Shown: in pieces, positions 1 through 64,000 of the stretch
Layout of the letters: the number at the start of each line of letters is the position of its first letter
Numbering within the stretch: the stretch's first letter is position 1
The notes under the pieces: generated by a model
The model's input: the letters and a program-made list of their open reading frames with translations, nothing else
Told to the model about the DNA's origin: nothing
The model's database searches: none
Position numbers and translations under genes: made by a program
Assembly: GCA_048213135.1 (NCBI GenBank)
Contig: PS015009.1
Location: 1,116,001-1,180,000, forward strand
Length of the DNA stretch: 64,000 nucleotides
Source of the DNA: Reclinomonas americana ATCC 50394
Lineage: Eukaryota
Reading direction: 5' to 3'

Positions 1-1787
1 GATCCAGGGAAACCGTCATATTCCGATACCCGTGCATAAAAAACCGGGGAACCGCTATAATAATTGATCGGGCTGGCAGGGTTGGCAGAAATATGAAGGT
101 CCTGGCTGTAACAACGCCCGCCGGCACTTCCAGACGGGTAAATCACACTCAGATTCCTGTAAGTAAAATCCCTGGGAATTGTGGGAGATACCGCAATCAC
201 TGAGTCATACGTATAGGTTTTGACAATGGGCTTCCGGTTGATGGTATCAAAAGACACGATCTTATTGACACGAAGCCCGCCGCGGTAAGGCGTACTGAAA
301 GGGTCATTGGGAACAACATTTGGTTCATATTCAAACTCTGTATAACCGCCGGTTGGATAGTTGATCTTTTTCAGGATGCCAGCCTGAATATATAATGGGT
401 TCACATTCCGGTCGGAAGACCTGGTAGCATATTCCCCGGTAATGGTACCGCTAACCGCGTAATAATGTTCCTGTAAAAAACTGATCACTTCGCTTTTTTC
501 TGTCTCGGGCAGCATGGTTTTACTAACCCCTGTTGCTCCATTGGCATTGTAATAACCCCAATAGTCGGTTTGGTTATTGATCTTTTCACCTGTTGTGTAA
601 TCGTTCAGGTGGTAAGGAGGGAGCTCTGTTTCATCATATGCAAAGGATGTGCGGTTGATCTCTGTCGCATTCTTATCCTTGTACACCAGCGTATCCAGCC
701 GCAACCGTTTGGAATATTTTGTATCAACGGGATAATTATACAGAGAGGACTGGAAATAGGATTGGTTCAGTACCACTTCTTTGAGTACCTCCCGGTAATT
801 ACTAATGCGGATTTTTGATAATCGCTCCGGCAACAGGTCCTGGCGGTCATTTTGATAAATGAATTTTACATACCCGTTTGTAAAGCTGATGGAATCGATC
901 AGTTTTCGCTTATTGATAAATCCGCCTGTATTAAAGCCATACGTTACCACGGCGTTGTCTGTTCCGCAGGTAGTAGTAGCATTGGATTTAGGAACCTTGA
1001 TGGAATAATTGTGGCTTTCAAACGTTTCCTCGTAATCAGCAGCATTTACGTAGAAAAATTTGATGGTGTCGGTTTTGTCTGCTGAAATAACAGAGGTCAG
1101 TTGCCAGGCAGTGATATTAAAACCTGGTCCGGCCTGGTTATAGGTGCGTTCTTTTTCGGTAAACTGGTACTTATTTCCACCATCATCTAAAACCGTGAAC
1201 GTAGTGTCTGAGTTAAAGGTGATCTTTAACTGCATATCCATTGGGGTGAAGTGCAGGTTTTTATCAACGTCATAGACAAACCTGCCCGAAATACTTCCTG
1301 CATTGAATGAATAAATATCCGATTGTGTATCCCATGAGCCATTGGAAAGGTTTTCGAGATAGGTATAGTCTGTACCATTGTACCTTTTGTTGACCAGTGA
1401 TGATCGGTTGACATAAGTTGTTGTATTGGTCAGGATACCTTTTTCATCGGCCAATCCAACTATATTTCTTGATATAGAACCGCCAGCGTTCAGCACCCAT
1501 CCCAGTCCCACCGGGGTGGCTACATCGTTGAGCTTGTTCCCGGAGGCGTGATAGGACAGCGAAACCGGCAAACTTAACGAGCCAGACTTGATCTCGTACA
1601 CTGGCATACTGATATCGGGAACACCGCTACTTAAACTCACCGGCACATCGCCATATCTTCCCAATGCAGCAGCCTCGGGCGAAGGCGGTGTAAAGTTTTT
1701 AAGGCTCACAAATTCATTCTGGCCTTTGGCAATCCCGCCTGTTAATGCGAGCAGGATACCCGTTGTTACAATCATCTTTTTCATCAT
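1..1787 (-). CDS. Secreted RHS/YD-repeat-associated protein with SpvB/TcB-like N-terminus (3' part outside window)
   Basis: Not in the ORF track, consistent with no stop inside the window. Manual translation of the 5' part: MMKKMIVTTGILLALTGGIAKGQ (signal peptide), then PPSPEAAALGRYGDVPVSLSSGVPDISMPVYEI...LPVSLSYHASGNK...VGLGWVLNAGGSISR, the typical Bacteroidota RHS N-terminus. Alternative in-frame ATGs at 1793 and 1784. Confidence 0.8.
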   Translation of the reverse strand, partial: MMKKMIVTTGILLALTGGIAKGQNEFVSLKNFTPPSPEAAALGRYGDVPVSLSSGVPDISMPVYEIKSGSLSLPVSLSYHASGNKLNDVATPVGLGWVLNAGGSISRNIVGLADEKGILTNTTTYVNRSSLVNKRYNGTDYTYLENLSNGSWDTQSDIYSFNAGSISGRFVYDVDKNLHFTPMDMQLKITFNSDTTFTVLDDGGNKYQFTEKERTYNQAGPGFNITAWQLTSVISADKTDTIKFFYVNAADYEETFESHNYSIKVPKSNATTTCGTDNAVVTYGFNTGGFINKRKLIDSISFTNGYVKFIYQNDRQDLLPERLSKIRISNYREVLKEVVLNQSYFQSSLYNYPVDTKYSKRLRLDTLVYKDKNATEINRTSFAYDETELPPYHLNDYTTGEKINNQTDYWGYYNANGATGVSKTMLPETEKSEVISFLQEHYYAVSGTITGEYATRSSDRNVNPLYIQAGILKKINYPTGGYTEFEYEPNVVPNDPFSTPYRGGLRVNKIVSFDTINRKPIVKTYTYDSVIAVSPTIPRDFTYRNLSVIYPSGSAGGRCYSQDLHISANPASPINYYSGSPVFYARVSEYDGFPG

Positions 1788-1820
1788 AAACATCAGTTGA
1801 TAAATACGGAATATGGTCAG

Positions 1821-2354
1821 TTATAATTGTTCTACCAGGTTGCGGATGGTGGCGCTTACAGGGCTTATACGACCTTCAAATACAGCCACCAGCTTACCCT
1901 GTTTGTTGATGAGGAATTTCTGGAATGTTTTTCTGACCGTACTATTGGTCATTGTATTCAATGATTTTTGTGTAAGCCATTTATACAGATCACAGGCAGA
2001 GCCACCTGTAACCAACTGCTTTGCAGCAAGCGGAAAATGAAGGTTATAAGTGCCAGCGCAATAAGCCGCAATCTCAGCATTGCTACGGGGCTCTGTATTG
2101 AAGCTGTTGGTAGGCACTCCTATAACCACAACACTGTCCTTATATAATTGATAAAGCTGTTCCAGCTCCGCCAGTTGGCTCGTAAGTGAATCCTCTGTTG
2201 CCACATTCACAATCAGCATTTTCTTACCCTGGTAATTGGCAAGATCAATTTGCTGCGATCCGGCAACCGAATCCATCTTTATTGAATAAATGGGCGTTTG
2301 GGCAAACGACACCCTCATCGCCAGTACCATTACAATAAACAGTAGCCTTTTCAT
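1821..2354 (-). CDS. Exported glutathione peroxidase-fold protein, catalytic residues absent
   Basis: Signal peptide; GKKMLIVNVA, LEQLYQLYKD, GVPTNSF..EP and FQKFLINKQG align with GPx motifs, but NVASxCG reads NVATEDS. Confidence 0.8.
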   Translation of the reverse strand: MKRLLFIVMVLAMRVSFAQTPIYSIKMDSVAGSQQIDLANYQGKKMLIVNVATEDSLTSQLAELEQLYQLYKDSVVVIGVPTNSFNTEPRSNAEIAAYCAGTYNLHFPLAAKQLVTGGSACDLYKWLTQKSLNTMTNSTVRKTFQKFLINKQGKLVAVFEGRISPVSATIRNLVEQL

Positions 2355-2377
2355 ATTTGTCTTTTATTTAGTGGTCT

Positions 2378-3928
2378 TTATTTAAAGTTGTAGCCAACCC
2401 TGAACAGTACCGGCTGACTTACCGGCACATGATTCCGGTAAAAAGCATCAAACAAAAGCTGGAGTTTGGTGCCTTTAAAGAATTTTGTTTTTACATCTAT
2501 CTTTTTGCTGATGCCGATCAAACCGGCGGTTTGCCACCTGCTGTAATCTTTCAGTTGTTCTATGTTTTTAAACCCTGCATTCTGGTTCAATTCAAGCCCT
2601 CCGCTCACATAGAATTGTTTCTTCAGTTTCCAGTCAATAAAACTGCGGATGCCGATACCCTGGTGGGTAATGCTCAGCCGGTCGATACGACCAAAACCCA
2701 TCTTATAACTGGCCCCAACGCCCACAATACTTTTATCGTTGATCTTATACCCGATGCTTAAAGCAATATCTGCAGTGCCGGGCAGAAGATGATTCGCTTT
2801 CCCAAACTGGATGTTGGTGCCATACTCCAATCGCTGGGCAAAGGTTTTTGTTCGCTGGTTGTTGGGCCGGAAGTTGGGCACCTCATCGCTGCTGTTGCTG
2901 CCTCCGGTTTGTAATATCTTGTCTTTTAATTTGGTAAGTTCCGCCTGTGCCCGTTCCACGTTTTGAGAAATGACCTGCCCGGCGTTAGGGCCGCCTGCAG
3001 CAATTCGCTGCTGGATCATCGCCTGCATACCGGCGCGGGTTTGCAGGCCTGCCAGGTTAGGTGTATTGCCATTGGAAGCGGATTGCGGGAACAGGGAAGC
3101 CAGCATACTGTTCTGTTGCGTAAACTGCTTAAAGGCTGGGATTTTGTTAAGGATTTTGAGGGCCGTCTCTTCCGCCTTCTTAGGATCGCTGAACAGCTCT
3201 TTGTAATTGCGAAGTGTTTCTACATAATAATAGGCCTCTTTATCAATTTTTGTGAGGTACTTACTCTTGCCGATATACTTAACCGCCTCATCAATAAGCT
3301 GCCTTTTCCTTTGTTTGATAAAAGCTTCCACCGCTTCCGTATTACTGATGTCCTGTTCAAGACTATTCAGTTTTTGACTGGCCTGGTTGAGCGGTTGAAG
3401 TATTCCTTTATTTAATTTATCCTTCTGATCTTCCAGGTAGTGAAGGCTGGTATAAATCTTATCCCGGTATTCGTTGTACCTGGCCTTGTATCCATCCGCA
3501 ACCGCTTTGCCCTCCCTTACTTTCTGAAGCAGGGAACTGAAACTCATCTGCCCGTTGCCAAAGAGCTTTTGAGCCGCCTCAGGACTTGCTTTTTCAAGCA
3601 GTCCTTTAATTTTGTTTTCCCACTTACTGAGTTTTGCAAGTGTTCTCTCTGTTTTGCCGGTAATGCGGTCGCTGTATTTACCAATCTTATTGTCAATGCG
3701 GGTGATGTACTTTTTGGGAATGTCTTGTATGGATTGAATTACAGTATCTGCCCTTTTGCTAACAGCACCTGCTTTTTGCACAGCCTGGTCGTTTTTTACC
3801 GACAGTACTTTTTCATATGGAGAAGAGGCCGCAGCAGGTTGGTGCAGTGGTTCCGCCTGCTGTGCAAAAACTGCTGCAGGAAGAAAATAAAGTATATACG
3901 CAAGTATGCGACAATAATTTTGTCTCAT
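2378..3928 (-). CDS. Exported protein: long coiled coil plus probable C-terminal outer-membrane beta-barrel
   Basis: 516 aa; signal peptide; K/E/Q-rich helical N-terminal two thirds; alternating beta-strand pattern in the last ~150 aa ending RVGYNFK. Confidence 0.7.
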   Translation of the reverse strand: MRQNYCRILAYILYFLPAAVFAQQAEPLHQPAAASSPYEKVLSVKNDQAVQKAGAVSKRADTVIQSIQDIPKKYITRIDNKIGKYSDRITGKTERTLAKLSKWENKIKGLLEKASPEAAQKLFGNGQMSFSSLLQKVREGKAVADGYKARYNEYRDKIYTSLHYLEDQKDKLNKGILQPLNQASQKLNSLEQDISNTEAVEAFIKQRKRQLIDEAVKYIGKSKYLTKIDKEAYYYVETLRNYKELFSDPKKAEETALKILNKIPAFKQFTQQNSMLASLFPQSASNGNTPNLAGLQTRAGMQAMIQQRIAAGGPNAGQVISQNVERAQAELTKLKDKILQTGGSNSSDEVPNFRPNNQRTKTFAQRLEYGTNIQFGKANHLLPGTADIALSIGYKINDKSIVGVGASYKMGFGRIDRLSITHQGIGIRSFIDWKLKKQFYVSGGLELNQNAGFKNIEQLKDYSRWQTAGLIGISKKIDVKTKFFKGTKLQLLFDAFYRNHVPVSQPVLFRVGYNFK

Positions 3929-4416
3929 AAGCTGGCCCGTTGCCGGGTGTTTATTGGGTTAATTTACAGATGCCCGTATCTTCCAATTTCCACACATCCT
4001 ACAAAAAATGGTACAGATATGCTTTCCTTGTTTTCACACGAATTCATTATTCTATCATCATTTGCCCATGGCAAAAAGGTTATGCCATAGCAAAAAAGTT
4101 CCTGGATAATTTCATACGGGGACGAAGAAAACTCACAAAAGAGGAGCGAGAGAGGAGCGCTGGTTTTATTGATATTCTCGAAAGCGAATCTATGGTATTC
4201 GATAATTATAAAAAATACCACAAAGTGGTAATGGCGAGGCGTTAAAAGTCTTTATACGTCGTAGTTGAGTAAGCGTGTTTGAGTATCTGTGCTAAGCTGG
4301 AGAAAGAAGAATACCCGGACACAGTGCGGTAGAATTATACGTCACAAGTGATCTTACAGAACATTTGCGCCAGAAGGGGAAATTGTTTTGCAAATATTTT
4401 TATTGGCAGCGATATT

Positions 4417-5784
4417 TTAGAAAAGGCAGTTTTTAAGCATGGAAAAGAAACTCTGGTCTTGATTTTTTAAATCAACAAAAACAGAAACTGGATTTTTTTG
4501 CCTTAGTATGTTTTCCTTTTGACGATTTGATTTTTCGCTTGTATATAACCAAGCTAAAGAGCCAATCGCAAGAGGAAGAAATGAAATGTCATTTTTAATA
4601 ATTGGGATCCCAATGTTAGCAACAAGCCATTGCTTCCTTGACAATTCTGCTTGTTTCTTAATGTCTTTCCATTCTGCTTCTGCTTTTTTTAATTCCTCAA
4701 GAAAAGCCTCGTTCAAATCCTTAATTTTTGAATCGGTTAAATTTTCAATTTTAATACCATTTAACTCTGAAAATACTTTCTTTAACTGTTGGCGTACCCC
4801 TGAAAGTCTATCCTCCTTTCTTAATTCTAAAGCGAAGCCAGTATCAACGCTATTCAAGAAATTTAAAGGAATTTGGGAATAAATCCTGTTAGTCTTAACC
4901 CAAAAATCATCAACTCCATACTCGTTAATTTGTTGCCATCTTGCTTCAGAAGGAGTATAGATATTTCCATCAGTTATTTCAGAAACCAATATCATTGATT
5001 CTAAAGGTCCGCCACCTTTTGTTGGAGCTACCATTTTTTCATTCAGCGGAATATTTAATTTTGTGTAAAGTGGGTTAACATTTTTATGTCCCTTAATAAT
5101 TACCTCTGAAAATTCTTCTGCGTCCCTTTCGGTAAATTTAGGTTGTGTCATTTCCAAAAGTGAGGTAATTATATATTCTTTGCTTCTACCTTTGTAAATA
5201 AGAGAAAACTGTTCTGCTAAATTTTCCATTATATCATTACGGCTAAGATTGAAGTATTTTTCAGTATCTAATGCAGAAACTCTTTTTTTAACTCGGAGGT
5301 CTAACTCATCTCTAAGCCTTAAATCATATTCGTAAGGATTTATAATAAGCTTTACGATTCCGGCCTTAACCCATTTTTGAATAACTATATAAAAATATAA
5401 TGAATCAAGAAAATCTGGAAGCCAATATTTAGGATTTTTTCTAGGGTCAAATTTTTGATTTGTTACAGATGGGTTTTGTAGTGGATGAAAAACAATGATT
5501 TTTTCAGAATATAAAGAAAATCGTACAACTTCATCTATTATCTTCCTTGCTTTTATGTCACCATAGTGAATACTTGAAAATGTTGATTTGCACTTTTCTA
5601 GTTCAGAAACATAGTTGTGGTTTCTTGGGAATATTTCGGCAAATGTCTTATATGTCTTTTTTATCTTTTCTAATGTTACATTCTTTGAAATATCATCCCA
5701 TGTTTTTGACTTCTTAATATTAAACTGTTGATTAAGGAAATCGAAAAAGTAATCATTCTGTATATCAAAGTAGTCTTTTTGCAT
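4417..5784 (-). CDS. Hypothetical protein in AT-rich islet
   Basis: 455-aa ORF with AT-rich codons; C-terminal coiled coil followed by a hydrophobic segment (WLVANIGIP...FLPLAIGSLAWLY). Confidence 0.75.
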   Translation of the reverse strand: MQKDYFDIQNDYFFDFLNQQFNIKKSKTWDDISKNVTLEKIKKTYKTFAEIFPRNHNYVSELEKCKSTFSSIHYGDIKARKIIDEVVRFSLYSEKIIVFHPLQNPSVTNQKFDPRKNPKYWLPDFLDSLYFYIVIQKWVKAGIVKLIINPYEYDLRLRDELDLRVKKRVSALDTEKYFNLSRNDIMENLAEQFSLIYKGRSKEYIITSLLEMTQPKFTERDAEEFSEVIIKGHKNVNPLYTKLNIPLNEKMVAPTKGGGPLESMILVSEITDGNIYTPSEARWQQINEYGVDDFWVKTNRIYSQIPLNFLNSVDTGFALELRKEDRLSGVRQQLKKVFSELNGIKIENLTDSKIKDLNEAFLEELKKAEAEWKDIKKQAELSRKQWLVANIGIPIIKNDISFLPLAIGSLAWLYTSEKSNRQKENILRQKNPVSVFVDLKNQDQSFFSMLKNCLF

Positions 5785-5966
5785 TTGTCTGGTATTACTG
5801 TAAGATTATCGGCAATATTAGAGGCTTTATGAAGCTGGAGAATCTTCCAACTTTTCTTCATAATACAAATTTCTCTTTTCAGAAAAAACAAATATTTAAA
5901 CCTCGAATTCAGAAATAGAAAATCAGATTTAAATCGTGTTTGGAAATATTATCTAACAAAGAAAAA

Positions 5967-6206
5967 TTATTTGTCCGCTAATTTACTAAGGAGCCAAACA
6001 GCCAAAATAAAACCGCCAATTGTTAGCCCAGCTTTCACCACATCATCCGAGTTTTTTTCAGACAGAAATTTATCATATTGCTCTTTAGTAATATTTCCGT
6101 TAGTATAAAGAATAGTCATGTATTCTTTTTTCTCTTCTGAAGTGGCTCTATTTGTAGAGATTAGATTTTTTAACTGCAATAAACGGTTGTATTGAGTATT
6201 ATTCAT
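5967..6206 (-). CDS. Small protein with C-terminal transmembrane helix
   Basis: 79 aa ending GLTIGGFILAVWLLSKLADK; start overlaps the upstream stop (ATGA). Confidence 0.65.
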   Translation of the reverse strand: MNNTQYNRLLQLKNLISTNRATSEEKKEYMTILYTNGNITKEQYDKFLSEKNSDDVVKAGLTIGGFILAVWLLSKLADK

Positions 6207-6475
6207 GACTTTGTCCTTTTTGAATTTACAGCATCAAACAATTTAGGAATTAAAACATCAATTTGCTTGCCAATCTGATCGATAACCTGCTGTTGTAGGT
6301 CATCTCGGCTTTTTAATTCCTGCTGTTTAATTTTCAAATCAGTTATTTCATCTTTTAAATCTTCGATTTTATCACGAAGGTACTCCTTCATATTATGGCG
6401 TGAGCTAAGAAATGCTACTATAGCAGAAGCTATTATTCCAAAAATATAAATAAGGTCTTTCAATTCAAATTTCAT
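6203..6475 (-). CDS. Small protein with N-terminal TM helix and coiled coil
   Basis: 90 aa; LIYIFGIIASAIVAFL then heptad-like IEDLKDEITDLKIKQQEL. Confidence 0.65.
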   Translation of the reverse strand: MKFELKDLIYIFGIIASAIVAFLSSRHNMKEYLRDKIEDLKDEITDLKIKQQELKSRDDLQQQVIDQIGKQIDVLIPKLFDAVNSKRTKS

Positions 6476-6945
6476 AAATATATTTATTAATCTATCCTTC
6501 TAAATCTTCTCCAGCTTGTCGACAATAATGCGATTCTATAATACGTAGCTATGTATTTCAGTTAAGGAAATTTTCAAGAAGAAATGTTACTTAATAAATA
6601 CTACTACATGTATTGAAACAGTAAGTAATTTGAAATTTCGTTGGTATAATAAGTGTGCTAGAACCTCCCTTGCTCTAACAAGATATAGTTTATCTCCACC
6701 AAGGAGGTTGGAGTTTGAAATTTTCGCTGTTTGTCTTTTTTGTCATTCTTTGTGAAGTAAAATTTGGCAAAATTGTCGCAAAATCGAATATTCCAAAACC
6801 TTCAATCATTCTACTGAACAGTTATTCATAAACTAAGTCGATTTAATCAGAATATCGCTCTCCAGGGCATTTACAGGATACGTCGGAGCTTAAAGACTTG
6901 CTGGTACTTTGCTAATTTATATTTATTTTTTTAACAATACAAAAA

Positions 6946-7143
6946 CTACCCCGTCGCCACCAGCAACTCCCTCACATTCACTTTCAATACTTCGGCGATT
7001 TTAAAAAGAGTTTCAATAGAAGGCTGCTGATCATTGGTACACCAGCGGGAGACAGTTTGCGGAGATACGGCCAGGGCTTCGGCCAGTTTATTATTGGTCC
7101 ATTTCTTTTCTACAAGCACTATTTTGATACGGTTAAGGTCCAT
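6946..7143 (-). CDS. XRE-family helix-turn-helix transcriptional regulator
   Basis: 65 aa: NRIKIVLVEK...LAEALAVSPQTVSRWCTNDQQPSIETLFKIAEVL, typical Bacteroidota HTH_3. Confidence 0.9.
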   Translation of the reverse strand: MDLNRIKIVLVEKKWTNNKLAEALAVSPQTVSRWCTNDQQPSIETLFKIAEVLKVNVRELLVATG

Positions 7144-7147
7144 ACTT

Positions 7148-7155
7148 CAAATATA
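7148..7155 (-). promoter_or_regulatory. Bacteroidota sigma-A -7 element for the XRE gene
   Basis: TATATTTG on the minus strand matches TAnnTTTG, 4 nt before the ATG. Confidence 0.6.
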
Positions 7156-7286
7156 AACCCTCCCTATGAGAGCCATTTTTAAGCATTTTTATTATATAAT
7201 ATCAAATTTTTGATTGTATATCATGTATTTTTATCGTATAATATCATAAATTGCGTGTATTAAATCAGTAAATAAATTTTTTCCGT

Positions 7287-7583
7287 ATGAAAATGACTTC
7301 CTTATCTCCCTCCCTCGCCATCCTCCCCCAATCCCTGCAAAACCTCTACCACAACTTCCAGCAACAACCTTCCCCGCATACCGCCCGGAAGCTGCTTAAA
7401 GAATATTTCGCCTGCTTTGGCCGCAACACAGTTAACCGTGAGCTGTGGCGTATGCTCGCCGGCGCCCTCAGCGATCCTGAAATGCCAGGGTTAAAGAAAG
7501 GTGTTCAGCGGCACAACCTGCTGTTCTTTTACGAGTTCACCCTCATTTTTATGGAAGCGGCGGAGTTGCTGGCGAAGGAATGA
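7287..7583 (+). CDS. Hypothetical protein divergent from the XRE regulator
   Basis: 98-aa ORF after an AT-rich leader; LWRMLAGALS...RHNLLFFYEF resembles small Chitinophagaceae accessory proteins. Confidence 0.6.
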   Translation: MKMTSLSPSLAILPQSLQNLYHNFQQQPSPHTARKLLKEYFACFGRNTVNRELWRMLAGALSDPEMPGLKKGVQRHNLLFFYEFTLIFMEAAELLAKE

Positions 7584-7588
7584 TGAAA

Positions 7589-7903
7589 GATTTCACCGCA
7601 AAGAACAAAAGAACGCAGAGGTTACGCAAAGGTTTTCTCCGTGCATCTCTGTGAAAACACGCTGTGACCTCTGTGAAAATTTTACCGCAAAGAACGAGAG
7701 AACGCAGAGGCATCGCAAAGAATTCTCTCCATGTCTCTCCGTAAAAAAAATCATCACCGCGGTCTCGTGCCGAAGACCCCGGCGGAACAATAGAGGTAAC
7801 GCTGAGGTTACGGACTTTCTCTGTGAAGCTCTGTGAAAACACTCCGTGTATCTCCGTGAAAAATCATCACCGGGGTCTCGTGCAAAAGACCCCGGCGGAA
7901 CAA
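7589..7903. repeat. Composite REP/MITE-like element, copy 1
   Basis: Sub-units TTT(C)ACCGCAAAGAAC..GAACGCAGAG...CTCTGTGAAAA and hairpins such as CCGGGGTCT-N8-AGACCCCGG (7870-7895); colinear with 9959-10270. Confidence 0.85.
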
Positions 7904-7981
7904 CAGTGTGTAAATTCAAAGATTGTTCGCAACAAAAAAGAGCGGCTCATCGCCGCCCTTTTCACTTTACCATTAAAACTC

Positions 7982-8695
7982 TTACATTTTCAACGCCTGC
8001 AAAGCTTTGTACTCGGCCGACTGGTTGCCGTACTGGCTGCGGGTGTAAGCCTTAATACGTACGCAGCGGTCTTGCAGGTCGGCGTACAGCGCCTGCCGTT
8101 CGTTGCGGCGGGCACGCATTTGCTCCAGCCGGGCAGCCACGGCGTTGTTGGCCTCGGTTAGTTTTACCACAAAAGCCTGCAGTGCCACCAGCGTTATACC
8201 CTTGGTACTGCTGGCATAGTCGCCAAAACTGCCCAGGGTGGTTACCAAATCGCTGAAATACTGCGTTTGCGAGCCAAAGCTTTTCTCACTCTGGCTTACG
8301 GTTTTTTCAGCCTCCGGTTGGGTGGGGTCGGCGGGTAGCTTTACCAGTTTGCTTTTGCGCATTACTTTAATAATGGCGCCCACCTGCTGCGCTTCGTGGC
8401 TGGTACGGCCATACTGGGCATCTACCGCTCCGCGAATGAGGGTCAGCATTTTGGTTACTGATCCTGTTTCGCCGGTAAACAACTGCTGCCGCAGCGATAC
8501 CTCACGGCTGTACTTCGCCTGCCTGTCGGTTTCGGCTTCATTACCGGCGGCAATGATTTGAATAAGCACCTGTAACTCCGCCAGCGTTTCCTTAGTGCGG
8601 GGCGGGGCATAGCCCTCCCAGGTTTTTATAAACTCTGTTGCATCCTGCAACTTGCGCAATCTTGCGCCAAACGATGTTTCCGCTTTGGAACTCAT
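7982..8695 (-). CDS. All-helical hypothetical protein with two-fold internal repeat
   Basis: Likely start MSSKAETSFG at 8695 (track start 8737); both halves share E.SFG...Y...TL..LQ...N.A...RQ.L...QYG..S.E. Confidence 0.8.
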   Translation of the reverse strand: MSSKAETSFGARLRKLQDATEFIKTWEGYAPPRTKETLAELQVLIQIIAAGNEAETDRQAKYSREVSLRQQLFTGETGSVTKMLTLIRGAVDAQYGRTSHEAQQVGAIIKVMRKSKLVKLPADPTQPEAEKTVSQSEKSFGSQTQYFSDLVTTLGSFGDYASSTKGITLVALQAFVVKLTEANNAVAARLEQMRARRNERQALYADLQDRCVRIKAYTRSQYGNQSAEYKALQALKM

Positions 8696-8865
8696 AACAG
8701 ATACGAATTTTTGGTCTTTCGAGCGATATTGCTCCACCCAAAGACGAAAAACACCTGTATCCGGTTCCCTCTCTTGTATCTGCGTACATTTACTTGCCGT
8801 TGAAATAACATTTTGTAAACAGCATAAAAAAATGGGTGAGTGATCATAACAACTACAACGGCGAA

Positions 8866-9117
8866 AAGTTACTGGAACACTTTAATAAGTTACTTAGAAT
8901 ATCTAAGAAGATACTGTAACACCCTTACAAGTTGCTGAAGCCATTTTACAAGTTACCGGGTCATTCAAAGAAGTTACTGAATACATCTTACAGGTTACTG
9001 GAACATTCTAATAAGTTACTGAGGCTATCTAAGAAGCTACTGGAACACTCTTACATGTTACCGGGTAATCCTTACAAATTGCTGAAGCTGCCTGGCAAGT
9101 TCCTGCGTCACCCTTAC
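8866..9117. repeat. Tandem array of 12 x 21-bp units
   Basis: Exact 21-bp period; consensus AAGTTACTG-N6-YCTWAN. Confidence 0.9.
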
Positions 9118-9249
9118 GCCTCCTCCAAACATATCGCCTCATTCCTTCCCTTCTTCACTCTTTCATTCTTTCATTAACATTTTTATACCCTCTGCTACGG
9201 ATATACGCTGTTCCTTTTTCCCGCTACCTTACCATTCTAAATTTATACC

Positions 9250-9942
9250 ATGCCCTCCCTCTATCAAAAGATCCTCGTACTTGCCATGGGCCCCACCAAC
9301 GATGAAGGCATCGTTCGCGGCGCGGCAAAAAGCAACGGCCCCATATTCAAATCTCACGTTGAAAAAGCCACCAAAGGCCAGGTAAAGCTGGAGCTCTTCT
9401 ACCCGGAATACCTTAACAACGATTTTCATACCGACGACTTTATGGATTTTGGCGGCACCCTCCGGTACATCGCCAAATACAACAAAACTTTCGATGATAT
9501 ACTGGTGCATAACTGCGGCATAAAGCCTTACCAGTACGATTATATTCTTAGGGTGTATAAGCATCCGCCCAAACTGGTATCGGGTTTTTACGCCAATACC
9601 TGGATGTGGTACAACCAATACCTGGGCACACCGCACCTGAAAAAAGGTTACACCTCGCTGCTGGCCAATCCTACTATCCCATCAGGCGTTATAGCACCAC
9701 CCATGTGGGAAACCATGGTGCATGAGTATTGCCACCAGCTGGAGCACCGGTTCAACGATGCGGGTGTTAAATATTTCGTTAACTCCGACAGGAAGAACGA
9801 ACTGCAGAGTAATCCATTCTTCACCTCCACTTCCAACATCGACTTTTATTACAAGATCATGGCCAACCTTGAGTTTCCTTACAACGGCATACAAAGTGTG
9901 CCTTATCACAAACTCAATGGCATTGCCGGCGTGTGGAAGTAG
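9250..9942 (+). CDS. Putative zincin metallopeptidase
   Basis: 230 aa containing MVHEYCHQLE (HExxH); no signal peptide evident. Confidence 0.65.
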   Translation: MPSLYQKILVLAMGPTNDEGIVRGAAKSNGPIFKSHVEKATKGQVKLELFYPEYLNNDFHTDDFMDFGGTLRYIAKYNKTFDDILVHNCGIKPYQYDYILRVYKHPPKLVSGFYANTWMWYNQYLGTPHLKKGYTSLLANPTIPSGVIAPPMWETMVHEYCHQLEHRFNDAGVKYFVNSDRKNELQSNPFFTSTSNIDFYYKIMANLEFPYNGIQSVPYHKLNGIAGVWK

Positions 9943-9958
9943 GAATAGAAAACAGCGA

Positions 9959-10270
9959 TTTTTCACCGCAAAGAACAGGAGAACGCAGAGTTAACGCAAA
10001 GATTTTCTCAATGAATCTCTGTGAAAACGCTCTGTGCCATCTGTGAAAATTTTACCGAAAAGAACGAGAGAGCGCAGAGGCAACGCAAAGGATTCTCTCC
10101 ATGTCTCTCCGTAAAAAATCATCACCGGGGTCTCGTGCCGAAGACCCCGGCGGAACATCAGAAAGAACGCTGAGGTTACGGACTTTCTCTGTGAACCTCT
10201 GTGAAAACACTCCGTGTATCTTCGTGAAAAATACTCACCCGGGTCCCGTTCCGGAGGCCCGGCGAAAAAC
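9959..10270. repeat. Composite REP/MITE-like element, copy 2 (direct orientation)
   Basis: Same sub-unit order as 7589-7903 with scattered substitutions. Confidence 0.85.
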
Positions 10271-10319
10271 AAAATATAAACATCGCTGTTTCGTCTGCCG
10301 TGTTAACTTTTGCGGAACG

Positions 10320-10676
10320 TTACTCTATCACTAATGGCTCTTCAGACCCTATATTTTTCCAATACCGGGCAGTGAGTATACCTGTATAGTACCGCAGAGA
10401 AAAAATAAAATGTATCACCAGCCATAAGAGGAAAATGGGTTGAAAAGAAGGCGTCCACACTTCGGCATCCCTTATTACCGCACCTACTTTTAACATGGCA
10501 ACAGCCGGGCTGTACGACAGCAAACCAGCTAACCCCAGCAGGATAGTAAGCCCCAGCAGCAGTACGCCAATTTTGTGGTTTTTCAGGAATGCTAAACTGG
10601 TGATCAGTAACAGGGCAAGGCCTGCCATATGTTTATACATCAGCAGGCAATCGCCACTGAACCTGGCCCACAGCAA
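10320..10676 (-). CDS. Hypothetical membrane protein (start uncertain)
   Basis: Three hydrophobic segments; the frame stays open upstream of the TTG without an ATG. Confidence 0.55.
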   Translation of the reverse strand: MLWARFSGDCLLMYKHMAGLALLLITSLAFLKNHKIGVLLLGLTILLGLAGLLSYSPAVAMLKVGAVIRDAEVWTPSFQPIFLLWLVIHFIFSLRYYTGILTARYWKNIGSEEPLVIE

Positions 10677-10860
10677 ATTTCCTGCGGAAAACCACAGGAT
10701 AAGAAGTACAATCAGATCGGTCAGTTTTTTTCTGATGGTTTCATTAGTTATTTCAGGTGCGCAATATTACATCACATTTTATTTCCGGCGTTCCATATTT
10801 AAGAGGCTACCGTGTTTAGCTGCCCTCCTATTGAAGAGATAATACATGAAGGCCGGCTCA

Positions 10861-11325
10861 TCACAAGAACACCATCATATATACTTCATCTGGCCGGCTG
10901 CGGAAATCGTTGGGCAGAGGTAGGGGTATTGTCCATTCGTATTTTTTTGCAGCCCCATCTTTCAGGTAGTCAAAATAAAATGTATTGTCTTTCAGTTTTA
11001 CCGGTAAACGATCCGGCATATCAGGATAACATTTCGCCACCAGGCTGCGTTTGTCATCAAAAAAATAAATAACACTGTGGCCATGCCAGGTTGCGGCGGC
11101 TCTTACTTTATAAAATTCCTTTACCACGTGATAAACGGTTTTCTGATTGACATCTTTCAGTACCCCCAGGTAAGTAACCCAGCTGGTATCGTCGTAATTG
11201 GCCTGCCGGAAAACTTTACCGGGCTGGTTGCTGTTGATGATCCATTTATACCTGCGCAACTGCCCATAGGTGCAGGCCGCACAACCCAGCAGCAAAAGAA
11301 ACAGGAAAAAAGCGAAGCGTTTCAT
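10861..11325 (-). CDS. Exported hypothetical protein
   Basis: Likely start MKRFAFFLFLLLLGCAAC (signal or lipoprotein peptide). Confidence 0.65.
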   Translation of the reverse strand: MKRFAFFLFLLLLGCAACTYGQLRRYKWIINSNQPGKVFRQANYDDTSWVTYLGVLKDVNQKTVYHVVKEFYKVRAAATWHGHSVIYFFDDKRSLVAKCYPDMPDRLPVKLKDNTFYFDYLKDGAAKKYEWTIPLPLPNDFRSRPDEVYMMVFL

Positions 11326-11438
11326 ACCGGTAAAATTATACTGCCAAGATATACTTTTATTATTACTGCCCACATTCCCGCTTAAGCCAAAAGGCGTACT
11401 GTAAATAAAGTACGCCTTCGCCTGTTTGATCAACCGGT

Positions 11439-11846
11439 CTAGTACACGTATTCCGGTGGTACAATGCCTTTAAGCCTCAGGTAGGTTGTTGCCTGGCCCC
11501 TGTGGTGGGTGATGTGATCGATGGTGGCATAAAAACCCTGCACTGCTGTTTCGTTCAGTTCCACGGTATTGATCGTTTGCAGAAGCTGATCATAAGCGGC
11601 CTGCAGGTATTGCTTAACCTCCTCCTTTCCTGTGGGCAGTGCAGGCGGGTTCCAGTCCGCTTTTTCTTTCCGGATGAAATTACTTTCCCACCAATGTATA
11701 CCATAACCCATGTGGTTGAGCAGTTCGCCAAATGACCATACCTCTTCCGTGGGTTTAAAGCTGTATTCTTTGCCGGGCAGGGCCTCGGCCACAGCGAGGG
11801 TGTAGTTCCTGGAATTATCCAGTGTTGCAGATAATTGCGCTTTCAT
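11439..11846 (-). CDS. DinB family protein
   Basis: FKPTEEVWSFGELLNHM and DHITHHRGQATTYLRLKGIVPP metal-binding His motifs. Confidence 0.9.
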   Translation of the reverse strand: MKAQLSATLDNSRNYTLAVAEALPGKEYSFKPTEEVWSFGELLNHMGYGIHWWESNFIRKEKADWNPPALPTGKEEVKQYLQAAYDQLLQTINTVELNETAVQGFYATIDHITHHRGQATTYLRLKGIVPPEYVY

Positions 11847-11908
11847 AAATGTTTGTTTTTACGAAAGTAGCGGCACCCCGGCGGGCAGGGTTACGAAATC
11901 TTGCTGTT

Positions 11909-12766
11909 TTAATGAATGACTTTCGCTCTTTGCAGGCGGTAGGTTTGCGGCGGGCATTTATATTTTTTGCTGAACGCCGCGGTAAAGTGCTCTGTACTGT
12001 TAAACCCTGAAGCAATGGCTATATCCAGAACAGGAAGCGACGTATCTTTCAGGAGCAATTCCGCGTGTTTCAATCTTACACCCAGCAGGAACTGGTGAGG
12101 CGTATAAGCCGTAAAGGTTTTGAATATGCGGGCAAAATGAAAAAGACTCACGTTGCAATACTGCGCCATTTCTGACAGGGAGATGTCATCCTGGAAATGC
12201 AGGCTGATGTATTGTTTGGCTTTTTCAATTGTGTACAGGTGATGCCGCTTTAGCCGCTCTGCGATGATATCTTCCTCATCCTCCTCACCTACTTTACCCA
12301 ATATGCTCCCGATCATATCCAGTACCAGTGTGTCGATTTCCAGCCTGCCGGCATGGCCGGATTGCACCAGTTGTAAAATACGAAAATGCAGCAATTCCGC
12401 TTCGGCGTCCACTTTCACCAGGGTACCGTGCTGGTCGTTGTCGAACAAAAATTTCAGGCTGTGGTGCTGCCCGCACAATTGTTCATAAAAAGGCAGTGTA
12501 AAATCGAAGATGGTACATTCGTCGGGCATCGCCGTTACGTGAGTAACTGTTCTTTCGTAGTGAGGCTTCGTTACCAGTACGCACCCGTTATACGAGTCGA
12601 GTTTTTTCCTGAAAACATTGAAGAAGAAATTACCTGTTCTTACAAAACTGATGCTGAAAGACTGGTTATACTCTGGTTGTGACGTACCACATTCGGTACA
12701 GCGGCATTTAAAATCGATGATACGATAGAATGCTGAAGTGTACAGGGTGTGAATGTCGGCGTCCAT
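11909..12766 (-). CDS. AraC family transcriptional regulator
   Basis: C-terminal dual HTH: SLFHFARIFK...IAIASGFNSTEHFTAAFSKKYKCPP. Confidence 0.92.
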   Translation of the reverse strand: MDADIHTLYTSAFYRIIDFKCRCTECGTSQPEYNQSFSISFVRTGNFFFNVFRKKLDSYNGCVLVTKPHYERTVTHVTAMPDECTIFDFTLPFYEQLCGQHHSLKFLFDNDQHGTLVKVDAEAELLHFRILQLVQSGHAGRLEIDTLVLDMIGSILGKVGEEDEEDIIAERLKRHHLYTIEKAKQYISLHFQDDISLSEMAQYCNVSLFHFARIFKTFTAYTPHQFLLGVRLKHAELLLKDTSLPVLDIAIASGFNSTEHFTAAFSKKYKCPPQTYRLQRAKVIH

Positions 12767-12770
12767 AGCA

Positions 12771-13262
12771 TTATGGGGCTGAAGGAGGCAGCTGTGAATA
12801 ATATTTCGGTCTTACCGTTGCCAGTACAGGTTCCCCGGGATAGCCGGGTTTACCGTCGATGGTGATGGTTTTGCCTTCGTATTCATTCCTTGCGGCGCGG
12901 GTATCGGTCATAAATTGCTGCACTTTATCGGAAGGAACAAAAAAGTAGTAGCCATAGAAATAAAACACCTGCAGACTTTGGGTTTTACGTTTGAATTTGA
13001 TCTCCAGCGTTTTTCCGTCGCGGATGCTCCATTTGCCGCTGCGTTCATTCACTTCCACAACGCCACCCATACTCTGGCTGCAAATGCCGCCGGGTTGAAA
13101 ATGGTAGGTTGTACTGCCGTAAGGATTGGGAATAGAAAAGCCATTGCGGATAAGATCAAAGCTGATGAACTCCTGTGGCCTGGGATCGGAAGGAACCAAT
13201 ATCTGTGCCTGTATGGCAAATGAACACATACCGCAGAACAGCAAGCAAAGCAGGTGACGCAT
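12771..13262 (-). CDS. Exported hypothetical protein
   Basis: 163 aa with signal peptide ending AIQA-Q. Confidence 0.65.
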   Translation of the reverse strand: MRHLLCLLFCGMCSFAIQAQILVPSDPRPQEFISFDLIRNGFSIPNPYGSTTYHFQPGGICSQSMGGVVEVNERSGKWSIRDGKTLEIKFKRKTQSLQVFYFYGYYFFVPSDKVQQFMTDTRAARNEYEGKTITIDGKPGYPGEPVLATVRPKYYSQLPPSAP

Positions 13263-13359
13263 AACGTATTTTTTAAATTGCAGATTTTATACCCTGCTTA
13301 AAGATACGAAGTCCTGTAAAACGAAACTGTTAACTTTTTATATGAACAAATTCCCTGTT

Positions 13360-13857
13360 TTAACCCGGTTCATCCATTTGCTTCCTGTAAGCGTCTTCCT
13401 CTTCTTTTGTAAGCAGAGGTGTTGCACAGCTTAAAAACCAGTCGTTTACATGTTTTGTCATCCCCACACACCCACTGTTATACCTGAATGACTGCCTGTT
13501 GCGTATATGCCTGGCAAGGAGTTCCTTTACCCGGCTGCTCTTTTTCGCTACCAGTACACGGAAGGCGTACGCTTTTACGCATGCGCTGTAATGATCTGTA
13601 AGTTGTACCAACTCTTCTTCGGAAGCATTATAAAGGGAGAGATAACGCTCGTATTGTTCCGACAGCTTACCGGAATAACCAATGGCAGCCTCATCAACGG
13701 AGCCGTATGCCGCTATCCGCTCAACGATCCTTTTCAGCCTGATCTTCTTTTGTTTGGGAAAGACAAGGTCGACTGTGTTTGCTGATATTGCCGGTTCATT
13801 ATTGTTTTGCGCCCAGGCCGCATATGGAAGGAGCAGCATCCAGAAAACAAACCTCAT
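13360..13857 (-). CDS. Exported hypothetical protein (HEAT-like helical segment)
   Basis: Likely start MRFVFWMLLLPYAAWA-Q; ELVQLTDHYSACVKAYAF. Confidence 0.65.
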   Translation of the reverse strand: MRFVFWMLLLPYAAWAQNNNEPAISANTVDLVFPKQKKIRLKRIVERIAAYGSVDEAAIGYSGKLSEQYERYLSLYNASEEELVQLTDHYSACVKAYAFRVLVAKKSSRVKELLARHIRNRQSFRYNSGCVGMTKHVNDWFLSCATPLLTKEEEDAYRKQMDEPG

Positions 13858-13867
13858 ATGGTATATA

Positions 13868-14227
13868 TTATATCTTATCAAGCGTATGCCGGGTCAATTC
13901 TCCCTGGGTATCTCCTGTATTCAGCGTGGAAGCGGGTTCAAACAGCATAACAGACACTTCATTTTCCGCCACGGGCCGGTGCTCCACACCCCGCGGAACG
14001 ATGATGAATTCGTTCTCATTGATCACAACTGACCTGTCGCGGTACTCCATAGTAAAACTTCCTTTCAGCACATAGAACAATTCATCTTCATGATCGTGTT
14101 TGTGCCAGACAAATTCGCCTTTGAATTTAACAAATTTTACATGCTGACCATTAAGTTCTCCCGCGATCCTCGGGTTCCAGTAATCCGAAAAGAGCGACAA
14201 TTTTTCTGCGACATTTACTTTTTCCAT
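13868..14227 (-). CDS. Cupin domain protein
   Basis: GEFVWHKHDHEDELFYV and IVPRGVEHRP cupin motifs. Confidence 0.92.
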   Translation of the reverse strand: MEKVNVAEKLSLFSDYWNPRIAGELNGQHVKFVKFKGEFVWHKHDHEDELFYVLKGSFTMEYRDRSVVINENEFIIVPRGVEHRPVAENEVSVMLFEPASTLNTGDTQGELTRHTLDKI

Positions 14228-14382
14228 GATGCTGTTTGAAGAATCTAAATTTACACCATCTCATTCACTTTGCTGCTAATGATATACAGATCGTTAACGG
14301 CTATACATGAAGAAGCCCCGCTCTGTAGATAGCGAGGCTCTTCGTCTCCTGTCGTGCCTAACAATTAAAAGTTGAAGCCGGG

Positions 14383-15126
14383 TTATGCGCCCTGGCCATT
14401 AAGTATTTTCGACCGGCTAAGGTAGCGCCTGTTCGGGTAATACAGGAAAAGGCAGCTGCCATTCTTAATGCGGTCAATTATTTTTTTATTCTCCGAAACG
14501 GAAACAGCGGGACAACCAAAACTGCGTCCCAGGTAACCGTTGGTTCTGATAAATTCGTTGCTTACATAATCCGCCCCGTGAAAAACGATGGCCCGGCTGT
14601 ACGCGTTATCGTTGAACCCTTTATCGCAGCCTTTCAGTTTTAATGAATAACCATTATCACCATAATAGGTGTTCATCGTAATATAAAAACCGAGGCTGGT
14701 TTTGTAAGAAGATTCTTCATTGGAAAAATCGGTAGCATATTCCAAACCGGAGTTGCGGCCGTGCGCTACCAGTGTATTGAATACCACTTCGCCGCTTTCC
14801 ATATCCAGCACATACAATCTTTTTTGAGAGGAAGGTTTGCTGTAGTCGATGATGGTAAGCACTTTTTCATTGGTGATCTGGTGCCTTTCGCCCAGCCTGT
14901 TATACCCGGTAATGGCCAATTCAAAGGCTGGCCTCGACAAACCCGATGTTTCCAGGTTCCAGGCATTGTACATATCAACCACGTTAACCGATAAGCGGGC
15001 CAGCGGGATCAATGAACCAACCGTGTGCTCGTATTCGCCGGCGCCACTTCTTGAAGCAGACCGGGCTGGTACCAGGGTTACGGAAAGCAATAGCAACAGA
15101 ACAATTACAGAACGTGTCAATCTCAT
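14383..15126 (-). CDS. Murein L,D-transpeptidase catalytic domain protein (YkuD_2-like)
   Basis: IIDYSKPSSQKRL, VAHGRNSG, AIVFHGADY...GRSFGCPA. Confidence 0.9.
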   Translation of the reverse strand: MRLTRSVIVLLLLLSVTLVPARSASRSGAGEYEHTVGSLIPLARLSVNVVDMYNAWNLETSGLSRPAFELAITGYNRLGERHQITNEKVLTIIDYSKPSSQKRLYVLDMESGEVVFNTLVAHGRNSGLEYATDFSNEESSYKTSLGFYITMNTYYGDNGYSLKLKGCDKGFNDNAYSRAIVFHGADYVSNEFIRTNGYLGRSFGCPAVSVSENKKIIDRIKNGSCLFLYYPNRRYLSRSKILNGQGA

Positions 15127-15380
15127 TACTTGAACTTGGTGTTTACGACTTAAGAATTGCTGGTTATAAATCGTTTTACAGGGCTGCTTTATTGTGTGGC
15201 CGGGACGGATGCTGACAGATATAATTTATTTTTATATTATAGAAATTTATCTATCGGGATGCAAAGTAACGACAAAAACCCCTGCCAGGCCCCGGCCCCC
15301 GGCTTTAGGTTTTGTTAAAAAAGCGGCTAAATTCCGGCCCGGATTGACGAACCATTAACCAATATGGCGTGTTTAAATTG

Positions 15381-15388
15381 TATATTTG
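15381..15388 (+). promoter_or_regulatory. Sigma-A -7 element for the dar operon
   Basis: TATATTTG ending 17 nt before the ATG at 15406. Confidence 0.6.
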
Positions 15389-15405
15389 TCACCCAACTTA
15401 AGCAT

Positions 15406-15885
15406 ATGAAACTGAGGATCATTGCCGCCTTTTTACTGTTAGTGGGTTTTATACCCGGCCGGGCCGGAATAAACCACCTTTTCATTGACCGCAGCGCCTT
15501 TTATGCTGCCATATCCTCTGATAATGTGTCGAGTATAGACACCCAGCTGGATAACCTCAAGGCCGGGAGCGGCAACGAAAAAGACGCTTTTGAAGGTGCT
15601 CTGCTGATGAAAAAGGCCGGGCTGGTGGCCAAAACAAGCGAAAAAATGCGCCTGTTCAAAGCCGGCCGCACCAAACTGGAGAACGCCATTAAGAAAGATA
15701 CCGATAACACAGAATTTCACTTTTTGCGCCTGCTTATCCAGGAAAACGCGCCCAAAATTGTAAACTACCGCGATAATCTGGAGGCTGATATTGCCTTTGT
15801 AAAATCAAATTATAAGGCCCTGCCACCGCCTGTACAACAGGTGATTGTGGACTACAGCAAAAAATCGAAGGCGCTGAAGTTATAA
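15406..15885 (+). CDS. Exported helical hypothetical protein heading the dar operon
   Basis: Start MKLRIIAAFLLL; FLRLLIQENAP motif; 14 nt before darA. Confidence 0.75.
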   Translation: MKLRIIAAFLLLVGFIPGRAGINHLFIDRSAFYAAISSDNVSSIDTQLDNLKAGSGNEKDAFEGALLMKKAGLVAKTSEKMRLFKAGRTKLENAIKKDTDNTEFHFLRLLIQENAPKIVNYRDNLEADIAFVKSNYKALPPPVQQVIVDYSKKSKALKL

Positions 15886-15899
15886 CCGCATATCCCAAC

Positions 15900-16799
15900 A
15901 TGAGTAAAAAGATCCTGGTCCTTTATTACTCCCAAACCGGGCAACTGGGAGAGATACTGGACTCTTTGACACGACCTTTAACCGAGGCCGGCCACTTTAT
16001 TGAACGTGTACAGGTACATCCTGCCGTTGCTTACGACTTCCCCTGGAAAGGCAAAAGCTTTTTTGCGGTGATGCCCGACTGTGTACTGCAGGTGCCCTCG
16101 CAGCTGAAACCTTTCTCGCTGAAAGAAACGGCTTACGACCTGGTGATACTGGGTTACCAGGCCTGGTTCCTTTCGCCCAGCATACCCTTCAACTCCATTT
16201 TACAGGACCCCGCGGTAAGGGCTGTACTGAAAGACACCCCGGTTGTTACCATCACCGGCGCCCGCAACATGTGGATAAGCGCTATGGAAAAGATCAAGCC
16301 CACTTTAAAAACGATCGGTGCCAGGCTGGTGGGTAACATCGCCCTTGTTGACAAGCATGCCAACTTCGTCAGCTTTGTTACCATCTTTCACTGGATGTTC
16401 AGTGGCAGGAAAGACCGCTACCTTAATCTCTTTCCCAAGCCCGGGGTATCAGACGAAGACATTGCCGGTTGCAGCGTATTCGGAACAACCATTGAAAAAC
16501 ATCTTTTGAGTGACGACTGGAACAACCTGCAGGATGCATTGGTAGCACAAAAAGCAGTTGTTATCAAATACAACTTAATGTTCATAGAATCCAAAGCCAG
16601 GCGCATTTTCGCGGTGTGGGCCAACATCATTGTGAAAAGAAAAAAAAGAACTCCCTGGCTTGTTGCATTCAAATATTATCTTTTAATTGCACTGTTTATA
16701 GCCGCCCCGATCATATTAACAGTTGATGCAATCTTCTTCAAACCCTTTCTATCCGGGCGCATAAAAAAACAGAAACAATATTATTCAGGCGTAAATTAA
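15900..16799 (+). CDS. darA: Dialkylresorcinol condensing enzyme DarA
   Basis: Flavodoxin-like start KILVLYYSQTGQL, LGYQAWFLSPSIP, GARNMW; adjacent to a KAS III gene. Confidence 0.88.
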   Translation: MSKKILVLYYSQTGQLGEILDSLTRPLTEAGHFIERVQVHPAVAYDFPWKGKSFFAVMPDCVLQVPSQLKPFSLKETAYDLVILGYQAWFLSPSIPFNSILQDPAVRAVLKDTPVVTITGARNMWISAMEKIKPTLKTIGARLVGNIALVDKHANFVSFVTIFHWMFSGRKDRYLNLFPKPGVSDEDIAGCSVFGTTIEKHLLSDDWNNLQDALVAQKAVVIKYNLMFIESKARRIFAVWANIIVKRKKRTPWLVAFKYYLLIALFIAAPIILTVDAIFFKPFLSGRIKKQKQYYSGVN

Positions 16800-16812
16800 T
16801 AACACAGAGACA

Positions 16813-17961
16813 ATGTCGTTTAACGAGGTTTACATTATCAATACTTCTTCTTTTTTTCCGAATGACGCGATAAGCAATGATGATATGGAAGGCTTCTTAG
16901 GTTATATCGATGATAAACCTTCCAAATCCAAAAGAATTGTTTTGCGGAACAATGGTATCACCAACAGGTACTATGCCCTGAACAAGGAAGGGAAATCCAC
17001 TCATACCAATGCGCAGATCACCGCAGAAGCTGTAAGGGCGGTTGTGGGCAACACGGAAGAAGGCCTCAAAAGCATTGAACTGCTTTCCTGCGGTACCTCC
17101 ACGCCCGACCAGATGATGCCAGCCCACGGTGTAATGGTGCACGGACTGCTGCCCGAAACCAACAGCATTGAGGTGATTTCCCCGGCAGGTGTTTGCTGTG
17201 CCGGGATGCACGCCCTTAAATATGCCTACCTCGCCATTAAAACCGGCGATGCGCATACTGCCGTAGCCACCGGTTCGGAACGTTTTTCCACTTCGCTGGT
17301 ATCAGCCCAGTTTGAAGATGAGGCGCAGCAACTGAAAGCGCTGGAAGAAAACCCTTATATCGGTTTTGAAAAAGAATTCCTCAGGTGGATGCTGTCCGAC
17401 GGCGCCGCCGCCTTCCTCATGTCCGATAAAAAGAACGAGACCGGCCTTTCCCTCCGTGTAGAATGGCTGGAAGGCGTTTCTTATGCCAACCAAATGGAAG
17501 CCTGTATGTACAGCGCCAGCGAAAAGATGAGCGATGGTTCATTGAAAAGCTATATGGACTTTACACACGAAGAAGTGATTAATAAATCGGTACTCAGCAT
17601 TAAACAGGATGTAAAACTGCTGAGCGAAAACATTGTGCCGCTGGGCGGTGTTGGTCTGAAAGCCGCGCTGGACAAGCATGGTGTTAAATCATCGGAGATC
17701 GATTATTTCCTGCCGCATATGTCGAGCCATTTCTTTAAAGATAAAATTTTCACCCGCCTCATCGAGAACGGCACTGGTATTCCCTACGATAAATGGTTCG
17801 TTAACCTGAGCACTGTGGGTAATGTAGGCGCCGCTTCTGTTTACCTGATGGTAGACGAACTTTTCCACAGCGGTAAACTGAAAGTGGGCGATAAGATATT
17901 GTTGCTGGTTCCGGAAAGCGCACGCTTCTCTTATATGTACAGCCTGCTGACGGTGTGTTAG
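16813..17961 (+). CDS. darB: DarB-type beta-ketoacyl-ACP synthase III
   Basis: AGVCCAG, LPHMSS and GNVGAAS give the Cys-His-Asn triad; FLRWMLSDGA; VPESARF. Confidence 0.9.
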   Translation: MSFNEVYIINTSSFFPNDAISNDDMEGFLGYIDDKPSKSKRIVLRNNGITNRYYALNKEGKSTHTNAQITAEAVRAVVGNTEEGLKSIELLSCGTSTPDQMMPAHGVMVHGLLPETNSIEVISPAGVCCAGMHALKYAYLAIKTGDAHTAVATGSERFSTSLVSAQFEDEAQQLKALEENPYIGFEKEFLRWMLSDGAAAFLMSDKKNETGLSLRVEWLEGVSYANQMEACMYSASEKMSDGSLKSYMDFTHEEVINKSVLSIKQDVKLLSENIVPLGGVGLKAALDKHGVKSSEIDYFLPHMSSHFFKDKIFTRLIENGTGIPYDKWFVNLSTVGNVGAASVYLMVDELFHSGKLKVGDKILLLVPESARFSYMYSLLTVC

Positions 17962-17962
17962 A

Positions 17963-18048
17963 AGATGTGGGATGCAGATCAAGATGCGGGATACAAGATG
18001 ACGGATTGCGGACGGGAATTCGTAATCCGTAATTGATAATTCGTAATT
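17963..18048. repeat. Intergenic heptamer-repeat hairpin
   Basis: GATGCGG/GATACAA/GATGACG/GATTGCG units followed by ATTCGTA/ATCCGTA/ATTGATA units; ACGGATTGCGGA can pair with TTCGTAATCCGT. Confidence 0.65.
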
Positions 18049-18057
18049 CTCATTCAC

Positions 18058-18465
18058 ATGAAAAAAGAAGAAATCCCGCAAGACGACGGCGCCCTCAACA
18101 AACTCACCAAAGAAGTTTGTTATGCCGTGGATAAAGATGGCAATTACACTACCGAACTCAGCACCGGCTGGGACGTAAAGAAAAAAGCGCTGGACCTGGC
18201 CTGGGAAGACATTGAACAAAAGATTGCCGCCGCCAAACAAAAAGTACTGAACGGCGAAGCCAGTCCGCTCTTATATTTTATAGAACTCCGGCTGATGGAT
18301 GTGAGCATCCTCTCCGCCTATACCGGTTTCTGGAAATGGACCATCAAACGCCACCTGAAACCATCTGTATTCAACAAACTTTCTGAAGAACGGTTGCAAC
18401 GATACGCCGAAGCGTTTAACATTACCGTGCCGGAACTTAAAACCATGAATGTACATGATAACTGA
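18058..18465 (+). CDS. Conserved hypothetical protein of dar clusters (C-terminal HTH-like)
   Basis: YAVDKDGNY..STGWDV; SPLLYFIELRLMD; KRHLKPSVF. Confidence 0.8.
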   Translation: MKKEEIPQDDGALNKLTKEVCYAVDKDGNYTTELSTGWDVKKKALDLAWEDIEQKIAAAKQKVLNGEASPLLYFIELRLMDVSILSAYTGFWKWTIKRHLKPSVFNKLSEERLQRYAEAFNITVPELKTMNVHDN

Positions 18466-19471
18466 TTTCAGGCACCTCCAGGCTGCGCATTGTGAAAATG
18501 GCGTAACCACCAACCTTTTACGCGGCGTAGGTGTAACACAACTTACCGAACCTATGGCCTTTGGTATCGGCTCAGGCCTGTTCTTCATTTATATTCCTTT
18601 AATGAAGGTGAACAACGGCCCCGCTATCGCATTCCGTACACAACCCGGGCTCATCTTTAAAAGAACCTGCAACTCTCTCGGCATTCCCGTAATGAGAAAA
18701 AAATTCAGTTCCAAAGAAGCAGCTACAAAGGCACTCGATGAATGCCTGGCCGCGGGAAGACCCGTAGGCTGCCAGGTAGGTGTATACTATCTTACTTATT
18801 TCCCAAAAGAATACCGCTTTCACTTCAATGCCCATAACCTCATCGTTTTTGGAAAGGAAGGCGATAACTACCTCATCAGCGACCCCGTAATGGAAAATGT
18901 AACCACGCTTTCTTCTTACGAACTGGAGCGGGTGCGTTTTGCCAAAGGGCCACTGGCACCAAAGGGGCAACTGTATTACCCCACCGAAGGCCGGCCGGTT
19001 ACGGAAGAGCAGATAAAGAATGCCATACGCACCGGTATCAAAAGAAATGTACGCGACATGCTGCATATCCCCGGGCCTATTGCAGGCGTATCCGGCATAC
19101 GGTACACCGGTAAAAAAATCAAGAAGTGGAAAAACAAACTCGGCGATAAAAAAGCGGGACTTTACCTGGCGCAGCTCGTACGTATGCAGGAAGAGATTGG
19201 CACCGGTGGTGGTGGTTTCCGTTACATTTACGGCGCTTTCCTGCAGGAGTCTTACGCCCATCATCATATAGATGAGTTACCCGAGATCTCCAAAGTGTTT
19301 ACACAGGCCGGCGACATGTGGCGCAATGCCGCTGTACAGGCCGCCGGCATCTACAAAGGCCGCATCGGCAGCCAGGCCGATTACGATGTGATGGGCGATA
19401 TGCTGATCGAGATCGCTGAAGTGGAAAAGCAGGCCTTCACCGCTTTGTCAAAAATAAACTGGAAAGGATGA
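18455..19471 (+). CDS. BtrH-family papain/C39-like hydrolase
   Basis: HCENG (Cys), NAHNL (His), ISDP (Asp); EEIGTGGGGFR. Confidence 0.85.
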   Translation: MITDFRHLQAAHCENGVTTNLLRGVGVTQLTEPMAFGIGSGLFFIYIPLMKVNNGPAIAFRTQPGLIFKRTCNSLGIPVMRKKFSSKEAATKALDECLAAGRPVGCQVGVYYLTYFPKEYRFHFNAHNLIVFGKEGDNYLISDPVMENVTTLSSYELERVRFAKGPLAPKGQLYYPTEGRPVTEEQIKNAIRTGIKRNVRDMLHIPGPIAGVSGIRYTGKKIKKWKNKLGDKKAGLYLAQLVRMQEEIGTGGGGFRYIYGAFLQESYAHHHIDELPEISKVFTQAGDMWRNAAVQAAGIYKGRIGSQADYDVMGDMLIEIAEVEKQAFTALSKINWKG

Positions 19472-20217
19472 GGGTTCCGGCAGTGAGCATTAAGGACCTC
19501 GGGTTCCGTTACAAAGGTCAGCCGAATGATTGTTTCAGTCATCTTAACCTTGACGTGATGCCCGGCGAACGCTTCGGTTTGTTCGGACCTAACGGTGCCG
19601 GCAAAACGACGTTGATGAACTGCATGACGGGCCTCCTCGAATACCAGGAAGGCGCCATCAGCATACTGGGTCATAATGTGGCCGAACATAAAAAAACCAC
19701 CAACCGTCTTTTTGGTTTTGTTCCGCAGGATTTCTCTTTTTACCAGGAGTTGAGTCCCGCCGAAAACCTCGCTTTCTTCGGTGCCTGGTATGGTTTATCC
19801 AAACCGGTCATCAAACAAAAAACAACAGAATTATTGGAAGTACTCGGGCTTAAGGATGTACGCAACAAGCCCGTGGAGAAGTTCTCCGGGGGCATGAAAC
19901 GCCGCGTTAACCTCGCCATTGGTGTTATGCACAACCCGCAGGTATTGTTTTTAGATGAACCTACCGTTGGCGTGGATATACATACCCGCCATGCCATTAT
20001 TACTTATCTGAAAGAACTCAACAGCAAAGGCACCACACTTATCTATACTTCACACCAGCTCAGCGAAGCCGAAGATCTTTGCGAAAAGATCGCCATGATC
20101 GACGACGGCAGGATACTGGTGCACGACCTCATCAGCCAGTTGCTGATTGATCACCAGGAAGACGGGCTGGAAGGGCTGTTCATCAATTTAACCGGAAAAT
20201 CATTCAGGGATTCTTAA
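19468..20217 (+). CDS. ABC transporter ATP-binding protein
   Basis: GPNGAGKT, FSGGM, FLDEPT. Confidence 0.95.
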   Translation: MRVPAVSIKDLGFRYKGQPNDCFSHLNLDVMPGERFGLFGPNGAGKTTLMNCMTGLLEYQEGAISILGHNVAEHKKTTNRLFGFVPQDFSFYQELSPAENLAFFGAWYGLSKPVIKQKTTELLEVLGLKDVRNKPVEKFSGGMKRRVNLAIGVMHNPQVLFLDEPTVGVDIHTRHAIITYLKELNSKGTTLIYTSHQLSEAEDLCEKIAMIDDGRILVHDLISQLLIDHQEDGLEGLFINLTGKSFRDS

Positions 20218-21497
20218 TGTACAAACTCTGGGCTACCATAGTAAAAGATATACAGATACTCACCCGCGACAAACTCGGGCTGGTATTCATGTTTGCCATG
20301 CCTATTGTGCTGGCTATTGTGATCACCGCGGTGCAGAACAGCACTTTCGAAATGCTGAATACCAACCGCGTGCCCATGCTACTCTGCAACAAGGATACCG
20401 GCGACGCGGGGCGTCAGCTGACAGGCGCTATACAAAAGGCTGGCATGTTCGACCTGAAAGAAGTGGAGGCCAATAAAACCATAGAAGATATTTCTGCCCG
20501 CATGCATGCTAAGGACGCCGTGATCGCTATTGTTATCCCGGCCGACTTTACCCATAAAATGATCGGAAAGGCAGATGAGATCGCGGCAAAGGCGTTGAAG
20601 AATATGGGTATGTCTGTTGACTCCGCGAAAAAAAACAGCGACACACTCGACGCCATTACCTTGTTGTATCATCCTGTATTGCAGGAGTCGTTCCGTCATT
20701 CTATCCAGGGGGCATTAAAAAGTTCGTTGCAAGTAGTGCAAAGCAAACTCGTTTTGAAAAGCATTTACTATACCATCAACGAAAAACAGCTGCCCGATTC
20801 GCTGGAGAATGAAATGCTCAGCAACCAGGTGCCTATTAATGAAGTGCCGGTATCGCGGGATGGCAGCCGCAATATTCCCAATGCTTCGCAGCATAATGTA
20901 CCTGCCTGGACCATTTTTGCCATGTTCTTCATCGTGATCTCGCTGGGAGGAAGCGTGGTAAGGGAAAAGCTTAATGGCAGTTTCATCCGGTTAAAAACAT
21001 TACCCACCAACTATATTGTTGCACTCCTGTCGAAACAGCTTACCTATCTCGCCGTTACGGTAATACAGGCAGCCGTTGTATTCGCCATAGGCGTGTGGCT
21101 CTTCCCGTCGATGGGCCTACCCAGGCTGAATATGCCCGCTGATCTCACGGGGCTGTTCCTGGTAACGCTCATCTGCGGCTGGTGTGCTGTTAGTTTTGCT
21201 ATTATGATCGGCGTATTCGCACAAACGCAGGAGCAATCCAATGGCACCGGCGCAGTATCGATTGTGCTGATGGCCGCCATCGGGGGCTTGCTGGTGCCCA
21301 GTTTCGCCATGCCCGATTCGTTCCAGTTCGTAATGAAACTTTCACCCCTGCACTGGTGCCTGGAAGCCTATTACGGTTTGTTCCTGGAAGGCGGAAAACT
21401 CCGCGATGTTGTACTAAATATTATACCTTTATTGGGGATAACCGGGGTGATCCAGCTGATCACCTTATATGGATTAAAAAGAAAAAACCTGATTTGA
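20217..21497 (+). CDS. ABC-2 type permease
   Basis: N-terminal TM, large periplasmic loop, several C-terminal TMs; SPLHW. Confidence 0.9.
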   Translation: MYKLWATIVKDIQILTRDKLGLVFMFAMPIVLAIVITAVQNSTFEMLNTNRVPMLLCNKDTGDAGRQLTGAIQKAGMFDLKEVEANKTIEDISARMHAKDAVIAIVIPADFTHKMIGKADEIAAKALKNMGMSVDSAKKNSDTLDAITLLYHPVLQESFRHSIQGALKSSLQVVQSKLVLKSIYYTINEKQLPDSLENEMLSNQVPINEVPVSRDGSRNIPNASQHNVPAWTIFAMFFIVISLGGSVVREKLNGSFIRLKTLPTNYIVALLSKQLTYLAVTVIQAAVVFAIGVWLFPSMGLPRLNMPADLTGLFLVTLICGWCAVSFAIMIGVFAQTQEQSNGTGAVSIVLMAAIGGLLVPSFAMPDSFQFVMKLSPLHWCLEAYYGLFLEGGKLRDVVLNIIPLLGITGVIQLITLYGLKRKNLI

Positions 21498-21502
21498 TCA
21501 TC

Positions 21503-21769
21503 ATGCAGACCACCGAAGAATTAAAGGCGCAGTTAAAAAAACAGATCGTTGAGTTCCTGAACCTGCTTTCTGTTAATCCTGAAGATATAAAAGACGACGA
21601 GCCGCTGTTTGGCGAAGGGCTGGGCCTGGATTCCATTGACTCGATAGAACTGATCGTACTGCTGAACCGGGAATACGGCATCGACATTAAAGACCCGAAA
21701 GAAGGCCGGAAAGTACTGGTCGACATCAATACCATGGTTGGCTACATACAACAGCACCGCACCAAGTAA
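21503..21769 (+). CDS. Acyl carrier protein
   Basis: Start MQTTEELK; GLGLDSIDS phosphopantetheine site. Confidence 0.92.
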   Translation: MQTTEELKAQLKKQIVEFLNLLSVNPEDIKDDEPLFGEGLGLDSIDSIELIVLLNREYGIDIKDPKEGRKVLVDINTMVGYIQQHRTK

Positions 21770-21797
21770 CCTGTTACCGAAACAGGCTTCCTTTTTT
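21770..21797 (+). terminator. Short hairpin with T-run after the ACP gene
   Basis: CCTGTT-ACCGA-AACAGG followed by CTTCCTTTTTT. Confidence 0.4.
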
Positions 21798-21819
21798 GAC
21801 CTGATAAATTCTTACCGAA

Positions 21820-23007
21820 TTGAATATTCTCGTTACCGGCATGGGTATCATTACTGCTATCGGCGACTCCGTGGCAGCTAACCATACCGCATTGAAAGAA
21901 GGCAGGTGCGGGATCGGTAACGACAGGCATTTATTTCCCTCCCGCTATTCCGGGGTTTTACCTTTTGGTGAAGTACCGTTTACAACAGAAGAGCTTTCTT
22001 CACGTCTGCATATTGATCCGAAAGGTGTGACCCGTACGGCTTTACTGGCTTTACATGCATTTGAAGAGTCGGTGAAAGACGCGGGATTATCCATGCAGAA
22101 TATTTGTTCTGCCGGCACCGCACTCATCAGTGCCAGTACCGTAGGTGGCATGTGCCTTACTGATGAACTGTTTGCCGATGCGCAGGCTGCCGATCATGGG
22201 TCGGAGTACCTCGGTTCTTATGACAGTGCCTCCGTTAATTTTTTTATCCGGGAAAGATATCCTGTACAGGGCATCATCAATATCATCAATACTGCCTGTT
22301 CCTCGTCTGCCAATGCCATCATGTATGGTGCAAGATTAATTAAACAGGGCCTGGCCGAAAGGGCTATTGTTGGCGGTGTGGATTGCATGGCCAAGTTCAC
22401 TGTTAATGGTTTCAACGCTTTGCATATTCTTTCCAATGAACAGTGTATTCCTTTCGATGAGAATCGTAAAGGGTTGAACCTGGGCGAAGGAGCCGCCTTC
22501 CTGGTACTGGAACGCGAAGAAGATGTAAAAGATAAAAAAGTGTATGCCCGTTTGTCGGGTTACGCCAATACTAACGATGCCTACCATCCTTCTTCTTTGT
22601 CGGATGAAGGAGATGGTCCTTTTCTTTCCATGAAAGAAGCGTTGCAGGCGGCTTCGCTGGAAACAACGCAGATCAGTTTCATTAATGCCCACGGTACAGG
22701 AACAGAGAACAATGACCTGGTAGAAAGCAGGGCTATGCTGCGTTTATTCGGCACCGTGCCGCCTTTTGCTTCCACCAAATCCAATACGGGGCACACCCTT
22801 GGTGCAGCCGGTGCCGTAGAGGCGGTGTACAGCATCCTGAATATCATACACCAGGAGTTCTACCCACACCTGCATTTCAGCCAGCCCATCGGTGAAACGG
22901 GCCTTATACCCCAAACCCGGTACCAGCCCGCGGAAGTGACGCATGTGATGTCCAACTCTTTTGGCTTCGGCGGCAATTGTTCATCCCTTATCTTCTCAAA
23001 AGCGTAA
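21820..23007 (+). CDS. Beta-ketoacyl-ACP synthase (FabF-like)
   Basis: TACSSS, HGTGT, GHTLGA, SNSFGFGG; TTG start. Confidence 0.92.
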   Translation: MNILVTGMGIITAIGDSVAANHTALKEGRCGIGNDRHLFPSRYSGVLPFGEVPFTTEELSSRLHIDPKGVTRTALLALHAFEESVKDAGLSMQNICSAGTALISASTVGGMCLTDELFADAQAADHGSEYLGSYDSASVNFFIRERYPVQGIINIINTACSSSANAIMYGARLIKQGLAERAIVGGVDCMAKFTVNGFNALHILSNEQCIPFDENRKGLNLGEGAAFLVLEREEDVKDKKVYARLSGYANTNDAYHPSSLSDEGDGPFLSMKEALQAASLETTQISFINAHGTGTENNDLVESRAMLRLFGTVPPFASTKSNTGHTLGAAGAVEAVYSILNIIHQEFYPHLHFSQPIGETGLIPQTRYQPAEVTHVMSNSFGFGGNCSSLIFSKA

Positions 23008-23009
23008 TC

Positions 23010-24050
23010 ATGTTCTTTATCCGTCATACCACCTGTATATCGCCCCAGGCCACCTTCGGGGAAAAGGATATGAACACCCTGCGGGAACCGGTTGATAATA
23101 AACTAAAGGCGATCGAACCCGCTTATGACGCTATCCCTCCTTCGCAGTTGCGGCGCATGGGTACAGCGATACGCCTGGGTATAGGCGCAGCCCTGCCCTT
23201 ACTGAAGAACAATACGGCGGATGGTATCATCATCGGCACAGCGAAAGGCGGCATGGAAGACAGCATCAAATTCCTGAACCAGATTGTACAATACGAAGAA
23301 GGCGTGCTGGCTCCGGGTAATTTTGTACAAAGCACCACCAATGCCATTGCCGGCCAGCTGGGCATGCTTACCCGCAACAAAGGATACAATATTACGCATA
23401 CCCAGCGGGGCCTGGCTTTTGAGACCGCCCTCATTGACGCGGAGATGCGGCTCAATGAATTTCCTTCACACACTTACTTACTGGGTGGGGTAGACGAAAT
23501 TTCCAGTTTCAACCATAACCTGGAAAGACTGGAAGGCGCTTACAAAACAGAAGAGGTGAGCAGCGGTAATTTTTATTCCCTCAATACACCCGGCAGTGTC
23601 GCCGGTGAAGGAGCCGCTATGTTCCTTGTCAATAAAAATCCCGAAGGCGCCGTGGCACAACTAAAAGGTTTCGGCACACAGCCTGATGACAATATTGATC
23701 AGTTGCGCAACAGCCTTCAGTTGTTCCTTCAGCAACAATTGGCCCCCGGCGGACAGGTCGATCTGCTTATTACGGGGGAGAACGGCGACAACCGTTGCCT
23801 GCCTTACTATGAAGCTGTTGAGCAACTCCTTTCCAGCGAAACAGCTATTGCCCGCTTTAAACATATGACCGGCGAATATCCTACCGCATCGGCTGTAGCC
23901 CTGTGGCTGGCTGTACAGATACTGAATGATCAACAGCTTCCGGCACACATGATAAAAAGGCCGGGCGGTTCATCTTACAGGAATATCCTAATCTATAATA
24001 ATTTTAAGGGGAAGCAACACGGATGGATGCTGGTCAGTTTGCCTTTGTAG
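23010..24050 (+). CDS. Ketosynthase chain-length-factor-like protein
   Basis: RRM...G, FVQSTTN, GEGAAMF; catalytic TAC motif absent. Confidence 0.85.
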   Translation: MFFIRHTTCISPQATFGEKDMNTLREPVDNKLKAIEPAYDAIPPSQLRRMGTAIRLGIGAALPLLKNNTADGIIIGTAKGGMEDSIKFLNQIVQYEEGVLAPGNFVQSTTNAIAGQLGMLTRNKGYNITHTQRGLAFETALIDAEMRLNEFPSHTYLLGGVDEISSFNHNLERLEGAYKTEEVSSGNFYSLNTPGSVAGEGAAMFLVNKNPEGAVAQLKGFGTQPDDNIDQLRNSLQLFLQQQLAPGGQVDLLITGENGDNRCLPYYEAVEQLLSSETAIARFKHMTGEYPTASAVALWLAVQILNDQQLPAHMIKRPGGSSYRNILIYNNFKGKQHGWMLVSLPL

Positions 24051-25779
24051 CAACAGGCATTTTTTGCGCTGGTGTAGGCGCCTGTACCCAGGAGTTATCG
24101 TAACTTTTAAAGTGTGTGTTTTTTAATAACGCTTCCAGTTGAATTTTATGGTCGAGATAGTCTGCCAATGCAGAGAAGGCCGGGCGGTTCTCTTTTTTTA
24201 ATACCAGCAAAGCCGCATTGGAACCCGCTTTCACCGCAATGGGCACACCACCTCCCAGTTCGGCCCAGTGACCGCCCAGTAACAGGTTTTTTACCGGCGT
24301 ACGGTAATGAGCTACGCCATTCATCATATTGCTTTTGCCGGGTTTAGCGCCCATCATCGTTCCGTTCTTATTTCCCGTATAACGCCAATGGGTAACCGGC
24401 GTTGCCACGTCAAAAAACAGGATGTGCGAACGCAGCCCGGGCGCCAGCTTTTCCTCCACCCTTTTAATAACCGTTTCCGCGATCTGAAGTTTCAGCTGCT
24501 CATAGGCTTCGCCACGAACATAATCACCCTTCTCATCTTTGCCTGTTTCCCAGTTGTTGTAGGCGTCCATACAGGCAGGCATGAACAGCATTAATGTTCC
24601 CTGTCCGTCGGGCGCCATGGTTTTATCCCTTTGTGTTGGCGCCAGTATGCTGATCTCCGTTTTACCGGGATCGGAGCCATGGTGATCGTGGAAGTCCGCA
24701 TTTTCATTGGCCAGGTGCACCAACTCTTCTCCAAAACCCAATGCTTCCACGGGGCAATCCAGTGCAATGGATATGGTTACAGCAGAACTGTACAATTCAG
24801 CTTCGCGTAACTTCTTTTTCATTTTACCGGGGATGCAGTGTGCCGGCAGCATTTTCTCGTACAATGTCTCCACGTCGCAGGAGGCGATCACATAGCTGCT
24901 GTTCACTTTGTATTCCTTGCCTTTGTGATGAAACAGCACGCCTTTGCAGGTTCCGTCTTCCAACACTATTTCTTTTACAGCGGCTTTGAAAAATATATCG
25001 CTGTTGTGATAACCGATGGTATGTTGCAGCCATTCCGGGATGACTTGTCCGCCGCCTTTGGGTGGGCTCTGAAAATCGCCATAATAAGCCCAGCCAATGG
25101 GTACCAGGCAGGCCAGCAATTCCGTTTCCGAAGCGAATAACCGGTGCAGCCTGTCGTCTTTAAAGAAACGGTTCAGTCCTTTCCTCAATCCCTGTTCACC
25201 GGTGTACCCGATATACGGGATGAAGGGCAATGCAAAATTCAACAGCCGTATTTTATGATAAGCCCTTTCTGTAAGCGACATCGTTTCTTCCGACCTGAAA
25301 ATGGTATTGAACTGCTGGAGCGAGTAGCCCAGTTTTTTAGCCGCTTTAAAAAAGCGTTCGATCCCTTTTCTTTCATGAGGAAATTCCTTTATCAGCTGAT
25401 CGCGTAACTCGTTGGGATTGTTGGTGAGCAGGTAATTAAAGTTATTGCCCAGATAGCGCCGGATGCTCGTTTGCGGCACGGCCACAGGATGGTCTTTTCC
25501 AAGGAAATCGAACAACCGGTTAACCAGCCCGCCGGGTCCGCACTGGTTCAGCCAGTGAATGGCGGTATCGAAGCGGAACTGTTTACGCCGGAAACCGGCC
25601 AGGTAGCCGCCTGCATGCGGTTCTTTTTCCAGCACACATACAGACAGTCCCGCTTTACTCAGTATCGACGCAGCAGTTAAGCCGCCGATCCCTGCACCAA
25701 TAACCGTCACATCATAGATAGCCCTGGGTTCCGCTTTTTGCATTATGGTAAGATAAGTGTTCCCTTCGGGTAAACGCAT
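24034..25779 (-). CDS. FAD-dependent oxidoreductase, phytoene desaturase/retinol saturase-like
   Basis: VIGAGIGG, EKEPHAGG, FDTAIHW, ATPVT, GGGVP; possible start at 25743. Confidence 0.85.
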   Translation of the reverse strand: MRLPEGNTYLTIMQKAEPRAIYDVTVIGAGIGGLTAASILSKAGLSVCVLEKEPHAGGYLAGFRRKQFRFDTAIHWLNQCGPGGLVNRLFDFLGKDHPVAVPQTSIRRYLGNNFNYLLTNNPNELRDQLIKEFPHERKGIERFFKAAKKLGYSLQQFNTIFRSEETMSLTERAYHKIRLLNFALPFIPYIGYTGEQGLRKGLNRFFKDDRLHRLFASETELLACLVPIGWAYYGDFQSPPKGGGQVIPEWLQHTIGYHNSDIFFKAAVKEIVLEDGTCKGVLFHHKGKEYKVNSSYVIASCDVETLYEKMLPAHCIPGKMKKKLREAELYSSAVTISIALDCPVEALGFGEELVHLANENADFHDHHGSDPGKTEISILAPTQRDKTMAPDGQGTLMLFMPACMDAYNNWETGKDEKGDYVRGEAYEQLKLQIAETVIKRVEEKLAPGLRSHILFFDVATPVTHWRYTGNKNGTMMGAKPGKSNMMNGVAHYRTPVKNLLLGGHWAELGGGVPIAVKAGSNAALLVLKKENRPAFSALADYLDHKIQLEALLKNTHFKSYDNSWVQAPTPAQKMPVATKAN

Positions 25780-25861
25780 TTTTATGTCAACAAATATGTG
25801 TTCGTCTCATTATTCCCGAAAAACGATAACTTTAATCGCCTGAAAAGAATCAACCAATTAT

Positions 25862-27307
25862 ATGAGAGTAACGAGGAGTCTCCTGTTTTATGCACTTGCG
25901 CTTGTTGTTTTTGGCTTTATCATTTACTGGATCATACAGCAGGGGCACATCCAGGAAGCGACACGGCCACTGGCAGGCATTCACCCGGTAGCATCGGCAG
26001 ACAGTTTCGATACATTCCGGGTCTCTTTAGGTAAAAATGTACAGCACCCATTGGCTGTGTTGCTGCTGCAGATCATTGTCATCATTCTTTGTGCCCGCTT
26101 CTTTGGTTTTCTTTTTAAAAAAATAGGTCAGCCCGCCGTTATCGGGGAAATCGTAGCCGGCATTATACTCGGGCCTTCGGTTATCGGCTTGTTTTTCCCT
26201 CAATTCTCACAAGTGGTATTTCCTGTTAGTTCGCTGGTCAACCTGCAGTTTTTGAGCCAGGTGGGACTCATTCTTTTCATGTTTGTGGTAGGTATGGAAC
26301 TGGAAGTAAGTGCGCTGAAAAAGCAGGCCTTTGGCGCTTTCATCATCAGTCATATCAGTATTATTGTTCCTTTTGCGCTGGGTGTGGGACTAGCCTGGTT
26401 CTTATACCAGAATTACGCGCCGGTCAATGTTTCCTTCCTGGCTTTTGCCCTGTTCATGGGTATTGCCATGAGCATTACAGCCTTCCCGGTATTGGCCCGC
26501 ATCCTTCAGGAAAAAGGGCTCACGAAATCGAAACTGGGCAGCATGGCCCTTACTTCGGCGGCTATCGGTGATATTACGGCCTGGTTCATTCTTGCCGCTG
26601 TGATCGCGATCGTAAAAGCGGGTTCCTCTGCAAGTGTATTGTACTCGCTGGGTATGGCTGCCGTATATGTGGCGGTTATGCTGATCGGGATAAGGCCGCT
26701 CCTGCAATGGCTGAGCAGGATCTATGACAGTAAAGAACATAAAAGGACGCCTGTTATTGCCATTGTTTTCCTGATCCTGCTGGTATCAGCATATATCACG
26801 GAGATTATTGGCATACATGCACTTTTCGGGGCTTTTTTTGTCGGTGTACTGATGCCTACCAGCTTTAATTTCAGGCACATCGTTACCGAAAAAATTGAGG
26901 ATGTAAGCGTTGTTCTTTTGCTGCCGCTCTTTTTTGTATTCAACGGGCTGCGGACGCAGATTGGCCTTCTCAATGAGCCTTCGTTATGGATCGTCTGTGC
27001 CTGGGTCATCGTTATGGCCATTGCGGGAAAATTTGGCGGAACCGCCATCGCGGCCAAGATCGTAGGGCAAAGCTGGAAAGACAGTCTTTCGTTGGGTGTG
27101 CTGATGAATACCCGCGGACTGATGGAACTGATTGTGCTGAATATCGGCTATGAACTGGGTATCCTGTCGCCGGAAATATTTACGATAATGGTGATCATGG
27201 CCATTCTTACAACGCTGGTAACGGGGCCTGTGCTCGATCTCATCAATTGGTTATTACCGGAGAAAATGGTGGAGAAAGAAGAATTAAGCAGGGAAAACTC
27301 CGTATAG
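25862..27307 (+). CDS. Cation:proton antiporter (CPA2)
   Basis: GQPAVIGEIVAGIILGPS, SITAFPVLARIL, LMNTRGLMEL. Confidence 0.92.
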   Translation: MRVTRSLLFYALALVVFGFIIYWIIQQGHIQEATRPLAGIHPVASADSFDTFRVSLGKNVQHPLAVLLLQIIVIILCARFFGFLFKKIGQPAVIGEIVAGIILGPSVIGLFFPQFSQVVFPVSSLVNLQFLSQVGLILFMFVVGMELEVSALKKQAFGAFIISHISIIVPFALGVGLAWFLYQNYAPVNVSFLAFALFMGIAMSITAFPVLARILQEKGLTKSKLGSMALTSAAIGDITAWFILAAVIAIVKAGSSASVLYSLGMAAVYVAVMLIGIRPLLQWLSRIYDSKEHKRTPVIAIVFLILLVSAYITEIIGIHALFGAFFVGVLMPTSFNFRHIVTEKIEDVSVVLLLPLFFVFNGLRTQIGLLNEPSLWIVCAWVIVMAIAGKFGGTAIAAKIVGQSWKDSLSLGVLMNTRGLMELIVLNIGYELGILSPEIFTIMVIMAILTTLVTGPVLDLINWLLPEKMVEKEELSRENSV

Positions 27308-27338
27308 GTTTCTTCCAAAATTATACTATGGTAAGATA

Positions 27339-27400
27339 CACCGGGGTCCCGTACCGGAGACCCCGTCGGAACCAGGGATCCCTCCTCTCGTCGGGATGAC
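27339..27400. repeat. Hybrid REP-like element between convergent genes
   Basis: CACCGGGGTCCCGTACCGGAGACCCCG (like the hairpins at 7.8 and 10.1 kb) joined to ATCCCTCCTCTCGTCGGGATGAC (like 37084-37105). Confidence 0.7.
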
Positions 27401-27414
27401 ATCCGCTGTGGGTT

Positions 27415-27789
27415 CTACTCAACAGCCTTAAACGCCCCTTTAAATTTAAAATGGATTAGCTCTTCTTTAAATAGCGACGCATTTACAGTAATACTTCCGT
27501 CTTCATTGGTAACATACTTCACGTCCGCGGTTACCTTATTATTTGCCACCGGGTCAATTACCGCCAGGAACTTGATCTCATCGCCACGCGTAAGCAGGTA
27601 GGTCTTCTGCTCCACATGTTCCAGCAATTCCTTTACCATTTGCATCATACAAACACCCGGTACGACCGGTTGATTAGGGAAATGCCCGTTGAATATATTA
27701 TGCGAAGCGTTGATCTCCAGCCCGGCTGTAATACGGGCTTCTTCCTGTTGCAGGGACTGTATGTTGAAAAAATCATTCAGCAGTATCAT
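27415..27789 (-). CDS. 3-hydroxyacyl-ACP dehydratase (FabZ/ApeI-like)
   Basis: FNGHFPNQPVVPGVC hot-dog motif. Confidence 0.9.
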   Translation of the reverse strand: MILLNDFFNIQSLQQEEARITAGLEINASHNIFNGHFPNQPVVPGVCMMQMVKELLEHVEQKTYLLTRGDEIKFLAVIDPVANNKVTADVKYVTNEDGSITVNASLFKEELIHFKFKGAFKAVE

Positions 27790-28403
27790 CGTTCAATCTT
27801 TTTTAAACCGATGTTAAATTCAAATTTGGTATGGGAAATGGATATGCTGTCGGGCATACCATTACTGTAATTTGTCATGACCGCCTGTGTTACCGGCTTA
27901 CTTTTCGAAGCCCTTTCCATCCGGATCAACTGTCTGCCGGTACTGTCGGTGATGTAATGATAAAACCCTTTGGATTGAGGATAGATGAAATACAACATTC
28001 CCTCGTTGCTTTTTACCATCACATCGGCATTGTCCAGCCGGTTCATCAGTACCAGTTCAAAGTCTTTGCGCAGGGTTTTGATCACCGCCTTCCTGTTCAT
28101 CTTTTTGAAAATGTTGTGTACTTTAAAACTGCCGTCTGCCGCGAATTCAAAATCAAAAAAACTGAATCCTGTCTCACTTGTGAATACGATACGTGTACTA
28201 CTGTCTGGCATTTTCTTGAAAAGCAGTAACCCGCTCAGGTGATTACCCACTACATCAATACCCGCCTTATACAAGGCTACATGATATACCGGTTTGAAGG
28301 TTTGCAACTGCACAGGGTCGGCCTGCACGGTTTTAAATCCTTTATAGATCGACGTGCAGGATAACAGAAAAACAATAAGACTACCTGATATCAAATAACG
28401 CAT
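27786..28403 (-). CDS. Lipoprotein of flexirubin-type clusters
   Basis: Lipobox LLSC; SGLLLFKK, RIVFTSETG, LRKDF. Confidence 0.75.
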   Translation of the reverse strand: MRYLISGSLIVFLLSCTSIYKGFKTVQADPVQLQTFKPVYHVALYKAGIDVVGNHLSGLLLFKKMPDSSTRIVFTSETGFSFFDFEFAADGSFKVHNIFKKMNRKAVIKTLRKDFELVLMNRLDNADVMVKSNEGMLYFIYPQSKGFYHYITDSTGRQLIRMERASKSKPVTQAVMTNYSNGMPDSISISHTKFEFNIGLKKIER

Positions 28404-29016
28404 CCGGAAGCGTGGTGTTGAGTTCTTTGTTTACAAATCGGATAACTGTTTCGTCGCCGGAGGGTTCATGCATTTCTATGCTGCCTACACCATAATCTTT
28501 CTTGTCCACTACCAGGTTTACCGTTTTGAACAGTTCTTTCATATTCTTGCCAATAGGAGTCAGCTCTACCATGTAAGCCGCCTTACTTTCAAAAATACGG
28601 GTTTTGAAATCGGGGTTATTCAATGCCGTTCCCTGCATACAATCGATCATAATGCGGTTGATCTGCTGAAACAGTTTGTTGGATTTGGTAGATACTTTAT
28701 TTTCCTTCTGGCCATCCTTTACATAAACCTTGTCTTTATTGATGATCATCAGGTACTGGTAAGGCTGGGTATATTCCATACGCACCTGGCTTTCTTTACG
28801 AAACCAGAATTTGCCTTTGGATGTGATCTTCTCCGACAGCATGGCCAGGTTTTTTTCCTGTACAAAATTGCTTTTGATGGAACTGGTTTTTTGCGTGGCG
28901 GCGGCAAATTGTTCTTTGAACTTACCCATGTCCGTCACTGCAGTATAACCCGGGTATTGCGCTGCAGCAGGCAATACCAGCACAAGGGCAAAAGCTATAT
29001 AGATCAGTTTACGCAT
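28381..29016 (-). CDS. LolA-like outer-membrane lipoprotein/lipid carrier
   Basis: Signal peptide; FVQEK...SKGKFWF...RMEYTQP. Confidence 0.85.
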   Translation of the reverse strand: MRKLIYIAFALVLVLPAAAQYPGYTAVTDMGKFKEQFAAATQKTSSIKSNFVQEKNLAMLSEKITSKGKFWFRKESQVRMEYTQPYQYLMIINKDKVYVKDGQKENKVSTKSNKLFQQINRIMIDCMQGTALNNPDFKTRIFESKAAYMVELTPIGKNMKELFKTVNLVVDKKDYGVGSIEMHEPSGDETVIRFVNKELNTTLPDALFDIR

Positions 29017-29785
29017 AAGGCTGCAAATGTAGCATTTTATCGAGCCTTGTTATGGAATAGCCCTGATTTTTAACTTCTTTTAAGAAATCGGGAAGTATGT
29101 TCAGCGTGGTTGTACTGGTGTCGTGGAAAAGAATGATGCCTCCCGGGCGGATGCCCTTTTTTACTTTCTCCAGCAACTGCTGCTCATCTTTGATAACGGT
29201 ATCCATTGAGCGGAGGTTCCAGCCAACAGGTGTATATCCTCCGCGGATAATCGCTTTTTTCAGGTTGGGGTTCATCACACCGTAAGGTGGGCGGAACAGT
29301 TTGGTTTTTTTACCGGTAACGGCTTGCATCGCATTGTCCATCATCGCTATGTCGGCCGACATTTTCGCGCTGGAGTACATATCAAACCAGAAATGATGAG
29401 AGTAACTGTGGTTGCCGATCACGTGCCCTTCGTCATATACCTGTTTCAGCAATGATTCATTTCCGGGGATGCGGTTGCCGATACAGAAAAACGCGGCCTC
29501 CGCATTATGCGCTTTCAGGATCGCCAGCAGTTCGGGTGTATACTGTTTAGCCGGGCCATCATCGAAAGTAATGGCGATCTCCTTTTTTGCTGTTTGTGCG
29601 GAGCAGATGATGGGCATAAAAAAACCGGACCCGATATTATAGCAACCATAAAATACGATCAGCGAATACACGAATGCGATCAGCACATACCACCAGGGCG
29701 AAACGCCGCCATACATGATATGCCACACCGCAAGAGCAGTAATGCCCAGGCCAAAGACAATATTCGTATTTCGGAAGGTTAACAT
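29009..29785 (-). CDS. Polysaccharide deacetylase (NodB/CE4), membrane anchored
   Basis: TFDDGP, HSYSH, FRPPYG, ILFHD. Confidence 0.92.
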   Translation of the reverse strand: MLTFRNTNIVFGLGITALAVWHIMYGGVSPWWYVLIAFVYSLIVFYGCYNIGSGFFMPIICSAQTAKKEIAITFDDGPAKQYTPELLAILKAHNAEAAFFCIGNRIPGNESLLKQVYDEGHVIGNHSYSHHFWFDMYSSAKMSADIAMMDNAMQAVTGKKTKLFRPPYGVMNPNLKKAIIRGGYTPVGWNLRSMDTVIKDEQQLLEKVKKGIRPGGIILFHDTSTTTLNILPDFLKEVKNQGYSITRLDKMLHLQPYA

Positions 29786-30831
29786 GCCGATACGAGGAAC
29801 AGGCTGTAATGCAGGTTTTGATAATTATTACAGATCAGGATGCGGCGAACCGGCTGTTCAACAGTCGCCAACACGATCGGTATATGCCGCTGTTTGATGA
29901 TATTCGCGGCCAGCCACAAAGCAAATGCTGATGCTGTAGGATACTCGCCGCAAAGTTGTTTGAACCCGGCCGTTGCCTTACCGGTGAAGATCGTTTGCCC
30001 AAACTGGTCAAACCACTGGTCGTGCTGTGCATCGCCATTACGCCCGGTAAGCACGAGGTCCACATCATTAATGGTAAGCCCGTGCCCGGCCAGGAATGCC
30101 ATGATCTTTTCTTCCACTACCTCCTGGCTGTGGGGTTTATAAAAAGTGGTCAGCCCTTCTATCCTGGCATAATCGTTCTCCCCTGCTTCGGCTGATAATA
30201 AAAAGAAAGCGGCGCCCTCCCCATTAACGGTGCCCTTTGCCGCGGGAGATAAAAGGTTGAGACTGGATGCGTTTTCTTTCCTGTACAAGCCCAATCTCGA
30301 CAGTAATATATGACTGGCGCTGGTGATTTCGTCGATGGCGCCTACCAACACATTGGAGGCTTCTCCTTCTTTCAACAGCATCATGCCGTCGAGCAATGCG
30401 CTTTCAAAAGAAAACCCGCGGTGTACAAATGCATTGTTGTAATTGTTGCAATGCAGCTGCAGGGCTATCTGTGCGCCGATGGTATTGTGCGTGGATTGTA
30501 TAAAAGCTGTAGGTGTAAGCAATTCTTCGTGTTGCTCTACCAGTTTAGTGAGGAACACACCTGTATCTTCCAGGCAGCCGTAAGCTGTACCTGTGGTGAT
30601 GGCGTCGGGTGATGTAACACCGCCCTCTTGCAGGCAAGACATGCCTGCGGCCACTCCCATTTTAATGATACGGCTCATACGGCGTATCAGTTTGGGGTCG
30701 ATGAACTCTTTATAGTCGGGTTCAATGCAATTGAGGCGATTGCCGCTATGATCAACGGGTTCGTTCAGCAGCCCCGGGCTGTTGAATGTTTTTTGCGGTG
30801 ATATGCAGGCGGTGGAACGGATGTACATCAT
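29779..30831 (-). CDS. Ketosynthase chain-length-factor-like protein
   Basis: RRMSR, FIQSTHN, GEGAAFF; no catalytic Cys motif. Confidence 0.85.
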   Translation of the reverse strand: MMYIRSTACISPQKTFNSPGLLNEPVDHSGNRLNCIEPDYKEFIDPKLIRRMSRIIKMGVAAGMSCLQEGGVTSPDAITTGTAYGCLEDTGVFLTKLVEQHEELLTPTAFIQSTHNTIGAQIALQLHCNNYNNAFVHRGFSFESALLDGMMLLKEGEASNVLVGAIDEITSASHILLSRLGLYRKENASSLNLLSPAAKGTVNGEGAAFFLLSAEAGENDYARIEGLTTFYKPHSQEVVEEKIMAFLAGHGLTINDVDLVLTGRNGDAQHDQWFDQFGQTIFTGKATAGFKQLCGEYPTASAFALWLAANIIKQRHIPIVLATVEQPVRRILICNNYQNLHYSLFLVSAC

Positions 30832-32031
30832 TTACAATTTTGAAAAGATTAATGATGAACAATTACCGCCAAAGCCGAAAGAGTTAGACAGCACATGTTT
30901 GATATCAGCCCCGGTTACCAACTCCCGTTCAGGAACAAATGGAAGGTCTGTCATTGGCGTTTGTAACCGCAGGTTGGGATATACGATGCCGTGCTGTATG
31001 GCCAGGATAGAGAACACGGCTTCTATACCACCGCAAGCACCCAGTGTATGACCTGTAAAGGTTTTGGTAGAACTCATGCGGGGATAGTGTGGTTCAAACA
31101 GGCGTTTTATAGCTGTGCCTTCCGCGATATCATTGTTCTGCGTGCCGGTGCCGTGCAGGTTGATGTAATCAATATCAGATGGTTGTAATCCCGCTTTTTT
31201 CAAAGCGCCGCTCATGGCCATAAACGATCCCGTGCCGTCGGGTGACGATGCGGTTTGATGATAAGCATCATTGGCATTGCAATACCCGCTGAGTTTACAC
31301 AGTGGTTGTTGTGTAAGCGTGGCTGCCACTTTTTCTGAAACCAGTACTACATAACCAGCGCCTTCGCCCAGGTTCAGGCCCCGCCTGTTCTCATCAAAAG
31401 GACGGCAGAACTCCTGGTCGAGGATCATCAGTGTATTAAAACCGTTAAGTGTAAATTTGGTGAGTGCGTCGGTGCCGCCGGCAATAGCGATGTCGAGTAC
31501 GTTATTCCGGATCAGCCTCGCTGCATAAAATATGGAATTGGCGGAAGAGGAACAGGCGGTGCTGATGGTGGTGATGTGATCTGTAAAACCCAGTGCTTCA
31601 GCGGCCAGTTCTGTGATACTGCCGCATTCATGGTTGACCACATTCCGCATTCTTCCTTTGGACGGATCAGCAGCAAATTCAGCGAAAAAATTCTCTGTTT
31701 TGTCCATTCCGCCCACGCTGTTGGCAGATATAAACCCTTTGCGCAGGTTCGCTATACCGGGAATGGCGGCATGCTGCAAGGCTTCCCTGGCAGCGATCAC
31801 ACTAAGCAGTGCTGTCCGGCTTTTTACCGCAGACAGGCCTGCCATAGCAGCCAATTCCCCGTTGCTGTGTTTTACTTCGGCAACGGGCAGGGTGTTTTTG
31901 TGAAGCGAGTTGAGGAATTGCATGGACCCCATTCCTGCCGCATTGTGCTGTAACGCATCAAGGCAACCGGAGGTATTGTCACCGATCGCCGAAATAACGC
32001 CAGTTCCCGCGACAAAAACAGGTTCACTCAT
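30832..32031 (-). CDS. Beta-ketoacyl-ACP synthase (FabF-like)
   Basis: TACSSS, HGTGT, GHTLGA, SNSFGFGG. Confidence 0.92.
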   Translation of the reverse strand: MSEPVFVAGTGVISAIGDNTSGCLDALQHNAAGMGSMQFLNSLHKNTLPVAEVKHSNGELAAMAGLSAVKSRTALLSVIAAREALQHAAIPGIANLRKGFISANSVGGMDKTENFFAEFAADPSKGRMRNVVNHECGSITELAAEALGFTDHITTISTACSSSANSIFYAARLIRNNVLDIAIAGGTDALTKFTLNGFNTLMILDQEFCRPFDENRRGLNLGEGAGYVVLVSEKVAATLTQQPLCKLSGYCNANDAYHQTASSPDGTGSFMAMSGALKKAGLQPSDIDYINLHGTGTQNNDIAEGTAIKRLFEPHYPRMSSTKTFTGHTLGACGGIEAVFSILAIQHGIVYPNLRLQTPMTDLPFVPERELVTGADIKHVLSNSFGFGGNCSSLIFSKL

Positions 32032-32036
32032 CTTGG

Positions 32037-32300
32037 TTATGCATTCTGTGCCTGGTGAGCAGTAATGTATTCGGCCATGGTTCTTACAGAGCGGAACACT
32101 TTAGGGCCTTCGTCGGCATTCGACAGTTTGATCTTGTAATGTTGCTGCATGAGCACGATCAGTTCAAGGGCGTCGATAGAGTCGAGACCCAGGCCTTCCA
32201 CGAAAAGCGGCTGATCATCGCCGATATCTTCAGGTTTAACGTCCTGCAGGTTCAATTGCTCAATGATCTGTACTTTCAGATCAGCCATTAATTTATCCAT
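32037..32300 (-). CDS. Acyl carrier protein
   Basis: GLGLDSIDA. Confidence 0.92.
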   Translation of the reverse strand: MDKLMADLKVQIIEQLNLQDVKPEDIGDDQPLFVEGLGLDSIDALELIVLMQQHYKIKLSNADEGPKVFRSVRTMAEYITAHQAQNA

Positions 32301-32925
32301 TTGCTAACTGGTATGTTTTATTGATATGTTCAGCGGTGAATGCCGTATCGGGCGCTCCTTTGCCGGTTTTCTCCACCAAAAATAGCACAGTTTTATATTC
32401 TGTCGCCAGGATTTCCACCCAGCCGCAGATACAGCACTGCAAGATATTATTATTCATCAGGTTGGCAACATATTGTTCAAGGAAAGACGGGTCAAATTCC
32501 GGTTCCACGAAAAAAGCGTTCTCTCCCTTGAAGCCGTGCCGGATACATATTTCGCCCATCACAATATTGGGCAGCGTATATACGAAAAGGGCGGGGCTGG
32601 CAATGGTGTGCGTGGTCTCAAAATACCGGATGTCCGTATCCAGGCTGGAACTTGCATTGGCCAGTACGATCCCCACTTCCCCGGGAGCATAACGGCCGGG
32701 AACATTCCGCCCCTCCAGCAGGAACTCGGCGGCAAGCCAGCCCAGTTTGCTCAGGTTATCCATTTTGTGATACTTGGGATAGTTCACCTGCAGGTGGCGG
32801 TATGCGCCCGTGAGGAAAGCGGCGAGGTCATCTCCCGCTTCCGCATGGAACAATACATTTCCGTTCCCGGAAACCTTTCCCTGGCTGATCACACAATCAG
32901 CGGTAATATGTAGTGCTGTTGACAA
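32293..32925 (-). CDS. Short ketosynthase N-terminal-like (CLF-like) protein
   Basis: YPKYHKMDNLSKL, SPALFVYTLPNI..GEICIRH. Confidence 0.78.
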   Translation of the reverse strand: MSTALHITADCVISQGKVSGNGNVLFHAEAGDDLAAFLTGAYRHLQVNYPKYHKMDNLSKLGWLAAEFLLEGRNVPGRYAPGEVGIVLANASSSLDTDIRYFETTHTIASPALFVYTLPNIVMGEICIRHGFKGENAFFVEPEFDPSFLEQYVANLMNNNILQCCICGWVEILATEYKTVLFLVEKTGKGAPDTAFTAEHINKTYQLANG

Positions 32926-32957
32926 TAAGAAAATTCAAAAAAAGGTAAAATTCAAAA

Positions 32958-34220
32958 CTACTGACCCCTCGCGATCTTGTCTTCACTCAGTCTTTTTTCC
33001 AGCTGAATGAGCCGGGCGAGTTTTTTCAGCGCCGTATCGTGGTCCTTCACATAAGGATTGCTGGTATCCCATACATAGCCGGCCAGTACCGAGCAGATCA
33101 TATTCTTGATCTCCAGGTTGGGATTATCGGCAAAGAAAATGGTATCGAGCGTTCCTTCGTACCAGGCCATCACATAAGAGCGGAAGGTGTTCACGCCCTG
33201 CATAACGGGCTCCATATACTCTTTTTCCCAGTCCACGTCTTCTCCTTTCAGTTTTTTGATCACCAGGTGTGCCGCGTTCTGGCTGGACACCGTGGCCAGT
33301 GTTACACCGGAAGAGAATATAGGATCGAGGAATTCAGTTACGTTGCCGGTAAGTACAAAGCCTTCGCCATAAAATTTGTCGGTCGTGCTGGACCATGATT
33401 CCAGTACCCTGGGTTCAAAAACAAATTCCACATCCGCGAAACGTTCTTTCAGGTAGGGTTCATCGGCGATAAGCGCACGCAATTGCTCTTCGTCGTTCCC
33501 CGGGTATTGTTTGAAGAATTCGGGATTACCAACAAAACCCAGCGACGTAATGCCACTGGAGAAGGGGATCACCCAAACCCATATGCCCGGTTTGTGTACT
33601 ACGATGGTGATGCGGTTGGGTTCGTCGGCCATAGAGCGCTTGGTGTCTACAGTATGTACGAACAGGGCTTTACGCGGATCGAGGTTAGACGGTTTGTCGA
33701 GGTTGAACAGGCGGGGGATCACCCTGCCGTAACCGCTGCCATCTACAATGAACCTGGCTTCGATGTTGCTTTCATTACCGTCTTTGTCCACCACGGTGGT
33801 AACGGAATCGGAGCCAGTAAAAACGATATTGGTAACGGTGGTCTCGTAATGAACGGGTACGCCCATTTTTTCAACCGTATCGGCCAGTGTTTTATCAAAT
33901 TCGCCGCGGGGTACCTGCCAGGTCCAGTTCCAGCCGGGTGTAAACTGGTCGGCAAAGAAGTAATCACATATCCTGCCATCCTTTACAAACTTGGCCCCGA
34001 ATTTTTCCTGGAAACCTTTTTCTTTTACGGCTTCTACAAAACCCGCCTCTTCCAGCGCTTCCATGCACCGGGGCAGCAGGCTTTCGCCAATGACAAAGCG
34101 GGGGAACTTCATTTTCTCCACGATCTTTACATCATAGCCCGCCTTTTTGATAATAGAGGCCGCTACAGTTCCTGACGGGCCTGCCCCTATGACAAGCACG
34201 TCAACTTTTTCTGTTTTCAT
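32958..34220 (-). CDS. Flavin-dependent halogenase-like oxidoreductase
   Basis: GAGPSG, FPRFVIGESL, WVWVIP (WxWxIP), FLDPIFSSG. Confidence 0.82.
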   Translation of the reverse strand: MKTEKVDVLVIGAGPSGTVAASIIKKAGYDVKIVEKMKFPRFVIGESLLPRCMEALEEAGFVEAVKEKGFQEKFGAKFVKDGRICDYFFADQFTPGWNWTWQVPRGEFDKTLADTVEKMGVPVHYETTVTNIVFTGSDSVTTVVDKDGNESNIEARFIVDGSGYGRVIPRLFNLDKPSNLDPRKALFVHTVDTKRSMADEPNRITIVVHKPGIWVWVIPFSSGITSLGFVGNPEFFKQYPGNDEEQLRALIADEPYLKERFADVEFVFEPRVLESWSSTTDKFYGEGFVLTGNVTEFLDPIFSSGVTLATVSSQNAAHLVIKKLKGEDVDWEKEYMEPVMQGVNTFRSYVMAWYEGTLDTIFFADNPNLEIKNMICSVLAGYVWDTSNPYVKDHDTALKKLARLIQLEKRLSEDKIARGQ

Positions 34221-34224
34221 CTTA

Positions 34225-34242
34225 AGTAGTAGTAGTAGTAGT
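34225..34242. repeat. (AGT)6 simple sequence repeat
   Basis: Six perfect AGT units lying 4 nt upstream of the halogenase-like ATG on the minus strand. Confidence 0.8.
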
Positions 34243-34270
34243 TATTAGTGGTTTGGTTATCTCGTCTTTA

Positions 34271-35341
34271 TCAACGCTTCTTCCTGCATTTGAGCAGCGT
34301 TTGGCTCAACCCGATGTGATCGGTCTCTTCCACAATATCAAACCCGGCTTTATCAATGCAGGCCAGGAAGGTTTCGGCGCTGTACATCTGGCTGTTGCCA
34401 TTGGCCAGGGCGGTAAAGTACAGTGAGGTTTGCTGCAAACAGAAAGCAGCCACCTCAAATTTCTGCCTGTCCCAGAACGGCTCCATGATCAGCACACAAC
34501 CATTCTCATCCAGCGCATCATAACATCTTTTCAATATCGATACAATCTCATCTTCAGAAAAACAATCCAGGAACTGGCTCATCCATATCGCGTCGTATCC
34601 TTTCGGGAACTGAACCGATTCATCCAGTATGTTCACCGCTTTGAATGTTATCCTATCGGCAAGGCCTAAACGCTCTACGGTGGCCTGGGCTACATTCAGC
34701 TGACCGGGCAGGTCCATGATGGTCACGGATACCTCATCACTGTATTTCACACTGGCCATGGCCCATTTGCCGGTATTGCCGCCCACATCAAGCAGTTTTT
34801 TTATCTGCCCGTCGTATACTTTCGGTAAAACCTTTGGGAACGCGTCATCTGAAAAATAATGATCAAAGCTAAACCAACTTTTTTGTACATGAGCAGGCAG
34901 CTGCGATAATCCTTCATAGATGGTGGACCATCCGCCAAACTCTTTTAATCCAACGGGCTGACCGGTTTCAATACTCTTGTCTAATGCAAACAGGCCTTTG
35001 TAATTCACATCATGAACAAAGTCCATGTTTACTTTGGTGAGCGCATCATGCAGCAGGAAATAACCGGTTTTACCCAGTGTATATTTTCCGTCGTTTACGA
35101 GTACCAGGCCCAGGCTGAGGCCTGATTCCAGGAGTACACGTACGCCATAATGCGACAGTTTCACTTTTTCAGCTATAGCTTCCAGGGTAATGCCCTCTGA
35201 TCCGCTTTGTTCTACCTCGGTTAAAATACCAGAATCACGAAGCACTCTTGCCGACTGGAAAATAACAGGTCCGAAAGCGATCCATTGCGCATCGGTCTGT
35301 GCTTCCAGGGCAGACTTCTTCTCCTTCGAAAAAAAATTCAT
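34271..35341 (-). CDS. SAM-dependent methyltransferase (Methyltransf_2-like)
   Basis: Start MNFFSKEKK; LLDVGGNTG, MDLPGQ, WMSQFLDCF. Confidence 0.9.
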   Translation of the reverse strand: MNFFSKEKKSALEAQTDAQWIAFGPVIFQSARVLRDSGILTEVEQSGSEGITLEAIAEKVKLSHYGVRVLLESGLSLGLVLVNDGKYTLGKTGYFLLHDALTKVNMDFVHDVNYKGLFALDKSIETGQPVGLKEFGGWSTIYEGLSQLPAHVQKSWFSFDHYFSDDAFPKVLPKVYDGQIKKLLDVGGNTGKWAMASVKYSDEVSVTIMDLPGQLNVAQATVERLGLADRITFKAVNILDESVQFPKGYDAIWMSQFLDCFSEDEIVSILKRCYDALDENGCVLIMEPFWDRQKFEVAAFCLQQTSLYFTALANGNSQMYSAETFLACIDKAGFDIVEETDHIGLSQTLLKCRKKR

Positions 35342-35363
35342 GAAAATCGGGGGTTTAATGTCG

Positions 35364-36497
35364 TTATTGTTTACTGAACACAAGCGCCGCATTGCATCCA
35401 CCAAAACCTGACGCAGTCTTGAGACAATTGTTCAATACGGCCGGCTGTAATTTAGTACAAATATTCAAGGGTTGGGTCACTCCGGATTCATTATAACCCA
35501 GGCTGGACAAAATAATCCCCTTTTGCAGCGAATGTGCTGCTATAACGGATTCTACCAGGCCCGCAGCGCCGAGCGTGTGGCCATAGTAGGCTTTTAAACT
35601 GTTTACGGGTACCTGCTGCAAGCCGGCCAGGTTGATGGCTTTCGCTTCCATTTCATCGTTATAGATGGTAGCAGTTCCATGAGCGGAAATAAAGTCAATG
35701 TCCGTTGCCGGAATACCTGCATCCTGTAAGGCATGACCGATTGCCTGGAACAGTTCTTCGCCTGTGCGTGAAGGACCTGATATGTGGTTGGCATCATTGC
35801 TCACCGACCCGCCCATGAGCCGGATATCCTCACCACTTTTTGACCGCGATGAAAGGATGACCGTAGCGGCAGCTTCGCCCAGGTTGATGCCATTGCGTGC
35901 CGCATCGAATGGTTTGCACACGGAATCGCTTACGGCCTGGAAAGACTGGAAGCCCGACAGGATGAAACGGCTGATTACATCCCCGCCGGTAACCACCACA
36001 TCATCATACTGGCCCGACCTGATCATACGCATACCGGTAAGCATAGCCAGCAAACCCGAGATACAGGCATTGGAGACCACAACCGGTTTGGTTCTAAATC
36101 CAAAATGACCGGCCAGCAGTTTCGCGGAATGGTGCAGCGCTACGCGGCTGGCAAGATCCGCATTGCCCGGGTCTGTTTCCAGCAGGCTGATGTTACCCTT
36201 GGTGGTGGAAATGATCAGCCCGGTACGCGGATTGCTTACATCCACAGGATTATCTTTAAGCACTTGTGCTACCGAAGCAATCAGTAACTGCTCAAATTTT
36301 GTATAGTCTCCGGACTTGCCGGCAGGCAGTATCTCCGCATGCTCTTCAAAAAGCCCGGCATAAAAAGGTACAGGCGAAAACGCAGGCAGGTGATGTTCCC
36401 GTATACCGGACACTTCATTACGCAGTTGCTCAAAATTGGCTGCCGATGTATTTCCCAGCGGGGAGATGATGTTGTCTGCTGTGATGAAAACGTTCAT
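35364..36497 (-). CDS. Beta-ketoacyl-ACP synthase
   Basis: NACISG, HGTAT, GHTLGA, SGFGG. Confidence 0.9.
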   Translation of the reverse strand: MNVFITADNIISPLGNTSAANFEQLRNEVSGIREHHLPAFSPVPFYAGLFEEHAEILPAGKSGDYTKFEQLLIASVAQVLKDNPVDVSNPRTGLIISTTKGNISLLETDPGNADLASRVALHHSAKLLAGHFGFRTKPVVVSNACISGLLAMLTGMRMIRSGQYDDVVVTGGDVISRFILSGFQSFQAVSDSVCKPFDAARNGINLGEAAATVILSSRSKSGEDIRLMGGSVSNDANHISGPSRTGEELFQAIGHALQDAGIPATDIDFISAHGTATIYNDEMEAKAINLAGLQQVPVNSLKAYYGHTLGAAGLVESVIAAHSLQKGIILSSLGYNESGVTQPLNICTKLQPAVLNNCLKTASGFGGCNAALVFSKQ

Positions 36498-36498
36498 T

Positions 36499-36581
36499 AA
36501 AGTAAAAAGTAAAAAGTAAAAAGTAAAAAAGCAGCTCCCGGAAAGGCCCCCTTTTGATTTTTGACTTTTTAATTTTGAATT
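36499..36581. repeat. Inverted heptamer-repeat element
   Basis: (AAAAAGT)n arm, short GC-rich spacer, then TTTTGAT/TTTTGAC/TTTTTAA/TTTTGAA arm. Confidence 0.75.
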
Positions 36582-36590
36582 GTTAAGTAT

Positions 36591-37007
36591 TTATACCCCA
36601 CACTTCTTCTTCCACTCCTCAAAAAAAGGCGGGTTGGCGAGTTGAAGGATGGAACTTTCCTTTTCAAGAAAAACCTGTACTGATGAGCCGGTAGCCACCA
36701 GTTCTCCGGTAGCCACATTGAACAGGCGGTACTGGAACTTCATTTTAGCGGCTTCGGTAGGCAGGTACTTCGTTTCGATGCGTACCATATCGCCATAGCG
36801 CAGCGAACGTTTGTAATCGCACTCCACGCTTACCACGGGTATTACGAAACCGTGGTTATATACATGCAGGTAGCTGAGCCCGTGCTTGTGACCAAAAGCC
36901 TCGCGGCCATCCTCGAAATAGCGGATATAGTGGCCATGCCATACAATACCCAGCGGATCGGCCTCATTGAAGCGCACCATGAGCTCTGTTATACAGGTTA
37001 GTTCCAT
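36591..37007 (-). CDS. Acyl-CoA/ACP thioesterase (4HBT/YbgC-like)
   Basis: VRFNEADPLGIVWHGHYIRYFEDGRE. Confidence 0.92.
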   Translation of the reverse strand: MELTCITELMVRFNEADPLGIVWHGHYIRYFEDGREAFGHKHGLSYLHVYNHGFVIPVVSVECDYKRSLRYGDMVRIETKYLPTEAAKMKFQYRLFNVATGELVATGSSVQVFLEKESSILQLANPPFFEEWKKKCGV

Positions 37008-37141
37008 TAAGTCAAAAGTAAAAATAAAAAAGTCAAATTCAGAAAGTCATGCTGAGGAACGAAGCATCTGCATTAAAAAGCAAATCCCTCCTTCGTCGGG
37101 ATGACCCCCGGTTTTGACTTTTAACTTATAAATTTTTAATT
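37008..37141. repeat. Heptamer-armed element with a nested REP-like palindrome (37046-37105)
   Basis: AAAAGTA/AAAAGTC arm; GTCATGCTGAGGAACGAAGCATCT...ATCCCTCCTTCGTCGGGATGAC; TTTTGAC/TTTTAAC arm. Confidence 0.75.
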
Positions 37142-37146
37142 ACTCC

Positions 37147-37800
37147 TTATGCGCCATACTTATTCTTCCACTCTTTGTACTTTTTCTTATCGATGGCCAC
37201 AATTGTTTTTTTGATGATGGAAGCCCAGAAGTTGCGGAACCCGAAACCGGCGGCCTCAGCCTCCATTCTTTCAGTCATCAGTACTTTCTTCGATTTAACA
37301 TCGATAAGCGTAACCCAAACGGAGCCGTAGCTTTTCTTTTCTTCCTTTTTCATGCCTTCCATTACGAATACCAGGCCAATACCGGATTTGCCGCTGATGC
37401 TGATGCCTTTTACCACAGAGGCAATGTCGTTCTCTGTAAGCCGGCTGTAGTCGGCCATGTTGGAGGATTTGATGTCGTCCGCATTGATCTTGCCGTTGCG
37501 TGCTGTAACGCCGCTGATGTCGGTGCTTACATTGCTTTTCTGGAAAGCTCCGGCAATATCGTAGTTCTTGGACATTTCATCCACAACCACATTATTGATA
37601 CTGTTGTAGAGCCTTTCTTTTATGTCCAGGCTGTTGGCGCCGGGATCATTGATGAGCCTGGCCTTGGTATAATCAACACCCAGGTAGAGCAGGGGTGTTT
37701 CGCTGCTGTTGAAAAAATCTTTCAGCGTTTGTGCCGATGCCTGGCTGCTGATACCGCAGAACAACAGCAGGGGCAATAACCATTTGAATGTGCTTTTCAT
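37147..37800 (-). CDS. Exported hypothetical protein
   Basis: Signal peptide ending ASA-Q; LGVDYTKA, GFGFRNFW. Confidence 0.8.
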   Translation of the reverse strand: MKSTFKWLLPLLLFCGISSQASAQTLKDFFNSSETPLLYLGVDYTKARLINDPGANSLDIKERLYNSINNVVVDEMSKNYDIAGAFQKSNVSTDISGVTARNGKINADDIKSSNMADYSRLTENDIASVVKGISISGKSGIGLVFVMEGMKKEEKKSYGSVWVTLIDVKSKKVLMTERMEAEAAGFGFRNFWASIIKKTIVAIDKKKYKEWKNKYGA

Positions 37801-37802
37801 GA

Positions 37803-38234
37803 TCAGTTGTTTTTAAGTTTATTGATAAATATTTTCATTTCGCATTCTGCTGCCAGTTCATCCTGGCAGTACACTTTACCGGATATGAGGGTAACATTGA
37901 ATACCTGGTTCATCACGCTGATCTCTGTCTTCAGTTCTTCCCCTGTCAGCGGCAGCCTGTATACCTGCAGGCTTTTAATGGCGCCGATATAGCCCACCAG
38001 CACCGGGCCCTGCTCCTGCTGTGCCGCGTAACCACAACGTGCGGCTGCAGTTTGGGCGATGTGTTCCACGATGCCGGGCTCCAGGAACTGTCCGCCGGAA
38101 ACAAAGATATTGTCTTCCCTTATCGTCAGCGACGACCAGGAAGTAGTTTCATCGGAACATAACAATGCGTCGATCATTACAAAGGGCGGGCCCTGCGGAA
38201 TGAGGGACTGAATATGATTTATATCTGCAAGCAT
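37803..38234 (-). CDS. Hot-dog dehydratase (ApeP-like)
   Basis: Start MLADINH; LIPQGPPFVMID, EHIAQTAAA, GYIGAIK. Confidence 0.85.
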   Translation of the reverse strand: MLADINHIQSLIPQGPPFVMIDALLCSDETTSWSSLTIREDNIFVSGGQFLEPGIVEHIAQTAAARCGYAAQQEQGPVLVGYIGAIKSLQVYRLPLTGEELKTEISVMNQVFNVTLISGKVYCQDELAAECEMKIFINKLKNN

Positions 38235-38323
38235 CGTTTTTGGCTGGCCGGTAAGACGGCCTGGTCTTTTATACTGTTTAAACAGTCTGCGCAAATTACA
38301 TTAAACAATCGCAGCACACTATA

Positions 38324-39235
38324 CTACTTTTCGGTATCTGCCTTACTACTTTCCTCTTTTTCCCAGAAATCATAGTAATTGAACCATTGCAGGGGATATT
38401 TTCGGGTCTTTTCTTCCATTTCCATTACAAAGTCGCCCAGCATTTCCTGCATGGGAACGGATTTGCTGCCATCCGCATACTTTTTAACGCTGCTGGCAAA
38501 GAAATGATAATGCAGGTTGCTTTCCTTCGCGGCAAATACAAAGGATACCGGCACTTTGAATTTAGAGGCCAGCAGGAAGGGGCCCATCGGAAAGCGGGCT
38601 TCTTCGCCCAGAAAGCTGGCCGTTAGTGTTTTATTCCCCGGCAGGAACCGGTCGGCATGCATGCATACCAGTTCATTATTGCTGAATGCATCGCTGATCT
38701 GGTAGATATGCGACAGGTCATTTTTGATGACGATGATGTTGATGGCTTTTTCGCCGGTAACGCTGTCGAGGTATTTTTTGATCTGTTCGTGTTCGCCATC
38801 GAAGAGCACGATATGAATGCGGGTATTCAGCCTGGTGAACAGGTGACCGGCCACATCCCAGTTGCCGATGTGGGCGCTCAGCAGCATACCGCCTCTTTTA
38901 AGGGAAGCAATCTCCCGCAGGTTTTCTTCGCCATCGAAATGAAAAGTGAATTTGTTCTTTATGCCCGACATGAGCACCACTTTATCGATGATGCTCTGGC
39001 CCAGCAGGCGGTAGTTGCCATAGATCATGCCGATTGACCGCAGGCGGCCATAGCCCAGCCGGTGCCTGTAGAGGCGGTAGATGATCTTTGATCCGCGGAA
39101 AGAGAACAGGAAAAAATAAAAGGCGACAAAGCGCAGCAGGAAATAAGCGGGCAGCACACCGAAGTTGCGCAGCACCCATACAAATATTCGGTAGCCTAGC
39201 GGGTTTCCCCGGGATTGTCCCTGCCAGGAAGACAT
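38324..39235 (-). CDS. Lipid A acyltransferase (LpxL)-like acyltransferase
   Basis: SAHIGNWD, ADR, FPMGPF, YPLQWFNYYDFW. Confidence 0.88.
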   Translation of the reverse strand: MSSWQGQSRGNPLGYRIFVWVLRNFGVLPAYFLLRFVAFYFFLFSFRGSKIIYRLYRHRLGYGRLRSIGMIYGNYRLLGQSIIDKVVLMSGIKNKFTFHFDGEENLREIASLKRGGMLLSAHIGNWDVAGHLFTRLNTRIHIVLFDGEHEQIKKYLDSVTGEKAINIIVIKNDLSHIYQISDAFSNNELVCMHADRFLPGNKTLTASFLGEEARFPMGPFLLASKFKVPVSFVFAAKESNLHYHFFASSVKKYADGSKSVPMQEMLGDFVMEMEEKTRKYPLQWFNYYDFWEKEESSKADTEK

Positions 39236-39492
39236 TATGCCAGCTCTTTGGTATTAACGCGGGAAATAACGTAATCGCAGAAATCCTGGAAGGTGGTGAT
39301 GCCTACAAAGTCTTCAGGTTTTACCTTGAAACCGAAATTATTCTCAATCACCACCACAAGGTCAATATAATCGAGGCTGTCGAGCCCCAGTGTAGCTTTA
39401 AGATTGGCTTCGGGAGTGATCTTGTCTGCTTCCACCTCAAATTCTTCAACGAGGAATTCGCGTACTTTCTCTATAATTTCATTATTGTTCAT
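39235..39492 (-). CDS. Acyl carrier protein
   Basis: LGLDSLDY. Confidence 0.92.
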   Translation of the reverse strand: MNNNEIIEKVREFLVEEFEVEADKITPEANLKATLGLDSLDYIDLVVVIENNFGFKVKPEDFVGITTFQDFCDYVISRVNTKELA

Positions 39493-39501
39493 AAGCAGAT
39501 G

Positions 39502-40722
39502 TTATAACATTTTTCTCACGATCAGGGAGGAATTGGTGCCCCCGAATCCGAAAGAGTTGGACAAAAATACGACTATATCCTTTTCCACCGTACTTTTTAC
39601 GATATTCAATTTGGCCGAATCCTCATCAGGATTCTCAAAATTAATATTGGGAGCGGCGAACCCGTTCTGCATCATTAACATAGAATAGATGATCTCACTT
39701 GCGCCCGCCATCCAGCATTCGTGGCCGGTCATAGATTTTGTTGAACTCACCAAAGGCTTACTGGAACCGAAAACTTCATCAATGGCTTTTGCCTCGCTGG
39801 AGTCCCCGGCAGGTGTGGAGGTAGCATGGGCATTGATATAGTCAATATCCGCAGCCATAATACCAGCGTCTTTCAGTGCCATATGCAATGAACGAACGGG
39901 GCCTTCTACAGTTGGATTGGAAATGTGCCCGCCATTGGAAGAAAAACCATAGCCGATCACTTCACCCAGTATGGTGGCCCCTCTTTTTTGGGCCGATTCC
40001 AGGCTTTCGAGTATTACAGTAGCCGCCCCGCCGCTGGGGATGAGCCCGTCGCGGTCGCGGTCGAAAGGACGCGATGCCTGTTGCGGAGACAATTCACGTA
40101 TGGAAAAGGCCGACAGGGCATCGAAAGTGCCCATGGACAGGTGATTGATCTCCTGTGCGCCGCCGCAAACGATACAATCCTGCAAACCGGTCTTGATAAA
40201 ATGATACCCCAGCCCGATAGCGTGGGATCCGCTGGCACAGGCGGCACTGATGGTAAAGTTGATGCCCCGTAGTTTAAAGATAGTGGCCAGGTTCATGGTC
40301 ACGGTGGAGTTCATGGTCTGAAACACCGCACCGGAGCCCACCAGCGTGGTATCCTTTTTTTCGCGGATGATATTATCAGCTTCAATTACCGCTTTACCTG
40401 AACTGTCGTTGCCGTACAGAATACCTATTTCGTGCGCATTGATATAATCCTGGTCGATGCCCGCATTGGCCAGCGCCTCAACGGTGGCCAGGTAAGCATA
40501 CTCTCCCTGCTCGGGCAGCATGATCCTTGCCCGCCTGTCGAGCATACCTTTCAGTTCGGGTTTATCTACATAACCGGTCAAACCTGAGCGGTAGCCATAC
40601 GCTTTCCGTACAGGATCGAACACGATACCCGACTTCCCCTGGTACAGGGAATGCTTTACTTCCTCCAGGTTTTTTCCTATACAGGAGTAAATACCCATAC
40701 CTGTTATAACAACCCTGTTCAT
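39502..40722 (-). CDS. Beta-ketoacyl-ACP synthase (FabB-like)
   Basis: AACASG, HATST, GHECW, SNSFGFGG. Confidence 0.92.
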   Translation of the reverse strand: MNRVVITGMGIYSCIGKNLEEVKHSLYQGKSGIVFDPVRKAYGYRSGLTGYVDKPELKGMLDRRARIMLPEQGEYAYLATVEALANAGIDQDYINAHEIGILYGNDSSGKAVIEADNIIREKKDTTLVGSGAVFQTMNSTVTMNLATIFKLRGINFTISAACASGSHAIGLGYHFIKTGLQDCIVCGGAQEINHLSMGTFDALSAFSIRELSPQQASRPFDRDRDGLIPSGGAATVILESLESAQKRGATILGEVIGYGFSSNGGHISNPTVEGPVRSLHMALKDAGIMAADIDYINAHATSTPAGDSSEAKAIDEVFGSSKPLVSSTKSMTGHECWMAGASEIIYSMLMMQNGFAAPNINFENPDEDSAKLNIVKSTVEKDIVVFLSNSFGFGGTNSSLIVRKML

Positions 40723-40749
40723 ATCTTCTGCGGCCAGTTTTTTCTGCGG

Positions 40750-41478
40750 TTAAGAATATAATCCCCCGTTAACGGAAATGATTTCCCCTGTAATATACCC
40801 CGATTCCGGCGAAGCGAGAAAACCCACGGTATGGGCCACTTCTTCGGGTGTGCCGAAACGTTTTACCGGTATCTGCGCCTTCAGTTCTTTTTCATCAAGT
40901 CCTTCGGTCATGTCTGTTTTTATAAAACCAGGTGCTACGGCATTCACCGTTACTCCTTTCCTGCCCACTTCCTGCGCCAGTGCTTTGGTAGCACCGATTA
41001 CGGCTGCTTTGGCCGCGGAATAGTTGGTTTGCCCGGGTAAGCCTTTCAATCCTGAAAGCGATACGATATTGATGATGCGTCCGTATCTCTTCAGCAGCAT
41101 ACTGTTGATAAGTGCCCTGGTTACAAAGAAAAATCCATCCAGGCTCGTCTTGAGTACACGGTCCCATTGTTCATCCAGCATGAAGATCATCAGTGCATCT
41201 TCGCGTATGCCGGCATTGTTCACCAGCACTTCCACGTGATCATCGGGATGCGCTTCTGTCCAGGCAGTGATCCTGCTTTGTATCTCTTCGCGGTTGGCCA
41301 CATCAAATGGCAGCAGTTCCGCGGTAACGCCTTTCTCTTCCACCAGGGCCTTGGTTTGCAGGGCCTCGGTTTCGTTGGAGCGGTAGTTGATAAGAATATG
41401 GTATCCCATACCGGCCAGTTGTACGCATATGGCCCTGCCAATGCCTCTCGACCCGCCTGTAACTAATGCAAATTTCAT
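40750..41478 (-). CDS. fabG: 3-oxoacyl-ACP reductase
   Basis: TGGSRGIG, NNAG, YSAAK. Confidence 0.92.
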   Translation of the reverse strand: MKFALVTGGSRGIGRAICVQLAGMGYHILINYRSNETEALQTKALVEEKGVTAELLPFDVANREEIQSRITAWTEAHPDDHVEVLVNNAGIREDALMIFMLDEQWDRVLKTSLDGFFFVTRALINSMLLKRYGRIINIVSLSGLKGLPGQTNYSAAKAAVIGATKALAQEVGRKGVTVNAVAPGFIKTDMTEGLDEKELKAQIPVKRFGTPEEVAHTVGFLASPESGYITGEIISVNGGLYS

Positions 41479-41524
41479 TGGTTTATCTCAGTAATTTTTA
41501 TGGTTGGGATTTTTTTGCAGTTCC

Positions 41525-43087
41525 TTAAGAAGGGTTGCCGTTGGCAAAAGAGAGCAGCAGCGGCGATTCTTCGAAATATTTCCTGATCCTTTCCAGGTCC
41601 TTGTATTTGGGTTCGTCCTCCACGAATTTGGGGAACAGTTTCCTGATCTCTTTATATACATTTCTTGTGGCGGTTGACAACCTGGGTTCACATTTGAGGT
41701 AGTCGATCGCCTGCAGTACGGTCATCATTTGTATGGCGAGTACTTCAAACGAGTTGTCGATCACTTTTTTGGTGATGAGTGCGGCATTGCAGCCCATGCT
41801 CACGATATCCTGGTTGTCGTTGTTGTTGGGGATGCTGTGCACATACATAGGGAAAGAGAGCGTTTGGTTCTCTGCCACGGTGGATGTTGCGGTGAATTGC
41901 ATACCCTGCATACCGAAGTTGAAGCCCAGCACGCCCAGGTTAACGAACGGCGGGAATTTTTTATTCAGTTTTTCGTTGAGCAGGTAGTTCAGCTGGCGCT
42001 CCGAAAGCATGGACAGCTTGGTAACGGCAGTCTTCAGCTTATCCATTTCCAGCGATACATAGTCGCCGTGGAAATTGCCGCCATGGAAAATATTTTTATT
42101 CTGGTGATCGATAACCGGGTTGTCGTTCACCGAGTTCAGTTCGTTGACCAATACATTCTCGGCCTGCAGGATGGTATCGTAGATAGGGCCCAGTACCTGT
42201 GTTACGCAGCGGAGGGAATAGTATTCCTGTACTTTGTCCTCAAACACTTCCTGGTTCAGGTTGTCTGGGTTGTACAGGTGTTCCGAACGGTCGCGGATCA
42301 TTTTGCTGTCGCTGAGGATATTCCTGAGCATGGCGGCGATCTTGTTCTGCCCGGCGTGTTTTTTTACCTGGTTCAGTTCCTGTGAGTAGTGGTCATCGAA
42401 TGCTTCCACCACTTCATTGATCATGGCCGACAGCATTACCGACCATTCCAGCAGTTTTTGTGCCTGGATGATGTTGAGCGACCCGATGCCCGTCATGGCC
42501 GAAGTGCCATTGAGGGTAGCCAGGCCTTCCCGGATATAGATGGAAAGAGGCTTTATACCTAATTTTTTGAATACATCTGCAGTAGGCTGTACCTGGCCTT
42601 CATAGATCACTTCGCCTTCGCCGATGAGTACCAGCGCCAGGTGGGCCAGTTGTACCAGGTCGCCGCTGGCGCCTACGCCACCGTGTTCGAAAATGCAGGG
42701 GGCAACGTCTTTATTGATCAGTTCTTTCAGCAGTTCCACCGTATCGGTATGTACGCCGGAGTAGGCCTGTATCATACTGTTGAGGCGGGCGATCATTACA
42801 GCCTTCACCATCAGGGGGTCCATGAGCTTGCCCCCGCCAGAGCTGTGGCTGCGGATGAGGTTGTACTGGAGCTGGAGCAGGTTCTCTTCGCTTACCTTGT
42901 ACTGTGCCATAGGGCCAAAGCCCGTATTGATGCCGTAAATGAGCTTATTGGAAGAAAATTGCTGTAAAAAGGCATAGTTAACCGCTACTTTTTCAACGGC
43001 TTCCTTGTTTAATTCCACCTTTTCTTTCTTAAACAAAATATCTGAAAAACTGTCCAGGGAAAGTGTTCCTCCGCCTACATTGATCAT
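41525..43087 (-). CDS. Aromatic amino acid ammonia-lyase, probably tyrosine ammonia-lyase
   Basis: YGINTGFG, GASGDL (MIO-forming ASG), YSLRC, NQDIVSM; resembles Flavobacterium TAL as I recall it; cluster context. Confidence 0.9.
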   Translation of the reverse strand: MINVGGGTLSLDSFSDILFKKEKVELNKEAVEKVAVNYAFLQQFSSNKLIYGINTGFGPMAQYKVSEENLLQLQYNLIRSHSSGGGKLMDPLMVKAVMIARLNSMIQAYSGVHTDTVELLKELINKDVAPCIFEHGGVGASGDLVQLAHLALVLIGEGEVIYEGQVQPTADVFKKLGIKPLSIYIREGLATLNGTSAMTGIGSLNIIQAQKLLEWSVMLSAMINEVVEAFDDHYSQELNQVKKHAGQNKIAAMLRNILSDSKMIRDRSEHLYNPDNLNQEVFEDKVQEYYSLRCVTQVLGPIYDTILQAENVLVNELNSVNDNPVIDHQNKNIFHGGNFHGDYVSLEMDKLKTAVTKLSMLSERQLNYLLNEKLNKKFPPFVNLGVLGFNFGMQGMQFTATSTVAENQTLSFPMYVHSIPNNNDNQDIVSMGCNAALITKKVIDNSFEVLAIQMMTVLQAIDYLKCEPRLSTATRNVYKEIRKLFPKFVEDEPKYKDLERIRKYFEESPLLLSFANGNPS

Positions 43088-43110
43088 GTTCCTAATTGAT
43101 TTTTTCTTCG

Positions 43111-43118
43111 CAAAAGTA
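43111..43118 (-). promoter_or_regulatory. Sigma-A -7 element for the ammonia-lyase operon
   Basis: TACTTTTG on the minus strand, 23 nt before the ATG. Confidence 0.55.
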
Positions 43119-43318
43119 TTTTAATAACTGAACAAGTAAAAATAGAATAAAGAATCCAGATTCGGGCCTTTTGTATGGTATTCCGGCCTGTTTTTGCCCA
43201 GGGAAGAGCGATTTGAGGCGGTTTGCAATGATAGGACTGATTGGCCTGGTAACGCATCCGTGCTGATACGGATTTTGGCGGATTTTTGTTTTCTTTGCCC
43301 CCGACTAAAACCAGCAAG

Positions 43319-44941
43319 ATGAAACCAACAGGATTTTGGGCTGCATTGGCAGCCATTTTATTTATGGGGATTACAGTACGGGGGCAGTTCGCGACCGTTG
43401 CTGAAGGCCCTTCATTCAAAGAGGATACAGACGCTTTTTACAGGTTACTGGCGATGAAAGACGGAAGTGTTTTTGTACTTGCTGTAAATGTCGATCATGG
43501 TATCGACCTCCAGTTGTACGGGCCAGATCATAAGATGGTTACCACTACCCGGGTTGAACCCTCTTATGGAAAGCTGAAAAAGGGCGGTGTTGAAAAGGCT
43601 TTTGAGATCAACGGGGATGTTGTTCTGATGATCAATGAGCTGGATGAAAAAGTACCGGTTCTGTATCGCATAGTGCTTGATGGAAAGACAGGCAAACTGA
43701 AGAGCGAGGAAAAGATAGCGGAGATGCGAAAACTGAAACGCGGTTTTTTACGTGTGCTTTCCCAGCCCAATGAGCAACCCGGAAAGTTCTATATTGGGTG
43801 CAGCGACATATCTGATTCCTACGCTGTTGCGTTCTGTGATGATTCCGAAAGCGGTGACACAAAGAATATCACAATCATTGCTTATGACGGCGATCATAAA
43901 GAGATCAAACGTGGCCGCTATACATTTACCGATCGTGAGGAAAATTCTCTCATGCTGCAGGATGTCAATGTTCTTGAACCCGGGAACGTAAACCTGCTTT
44001 TAAGGCATGCTTCGTATCCTTATACTGTCAGGGGCGGCCTTTTCGGTAAAACCGTGGGAAGCCGGAAGGAAAAAGAAATGATAGCCTATATCCCCAACGG
44101 CAGTACCGGTATCACATTGGTGGACCTGCCTTTTTCCGAGGACAGCGTTATGCGGGACGCAAAACTCCGGTATAACCCACATACCAAAAAACTGATCATG
44201 GCAGCGAAATATTTTTCTATCGGGGGGAAAAGTAACTGGAATATGAGTTTTATTGCCACTATTGACCCGGTGACAAAGCAGGTGGAAAACAGGATGCTCT
44301 CCCAACCCAGCAATGAACTGATCGAAAAAGCAGGCCAGATCTATGGAAAGGAATATGTATACAACGGCACGCCGGAAGAAGTGCTGATTAATGAAGATGG
44401 CACCATCACCGTCGTAAATGAACACTGGTACTGGTATACCAATACCAGCTCCAGGGGAACAGTTGTCAGCTATAGCCTGGAAACATACATGATTGTGGTA
44501 GACACCTATGACAGGTCTGGGAAACTGATACAAAACTACATGATACCCAGGAGCACTTCCCATTCAGCAGCCAATACATTTTCCTATGGCAGCGGCTTCG
44601 GTAATGAGTTTAAAAAGTTCTTTTTTATTAAGGGGAAGAATGGAGATTTTGTCCTGATCAATGACACCCGCCGCAATATTGATAAGATTGCCGATAACCA
44701 GCAACCTATACAGATCATGAGTACGGCCGACTGTGACGCCTATTATTTCCCGCTTTCCGGGAAGGATGTTATTCCCCAGCGGAAATATATTTTCGGGGAA
44801 GGTGAAAAAAAGACCGACAGGACTATGGCAGCACTGGGTCTTTCTACCTACAGTAAAAAAGATGACCTGCTGGTCACCATTCGAAAATCCAATACGGAAA
44901 AATTCAGGGACATTAACGTGGTATGGCTTAAACCTCAATAA
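43319..44941 (+). CDS. Exported beta-rich hypothetical protein (possible beta-propeller)
   Basis: Start MKPTGFW signal peptide; repeated beta-strand/D-x-x-G turns. Confidence 0.75.
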   Translation: MKPTGFWAALAAILFMGITVRGQFATVAEGPSFKEDTDAFYRLLAMKDGSVFVLAVNVDHGIDLQLYGPDHKMVTTTRVEPSYGKLKKGGVEKAFEINGDVVLMINELDEKVPVLYRIVLDGKTGKLKSEEKIAEMRKLKRGFLRVLSQPNEQPGKFYIGCSDISDSYAVAFCDDSESGDTKNITIIAYDGDHKEIKRGRYTFTDREENSLMLQDVNVLEPGNVNLLLRHASYPYTVRGGLFGKTVGSRKEKEMIAYIPNGSTGITLVDLPFSEDSVMRDAKLRYNPHTKKLIMAAKYFSIGGKSNWNMSFIATIDPVTKQVENRMLSQPSNELIEKAGQIYGKEYVYNGTPEEVLINEDGTITVVNEHWYWYTNTSSRGTVVSYSLETYMIVVDTYDRSGKLIQNYMIPRSTSHSAANTFSYGSGFGNEFKKFFFIKGKNGDFVLINDTRRNIDKIADNQQPIQIMSTADCDAYYFPLSGKDVIPQRKYIFGEGEKKTDRTMAALGLSTYSKKDDLLVTIRKSNTEKFRDINVVWLKPQ

Positions 44942-44971
44942 TAATTTAACGATAATAATAATAAAATACCG

Positions 44972-45003
44972 GCCGGTACGTACTTCCCGTACCGGCTCTT
45001 TTA
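44972..45003 (+). terminator. Intrinsic terminator
   Basis: GCCGGTACG-N7-CGTACCGGC followed by TCTTTT. Confidence 0.65.
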
Positions 45004-45030
45004 TTATTTTTATACCCTAAAATTCATGTA

Positions 45031-45606
45031 ATGAAACAATTTTTCTCCGGCCTGCTGGCTCTTATGCTGATGGGAGCCGCCAGTGCACAAAAAGTAAAAA
45101 CATCAAGCGGCAACCCCGACATCCTGAAGTCTGAAACCTCCGTAAACGTAGAATTTGTTTATGATGGCATGTCTGTAGGCAAGTACAAAACCGAGCAGGA
45201 ATATGTAGCCGCCAAAACATCAGAATACAATTCCAAGGAAGCCGGAAAAGGTGACTCCTGGGCACAGAGCTGGCAGACGAGCAAAGCCAACCGCTACCAG
45301 CCCAAATTTATAGAACTGTTCACCGAGAACAGCAAGATGACGATCGATAAAAATGCCAAATACACCATTATTTTCAAAACATTGTCCATTGAGCCCGGTT
45401 TCAATATCGGTATTACCCGTAAAAATGCCCAGATCGATGCCGAGATCTGGATCGTGGAAACTGCCAATAAAGACAATAAGGTTGCTGTGCTTACAGTAAG
45501 TGACGTTCCGGGCGGCACCGCTTTTGGTTATGATTTCGATACCGGCCTCCGTATTTCCGAAGCCTATGCCAACGCTGGCAAAAAGCTGGGAAAATTCATT
45601 AAGTAA
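45031..45606 (+). CDS. Exported hypothetical protein (paralogue 1)
   Basis: Signal peptide; LKSETSVNVEFVYDGM...GDSWAQSW...PKFIELF...RISEAY. Confidence 0.8.
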   Translation: MKQFFSGLLALMLMGAASAQKVKTSSGNPDILKSETSVNVEFVYDGMSVGKYKTEQEYVAAKTSEYNSKEAGKGDSWAQSWQTSKANRYQPKFIELFTENSKMTIDKNAKYTIIFKTLSIEPGFNIGITRKNAQIDAEIWIVETANKDNKVAVLTVSDVPGGTAFGYDFDTGLRISEAYANAGKKLGKFIK

Positions 45607-45629
45607 CTGCTTTTCGATCCTCGTTTGAT

Positions 45630-45657
45630 AAAAGTTCCCCTCCGTGGGAACTTTTTT
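45630..45657 (+). terminator. Intrinsic terminator
   Basis: AAAAGTTCCC-N6-GGGAACTTTTTT. Confidence 0.75.
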
Positions 45658-45688
45658 GTAATATGCAGGTCTTATAATAAACTCAAGT

Positions 45689-46294
45689 ATGAAAAAGACG
45701 CTGCAACTGCTGGCTGTATTGCTCACCTTCGCTTTATCCCACAAGGCCATTGGCCAGGACGTAAACCTGAACAAAGGCGACATCAGCATCCTGAAAGACG
45801 AAAAATCGATCAATATCGAATTCAGCTATGAGAACATGACGATCAGCGATTATGGTAAAGAGGAAAAGTTCATCAGGATAAAAAAAGAAGAACACAATGC
45901 CAAGGTGCCCGGCAGTGGCGACAAATGGGCGCAGGATTGGGAAGATGATAAAAAAGGAAAATTTGAGCCCCGCTTCATCGAACGTTTTACCGAGGCCAGC
46001 AAACTCACTTTGAATAAAGAGGCGAAGTATACACTGGTATTCCGCACCAAAACAATAGAAGGCGGTTACAGCATCGGCATCTCAAAAAAGAATGCCACCA
46101 TCGACGGAGAAGCCTGGATCGTTGAAACGGCCAACAAAACTAAAAAACTGGTAACCTTTACCATTGACGCCGCCCCTGAAAGTATGTGGCGTGGCGCAGC
46201 TTTCGACAGCGGCGACCGCATTTCACAAGCCTATATGCTGGCCGCCAAAGCATTGGGTAAATTCATTAAGAAAGAATCCAAAAAATCTGACTGA
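45689..46294 (+). CDS. Exported hypothetical protein (paralogue 2)
   Basis: LKDEKSINIEFSYENM...GDKWAQDW...PRFIERF...RISQAY. Confidence 0.8.
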   Translation: MKKTLQLLAVLLTFALSHKAIGQDVNLNKGDISILKDEKSINIEFSYENMTISDYGKEEKFIRIKKEEHNAKVPGSGDKWAQDWEDDKKGKFEPRFIERFTEASKLTLNKEAKYTLVFRTKTIEGGYSIGISKKNATIDGEAWIVETANKTKKLVTFTIDAAPESMWRGAAFDSGDRISQAYMLAAKALGKFIKKESKKSD

Positions 46295-46305
46295 TAACAA
46301 CGGGC

Positions 46306-47598
46306 TCAGCGCCGGTCAATAAATTTCACCGCTTTTCTTCCTCCTTCAGGAAACTGGATCTGCTGCATCTGTTCGGCGGATACGTACCTGATGTGCGGGC
46401 TCACCCTGAGTTTGGCCTGCAGGTAAGCCCTGATCTTCCTGTCCGACTCTTCATTGTTATGGACCGGCAGCAGGTGAAGCGTTACTTCGTCCATACCCAC
46501 TTCATTGCTGTACACTTCGGCTACATATTCTTTGATGTATTCCAGTTCGTTGAGCATATCGAAAAGGGAAGGCGGATATAACGTAGTTCCCTTGAATTTG
46601 ATCATTTGTTTTTTTCGGCCTACAATAGGCGTCAGGCGCAGGGTGTTTCTTCCGCAGGAACAGGGCGTGTCGTCATACACACAAATGTCACCCGTTCGGT
46701 AGCGCAGCAAAGGCATGCCTTCTACACCCAGCGTGGTAATGGTTACTTCACCGGGCTGGCCGGGGGCAACCGGCTGGTGGGTTTCATCCAGCAATTCCAC
46801 AATCAGCAGTTCGGGTTGCAGGTGACCACCCCTGCAGGCGGTGCATTCCGTGAACGCGGTCTGCATTTCGGTAGAAGCGTAAGTAGAAAACAGTTTGATG
46901 TTCCAGGCATCGGTTATTCTTTTGCCCAGCGTGTTCAGCGTAAAGTCAGTATTCCGGATATTTTCCCCGATGCAGATGGCTTTCTTCACCGAACTGCTGT
47001 TCACATCTATATTATGGTCCGCGGCATATTGCACCAGTTTTAAAATAAAGGAAGGCACCGCTACAATAGCCGTAGGTTTCAACCGGAATATAGTTTCCCA
47101 TTGCAATGACGGTACACCCGGCCCCAGCCTGATGATGCCCGCCCCCATCTGCCGTAACCCTGAATAGTAGGCCATGCCGGCCATGAACTGCCGGTCGAGC
47201 GTAAGCATGAGCTGGTACACATCACCAGCTTCGCCATCGGCACTTACAAAAGAGGAATACTCATTATATGCTAAACGGGTTAGATCGTTTTCGGTAAGCG
47301 CAACGGTAACCGGGCTGCCGAGTGTACCCGATGTGGAACTGTACTCAATGATTTTATTACGGGGCACACAAAGAAAATCATCATTGCGCTGCTGCAGGTC
47401 TTCCTTGCTGGTGGTGGGCAGGGCCGACAGGTCTTCCAGCGTTTTTATCCCTTTGGAATTGAAGCGTGCCTGGGTGAAGAGCTCCCGGTAAAACGCGGAA
47501 TGCTCATTGACATAGGCAATTGTTTCCTGCAATTTTTTTTCCTGCATGGCTTTGATCTGCGCCTTGTCAAGAAAAGCATTTTCTGTTGAGTAATTCAT
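46306..47598 (-). CDS. Phenylacetate-CoA ligase-like aryl-CoA ligase
   Basis: STSGTLG, TYASTE, PLLRYRTGD, GRKKQMIK. Confidence 0.9.
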   Translation of the reverse strand: MNYSTENAFLDKAQIKAMQEKKLQETIAYVNEHSAFYRELFTQARFNSKGIKTLEDLSALPTTSKEDLQQRNDDFLCVPRNKIIEYSSTSGTLGSPVTVALTENDLTRLAYNEYSSFVSADGEAGDVYQLMLTLDRQFMAGMAYYSGLRQMGAGIIRLGPGVPSLQWETIFRLKPTAIVAVPSFILKLVQYAADHNIDVNSSSVKKAICIGENIRNTDFTLNTLGKRITDAWNIKLFSTYASTEMQTAFTECTACRGGHLQPELLIVELLDETHQPVAPGQPGEVTITTLGVEGMPLLRYRTGDICVYDDTPCSCGRNTLRLTPIVGRKKQMIKFKGTTLYPPSLFDMLNELEYIKEYVAEVYSNEVGMDEVTLHLLPVHNNEESDRKIRAYLQAKLRVSPHIRYVSAEQMQQIQFPEGGRKAVKFIDRR

Positions 47599-47972
47599 AC
47601 ACTTTCAATTATTACCATGGCGCAGGCCATTGATTTAAGGTGCGACAGAGATACGAATATTTTCCCGATGTTCATACGTTCGGCCGTTTCCGCGGTAGTG
47701 CCCAGCAATCGTATGTGCGGACGGCCTTCTTCATCATTGTAAACCTCTATTTCATTGAACGCGGTGCCGGTGCGCCAGCCTGTACCCATCGCTTTCAGGA
47801 AAGCTTCCTTGGCAGCGAAACGCGCCGCGTAATGTTCGTATTTGTTGGTCATGGTTTCACAATAACTGATCTCCGCAGGGGAAAACACGAGTTCCCGGAA
47901 ACCAGGTCTTTCGCCTGTTTTATGGGCTACCCTTTCCACTTCTATCAAATCTGTTCCAATACCAACTATCAT
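47595..47972 (-). CDS. acpS: Holo-ACP synthase (4'-phosphopantetheinyl transferase)
   Basis: GIGTDL, AARFAAKEAFLKA, VSLSH. Confidence 0.93.
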   Translation of the reverse strand: MIVGIGTDLIEVERVAHKTGERPGFRELVFSPAEISYCETMTNKYEHYAARFAAKEAFLKAMGTGWRTGTAFNEIEVYNDEEGRPHIRLLGTTAETAERMNIGKIFVSLSHLKSMACAMVIIESV

Positions 47973-47974
47973 AA

Positions 47975-49645
47975 TTATGGCGCCAGTTTTTTGTTGATCT
48001 TTTTGACCTGGTCCCTGATGTGGTCTTCCTCTTTTTTTGTCGCTATTACTTTCGTAAGCGCAACCTGGTACATCTGCAATGCTTGCTGGTACTGCTTTTG
48101 TTTATAGAGGTAGTCGCCGGCCAGCACATAGGTGTGGTAAAAGCCGGGGTTACTCGCCACCAGGCTGTCGGTGTTCACCGTACCACCATCAGCTATCCGC
48201 TGCTTAAAGTTACGGAACAACTCAAAACTGCGGAAAGCGGGTGTAAGCAGGAAACTGTCGGCCGCCACGGTTAATGAACTGTCGGCAATCTCCCGGTCCT
48301 GTTTCATGCCTTTTAATCCAAATATTTTATTCAGGTCGTAGGCCACGAATTTTCCCAGTTGCCAGGGCGATGTAGATACCCATACCAGTCTTTTTTCCGG
48401 TTCAAAAACGATGGAGTGATGGGCGATCAGCTGGTTGATGGCTTTTTCATTACCCATGCCAATATCGGCACCATGCAGGCCCTTACGGTCGCGGAGAATG
48501 TTGATGGTCTTTTGAACCGTATTCTTCCCGTTGGAGTCGAGCAGTTCCACCAGCCGTTCGTAACGGTAAGGCGAAGCGCTTTCATTCATCTGTTCCACGT
48601 TCTTCTTCGATTGTGCGAGACCGTTACTCTGGAAGTGGTTGGTGCAGATGATATAATCTTTATGCGGATCGTATACATCCAGCATATCGGGTGTTTTTTC
48701 AATGATAACGGCCTTGTGGTCTTCGGCGGAAGCTACCAGGAAGGATTCGGAAACAAACATATGCCTTGACCTGGCGATCTGTATGGCTTCTTTGATATTG
48801 GAAGCGTATTGCAGTATCTCCCTGGTAACAAGCGATACCGGCGTAGCGGAGCCCAGCGGGTAATCGGATTTGGCGGCATTGATGGTTACCGACAATCCTT
48901 TTTCATTCATACCGCTTACAGCGCCGATGAAGCCGCCCCAGGTTACGGTCATGAATTTGTGACCGGTTTTGGGATTGAAAAACGCGACGATCTTATCTTC
49001 CGCGAAAGCATCGCCAACATAGAAATCGAAGTTGCGGCCAATGATCATGGTGCTGTCGGCAGACCGGTTATCCCAGGTACCAAATGATGTACAGCCCACC
49101 AGTGCCATACTTTGCAGGGCATGGCCAATGTCGTGTGCCGCGTGATAGTTCAGCAGGCGCTGGTAATTGGAGCCCAGCCATTTGAACTTTTCCGATGCGG
49201 ATTCTGAAATACCGAATATCTCTTCGCGGTATTCGTCTTTTATATTTTTATCCAGGTTGCGGTTGAACCAGCCGATGAAATATTTGAGGTACTGGCGGGT
49301 AAACTCCGACGGTATCATTTTTTTGATCTGGTCGGTAAAATGTTCTTCCTGGCGTACCACCAGTTCTTTGGTCAGTTTGCCGTTGATAACGCCCCGTTCA
49401 AACGCATCGCCTTCCACATACAGTTCGTAAAGGCCGCTGCCGCTTTTGCGGAACCAGTTATCATTGAGGGTATAGAAACCGGGGCTTACTTCAGTCCGCT
49501 GCAATTGCAGGCTGCTCATATCGGCCGGTTTGGGGTCAGGCACTTTGGATACCTGCACCAGGTAAATGGCAAAGATCACCAGCAGCAGCAATAATATGCC
49601 GAAGACAATACCAACCCGTTTCCAGAATTTCCTGCGTTTAAGCAT
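47975..49645 (-). CDS. C45-family Ntn-hydrolase/acyltransferase
   Basis: N-terminal TM; G-CTSF cleavage site, GRNFDF, GMNEKGL, TNHF. Confidence 0.88.
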   Translation of the reverse strand: MLKRRKFWKRVGIVFGILLLLLVIFAIYLVQVSKVPDPKPADMSSLQLQRTEVSPGFYTLNDNWFRKSGSGLYELYVEGDAFERGVINGKLTKELVVRQEEHFTDQIKKMIPSEFTRQYLKYFIGWFNRNLDKNIKDEYREEIFGISESASEKFKWLGSNYQRLLNYHAAHDIGHALQSMALVGCTSFGTWDNRSADSTMIIGRNFDFYVGDAFAEDKIVAFFNPKTGHKFMTVTWGGFIGAVSGMNEKGLSVTINAAKSDYPLGSATPVSLVTREILQYASNIKEAIQIARSRHMFVSESFLVASAEDHKAVIIEKTPDMLDVYDPHKDYIICTNHFQSNGLAQSKKNVEQMNESASPYRYERLVELLDSNGKNTVQKTINILRDRKGLHGADIGMGNEKAINQLIAHHSIVFEPEKRLVWVSTSPWQLGKFVAYDLNKIFGLKGMKQDREIADSSLTVAADSFLLTPAFRSFELFRNFKQRIADGGTVNTDSLVASNPGFYHTYVLAGDYLYKQKQYQQALQMYQVALTKVIATKKEEDHIRDQVKKINKKLAP

Positions 49646-51170
49646 TTCTAATTTTTTCTATGATGTCGTCGTTACCCAAAAAAGCGATGCAGGTTACCAA
49701 CCCGCTCATGGTAGCGCCCAGGATGCCATGCAAATTTAAGTTTTGCCCCGTTAAATACAGGTTAGGTACTTTGGTGCGGGGCGATATGAAGGTTTTCAGC
49801 GGGTTGCGATAATCCTTTACAATGCCGTACATGGAACCGTCATCATTACCAATATAATCGCGGTACGACAAAGGCGTAGCTACATAATAGGATTCAATGG
49901 CGTCCCGCAGGCCGGGGAATTTCTCCTGCACCATATCAATGAGTATTTCCGCTTTCTCCTTTTTGAACGTTTCGTAATCTTCGCCTCTTGTCTTTTCTTC
50001 TGAAACGGTATTGAAAGAATCCGCCCATTGTTTTACATCATCAAACTTCATATAGGCCAGTATGGTCATCGACTCCGCATAAACATCCGTTTTGGAAGAT
50101 GCGGAAAAGAACAGCGCATAACCCAGCGGCCAGTTTTCAGGTGTATAGTCGGTCATGTTCCATACTTCGCCTTTCTTATGGTAATAGTAATTATGCTTGT
50201 TATAAGGTATACTGTCCTTTTTAAAAACGATATTCACGATAATGGATGAAACCGAGTTTTCCAGGTTCTTAACCCGGCTGCGGTAGGCGGCTTTGATCAT
50301 ATCGGTCTCCGTCATGTCCAGCGTTTGCACAGGATGCATATTGGAGATGAAATGTTTCCCATACACTTTCGACCCGTCGGCCATTACCACATGCGTGACT
50401 TTTCCATCTTCCACCATTATGCGTTTCACTTCCGCGTGGCGCCTGATCTCTCCTCCCCTGTCGCGGATATTTTTGGCGATGTATTTCCCGATGTTGGATC
50501 CGCCATCTATGCACTTCCACGAACTTTCGATATAACTATTAAGGATCATGGCATGTACATAAAGCGGCGTTTTATCCGGCTGACCGGCATATAAAGTATT
50601 GTTGCCCGCCAGTACGGCCCTCAGTGTTTCATTTTCTGTAATGGACTCAATGAATGTTTTGGTATCGATCTCCAGTACGGTCGTCTTTTCGTTGATATCC
50701 CCGCCCGACCTCAGGTTATACAATGGAAATTTGCTGCATACTTCCTTGATCTTATCGCAATAGGCCCGCAGTGCTTTTTCTTCGGCGGGAAAGTCTTTCA
50801 GCAGTTGCTGTATGAAGTTTTCATATCCCTGCGCATATACATACTCTTTGTCGTCGCCTTCAATCAATATCTTGTCAAACACGTCTTCATCCATCTTTTG
50901 CAGCTTCAGTTTATCCATGATGCCCATGTAACTGAATACCTGGTGCAGGTTTTGTCCTTTTGATAAACCCCCGAGGTAATGCACGCCGGAGTCGAAGATC
51001 ACCTTATCGCGGACATAGGTTTGCAGGCACCCGCCAATCTGCTTGTTTTTTTCGAGTATGCACACCTTGTATCCTTCACGGCCAAGTATATCGCCGCACA
51101 CAAGGCCTCCCATGCCACTGCCAATGATCACTATATCGTATTCTGCTTTCATCTGATATGCTGCATTCAA
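49638..51170 (-). CDS. FAD-dependent oxidoreductase, phytoene desaturase/retinol saturase-like
   Basis: IIGSGMGG, FDSGVHY, ATPLS, NLYLTGQ. Confidence 0.88.
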   Translation of the reverse strand: MNAAYQMKAEYDIVIIGSGMGGLVCGDILGREGYKVCILEKNKQIGGCLQTYVRDKVIFDSGVHYLGGLSKGQNLHQVFSYMGIMDKLKLQKMDEDVFDKILIEGDDKEYVYAQGYENFIQQLLKDFPAEEKALRAYCDKIKEVCSKFPLYNLRSGGDINEKTTVLEIDTKTFIESITENETLRAVLAGNNTLYAGQPDKTPLYVHAMILNSYIESSWKCIDGGSNIGKYIAKNIRDRGGEIRRHAEVKRIMVEDGKVTHVVMADGSKVYGKHFISNMHPVQTLDMTETDMIKAAYRSRVKNLENSVSSIIVNIVFKKDSIPYNKHNYYYHKKGEVWNMTDYTPENWPLGYALFFSASSKTDVYAESMTILAYMKFDDVKQWADSFNTVSEEKTRGEDYETFKKEKAEILIDMVQEKFPGLRDAIESYYVATPLSYRDYIGNDDGSMYGIVKDYRNPLKTFISPRTKVPNLYLTGQNLNLHGILGATMSGLVTCIAFLGNDDIIEKIRNA

Positions 51171-51209
51171 AATTAAATAATCATACTCCAGCCCTTACCG
51201 CCCTTTCTT

Positions 51210-54200
51210 TTATTTCTTCTTTTTTAACACAAACACCACGTTGGAAGTTGACCTGTCGTTGTCAATCTCCTTACATTCCATATCGTACTCTGCCGCTATG
51301 GCCCTTATAGTGCTGCCCGACAGGAAGGATAACTCTTCCTCCGTTTTATTGAATTTCAGTATCCGCGTCGACCATATTTCCGTCCAGATGGTCTTTTTAT
51401 GCTTCTCCTGTTTTTCCGCATCACCGTCGCGGATGATGAGTACGCCATTATCATTCAGTCTTTCCACGCACTTCCTGATCAGCGATTGCTGGTCTGCCGG
51501 TTTCAGGTAGTGCAGCATATCGGCCATGATGATCGCATCCTGTTTGTCGAAATCGTATTGCAGGATATTGACGCATTCAAAATTAATACGATCGGTCTTA
51601 CTGAAACAATGCTGTGCCGTTTCTATTTTCTGTTCATCATAATCAAGCCCCAGCACTTCCCTTTCCGGCGATACAAAATGCAGCATGTACGACATAAAGC
51701 CGTAGCCGCAACCAATGTCCAGCACTTTACCCCGTTGCGGTACCAGTTCATGAAAAAGCCGGTAGTTTTTTTCCATCGCGGTTTTTATGCGCATATACCA
51801 CTCCAGCACCGGGCCTTTATAAATATAGTTGTACAACAATTTTTCCCTGAAATAAGATGGCTGTTCGATCTCGCTGCGCAGGGCTTCAAACTCTTCCCTG
51901 AAATACCGGCCAATACCTTTGGCCCTTTCTGAATACGTGGCGCCATACCGCGTATCCGACGGCGTTATACGCGGCAGTATTTTTATGGACACCTCTCCAT
52001 CCTTCAGTAACTTATCCTGCTTGGTAAGGGTGTAATTGGTGCCATGTATCATGATGGGCAGTATATCCAGCTGCAGTTTTTCTGCCAGGAAGAAAGCGCC
52101 CTTATGAAAACGGCCGATTACTCCCGATTCGGAGCGGGTCCCTTCCGGGAATATGATAATAGAATATCCTCTTTTGATCCGGTCTTCCACCAGGCTGATG
52201 TTCTGCTCCACCTGTTCGGCAGGAAAATAGTCGGCCACACGGATAACGGCGCCGAATAAAGGCGAGTTCCAGATACGGTTGTTGGTGAACATGATCAGCT
52301 TGGGATGCAGCATGATCAGCGGAACAATATCGAGCGAAGACTGGTGATTGCAGATGATGATGGCCGGTTTGGAAAAATTTTCTTTGCTGGTGTTGATGAT
52401 ACGCTTCTTCACATTGGGCATGATGTACATCAGTGACCAGCAGGTTTTGGCCAGCATCCAGTGAAAAGCCAGTTTGCCTTTTTCGCCAATTCTTAATTTT
52501 TCGAGCACCCAGGCTACGGGCGTGAAGAACAAACTCCAGCCAATGAACCAGGAAAACGCGAACGACGATTTGATGAACCCCGAAAGTGTCCACGGGTAAC
52601 GATCCTTCACCACGCGGTTTTTAATGAGTACGTTGAAAAAGAAAGGGATCAGTATCTGCGACATGATCACCACGCAAACAATGCCGATTATGGAAATGAG
52701 CGCAATCGATTTTAATGCCGGATGTTGTGCAAAAATGAGTACGCCCAGCCCGGCGATGGTGGTGATGGCCGACAGGAAAATGGAAGACTTGAAAGAGGAG
52801 AGGTTCTTCTTCCCGGTCTTGTATTCCTGCAGCAGGCCGTCCATGATGAAAAGGCTGTAATCATCGCCCAGGCCAAAGATGAGTGCCGATACAATGATGT
52901 TGATGATATTGAACTGTATGCCCGCCAGCGCCATAATACCCAGTATCCATATCCAGGAAATGAACATGGGTATGAAAGACACAAGTGTAAGTTCGATACG
53001 GCCGTACATGATCAGCAGCACGATGAACACAAGCAGCGATGTCATGAGTGCGATGCTGGAAAAATCCTTATTTACAATATCAACAAAACGGGAGGCAAGG
53101 TATTGTTTATCGAGTACCGTTACACCGGCTTCATTGCCGAAACGGTTATAAATATCATTTTTATGTTCGGGTGTTACTTTCAGCAGCGTAACCACGCTTG
53201 CCTTACCCGGCAGTTCATTGATGTAATCGCCCAGCAGGTTGTTGCGCACCGGCTGCAGGAGGCTGTCGGGAATAAGGGTATAATCCCGGTTCAGCATATC
53301 GCTGAAGTTGCCGAAAGCGGTTGGCCTGAAGCCCAGGGCTGCTCCTTCTTTTTCGAGAGCAGCAAGCACCGCCTGCTTTTTTTCTGCCGTCCAGTAATGG
53401 TTCCAGCGGTTGATGCGGACTTGCTGCAGGGAATCGGAGATGATGAGAGAACCTACCCCCGAGTACTTTTTTATAAAGCCCCGCTGCTGCATGTCTGCAA
53501 TATCAGCTGATAACTTTTCGTTTTTTTTCAACGCGTCATCAAGATCTTTTCCTTCGGTAACAAGGTAAACCGACTGCAGGGCGAAGGCATTGATGCGGTT
53601 CAGCTGCTGTTCCGACGCTTTCAGGTCATTGCGCATGTAGTTCATGCGCAGCAGGTCGGACTCAAACTTTACTTTGCCTGCAAAAAAAGCGAAAAACACC
53701 GTCAGCCCAATGATCACGATCACCAGGTACTTATTGTACTCGGGCCGGTAACCGGCAATTTTATCCAGCCACGATAATTCGTTTTTACTGACAGTTGCCT
53801 TTTTATCTTTCCGGGAAACAATGAGGTGTGGCAGGAAGATAAGCGAACACAGCGAAGCCCCGATGAGACTGAAGGCGCCGAACAGGCCCAGGTCACGCAG
53901 CATTTCCGATTCCACAAATTCCAGGCAGAAGAAACCTCCGATGGTGGTGAAGCTGCCCACCGTCATGGGTTGTGCCAGGTCGCGGAGAACAGTGTAAATA
54001 TTCTTAGTATGCCGGTAATGATTGAAAACGTGCAGCGAATAATTCACCGCTATGCCCAGCACCACAGAGCCTGTTCCCAAAGCGATAACCGATATCTGCC
54101 CTTTGATGAGCCCGATCATGCCCAGGGCAAACAGCCCGCCAAAAAGTACCGGTACCAGTATGATCAGCGGCGCCCTTTTTTTCCTGAAATACAAACCCAG

Positions 54201-55061
54201 GAAAACGATGATGAAGAGCACGGTTATTCCCTGTGTAAGCAATGAATCTTTTCTCAGTTGCAGGGCATTACCGGCAGATACTGCCGTTGCGCCGAAGTAA
54301 GATGCCTTAACTGTTTTGAGGTCCGCGGTTTCCTGCAGGCTGGCGATCAGCTTATCAAGCTGTTCGAGGAATATCGCGTTCTTGCCGGTATTGTTGGGAG
54401 GGTATGCCGGTTCGATGAACAACATCAGGTTACGCTGGTCTTTCGTTATCACGTAACCATCATACAGCTCAAAATTATCGTCGTACTGTAACTGTTGCAG
54501 TTTTTTTAATCCCAGGAAACTGATCCCCGTAGGGTCTTTACTGATCATTTGCTTCAGCGCGAAGCCCGCAGGTGACGTAAGGGTGCGCAGATCCTGTTCC
54601 AGCGTGGCTTTTAACTGTGCAGGCTGCAGTAAGGTATCGATGGATTGATAATCCTGTTCGGTAAGAAACACCGGGAGGTTGTCGCTGATGGTACCAAACA
54701 GTTCCATGGTGAGTTCATCATCTACCCTTCCGTTCACTTTACGTACATAAGGAGAAAGCTGTTGCTGTACACGGGCGGAAAGGCTGTCGGCATACATCAC
54801 CAGCAGATCCGGCTGGGGGGCCGCCTTTTCATCGGCCAGGGTTACCATCATCACCAGCTTATCCATAAAACGTGACTGCTGGAATACCTCATTGAGTTTT
54901 TCTATCTTTTTATCCTTCGGCAGTATCTTGGAAATATCTTCTTCAAACTTCACACGCGAAGCCAGGAACCCAACTAACAGGAACGCCAGTACGAAGCAGG
55001 TAAAAAACACGGCCCGCCGCTTTTCAAAAAACCCGTAAATACTCGTAAATATTTTTTCCAT
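51210..55061 (-). CDS. MMPL/RND exporter fused to PlsC-like acyltransferase and SAM methyltransferase
   Basis: Two TM bundles (GIAVNYSLH, GLGDDYSLF); NHQSSLD and FPEGTRS; VLDIGCGYG. Confidence 0.92.
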   Translation of the reverse strand: MEKIFTSIYGFFEKRRAVFFTCFVLAFLLVGFLASRVKFEEDISKILPKDKKIEKLNEVFQQSRFMDKLVMMVTLADEKAAPQPDLLVMYADSLSARVQQQLSPYVRKVNGRVDDELTMELFGTISDNLPVFLTEQDYQSIDTLLQPAQLKATLEQDLRTLTSPAGFALKQMISKDPTGISFLGLKKLQQLQYDDNFELYDGYVITKDQRNLMLFIEPAYPPNNTGKNAIFLEQLDKLIASLQETADLKTVKASYFGATAVSAGNALQLRKDSLLTQGITVLFIIVFLGLYFRKKRAPLIILVPVLFGGLFALGMIGLIKGQISVIALGTGSVVLGIAVNYSLHVFNHYRHTKNIYTVLRDLAQPMTVGSFTTIGGFFCLEFVESEMLRDLGLFGAFSLIGASLCSLIFLPHLIVSRKDKKATVSKNELSWLDKIAGYRPEYNKYLVIVIIGLTVFFAFFAGKVKFESDLLRMNYMRNDLKASEQQLNRINAFALQSVYLVTEGKDLDDALKKNEKLSADIADMQQRGFIKKYSGVGSLIISDSLQQVRINRWNHYWTAEKKQAVLAALEKEGAALGFRPTAFGNFSDMLNRDYTLIPDSLLQPVRNNLLGDYINELPGKASVVTLLKVTPEHKNDIYNRFGNEAGVTVLDKQYLASRFVDIVNKDFSSIALMTSLLVFIVLLIMYGRIELTLVSFIPMFISWIWILGIMALAGIQFNIINIIVSALIFGLGDDYSLFIMDGLLQEYKTGKKNLSSFKSSIFLSAITTIAGLGVLIFAQHPALKSIALISIIGIVCVVIMSQILIPFFFNVLIKNRVVKDRYPWTLSGFIKSSFAFSWFIGWSLFFTPVAWVLEKLRIGEKGKLAFHWMLAKTCWSLMYIMPNVKKRIINTSKENFSKPAIIICNHQSSLDIVPLIMLHPKLIMFTNNRIWNSPLFGAVIRVADYFPAEQVEQNISLVEDRIKRGYSIIIFPEGTRSESGVIGRFHKGAFFLAEKLQLDILPIMIHGTNYTLTKQDKLLKDGEVSIKILPRITPSDTRYGATYSERAKGIGRYFREEFEALRSEIEQPSYFREKLLYNYIYKGPVLEWYMRIKTAMEKNYRLFHELVPQRGKVLDIGCGYGFMSYMLHFVSPEREVLGLDYDEQKIETAQHCFSKTDRINFECVNILQYDFDKQDAIIMADMLHYLKPADQQSLIRKCVERLNDNGVLIIRDGDAEKQEKHKKTIWTEIWSTRILKFNKTEEELSFLSGSTIRAIAAEYDMECKEIDNDRSTSNVVFVLKKKK

Positions 55062-55066
55062 GAAGG

Positions 55067-56263
55067 TTACCCGGTAACAGCGGATTTTTTATTGAATAAT
55101 TTCAGCAGCAGGTAGGTGATCAGTCCGAATGCCAGCCCGGCCACAACAGACAAGGTAATACTGCCATAAATATATTGCGTGAGGTTGGCTTTGATGGAAT
55201 TGAGCGTAAGCGCTTTGCTGAAGGTGAATTCAGCGGCATTGTCTCCCATCCATAAAGCGCCCATTTTATAGCTCGCGAAAAGGATAATGGGTATCATAGG
55301 CGGTATACTGATATTGGCCGCGATGATGACCAGCGCCTTGTTCAGCCTGAACAAAACCGCCAGGAAGATAGCCACTACCAGTTGAAAACCCCAGATGGGT
55401 ACGATGCCCATAAATACGCCAAACCCCACAGATATAGCCTTCAACCGGTCGGAATGCCCGGTATTGAACAGGTGCTCATGCAGTGTTTGCCTGAAGTTTT
55501 TTTTTACAAACAGCATCCGCAGGAAATTGCGGGGTTTGATATATAGAAAAGTGATCAGTACCAGTAAGGTGTTTAGTACGCTGATGCGGAAGAAGTCTTT
55601 GAACGGGCGGAAGTGGGATACCCTTTCTTCCTTCGGCGCATAATACACCGTAACCGGAACGGAGGTAACCGGCACATCTTTCCAGGCGGCCCTTACCAGC
55701 ACTTCTATTTCAAATTCATATTTGCGGGTAAAAAAACGCATGCCTTTCAGCATGGCCAGGGGATACAAACGATAGCCGGATTGTGTATCGGGACAGTTGA
55801 TGCCTGTTTCCACCCTGAACCAGAAATTGGAGAACTTATACCCGAAGCTGCTTTTGCCCGGTACGGAAGCCTGCCCCATATTACGGGCGCCGATGATAAA
55901 ACTGTCGGGCTCCTGTTCGATCTTTTCTATAAATAAAGGCAGGTCTTTGGCAAAATGCTGCCCGTCTGAATCGATGGTGATGCCATAACGGTACCCTTTT
56001 TCTATACCATACGCGATGGCCTGGCGCAGGGCCCAGCCTTTTCCTTTATTGGGCAGGTAACTGATCAGCTGAACGAAAGGGTATTTTTTCGCGATGCTTT
56101 CGGTATCATCCGTTGACCCGTCGTTAACTACAATGATATGACCGCTGTACAGCGAAACATCCTCAATTACACCTGCCAGGGTAGCGGCATTGTTATAAGT
56201 AGGAATAATAACGCAGGCCCGGAGCGCATCAAACTTATCCCTGGTTGGTACTGAGCCCGTCAT
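55067..56263 (-). CDS. Glycosyltransferase family 2 with C-terminal DUF2062-like membrane domain
   Basis: IIPTYNN, VNDGSTD, DSDGQH, DTQSGYR; GVFMGIVPIWGFQ. Confidence 0.9.
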   Translation of the reverse strand: MTGSVPTRDKFDALRACVIIPTYNNAATLAGVIEDVSLYSGHIIVVNDGSTDDTESIAKKYPFVQLISYLPNKGKGWALRQAIAYGIEKGYRYGITIDSDGQHFAKDLPLFIEKIEQEPDSFIIGARNMGQASVPGKSSFGYKFSNFWFRVETGINCPDTQSGYRLYPLAMLKGMRFFTRKYEFEIEVLVRAAWKDVPVTSVPVTVYYAPKEERVSHFRPFKDFFRISVLNTLLVLITFLYIKPRNFLRMLFVKKNFRQTLHEHLFNTGHSDRLKAISVGFGVFMGIVPIWGFQLVVAIFLAVLFRLNKALVIIAANISIPPMIPIILFASYKMGALWMGDNAAEFTFSKALTLNSIKANLTQYIYGSITLSVVAGLAFGLITYLLLKLFNKKSAVTG

Positions 56264-56446
56264 TATATAAAATATTTATCATGTCTGGTATCTGGCAGCG
56301 GTGCCGGTTTGGGTCTGCGAAAATAACAAATAATACCGCATGTAAGTCAGTGGGAACGGGTATTTGATTTAAATACCACCCAATCAAACAGGCCCGGCAT
56401 TCCGACTTTTAACAGTTTGTACATACCCCGGCCAATGGCACTGCTC

Positions 56447-56454
56447 TATATTTG
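56447..56454 (+). promoter_or_regulatory. Sigma-A -7 element
   Basis: TATATTTG upstream of the ATG at 56506. Confidence 0.55.
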
Positions 56455-56505
56455 CGCACTTTTTACTGTTCCGCCACCGGAACGATCACTAAAACAAGAA
56501 TGATT

Positions 56506-57096
56506 ATGAAGAAGACCTTTTTCTCCGCTGCCCTGTTACTGACCATGAACGCAGCTTTTTCCCAGCACTTTATGCATGGCGCCGGCCTGGCTTTTATGGG
56601 CGGCGTAAGCAACCACGGCGACGATTTCAGTTATGCCGAAGGTTTTACCTATTCGCCCCGTTTCAATTTCGTGGAGAATGAAAAATTATCCGTTTCTGCC
56701 GGTATACCGTTAACAGCGGCACTTTCCGCTTCCTATTCGTACAGCAGCTACTACGGTTCTACTACTTCCATTGGTTTTACCGCCAATGTGCCCCTCATCA
56801 TTAACCTGAATATGGGCAGGGGTTCTACCAAAGAGAACCGCCAGAAATTCGGCTACTTTGTTGGCGCCGGTTTCGGTTATCATCATGGCGATTTCCTGGA
56901 AACAGCTTATGATGAATATGGTTACAGTTACGACTACTCCCGCAGCGTTAATACCGTAGGCCCGGCTGCTAATGCCGGCGTTCGCTTTGGTGTAGGCAGG
57001 CAGCACAGGAATATAGAAGTGCGCCTTTCCTATATGAAAGGTATTACTGATACCAAGCCGCATATTTTTGGCATTGCCGGTTTGTTCAATTTTTAA
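56506..57096 (+). CDS. Small outer-membrane beta-barrel protein
   Basis: Signal peptide MKKTFF; Gly/aromatic-rich strands; C-terminal Phe. Confidence 0.75.
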   Translation: MKKTFFSAALLLTMNAAFSQHFMHGAGLAFMGGVSNHGDDFSYAEGFTYSPRFNFVENEKLSVSAGIPLTAALSASYSYSSYYGSTTSIGFTANVPLIINLNMGRGSTKENRQKFGYFVGAGFGYHHGDFLETAYDEYGYSYDYSRSVNTVGPAANAGVRFGVGRQHRNIEVRLSYMKGITDTKPHIFGIAGLFNF

Positions 57097-57360
57097 TCCT
57101 GCAGTTTCAGACAGCGTTTAAACACTGTTTAGCCATGAAAATCGATGAAAAGGCCTCCGCTGAACCGGTGGCTTTTTCTTATCCGCCATTTTCAGTCCAT
57201 CCTGTAATACAATACAGTAAAGGCTTACAGGCTTATTATATTTTTTTTAACAGTCCCTACTTATCAACAAATCGGTAGAATGGCACGGTTTTGGTCTTTC
57301 CGGTAACTGTTCAAGGAAAAATCCATCAAACTATTTGTCAACCTCTTAAAATCTAATATT

Positions 57361-58335
57361 ATGACTGAAACAAATTTTCCAACGGCTAACACTCCTAATA
57401 ATGAACCGCGTAAGGCGACTTATAAAAACGCGGTGATTGGCGTTTTGGCCGCAGCACTGGTTGGTGTATCCGGTTACCTGGTGTATGCTAAAAACGATTC
57501 CGCTAAAACCATACAGCAGCAGGAAACCACCATTGCGAAAGTAAGTGACGAGAAAAGCGATATCCAAACCAGTTTTGACGCATCGCTTGCCAGGCTGGAT
57601 TCTATGTCAACCGCTAATACCGGTTTACAAAATCAGCTGGCTGAAAAGAACAGTGAGATCACAAAAACAAAAGCTGAGATCAGGAGCATCCTGAATAAAA
57701 AGAACGCGACTGCAGCTGAACTGTCAAGGGCAAAAACACTCATCGCTTCACTGAACAGCAAGATCGGTGAAATGGAGCAGGAAGTAGCCCGCCTGACACA
57801 GGAAAATCAAACACTCACCAACGATAAAGTGGTGCTGACTCAGGAAAAAGAAAAACTGACACAGGACCTGACCACCACTACAACGGTTAAACAGGAGCTG
57901 GAAAAGAAAGTGGATGTAGCTTCTACACTGAACGCTTCGAACATCTCCATCACGCCTATCAACATCAAGAGCGGCGGTAAAGAAAAAGTTTCTACTACAG
58001 CTAAGCGTGTAGATAAACTGGTGGTTCGTTTTGATGTGAGCAACCGTATCGTTCAGCCAGGTTCAACTGATGTATATGTATTGGTGATTGGCCCCGACGG
58101 CCAGCCGATGAGCACTGCAACCGGTTCTACTTTCACCACACGTGAAGAAGGCGAAAAAGCATTCACTGCTAAAGTGCCCGTAGACCTGGAAACAGCGAAA
58201 ACCAAAAGCGTTGAGTTTGCTTTCGCACCGGGTACCAACTTCGTTAAGGGTAACTACAAAATCCAGATCTACCAGAATGGATTCCTGATCGGTGAAGGTG
58301 TTCGTGAACTGAAGAAAGGCGGATTATTCAGCTAA
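57361..58335 (+). CDS. Membrane-anchored coiled-coil protein with C-terminal beta domain
   Basis: N-terminal TM, long heptad region, GNYKIQIYQNG end. Confidence 0.8.
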   Translation: MTETNFPTANTPNNEPRKATYKNAVIGVLAAALVGVSGYLVYAKNDSAKTIQQQETTIAKVSDEKSDIQTSFDASLARLDSMSTANTGLQNQLAEKNSEITKTKAEIRSILNKKNATAAELSRAKTLIASLNSKIGEMEQEVARLTQENQTLTNDKVVLTQEKEKLTQDLTTTTTVKQELEKKVDVASTLNASNISITPINIKSGGKEKVSTTAKRVDKLVVRFDVSNRIVQPGSTDVYVLVIGPDGQPMSTATGSTFTTREEGEKAFTAKVPVDLETAKTKSVEFAFAPGTNFVKGNYKIQIYQNGFLIGEGVRELKKGGLFS

Positions 58336-58361
58336 GACTTATTAATACTCCATATATAGAG

Positions 58362-58391
58362 AAGCCATCGGTTTATGCCGGTGGCTTTTTC
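58362..58391 (+). terminator. Intrinsic terminator
   Basis: AAGCCATCGG-N6-CCGGTGGCTT followed by T-run. Confidence 0.7.
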
Positions 58392-58581
58392 ATTGATAGT
58401 ATCTCAACTCAAATATATTTCCCACAAAAAAACGAAGAACGCCAGGTATATATGCTAACTGGCAACCCTTTGCGGCCTTAGCGGTTTAATGGGATGGCTT
58501 ATCTGTTTTCAAGCTCAGACAATACCTTTTCATTCCCGTAACCCTCCGCATCATTATTCTGTGTATTTTTACTTCCTCCTT

Positions 58582-59850
58582 ATGGCCATTCCTGAAAATA
58601 ACTTCTCAGAGGCAGAACAGTTTGAAGCATTCTTCAACTCTGCAACGATTGGTATTGTGCTCACCGACCGGAGAGGGGCCATTATCAATTTCAACCAGTA
58701 TGCATCACAACAATTTGGCTACGCCAAGGAAGAGGTGCTGGGAAAAAGTATAGAAGTGCTGATTCCTCAAAAGTTTCGTGATAATCACCATAAATACCGC
58801 GAAGGATTTTACCGCAATCCCGGAACAAGGGCCATGGGCGGGGGCCGCGACCTTTTTGCTCTCCGTAAAGATGGCATTGAGTTTCCTGTTGAGATCAGCT
58901 TAAGCACCTACGGATCGGGCGACAACCTGTATGCCATCGCTTTTATCATAGACATTACCGTTCGCAAGAATAATGAGCTGACGGTATTACACCAAAAAGA
59001 AGCGCTTGAAAAAAGTACCGAACAGATCAGGCGGATGAACGCCGACCTGGAAGAAAAAGTAGAGGCCCGCACCAAGATGCTGAAAGAAACACTCGCTGAA
59101 CTGGAGCACTCCCGGAAGGAACTGAGTGAAGCCCTCCAGAAAGAGAAAGAACTCGGCGACCTGAAGTCGGGTTTTGTAACCATGGCTTCGCATGAGTTCC
59201 GGACACCGCTGAGCACCATTCTTTCGTCGGCTTTCCTGCTGGAACAATACAACCCGGCAGATGGCGAAAATGAAAAAAGGGCCAGGCACCTGAAACGGAT
59301 CAAATCATCCGTAGAAGGTTTGAAAAGTATACTGGAAGATTTCCTGTCGCTGGGCAAACTGGAAGACGGCTCCGTACAGGCGCATATGGAACTGATCCCT
59401 TTTTCCGACACCGCTGAGCTTATCGAAAATATCATTGCGGACATGCGCCAGGCTGCGGCGGCTTCGCAAATACTGCAGCTGACCAGCGAAGGCAGCAGCA
59501 ACACCTGGGCCGACCCTGCCCTGCTGCGGAACATCCTGATCAACCTTATTTCCAATTCCCTTAAGTTTTCCCCGGGAGAATCAAAAATTACTGTTCATGT
59601 TAAAGCCGCTCCTGACGGCACTTCCATCACCGTCAGTGATAACGGTATTGGTATTTCGGAAGAAGACCAGGCGCATTTATTCGAACGTTTTTTCAGGGCG
59701 AAGAATGCCAGCAATATACAGGGGACTGGGCTCGGACTTAATATTGTTACCAAATACCTGGAGCTGATGAACGGCAGCATCACCTTGCAAAGCCGGCTCA
59801 ATGAAGGCACCACCATCACTATACATTTGCCTTTGACAGGCCAATCCTGA
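58582..59850 (+). CDS. PAS-domain sensor histidine kinase (FixL-like PAS)
   Basis: LIPQKFRDNHHKY...RKDGIEFPVEISL PAS; SHEFRTPL H-box; N, G1, F and G2 boxes. Confidence 0.93.
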   Translation: MAIPENNFSEAEQFEAFFNSATIGIVLTDRRGAIINFNQYASQQFGYAKEEVLGKSIEVLIPQKFRDNHHKYREGFYRNPGTRAMGGGRDLFALRKDGIEFPVEISLSTYGSGDNLYAIAFIIDITVRKNNELTVLHQKEALEKSTEQIRRMNADLEEKVEARTKMLKETLAELEHSRKELSEALQKEKELGDLKSGFVTMASHEFRTPLSTILSSAFLLEQYNPADGENEKRARHLKRIKSSVEGLKSILEDFLSLGKLEDGSVQAHMELIPFSDTAELIENIIADMRQAAAASQILQLTSEGSSNTWADPALLRNILINLISNSLKFSPGESKITVHVKAAPDGTSITVSDNGIGISEEDQAHLFERFFRAKNASNIQGTGLGLNIVTKYLELMNGSITLQSRLNEGTTITIHLPLTGQS

Positions 59851-60914
59851 TGATTATGAAAAAGATCCTGCTTATAGAAGACAATGAAGAAGTGCGGGAA
59901 AACACCGCGGAAATACTGGAGCTTTCCGGTTACAAAGTAATTACGGCTGGCGACGGAAAAGCAGGCATTGCCAGTGCTCTGAAGGAGCTGCCGGACCTGG
60001 TGATCTGCGATATCATGATGCCGCTGCTTGATGGTTATGGCGTGCTGCACGCGCTGGGCAAACACCCGGAAACAGCCGGGATTCCATTTATTTTTCTCAC
60101 TGCCAAATCTGAAAAAACAGATTTCAGGAAGGGAATGGAACTGGGTGCAGACGATTACCTGACCAAGCCATTCGACGGAAGCGAGTTGCTGAGTGCTGTG
60201 GAAGCCCGGCTTAAAAGAGCGGAAGGCAGGCAGCAGCAATACCTGCACAGCCTTACCGAATTGAACGATATCATCAGCCATGCCAGCGATCAGAAAAAGA
60301 TACAGCTAACCTCCGATGAAAGGGAAGTGAACCAGTACCGGAAAAAACATATGCTCTATGCAGAAGGGCAACGACCCCAGTACATTTATTTTCTCTCGGC
60401 CGGCAAGGTGAAGGAGTACAGGGTACACGACGATGGGAAGGAATTCATTTCAAGCATTTATGTACCCGGTGATTTTTTCGGATTTACGCCGGTGATAGAA
60501 GAAAAGAACCACACCAGCAATGCGCAGGTGCTGGAAGATGCTACGGTAATGCTTATTCCCGCGGAAGATTTTTTGCAGTTACTGAACAACGATCCGCAGG
60601 TGGCCGCACGGTTCATTAAGTTATTGGCCAGGCATGTTGCCGATAAAGAAACGCACCTGGTGAATATGGCATATAATTCTCTCCGGAAAAAGGTGGCCAA
60701 TGGTTTGCTGAGGGTTGCCGATAAATTCAGGAAAGAGAACCAGGACAAAGTAGTGCTGGACATTTCAAGAGAAACATTGGCGCAGGTGATCGGCTCCGCC
60801 ACGGAATCGCTGATCAGGACGCTGGGTGATTTCCGTTCGGAGAAACTGATCGAAACTGAGGATGGGAAGATCATTATTCTCGACGAAAAAAAATTACGTG
60901 CCCTGCTCAATTAG
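59850..60914 (+). CDS. Response regulator: receiver plus Crp/Fnr domain
   Basis: LLIEDN, CDIMMP, KPF; cNMP-like domain; HTH SRETLAQVIGSATESLIRTL. Confidence 0.92.
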   Translation: MIMKKILLIEDNEEVRENTAEILELSGYKVITAGDGKAGIASALKELPDLVICDIMMPLLDGYGVLHALGKHPETAGIPFIFLTAKSEKTDFRKGMELGADDYLTKPFDGSELLSAVEARLKRAEGRQQQYLHSLTELNDIISHASDQKKIQLTSDEREVNQYRKKHMLYAEGQRPQYIYFLSAGKVKEYRVHDDGKEFISSIYVPGDFFGFTPVIEEKNHTSNAQVLEDATVMLIPAEDFLQLLNNDPQVAARFIKLLARHVADKETHLVNMAYNSLRKKVANGLLRVADKFRKENQDKVVLDISRETLAQVIGSATESLIRTLGDFRSEKLIETEDGKIIILDEKKLRALLN

Positions 60915-60921
60915 TCCGCCA

Positions 60922-61344
60922 TTACAAATTATCCCAATTATCGTCTTCCATTTTTTCCTGCCTGCTTACCGCCGTTTGTGGGAGGCTCAGTAATTCCGCC
61001 TCGCGATTCTGTCTTTCCAGCGACCAGTCGTCGGTAAGCGAGGTTTGTATCCACGAATTCCCCGAACGGCGCAATACCTGGGCCTGCAGTCCCGTCATTT
61101 CCAGGCACTCTTTCTCCAGTTCAGTAACAGTACGGCTTCCATTGATATTGATCTTTCCGGGATTCCCTGGTTGTAAGAGATCACCGATCCTGGTAAAAGA
61201 AGGCACTTTATCTTCTTTGGAAAACAACTTCGCTCCTTTACTGTGCTTCGCCCTGAAAAACTCGACCCGCAAAAAAGGATAGGCCTCGCTGAAAGCCTGC
61301 TGCACATCATATATCAAGCTTGTTCTCTGAATAGTAATTTCCAT
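60922..61344 (-). CDS. Conserved hypothetical protein
   Basis: FSEAYPFLRVEFF; QVLRRSGNSWIQTSLTDDWSLERQN. Confidence 0.75.
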   Translation of the reverse strand: MEITIQRTSLIYDVQQAFSEAYPFLRVEFFRAKHSKGAKLFSKEDKVPSFTRIGDLLQPGNPGKININGSRTVTELEKECLEMTGLQAQVLRRSGNSWIQTSLTDDWSLERQNREAELLSLPQTAVSRQEKMEDDNWDNL

Positions 61345-61378
61345 GTTTATTGCTTTCGCACATTTTTGCTTTTAAATA

Positions 61379-62023
61379 TTACTCCGGGTTTTGAGCCGGT
61401 ATGAGTATGGCGTAACCGGCCAGCCGGCCAACGATAAGTTTGCCATATTCGTGGCCCATGGCTGATACGGATGCGGGTTCAAATGAAGATGTCTTTAATG
61501 AACAGACCAGCTTGTTCTCCCTGATATCATAAACGCGGCTTTCCCAGAAATAACGGGTGGCTTCGCCATAATAGCCGCTGGTAAACACTTTATCGGATAA
61601 ACTGGTATAGTAATTCCAGAACCTGCTCTCCTGCGGGTTGCCCGGGACCGGTGAAGGCGATAAGGTGGTATAATACTTCTCTTTCTGTTTATCGAGGAGT
61701 ACGATGGTGATCACCGCATCCGCGCCGGACGCTTTCAACCGTTGCACAACTTCCGTTTCAGGAAGAGATCTGAATGCACCGGAGCCATATGCCTTCAGGG
61801 TAGAGAACGCGGAATAGCCCAGTTTTTTCAGGTCGCCTGTCATATGCGCTTCCATTTTTTCGCGTAAAACAGTGTCTTCATTTTTAACGATGGCCAGTAC
61901 CGCTACTTTACCGTACGCCATAGTTCTTGCATCCGGCGATATCCATGTGGAACTGATCTTTGAAGAAGAACAGCTTATGGCAAACACCAGCACCAGTAAA
62001 TAAAAAAAGGAGGCCGCTTTCAT
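61379..62023 (-). CDS. Lipoprotein
   Basis: Start MKAASFF with lipobox AISC. Confidence 0.75.
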   Translation of the reverse strand: MKAASFFYLLVLVFAISCSSSKISSTWISPDARTMAYGKVAVLAIVKNEDTVLREKMEAHMTGDLKKLGYSAFSTLKAYGSGAFRSLPETEVVQRLKASGADAVITIVLLDKQKEKYYTTLSPSPVPGNPQESRFWNYYTSLSDKVFTSGYYGEATRYFWESRVYDIRENKLVCSLKTSSFEPASVSAMGHEYGKLIVGRLAGYAILIPAQNPE

Positions 62024-62047
62024 GTTATGTGTTTTATTTATTTCCGG

Positions 62048-62112
62048 CAAAACTAATTTCCGGGCCGGGCCGCAGGCATAACCGGGGTCAGCCATTGTTA
62101 TGAATTTTATCA
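62048..62112 (-). promoter_or_regulatory. -7 element plus two FNR-like boxes
   Basis: TAGTTTTG (62048-62055, minus); boxes read on + strand TAAC-N4-GTCA (62079-62090) and TGAA-N4-ATCA (62101-62112). Confidence 0.6.
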
Positions 62113-62130
62113 GTATCCCGGTAAAAATGT

Positions 62131-62583
62131 TCAGCCCTGCTCAAACCTTCCCGACATTTCCTTTACCTCTATCCTGAAAATCACCATTTTCGGAATGGCA
62201 GTACCGTCAGACTTCCTTTCTTCGCCGGATTCCGGGGAAACAGCCGTGGCACTGACTTTCAGCTTCAGCATTCGGGATACGAACAACTGCATTGCTTCGT
62301 ACCGGTCCAGTTCTTCCGTAATCTCTTCGTAAACGCCCTGTACGATGACAGATCTCCAGCTGGTATTGTCAGCGATTTTATCCACCTCGAAACATACCAG
62401 GGGATTTTGCCTCATCCATTCCACTTTCTGGCCTTCCTGCCCGTGCACAATGATGTACCCGTTATCGTATACATAATTGACGGGGACGACATAAGTTTTG
62501 CCGTTATTGCTGCAACCGATCCTGCCTGTTGCGGAATCAGTAAGCAGGTCTTCCATTTCTTCCCTCGTTAATTTTCCCAGCAT
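62131..62583 (-). CDS. Pyridoxamine 5'-phosphate oxidase-like flavin-binding protein
   Basis: GRIGC, YVVPVNY, GQKVEWMRQNPLVCFEVD, WRSVIVQG. Confidence 0.9.
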   Translation of the reverse strand: MLGKLTREEMEDLLTDSATGRIGCSNNGKTYVVPVNYVYDNGYIIVHGQEGQKVEWMRQNPLVCFEVDKIADNTSWRSVIVQGVYEEITEELDRYEAMQLFVSRMLKLKVSATAVSPESGEERKSDGTAIPKMVIFRIEVKEMSGRFEQG

Positions 62584-62620
62584 AGTACCTGATTTTTTAT
62601 GATGATCATTCCGTTTAGTC

Positions 62621-63466
62621 TTAGTGATGTGTAATGAATAAGGGCAGCTTCAGTTCCCGCATCAGTACATCAGCCATGCTGGGCCTGAACCATCGTGACA
62701 CCATGCCCCTGCGGTAAGCACCCAGTACAACCAGGGAAGAAGCCCCTGTCTTTTTTAAATAAGTGGTGATGGTCTCTTCCGCATCTCCTTTCAGTACAAT
62801 GTACCCGGCAGCAGGATAATGTCTTTTCATGAATTCTTTCATCAGCCTGGTGTCCGGCAGCCGCAGGTTTTGCCCGGCGGATTTTACACAAACCGCATCT
62901 ACAGGCAAACCCTGTATATCACCCAAAACGGCGCTCATGGTCCTTATGGCATATACCGAAGCCGGCTCGCCATCGTACAGCAGAACAATCCTGTCCACCG
63001 GCCTGTACCTCGCAGGAACTGCCAGCACAGGGCATTGTACGCTTACGAGCAATTCCCTTACGAATTCCGTAGGGCGGGTACCTTTAAAGCGGCTAAATGT
63101 TTCGTGCTGACTTATTACCAGCAGGTCGGCATAAATACTTTCCTGTAAGAGCTCCTGCATTGCTATGCTTCCATCCCTGTGCACACTGTATTCCAGCTTT
63201 GCCTGCCTGCACGCCTCCTCAAATTTTTTCACCGATTCGTTACGTGTTGTTTTATCCTTTTCGCTCAGCGTTTTTTGTCTTTCCTGTGAGATACCGCTCT
63301 CTTCCTGCATCAGGTCGTATACACTGTAGCTGTGCACGGTAAAATCATCAAGAAAAATACCTACAAGGTGGGCATTGGATTGTTGGGCCAGCATGATGGC
63401 ATACTGCTTTGTACTTTCCGAAAATTTCAGGCCATCGAAAGCCGCGATTATTTTTTTCTTACTCAT
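62621..63466 (-). CDS. Universal stress protein (tandem USP)
   Basis: IIAAFDG, ADLLVI, CPVLAVP, VVLGAYRR, LPLFITH. Confidence 0.88.
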   Translation of the reverse strand: MSKKKIIAAFDGLKFSESTKQYAIMLAQQSNAHLVGIFLDDFTVHSYSVYDLMQEESGISQERQKTLSEKDKTTRNESVKKFEEACRQAKLEYSVHRDGSIAMQELLQESIYADLLVISQHETFSRFKGTRPTEFVRELLVSVQCPVLAVPARYRPVDRIVLLYDGEPASVYAIRTMSAVLGDIQGLPVDAVCVKSAGQNLRLPDTRLMKEFMKRHYPAAGYIVLKGDAEETITTYLKKTGASSLVVLGAYRRGMVSRWFRPSMADVLMRELKLPLFITHH

Positions 63467-63503
63467 GATTATTTAATTGACCGGAACGAGGTTAAAACAT
63501 AAT

Positions 63504-63568
63504 CAAATCTAGGCCGGGAAAACAGGTATAGTTATGATGGCAGTTACCGGTTAAACTGATCTTCGTCA
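63504..63568 (-). promoter_or_regulatory. -7 element plus two FNR-like boxes
   Basis: TAGATTTG (63504-63511, minus); boxes read on + strand TGAT-N4-GTTA (63535-63546) and TGAT-N4-GTCA (63557-63568). Confidence 0.62.
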
Positions 63569-63576
63569 GACCGGCG

Positions 63577-64000
63577 TCAGGGTTTAGGACAGCAGACTGG
63601 CGTTTTGTGCGCCGCGGCGGCGGGGCTGATATAGGGAATACCCAGGCCCATTCCCCTGAGTATGAGCAGTGAAGCCATGAACACCATCATATAGGGGTAA
63701 GCCTTCCGCACGAGTCTGCGGAAAGAGAGACCGATAAAATTGCCGAAGAAGGAAATACACCACATGACGGGTACGGTTCCCATAGCGAAGAATATCATAA
63801 AGAGTACGGCATTGCCTACAGAACCGGTGGCCGTTGCGGCAGCGGCAGCCATGTATACCAGTCCGCAGGGCAGCAGCCCATTGAGTACGCCGATGAAAAA
63901 AAGCGACCGGTAATTTTTTTGATGAAACAGTTTTCCCAGGGCGGAACGAAGCTGGCCAAGAGCGTATAACACTTTATTGCTCTTGCCGCCGGTACCGGAA
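63577..64000 (-). CDS. TauE/SafE (DsbD_2-like) membrane protein, 5' end outside window
   Basis: GVLNGLLPCGLVY, FAMGTVP, LRGMGLGIPYISP. Confidence 0.85.
   Translation of the reverse strand, partial: SGTGGKSNKVLYALGQLRSALGKLFHQKNYRSLFFIGVLNGLLPCGLVYMAAAAATATGSVGNAVLFMIFFAMGTVPVMWCISFFGNFIGLSFRRLVRKAYPYMMVFMASLLILRGMGLGIPYISPAAAAHKTPVCCPKP

Follow-up and report, generated by a model that had tools for sequence, protein, structure and literature searches.

Tandem 21-bp arrays beside genes for an unnamed family of two-fold helical proteins in Bacteroidota

Introduction

In plasmid iterons, direct repeats spaced by about two turns of the helix adjoin the gene for a Rep initiator. The sopC centromere of the F plasmid, which with SopB belongs to type Ia partition, has a period of 43 bp according to the available part of its description (PMC3177203). 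TIGR arrays, as far as the accessible sections describe them, have a period of 18/36 and serve TIGR-Tas systems (PMC12045711). Minisatellite MITEs of Porphyromonas gingivalis comprise the BrickBuilt elements with 23-nt repeats (PMC4596501) and MITEPgRS/464 with 41-nt repeats (PMC2575886); in the available portions of both reports each appears as a single sequence that has terminal inverted repeats and is present in many copies, and no partner gene is described there. The accessible part of a preprint gives array periods of 60–79, 18, 5, 10, 8 and 7 nt, and not 21 or 41–42 nt; some of the 66 out-of-band clusters in its section 2.3 are left undescribed, which may bear on novelty (bioRxiv 10.64898/2026.10.21.760802).

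Here, a gene with a tandem array of 21-bp units beside it is described on a bacterial contig of 2.33 Mb, which lies inside an assembly of 108 Mb and whose gene content and homologues point to a Chitinophagaceae-like member of Bacteroidota as the host. Gene and array form a real, widespread and apparently undescribed two-part system in Bacteroidota; the literature searched, with most subscription papers outside it, held no description of the protein family or the arrays. By analogy, the pair would work like a centromere or iteron platform, yet it seems to belong with neither iterons, partition systems, CRISPR, TIGR nor MITEs.

As in iterons, the repeats are spaced by about two turns and adjoin the gene whose product is the presumed binder. 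Unlike an iteron replicon, the protein has no Rep family match, none of 72,556 plasmid records matches a query from either clade of its family (clade A, which holds the gene studied, or clade B), and up to 16 family matches per genome lie at dispersed chromosomal sites. Like sopC, about 12 phased direct repeats adjoin the gene, and the 42-bp paired unit is near the 43 bp given for sopC in the available text; unlike sopC and parABS, there is no ParA ATPase or conserved neighbour and no ParB or HTH family match, and unlike sopC the arrays are chromosomal and multi-copy, differ in sequence between loci and, at a 21-bp period, have no dyad. TIGR-Tas, in the accessible sections of its description (PMC12045711), shares a short-period dual-unit array of locus-specific sequence, placed up- or downstream of one small gene, and a two-fold partner. 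Unlike TIGR-Tas, however, the present family has no Nop domain (absent among the Pfam matches of 150 + 25 members), its period is 21/42, its units, in place of distinct spacers, are often nearly the same, promoters and terminators give no sign that the array is transcribed separately, and phage records contain no family match; a viral scan gave no clade A match and a single clade B match, on an IMG/VR contig. The earlier note on this DNA had stated that the array is not CRISPR, and this holds: the period is 21, the 6–12 variable bases recur where CRISPR-Cas has unique spacers and cas genes, and there are no conserved neighbours and no Rfam CRISPR match. Finally, the arrays resemble BrickBuilt and MITEPgRS, as far as the available portions of those reports go, in being intergenic, spacer-free tandem repeats of Bacteroidota, with 41 nt as the MITEPgRS period, but they differ in that the sequence is specific to each locus and the partner family is fixed; with the core of the array studied here, the assembly has just one further array, a diverged one.

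The array and the gene in the window

The array lies at 8866–9117 (no strand assigned) of the window, by which the whole analysed stretch of 64 kb is meant, and is its sole clear array at a 21-bp period. Its 252 bp consist of 12 ungapped units of 21 bp, in which positions 1–9 (AAGTTACTG) are conserved in 9–12 of the 12 units, positions 10–15 are variable and positions 16–21 are semi-conserved, just as the earlier note had read it: an exact period, a kept block, six variable bases and a semi-conserved tail, without indels. At lags 21/42/63 the array agrees with itself at a mean identity of 0.63, whereas 2000 shuffles give 0.26 ± 0.02 (maximum 0.34). Units 7–9 each match units 1–3 at 18 of 21 bases and the best lag is 126, which bears out the likeness and the higher-order duplication, of 126 bp, that had been proposed. 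Stops had been claimed for the K-L-L frame and others, and they occur in all six frames (one in the K-L-L frame, 4–10 in the rest). It had also been said that no listed open reading frame crosses the array, and indeed an 81-aa frame with a TTG start (8932–9177) spans only units 4–12. Among the matches listed from related strains (contigs from four sequencing runs), there are three array substitutions and no array indel. The one RNA run screened contained 0.05 of the sequence words. Borderline 21-bp periodicity (score 0.45) occurs near window position 57741. An inverted orientation of the window array relative to the arrays of relatives was considered and dropped, as neither orientation gives a strong score (1.6 vs −1.5).

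The partner gene, at 7982–8695 on the minus strand, encodes a basic protein of 237 aa from an unnamed Bacteroidota family (clade A). Between its ATG at 8695 and the array there is a gap of 170 bp (8696–8865, no strand), the distance originally noted.

The partner protein and its relatives

The 237-aa protein has no specific match in Pfam, NCBIfam, PHROGs, PADLOC or PDB sequences, and among 25 family members tested PADLOC gives one weak match. Its profile, however, matches 2035 clusters at 50% identity (E ≤ 0.001), so that the family is large and often multi-copy, and it is nameless and without function in the libraries searched. Two homologous helical halves had been claimed for the protein. 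Although single-sequence BLAST sees no half-to-half similarity, profile alignment of the halves reaches 99.7% (E 1e-26) over 102 columns, and an AlphaFold2 model (pLDDT 94) is all-helical with a short-long-short helix pattern that occurs twice, which confirms the claim. In the model, the protein is predicted to be an elongated bundle with a pseudo-two-fold axis; its helices of 37 and 54 residues would measure about 55 and 80 Å at 1.5 Å per residue, near the 71 Å of 21 bp. Foldseek with the predicted structure gives no match at E ≤ 0.001 in PDB or BFVD. VIA-align finds generic bundles only (best Z 11), and such matches to a model indicate neither a new nor a known fold. Net charge is +9, which is also the family median; conserved basic residues include R69/R200, R113 and K215, and basic residues stand at matching places in both halves. 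The family has no match to helix-turn-helix or ribbon-helix-helix families.

DUF6261 (PF19775), which we take to be a probable relative of the partner family, is a weak neighbour in the Atlas (0.81). The window protein has no match to PF19775 (cut-off 27 bits), 2/25 clade B members match it weakly (best E 2.5e-4, below the Pfam cut-off), and the profile–profile probability between the two families is 9–22%. The DUF6261 model has the same doubled short-long-short helix pattern, equal length and shared generic fold matches. Arrays of 21/42 or 41 bp lie upstream in 16 of 28 DUF6261 loci, a set of which a single genome supplies 15, and arrays of 83 bp in two more; palindromes are often present in the 41-bp units. 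DUF6261 is thus a probable distant relative of the partner family, not a member.

Linkage of array and gene

A first GTDB scan found a 21/42-bp array upstream in 35/42 loci, two of the seven misses having fewer than 100 bases of upstream DNA, and a metagenome scan gave two loci, both with the array upstream. The homologue set comprises 92 distinct proteins; 17 fragments or frameshifted copies were left out, leaving 75 intact ones, the window included. A 21/42-bp array lies within about 1.1 kb on either side of 71/75 of these; in two of the four others the DNA on the expected side is missing, and a few of the 71 rest on weak calls of four units. The 21-bp periodicity of divergent sequence that the earlier note had proposed to look for beside homologous genes is therefore present rather than absent. 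In clade A, the array is upstream in 43/45 and downstream in none of the 45, and in clade B it is downstream in 26/30 and upstream in three; the side tracks the deepest split of the protein tree (support 99). The unit sequence varies from locus to locus and the period is constant. As a control, far flanks totalling 167 kb gave a single array, of 42-bp period, and none of 21 bp. One relative has, in 800 kb, four arrays of 21-bp period, two beside family genes, one built on a heptamer and one solo.

The contig of the window also carries three clade B genes. Two have downstream arrays of unrelated sequence, and the third sits in tandem after one of these two arrays; the own-contig paralogue L004 is without a downstream array of its own. 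Two frameshifted clade A copies in a Saprospiraceae genome (L072 and L076) have 41-bp instead of 21-bp arrays. These were considered as decay, which was rejected, since 41 bp is a regular period class.

Array and gene move jointly, because homology in several related pairs in different contexts spans from the outer array edge to about the gene stop; the two together are thus the unit that moves. Among neighbouring genes, no family is common to more than 4/92 loci, and neither a transposase nor a ParA ATPase was found as a conserved neighbour. Such movement raises the question whether the array is itself the product or working end of mobility, with the protein or a helper adding or recombining 21-bp units on copying. 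Consistent with this, the array forms one boundary of the moving unit, genomes hold many dispersed paralogues, array copy number changes by whole units (for example, an 84-bp indel), and MITEPgRS has 41-nt tandem repeats in the available part of its report (PMC2575886). However, the partner family matches no nuclease, recombinase or polymerase in family or fold, no transposase or similar neighbour is conserved, and terminal inverted repeats are missing around the module in the window (no inverted pair of at least 14 nt around the array in 7200–10400), which makes this origin quite improbable.

Coding potential of the arrays

As 21 is a multiple of 3, the array could also be a decayed or fast-evolving gene for a heptad-repeat peptide. 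Coding signals were sought in 68 distinct arrays, each with 6 or more units, a score of 0.5 or higher and a position within 700 bp, after removal of two near-duplicates. Some frame is open in 49/68 arrays, and an open frame with ATG is found in 23/68. Against a column-permutation null, both strands have too few stops (33 vs 55 and 41 vs 74), but the early reading of this deficit as a coding signal was rejected because it came from a poor null: once the consensus is kept, stops are at chance (34 vs 35 ± 5 and 49 vs 45 ± 3). Likewise, the best-of-six synonymous fraction is slightly over its null (0.412 vs 0.395 ± 0.009), but the most open frame does not differ from the others, with a fraction of 0.22 in each case. 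Variability has periods of 21 (z 7.8) and 10.5 (z 4.7) and lacks a period of 3 (z −2.3). In two close pairs, the genes have more synonymous than nonsynonymous changes (28:16 and 26:9), whereas the arrays have more nonsynonymous changes in all six frames. The open frame is not the same among arrays with a common DNA motif. Moreover, periods of 41 and 83 occur, at the two broken clade A copies and at DUF6261 loci, and therefore the constraint is about 10.3–10.5 bp per turn and not a reading frame. The arrays are non-coding: the heptad frame under purifying selection that was looked for was not found among them, there being no 3-nt signal and a neutral synonymous fraction, and a peptide gene is largely refuted and very improbable.

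DNA or RNA

The −7 promoter box of Bacteroidota was the motif used for the promoter scan. It occurs at −110 to −30 in 14/37 upstream-array loci, where 1.9 are expected; 12 of these boxes lie between array and gene and two in the near end of the array. In downstream-array loci, a terminator-like hairpin stands between the stop and the array in 11/24, as against 12/96 shuffles, one of the 11 being far out at the array edge. Although these counts include related loci and about half of the loci are without these signals, arrays tend to be placed where the mRNA does not reach, on the far side of the promoter box or of the terminator. In the window, a terminator-like hairpin at 7935–7965 (listed on the plus strand, no strand assigned) follows directly past the gene stop, with A/T runs on both sides. 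The 170-bp gap has no exact −7 box in this copy, and many clade A relatives have one in the corresponding gap. The only exact box in the window, at 9126–9133 on the minus strand, points through the array toward the gene and would place the array within a leader transcript; it may be a chance match, and such boxes are not enriched family-wide.

A separately transcribed array, whose RNA the protein binds or cuts into 21/42-nt units in the manner of TIGR with a pseudo-dimeric partner, would draw on several of the features of the arrays. Lags 42/84/126 exceed lags 21/63/105 in 53 arrays, and therefore units tend to come in pairs, an effect that is small in the window array. A degenerate motif common to the arrays is strand-polarised (5.4 vs 2.9 bits), with 38/44 upstream arrays in one orientation. 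Arrays of 6–30 units stand upstream or downstream, as TIGR arrays do in the accessible sections of PMC12045711; the 12-nt variable parts of a solo array are diverse, and the window −7 box points into the array. On the other hand, −7 boxes pointing into arrays are not enriched (3 vs 1.7 and 5 vs 3.3 of 41; 0/22), and terminators are near chance after upstream arrays (2 vs 2.0 and 7 vs 4.7 of 41) and modestly raised after downstream ones (4 vs 2.3 and 6 vs 2.0 of 22, the latter on one strand). Many arrays have near-identical units and hence are no guide libraries, array folding energies are at the null, nothing in Rfam comes near a gathering score, and the protein has no Nop domain match. Processed RNA units are thus unlikely. 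Of the two functions first proposed, a phased DNA platform or processed RNA, the former is favoured by folding, promoter and terminator placement and linkage, although its iteron- or centromere-like form finds no sign of a replicon or partition system in conserved neighbours or in plasmid and phage matches.

Alternatively, the phased DNA element might be read in trans by a host factor, such as a nucleoid protein or regulator, or act through DNA shape, so as to control or insulate a gene whose own product is not the binder. Solo arrays, the lack of a recognised DNA-binding fold in the partner protein and the 10.5-bp component in variability are in keeping with this, but paralogues on the same contig have unrelated arrays, which fits locus-specific binders better, and arrays behind a terminator are poorly placed for gene control; a host reader is accordingly rather unlikely. 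One solo array (G000:C1:2252560-2252801; L138:4571-4802, minus strand) has a 9-bp core identical to that of the window array and is, assembly-wide, the only other array with this core, in diverged form. It has about 12 units with more diverse 12-nt variable parts, lies 1.1 Mb from the window array, downstream of ftsZ and amid REP-like repeats, and the surrounding 9.5 kb yielded neither a family gene nor a trace of one; the array is either a leftover or a site that works in trans. Another solo array, of 13 units of 21 bp, stands between two large secreted-protein genes (L140:3799-4072) and has an open 98-aa heptad frame on one strand.

Proposed mechanism and significance

The reading preferred here, at about an even chance, is that the array is a DNA platform phased to the helix, onto which the adjacent protein loads. 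Gene and array would be a self-contained two-part module in which the array works as double-stranded DNA, with sites spaced by two turns of the helix, in many cases grouped in pairs of four turns, and hence all on one helix face. The adjacent basic, rod-shaped, pseudo-symmetric protein would be the most likely binder and would load cooperatively, a single copy to each 21 bp or a pair to each 42 bp. The complex would probably hold and titrate its own protein, or build a centromere-like nucleoprotein patch at the locus; it may be more than a promoter operator because the array precedes the promoter in clade A and follows the terminator in clade B.

This platform is favoured by linkage (71/75 against one array in 167 kb of far flank) with a side set by clade; by variability periods of 21 and 10.5 but not 3, paired lags and the 41/83 periods; by promoter and terminator placement, the lack of RNA folding excess and joint movement; and by charge, conserved basic residues and the tracking of protein identity by array similarity (rho 0.34), although such co-divergence is expected from linkage alone. 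It is weakened by the lack of a helix-turn-helix or ribbon-helix-helix match, by fold matches to generic bundles only, and by dyad scores at the null for 21- and 42-bp units, since a pseudo-two-fold binder might well require the dyad symmetry of which the 21-bp arrays have no excess. Solo arrays without a gene, L004 without its own downstream array, promoter and terminator counts that include kin and leave about half of the loci without signals, and the sole exact −7 box of the window, which puts the array in a leader transcript, also weaken it.

A bolder and rather improbable extension is that a large superfamily of rod-shaped helical proteins, the partner family together with DUF6261, reads DNA by a new mode, each paralogue having a private co-evolving array. 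Acting as a DNA antitoxin or decoy, the array would keep the protein inactive and release it on a DNA cut or competition, for example by phage, and solo arrays would be extra sinks in trans. A version of such private pairing with RNA units is also conceivable. A fixed helical period with free sequence and a clade-specific side would imply a co-evolving protein–nucleic acid code. If each protein reads only its own array, the family would supply a natural set of orthogonal DNA-binding pairs, whose protein fold differs from that of known regulators. DUF6261 would also gain its first testable function, and many of the heptad 'hypothetical proteins' annotated in Bacteroidota would turn out to be shadows of arrays.

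Other features of the window and the contig

REP-like direct repeats of about 300 bp with G+C-rich hairpins flank the two-gene cassette on both sides. The left cluster (7591–7892, plus strand) is about 90% identical to the right one (9961–10260, plus strand), and they are context outside the family module. Pieces of these clusters give 21 matches along the contig, and related strains differ at the clusters. The second gene of the cassette (9250–9942, plus strand) is divergent and encodes 230 aa with a zinc-protease-like HExxH motif; it has no Pfam or NCBIfam match, is not a neighbour in other loci and is probably incidental to the module.

A gene of XRE-type HTH and a divergent 98-aa orphan gene occur at window 6946–7583 and at L002, L003 and L137. 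They are found repeatedly beside family genes on this contig and hardly in other genomes. L137 is also the site of the one clade B match in the viral scan: its gene is 98% identical to that of L002 and lies on a virus-labelled contig near a DNA methyltransferase-like gene, possibly at a prophage edge. Just downstream of the module in the window, at 4417–6475, an A+T-rich island (32% G+C) carries a 455-aa orphan and two small membrane-type genes, and it may be a defence island.
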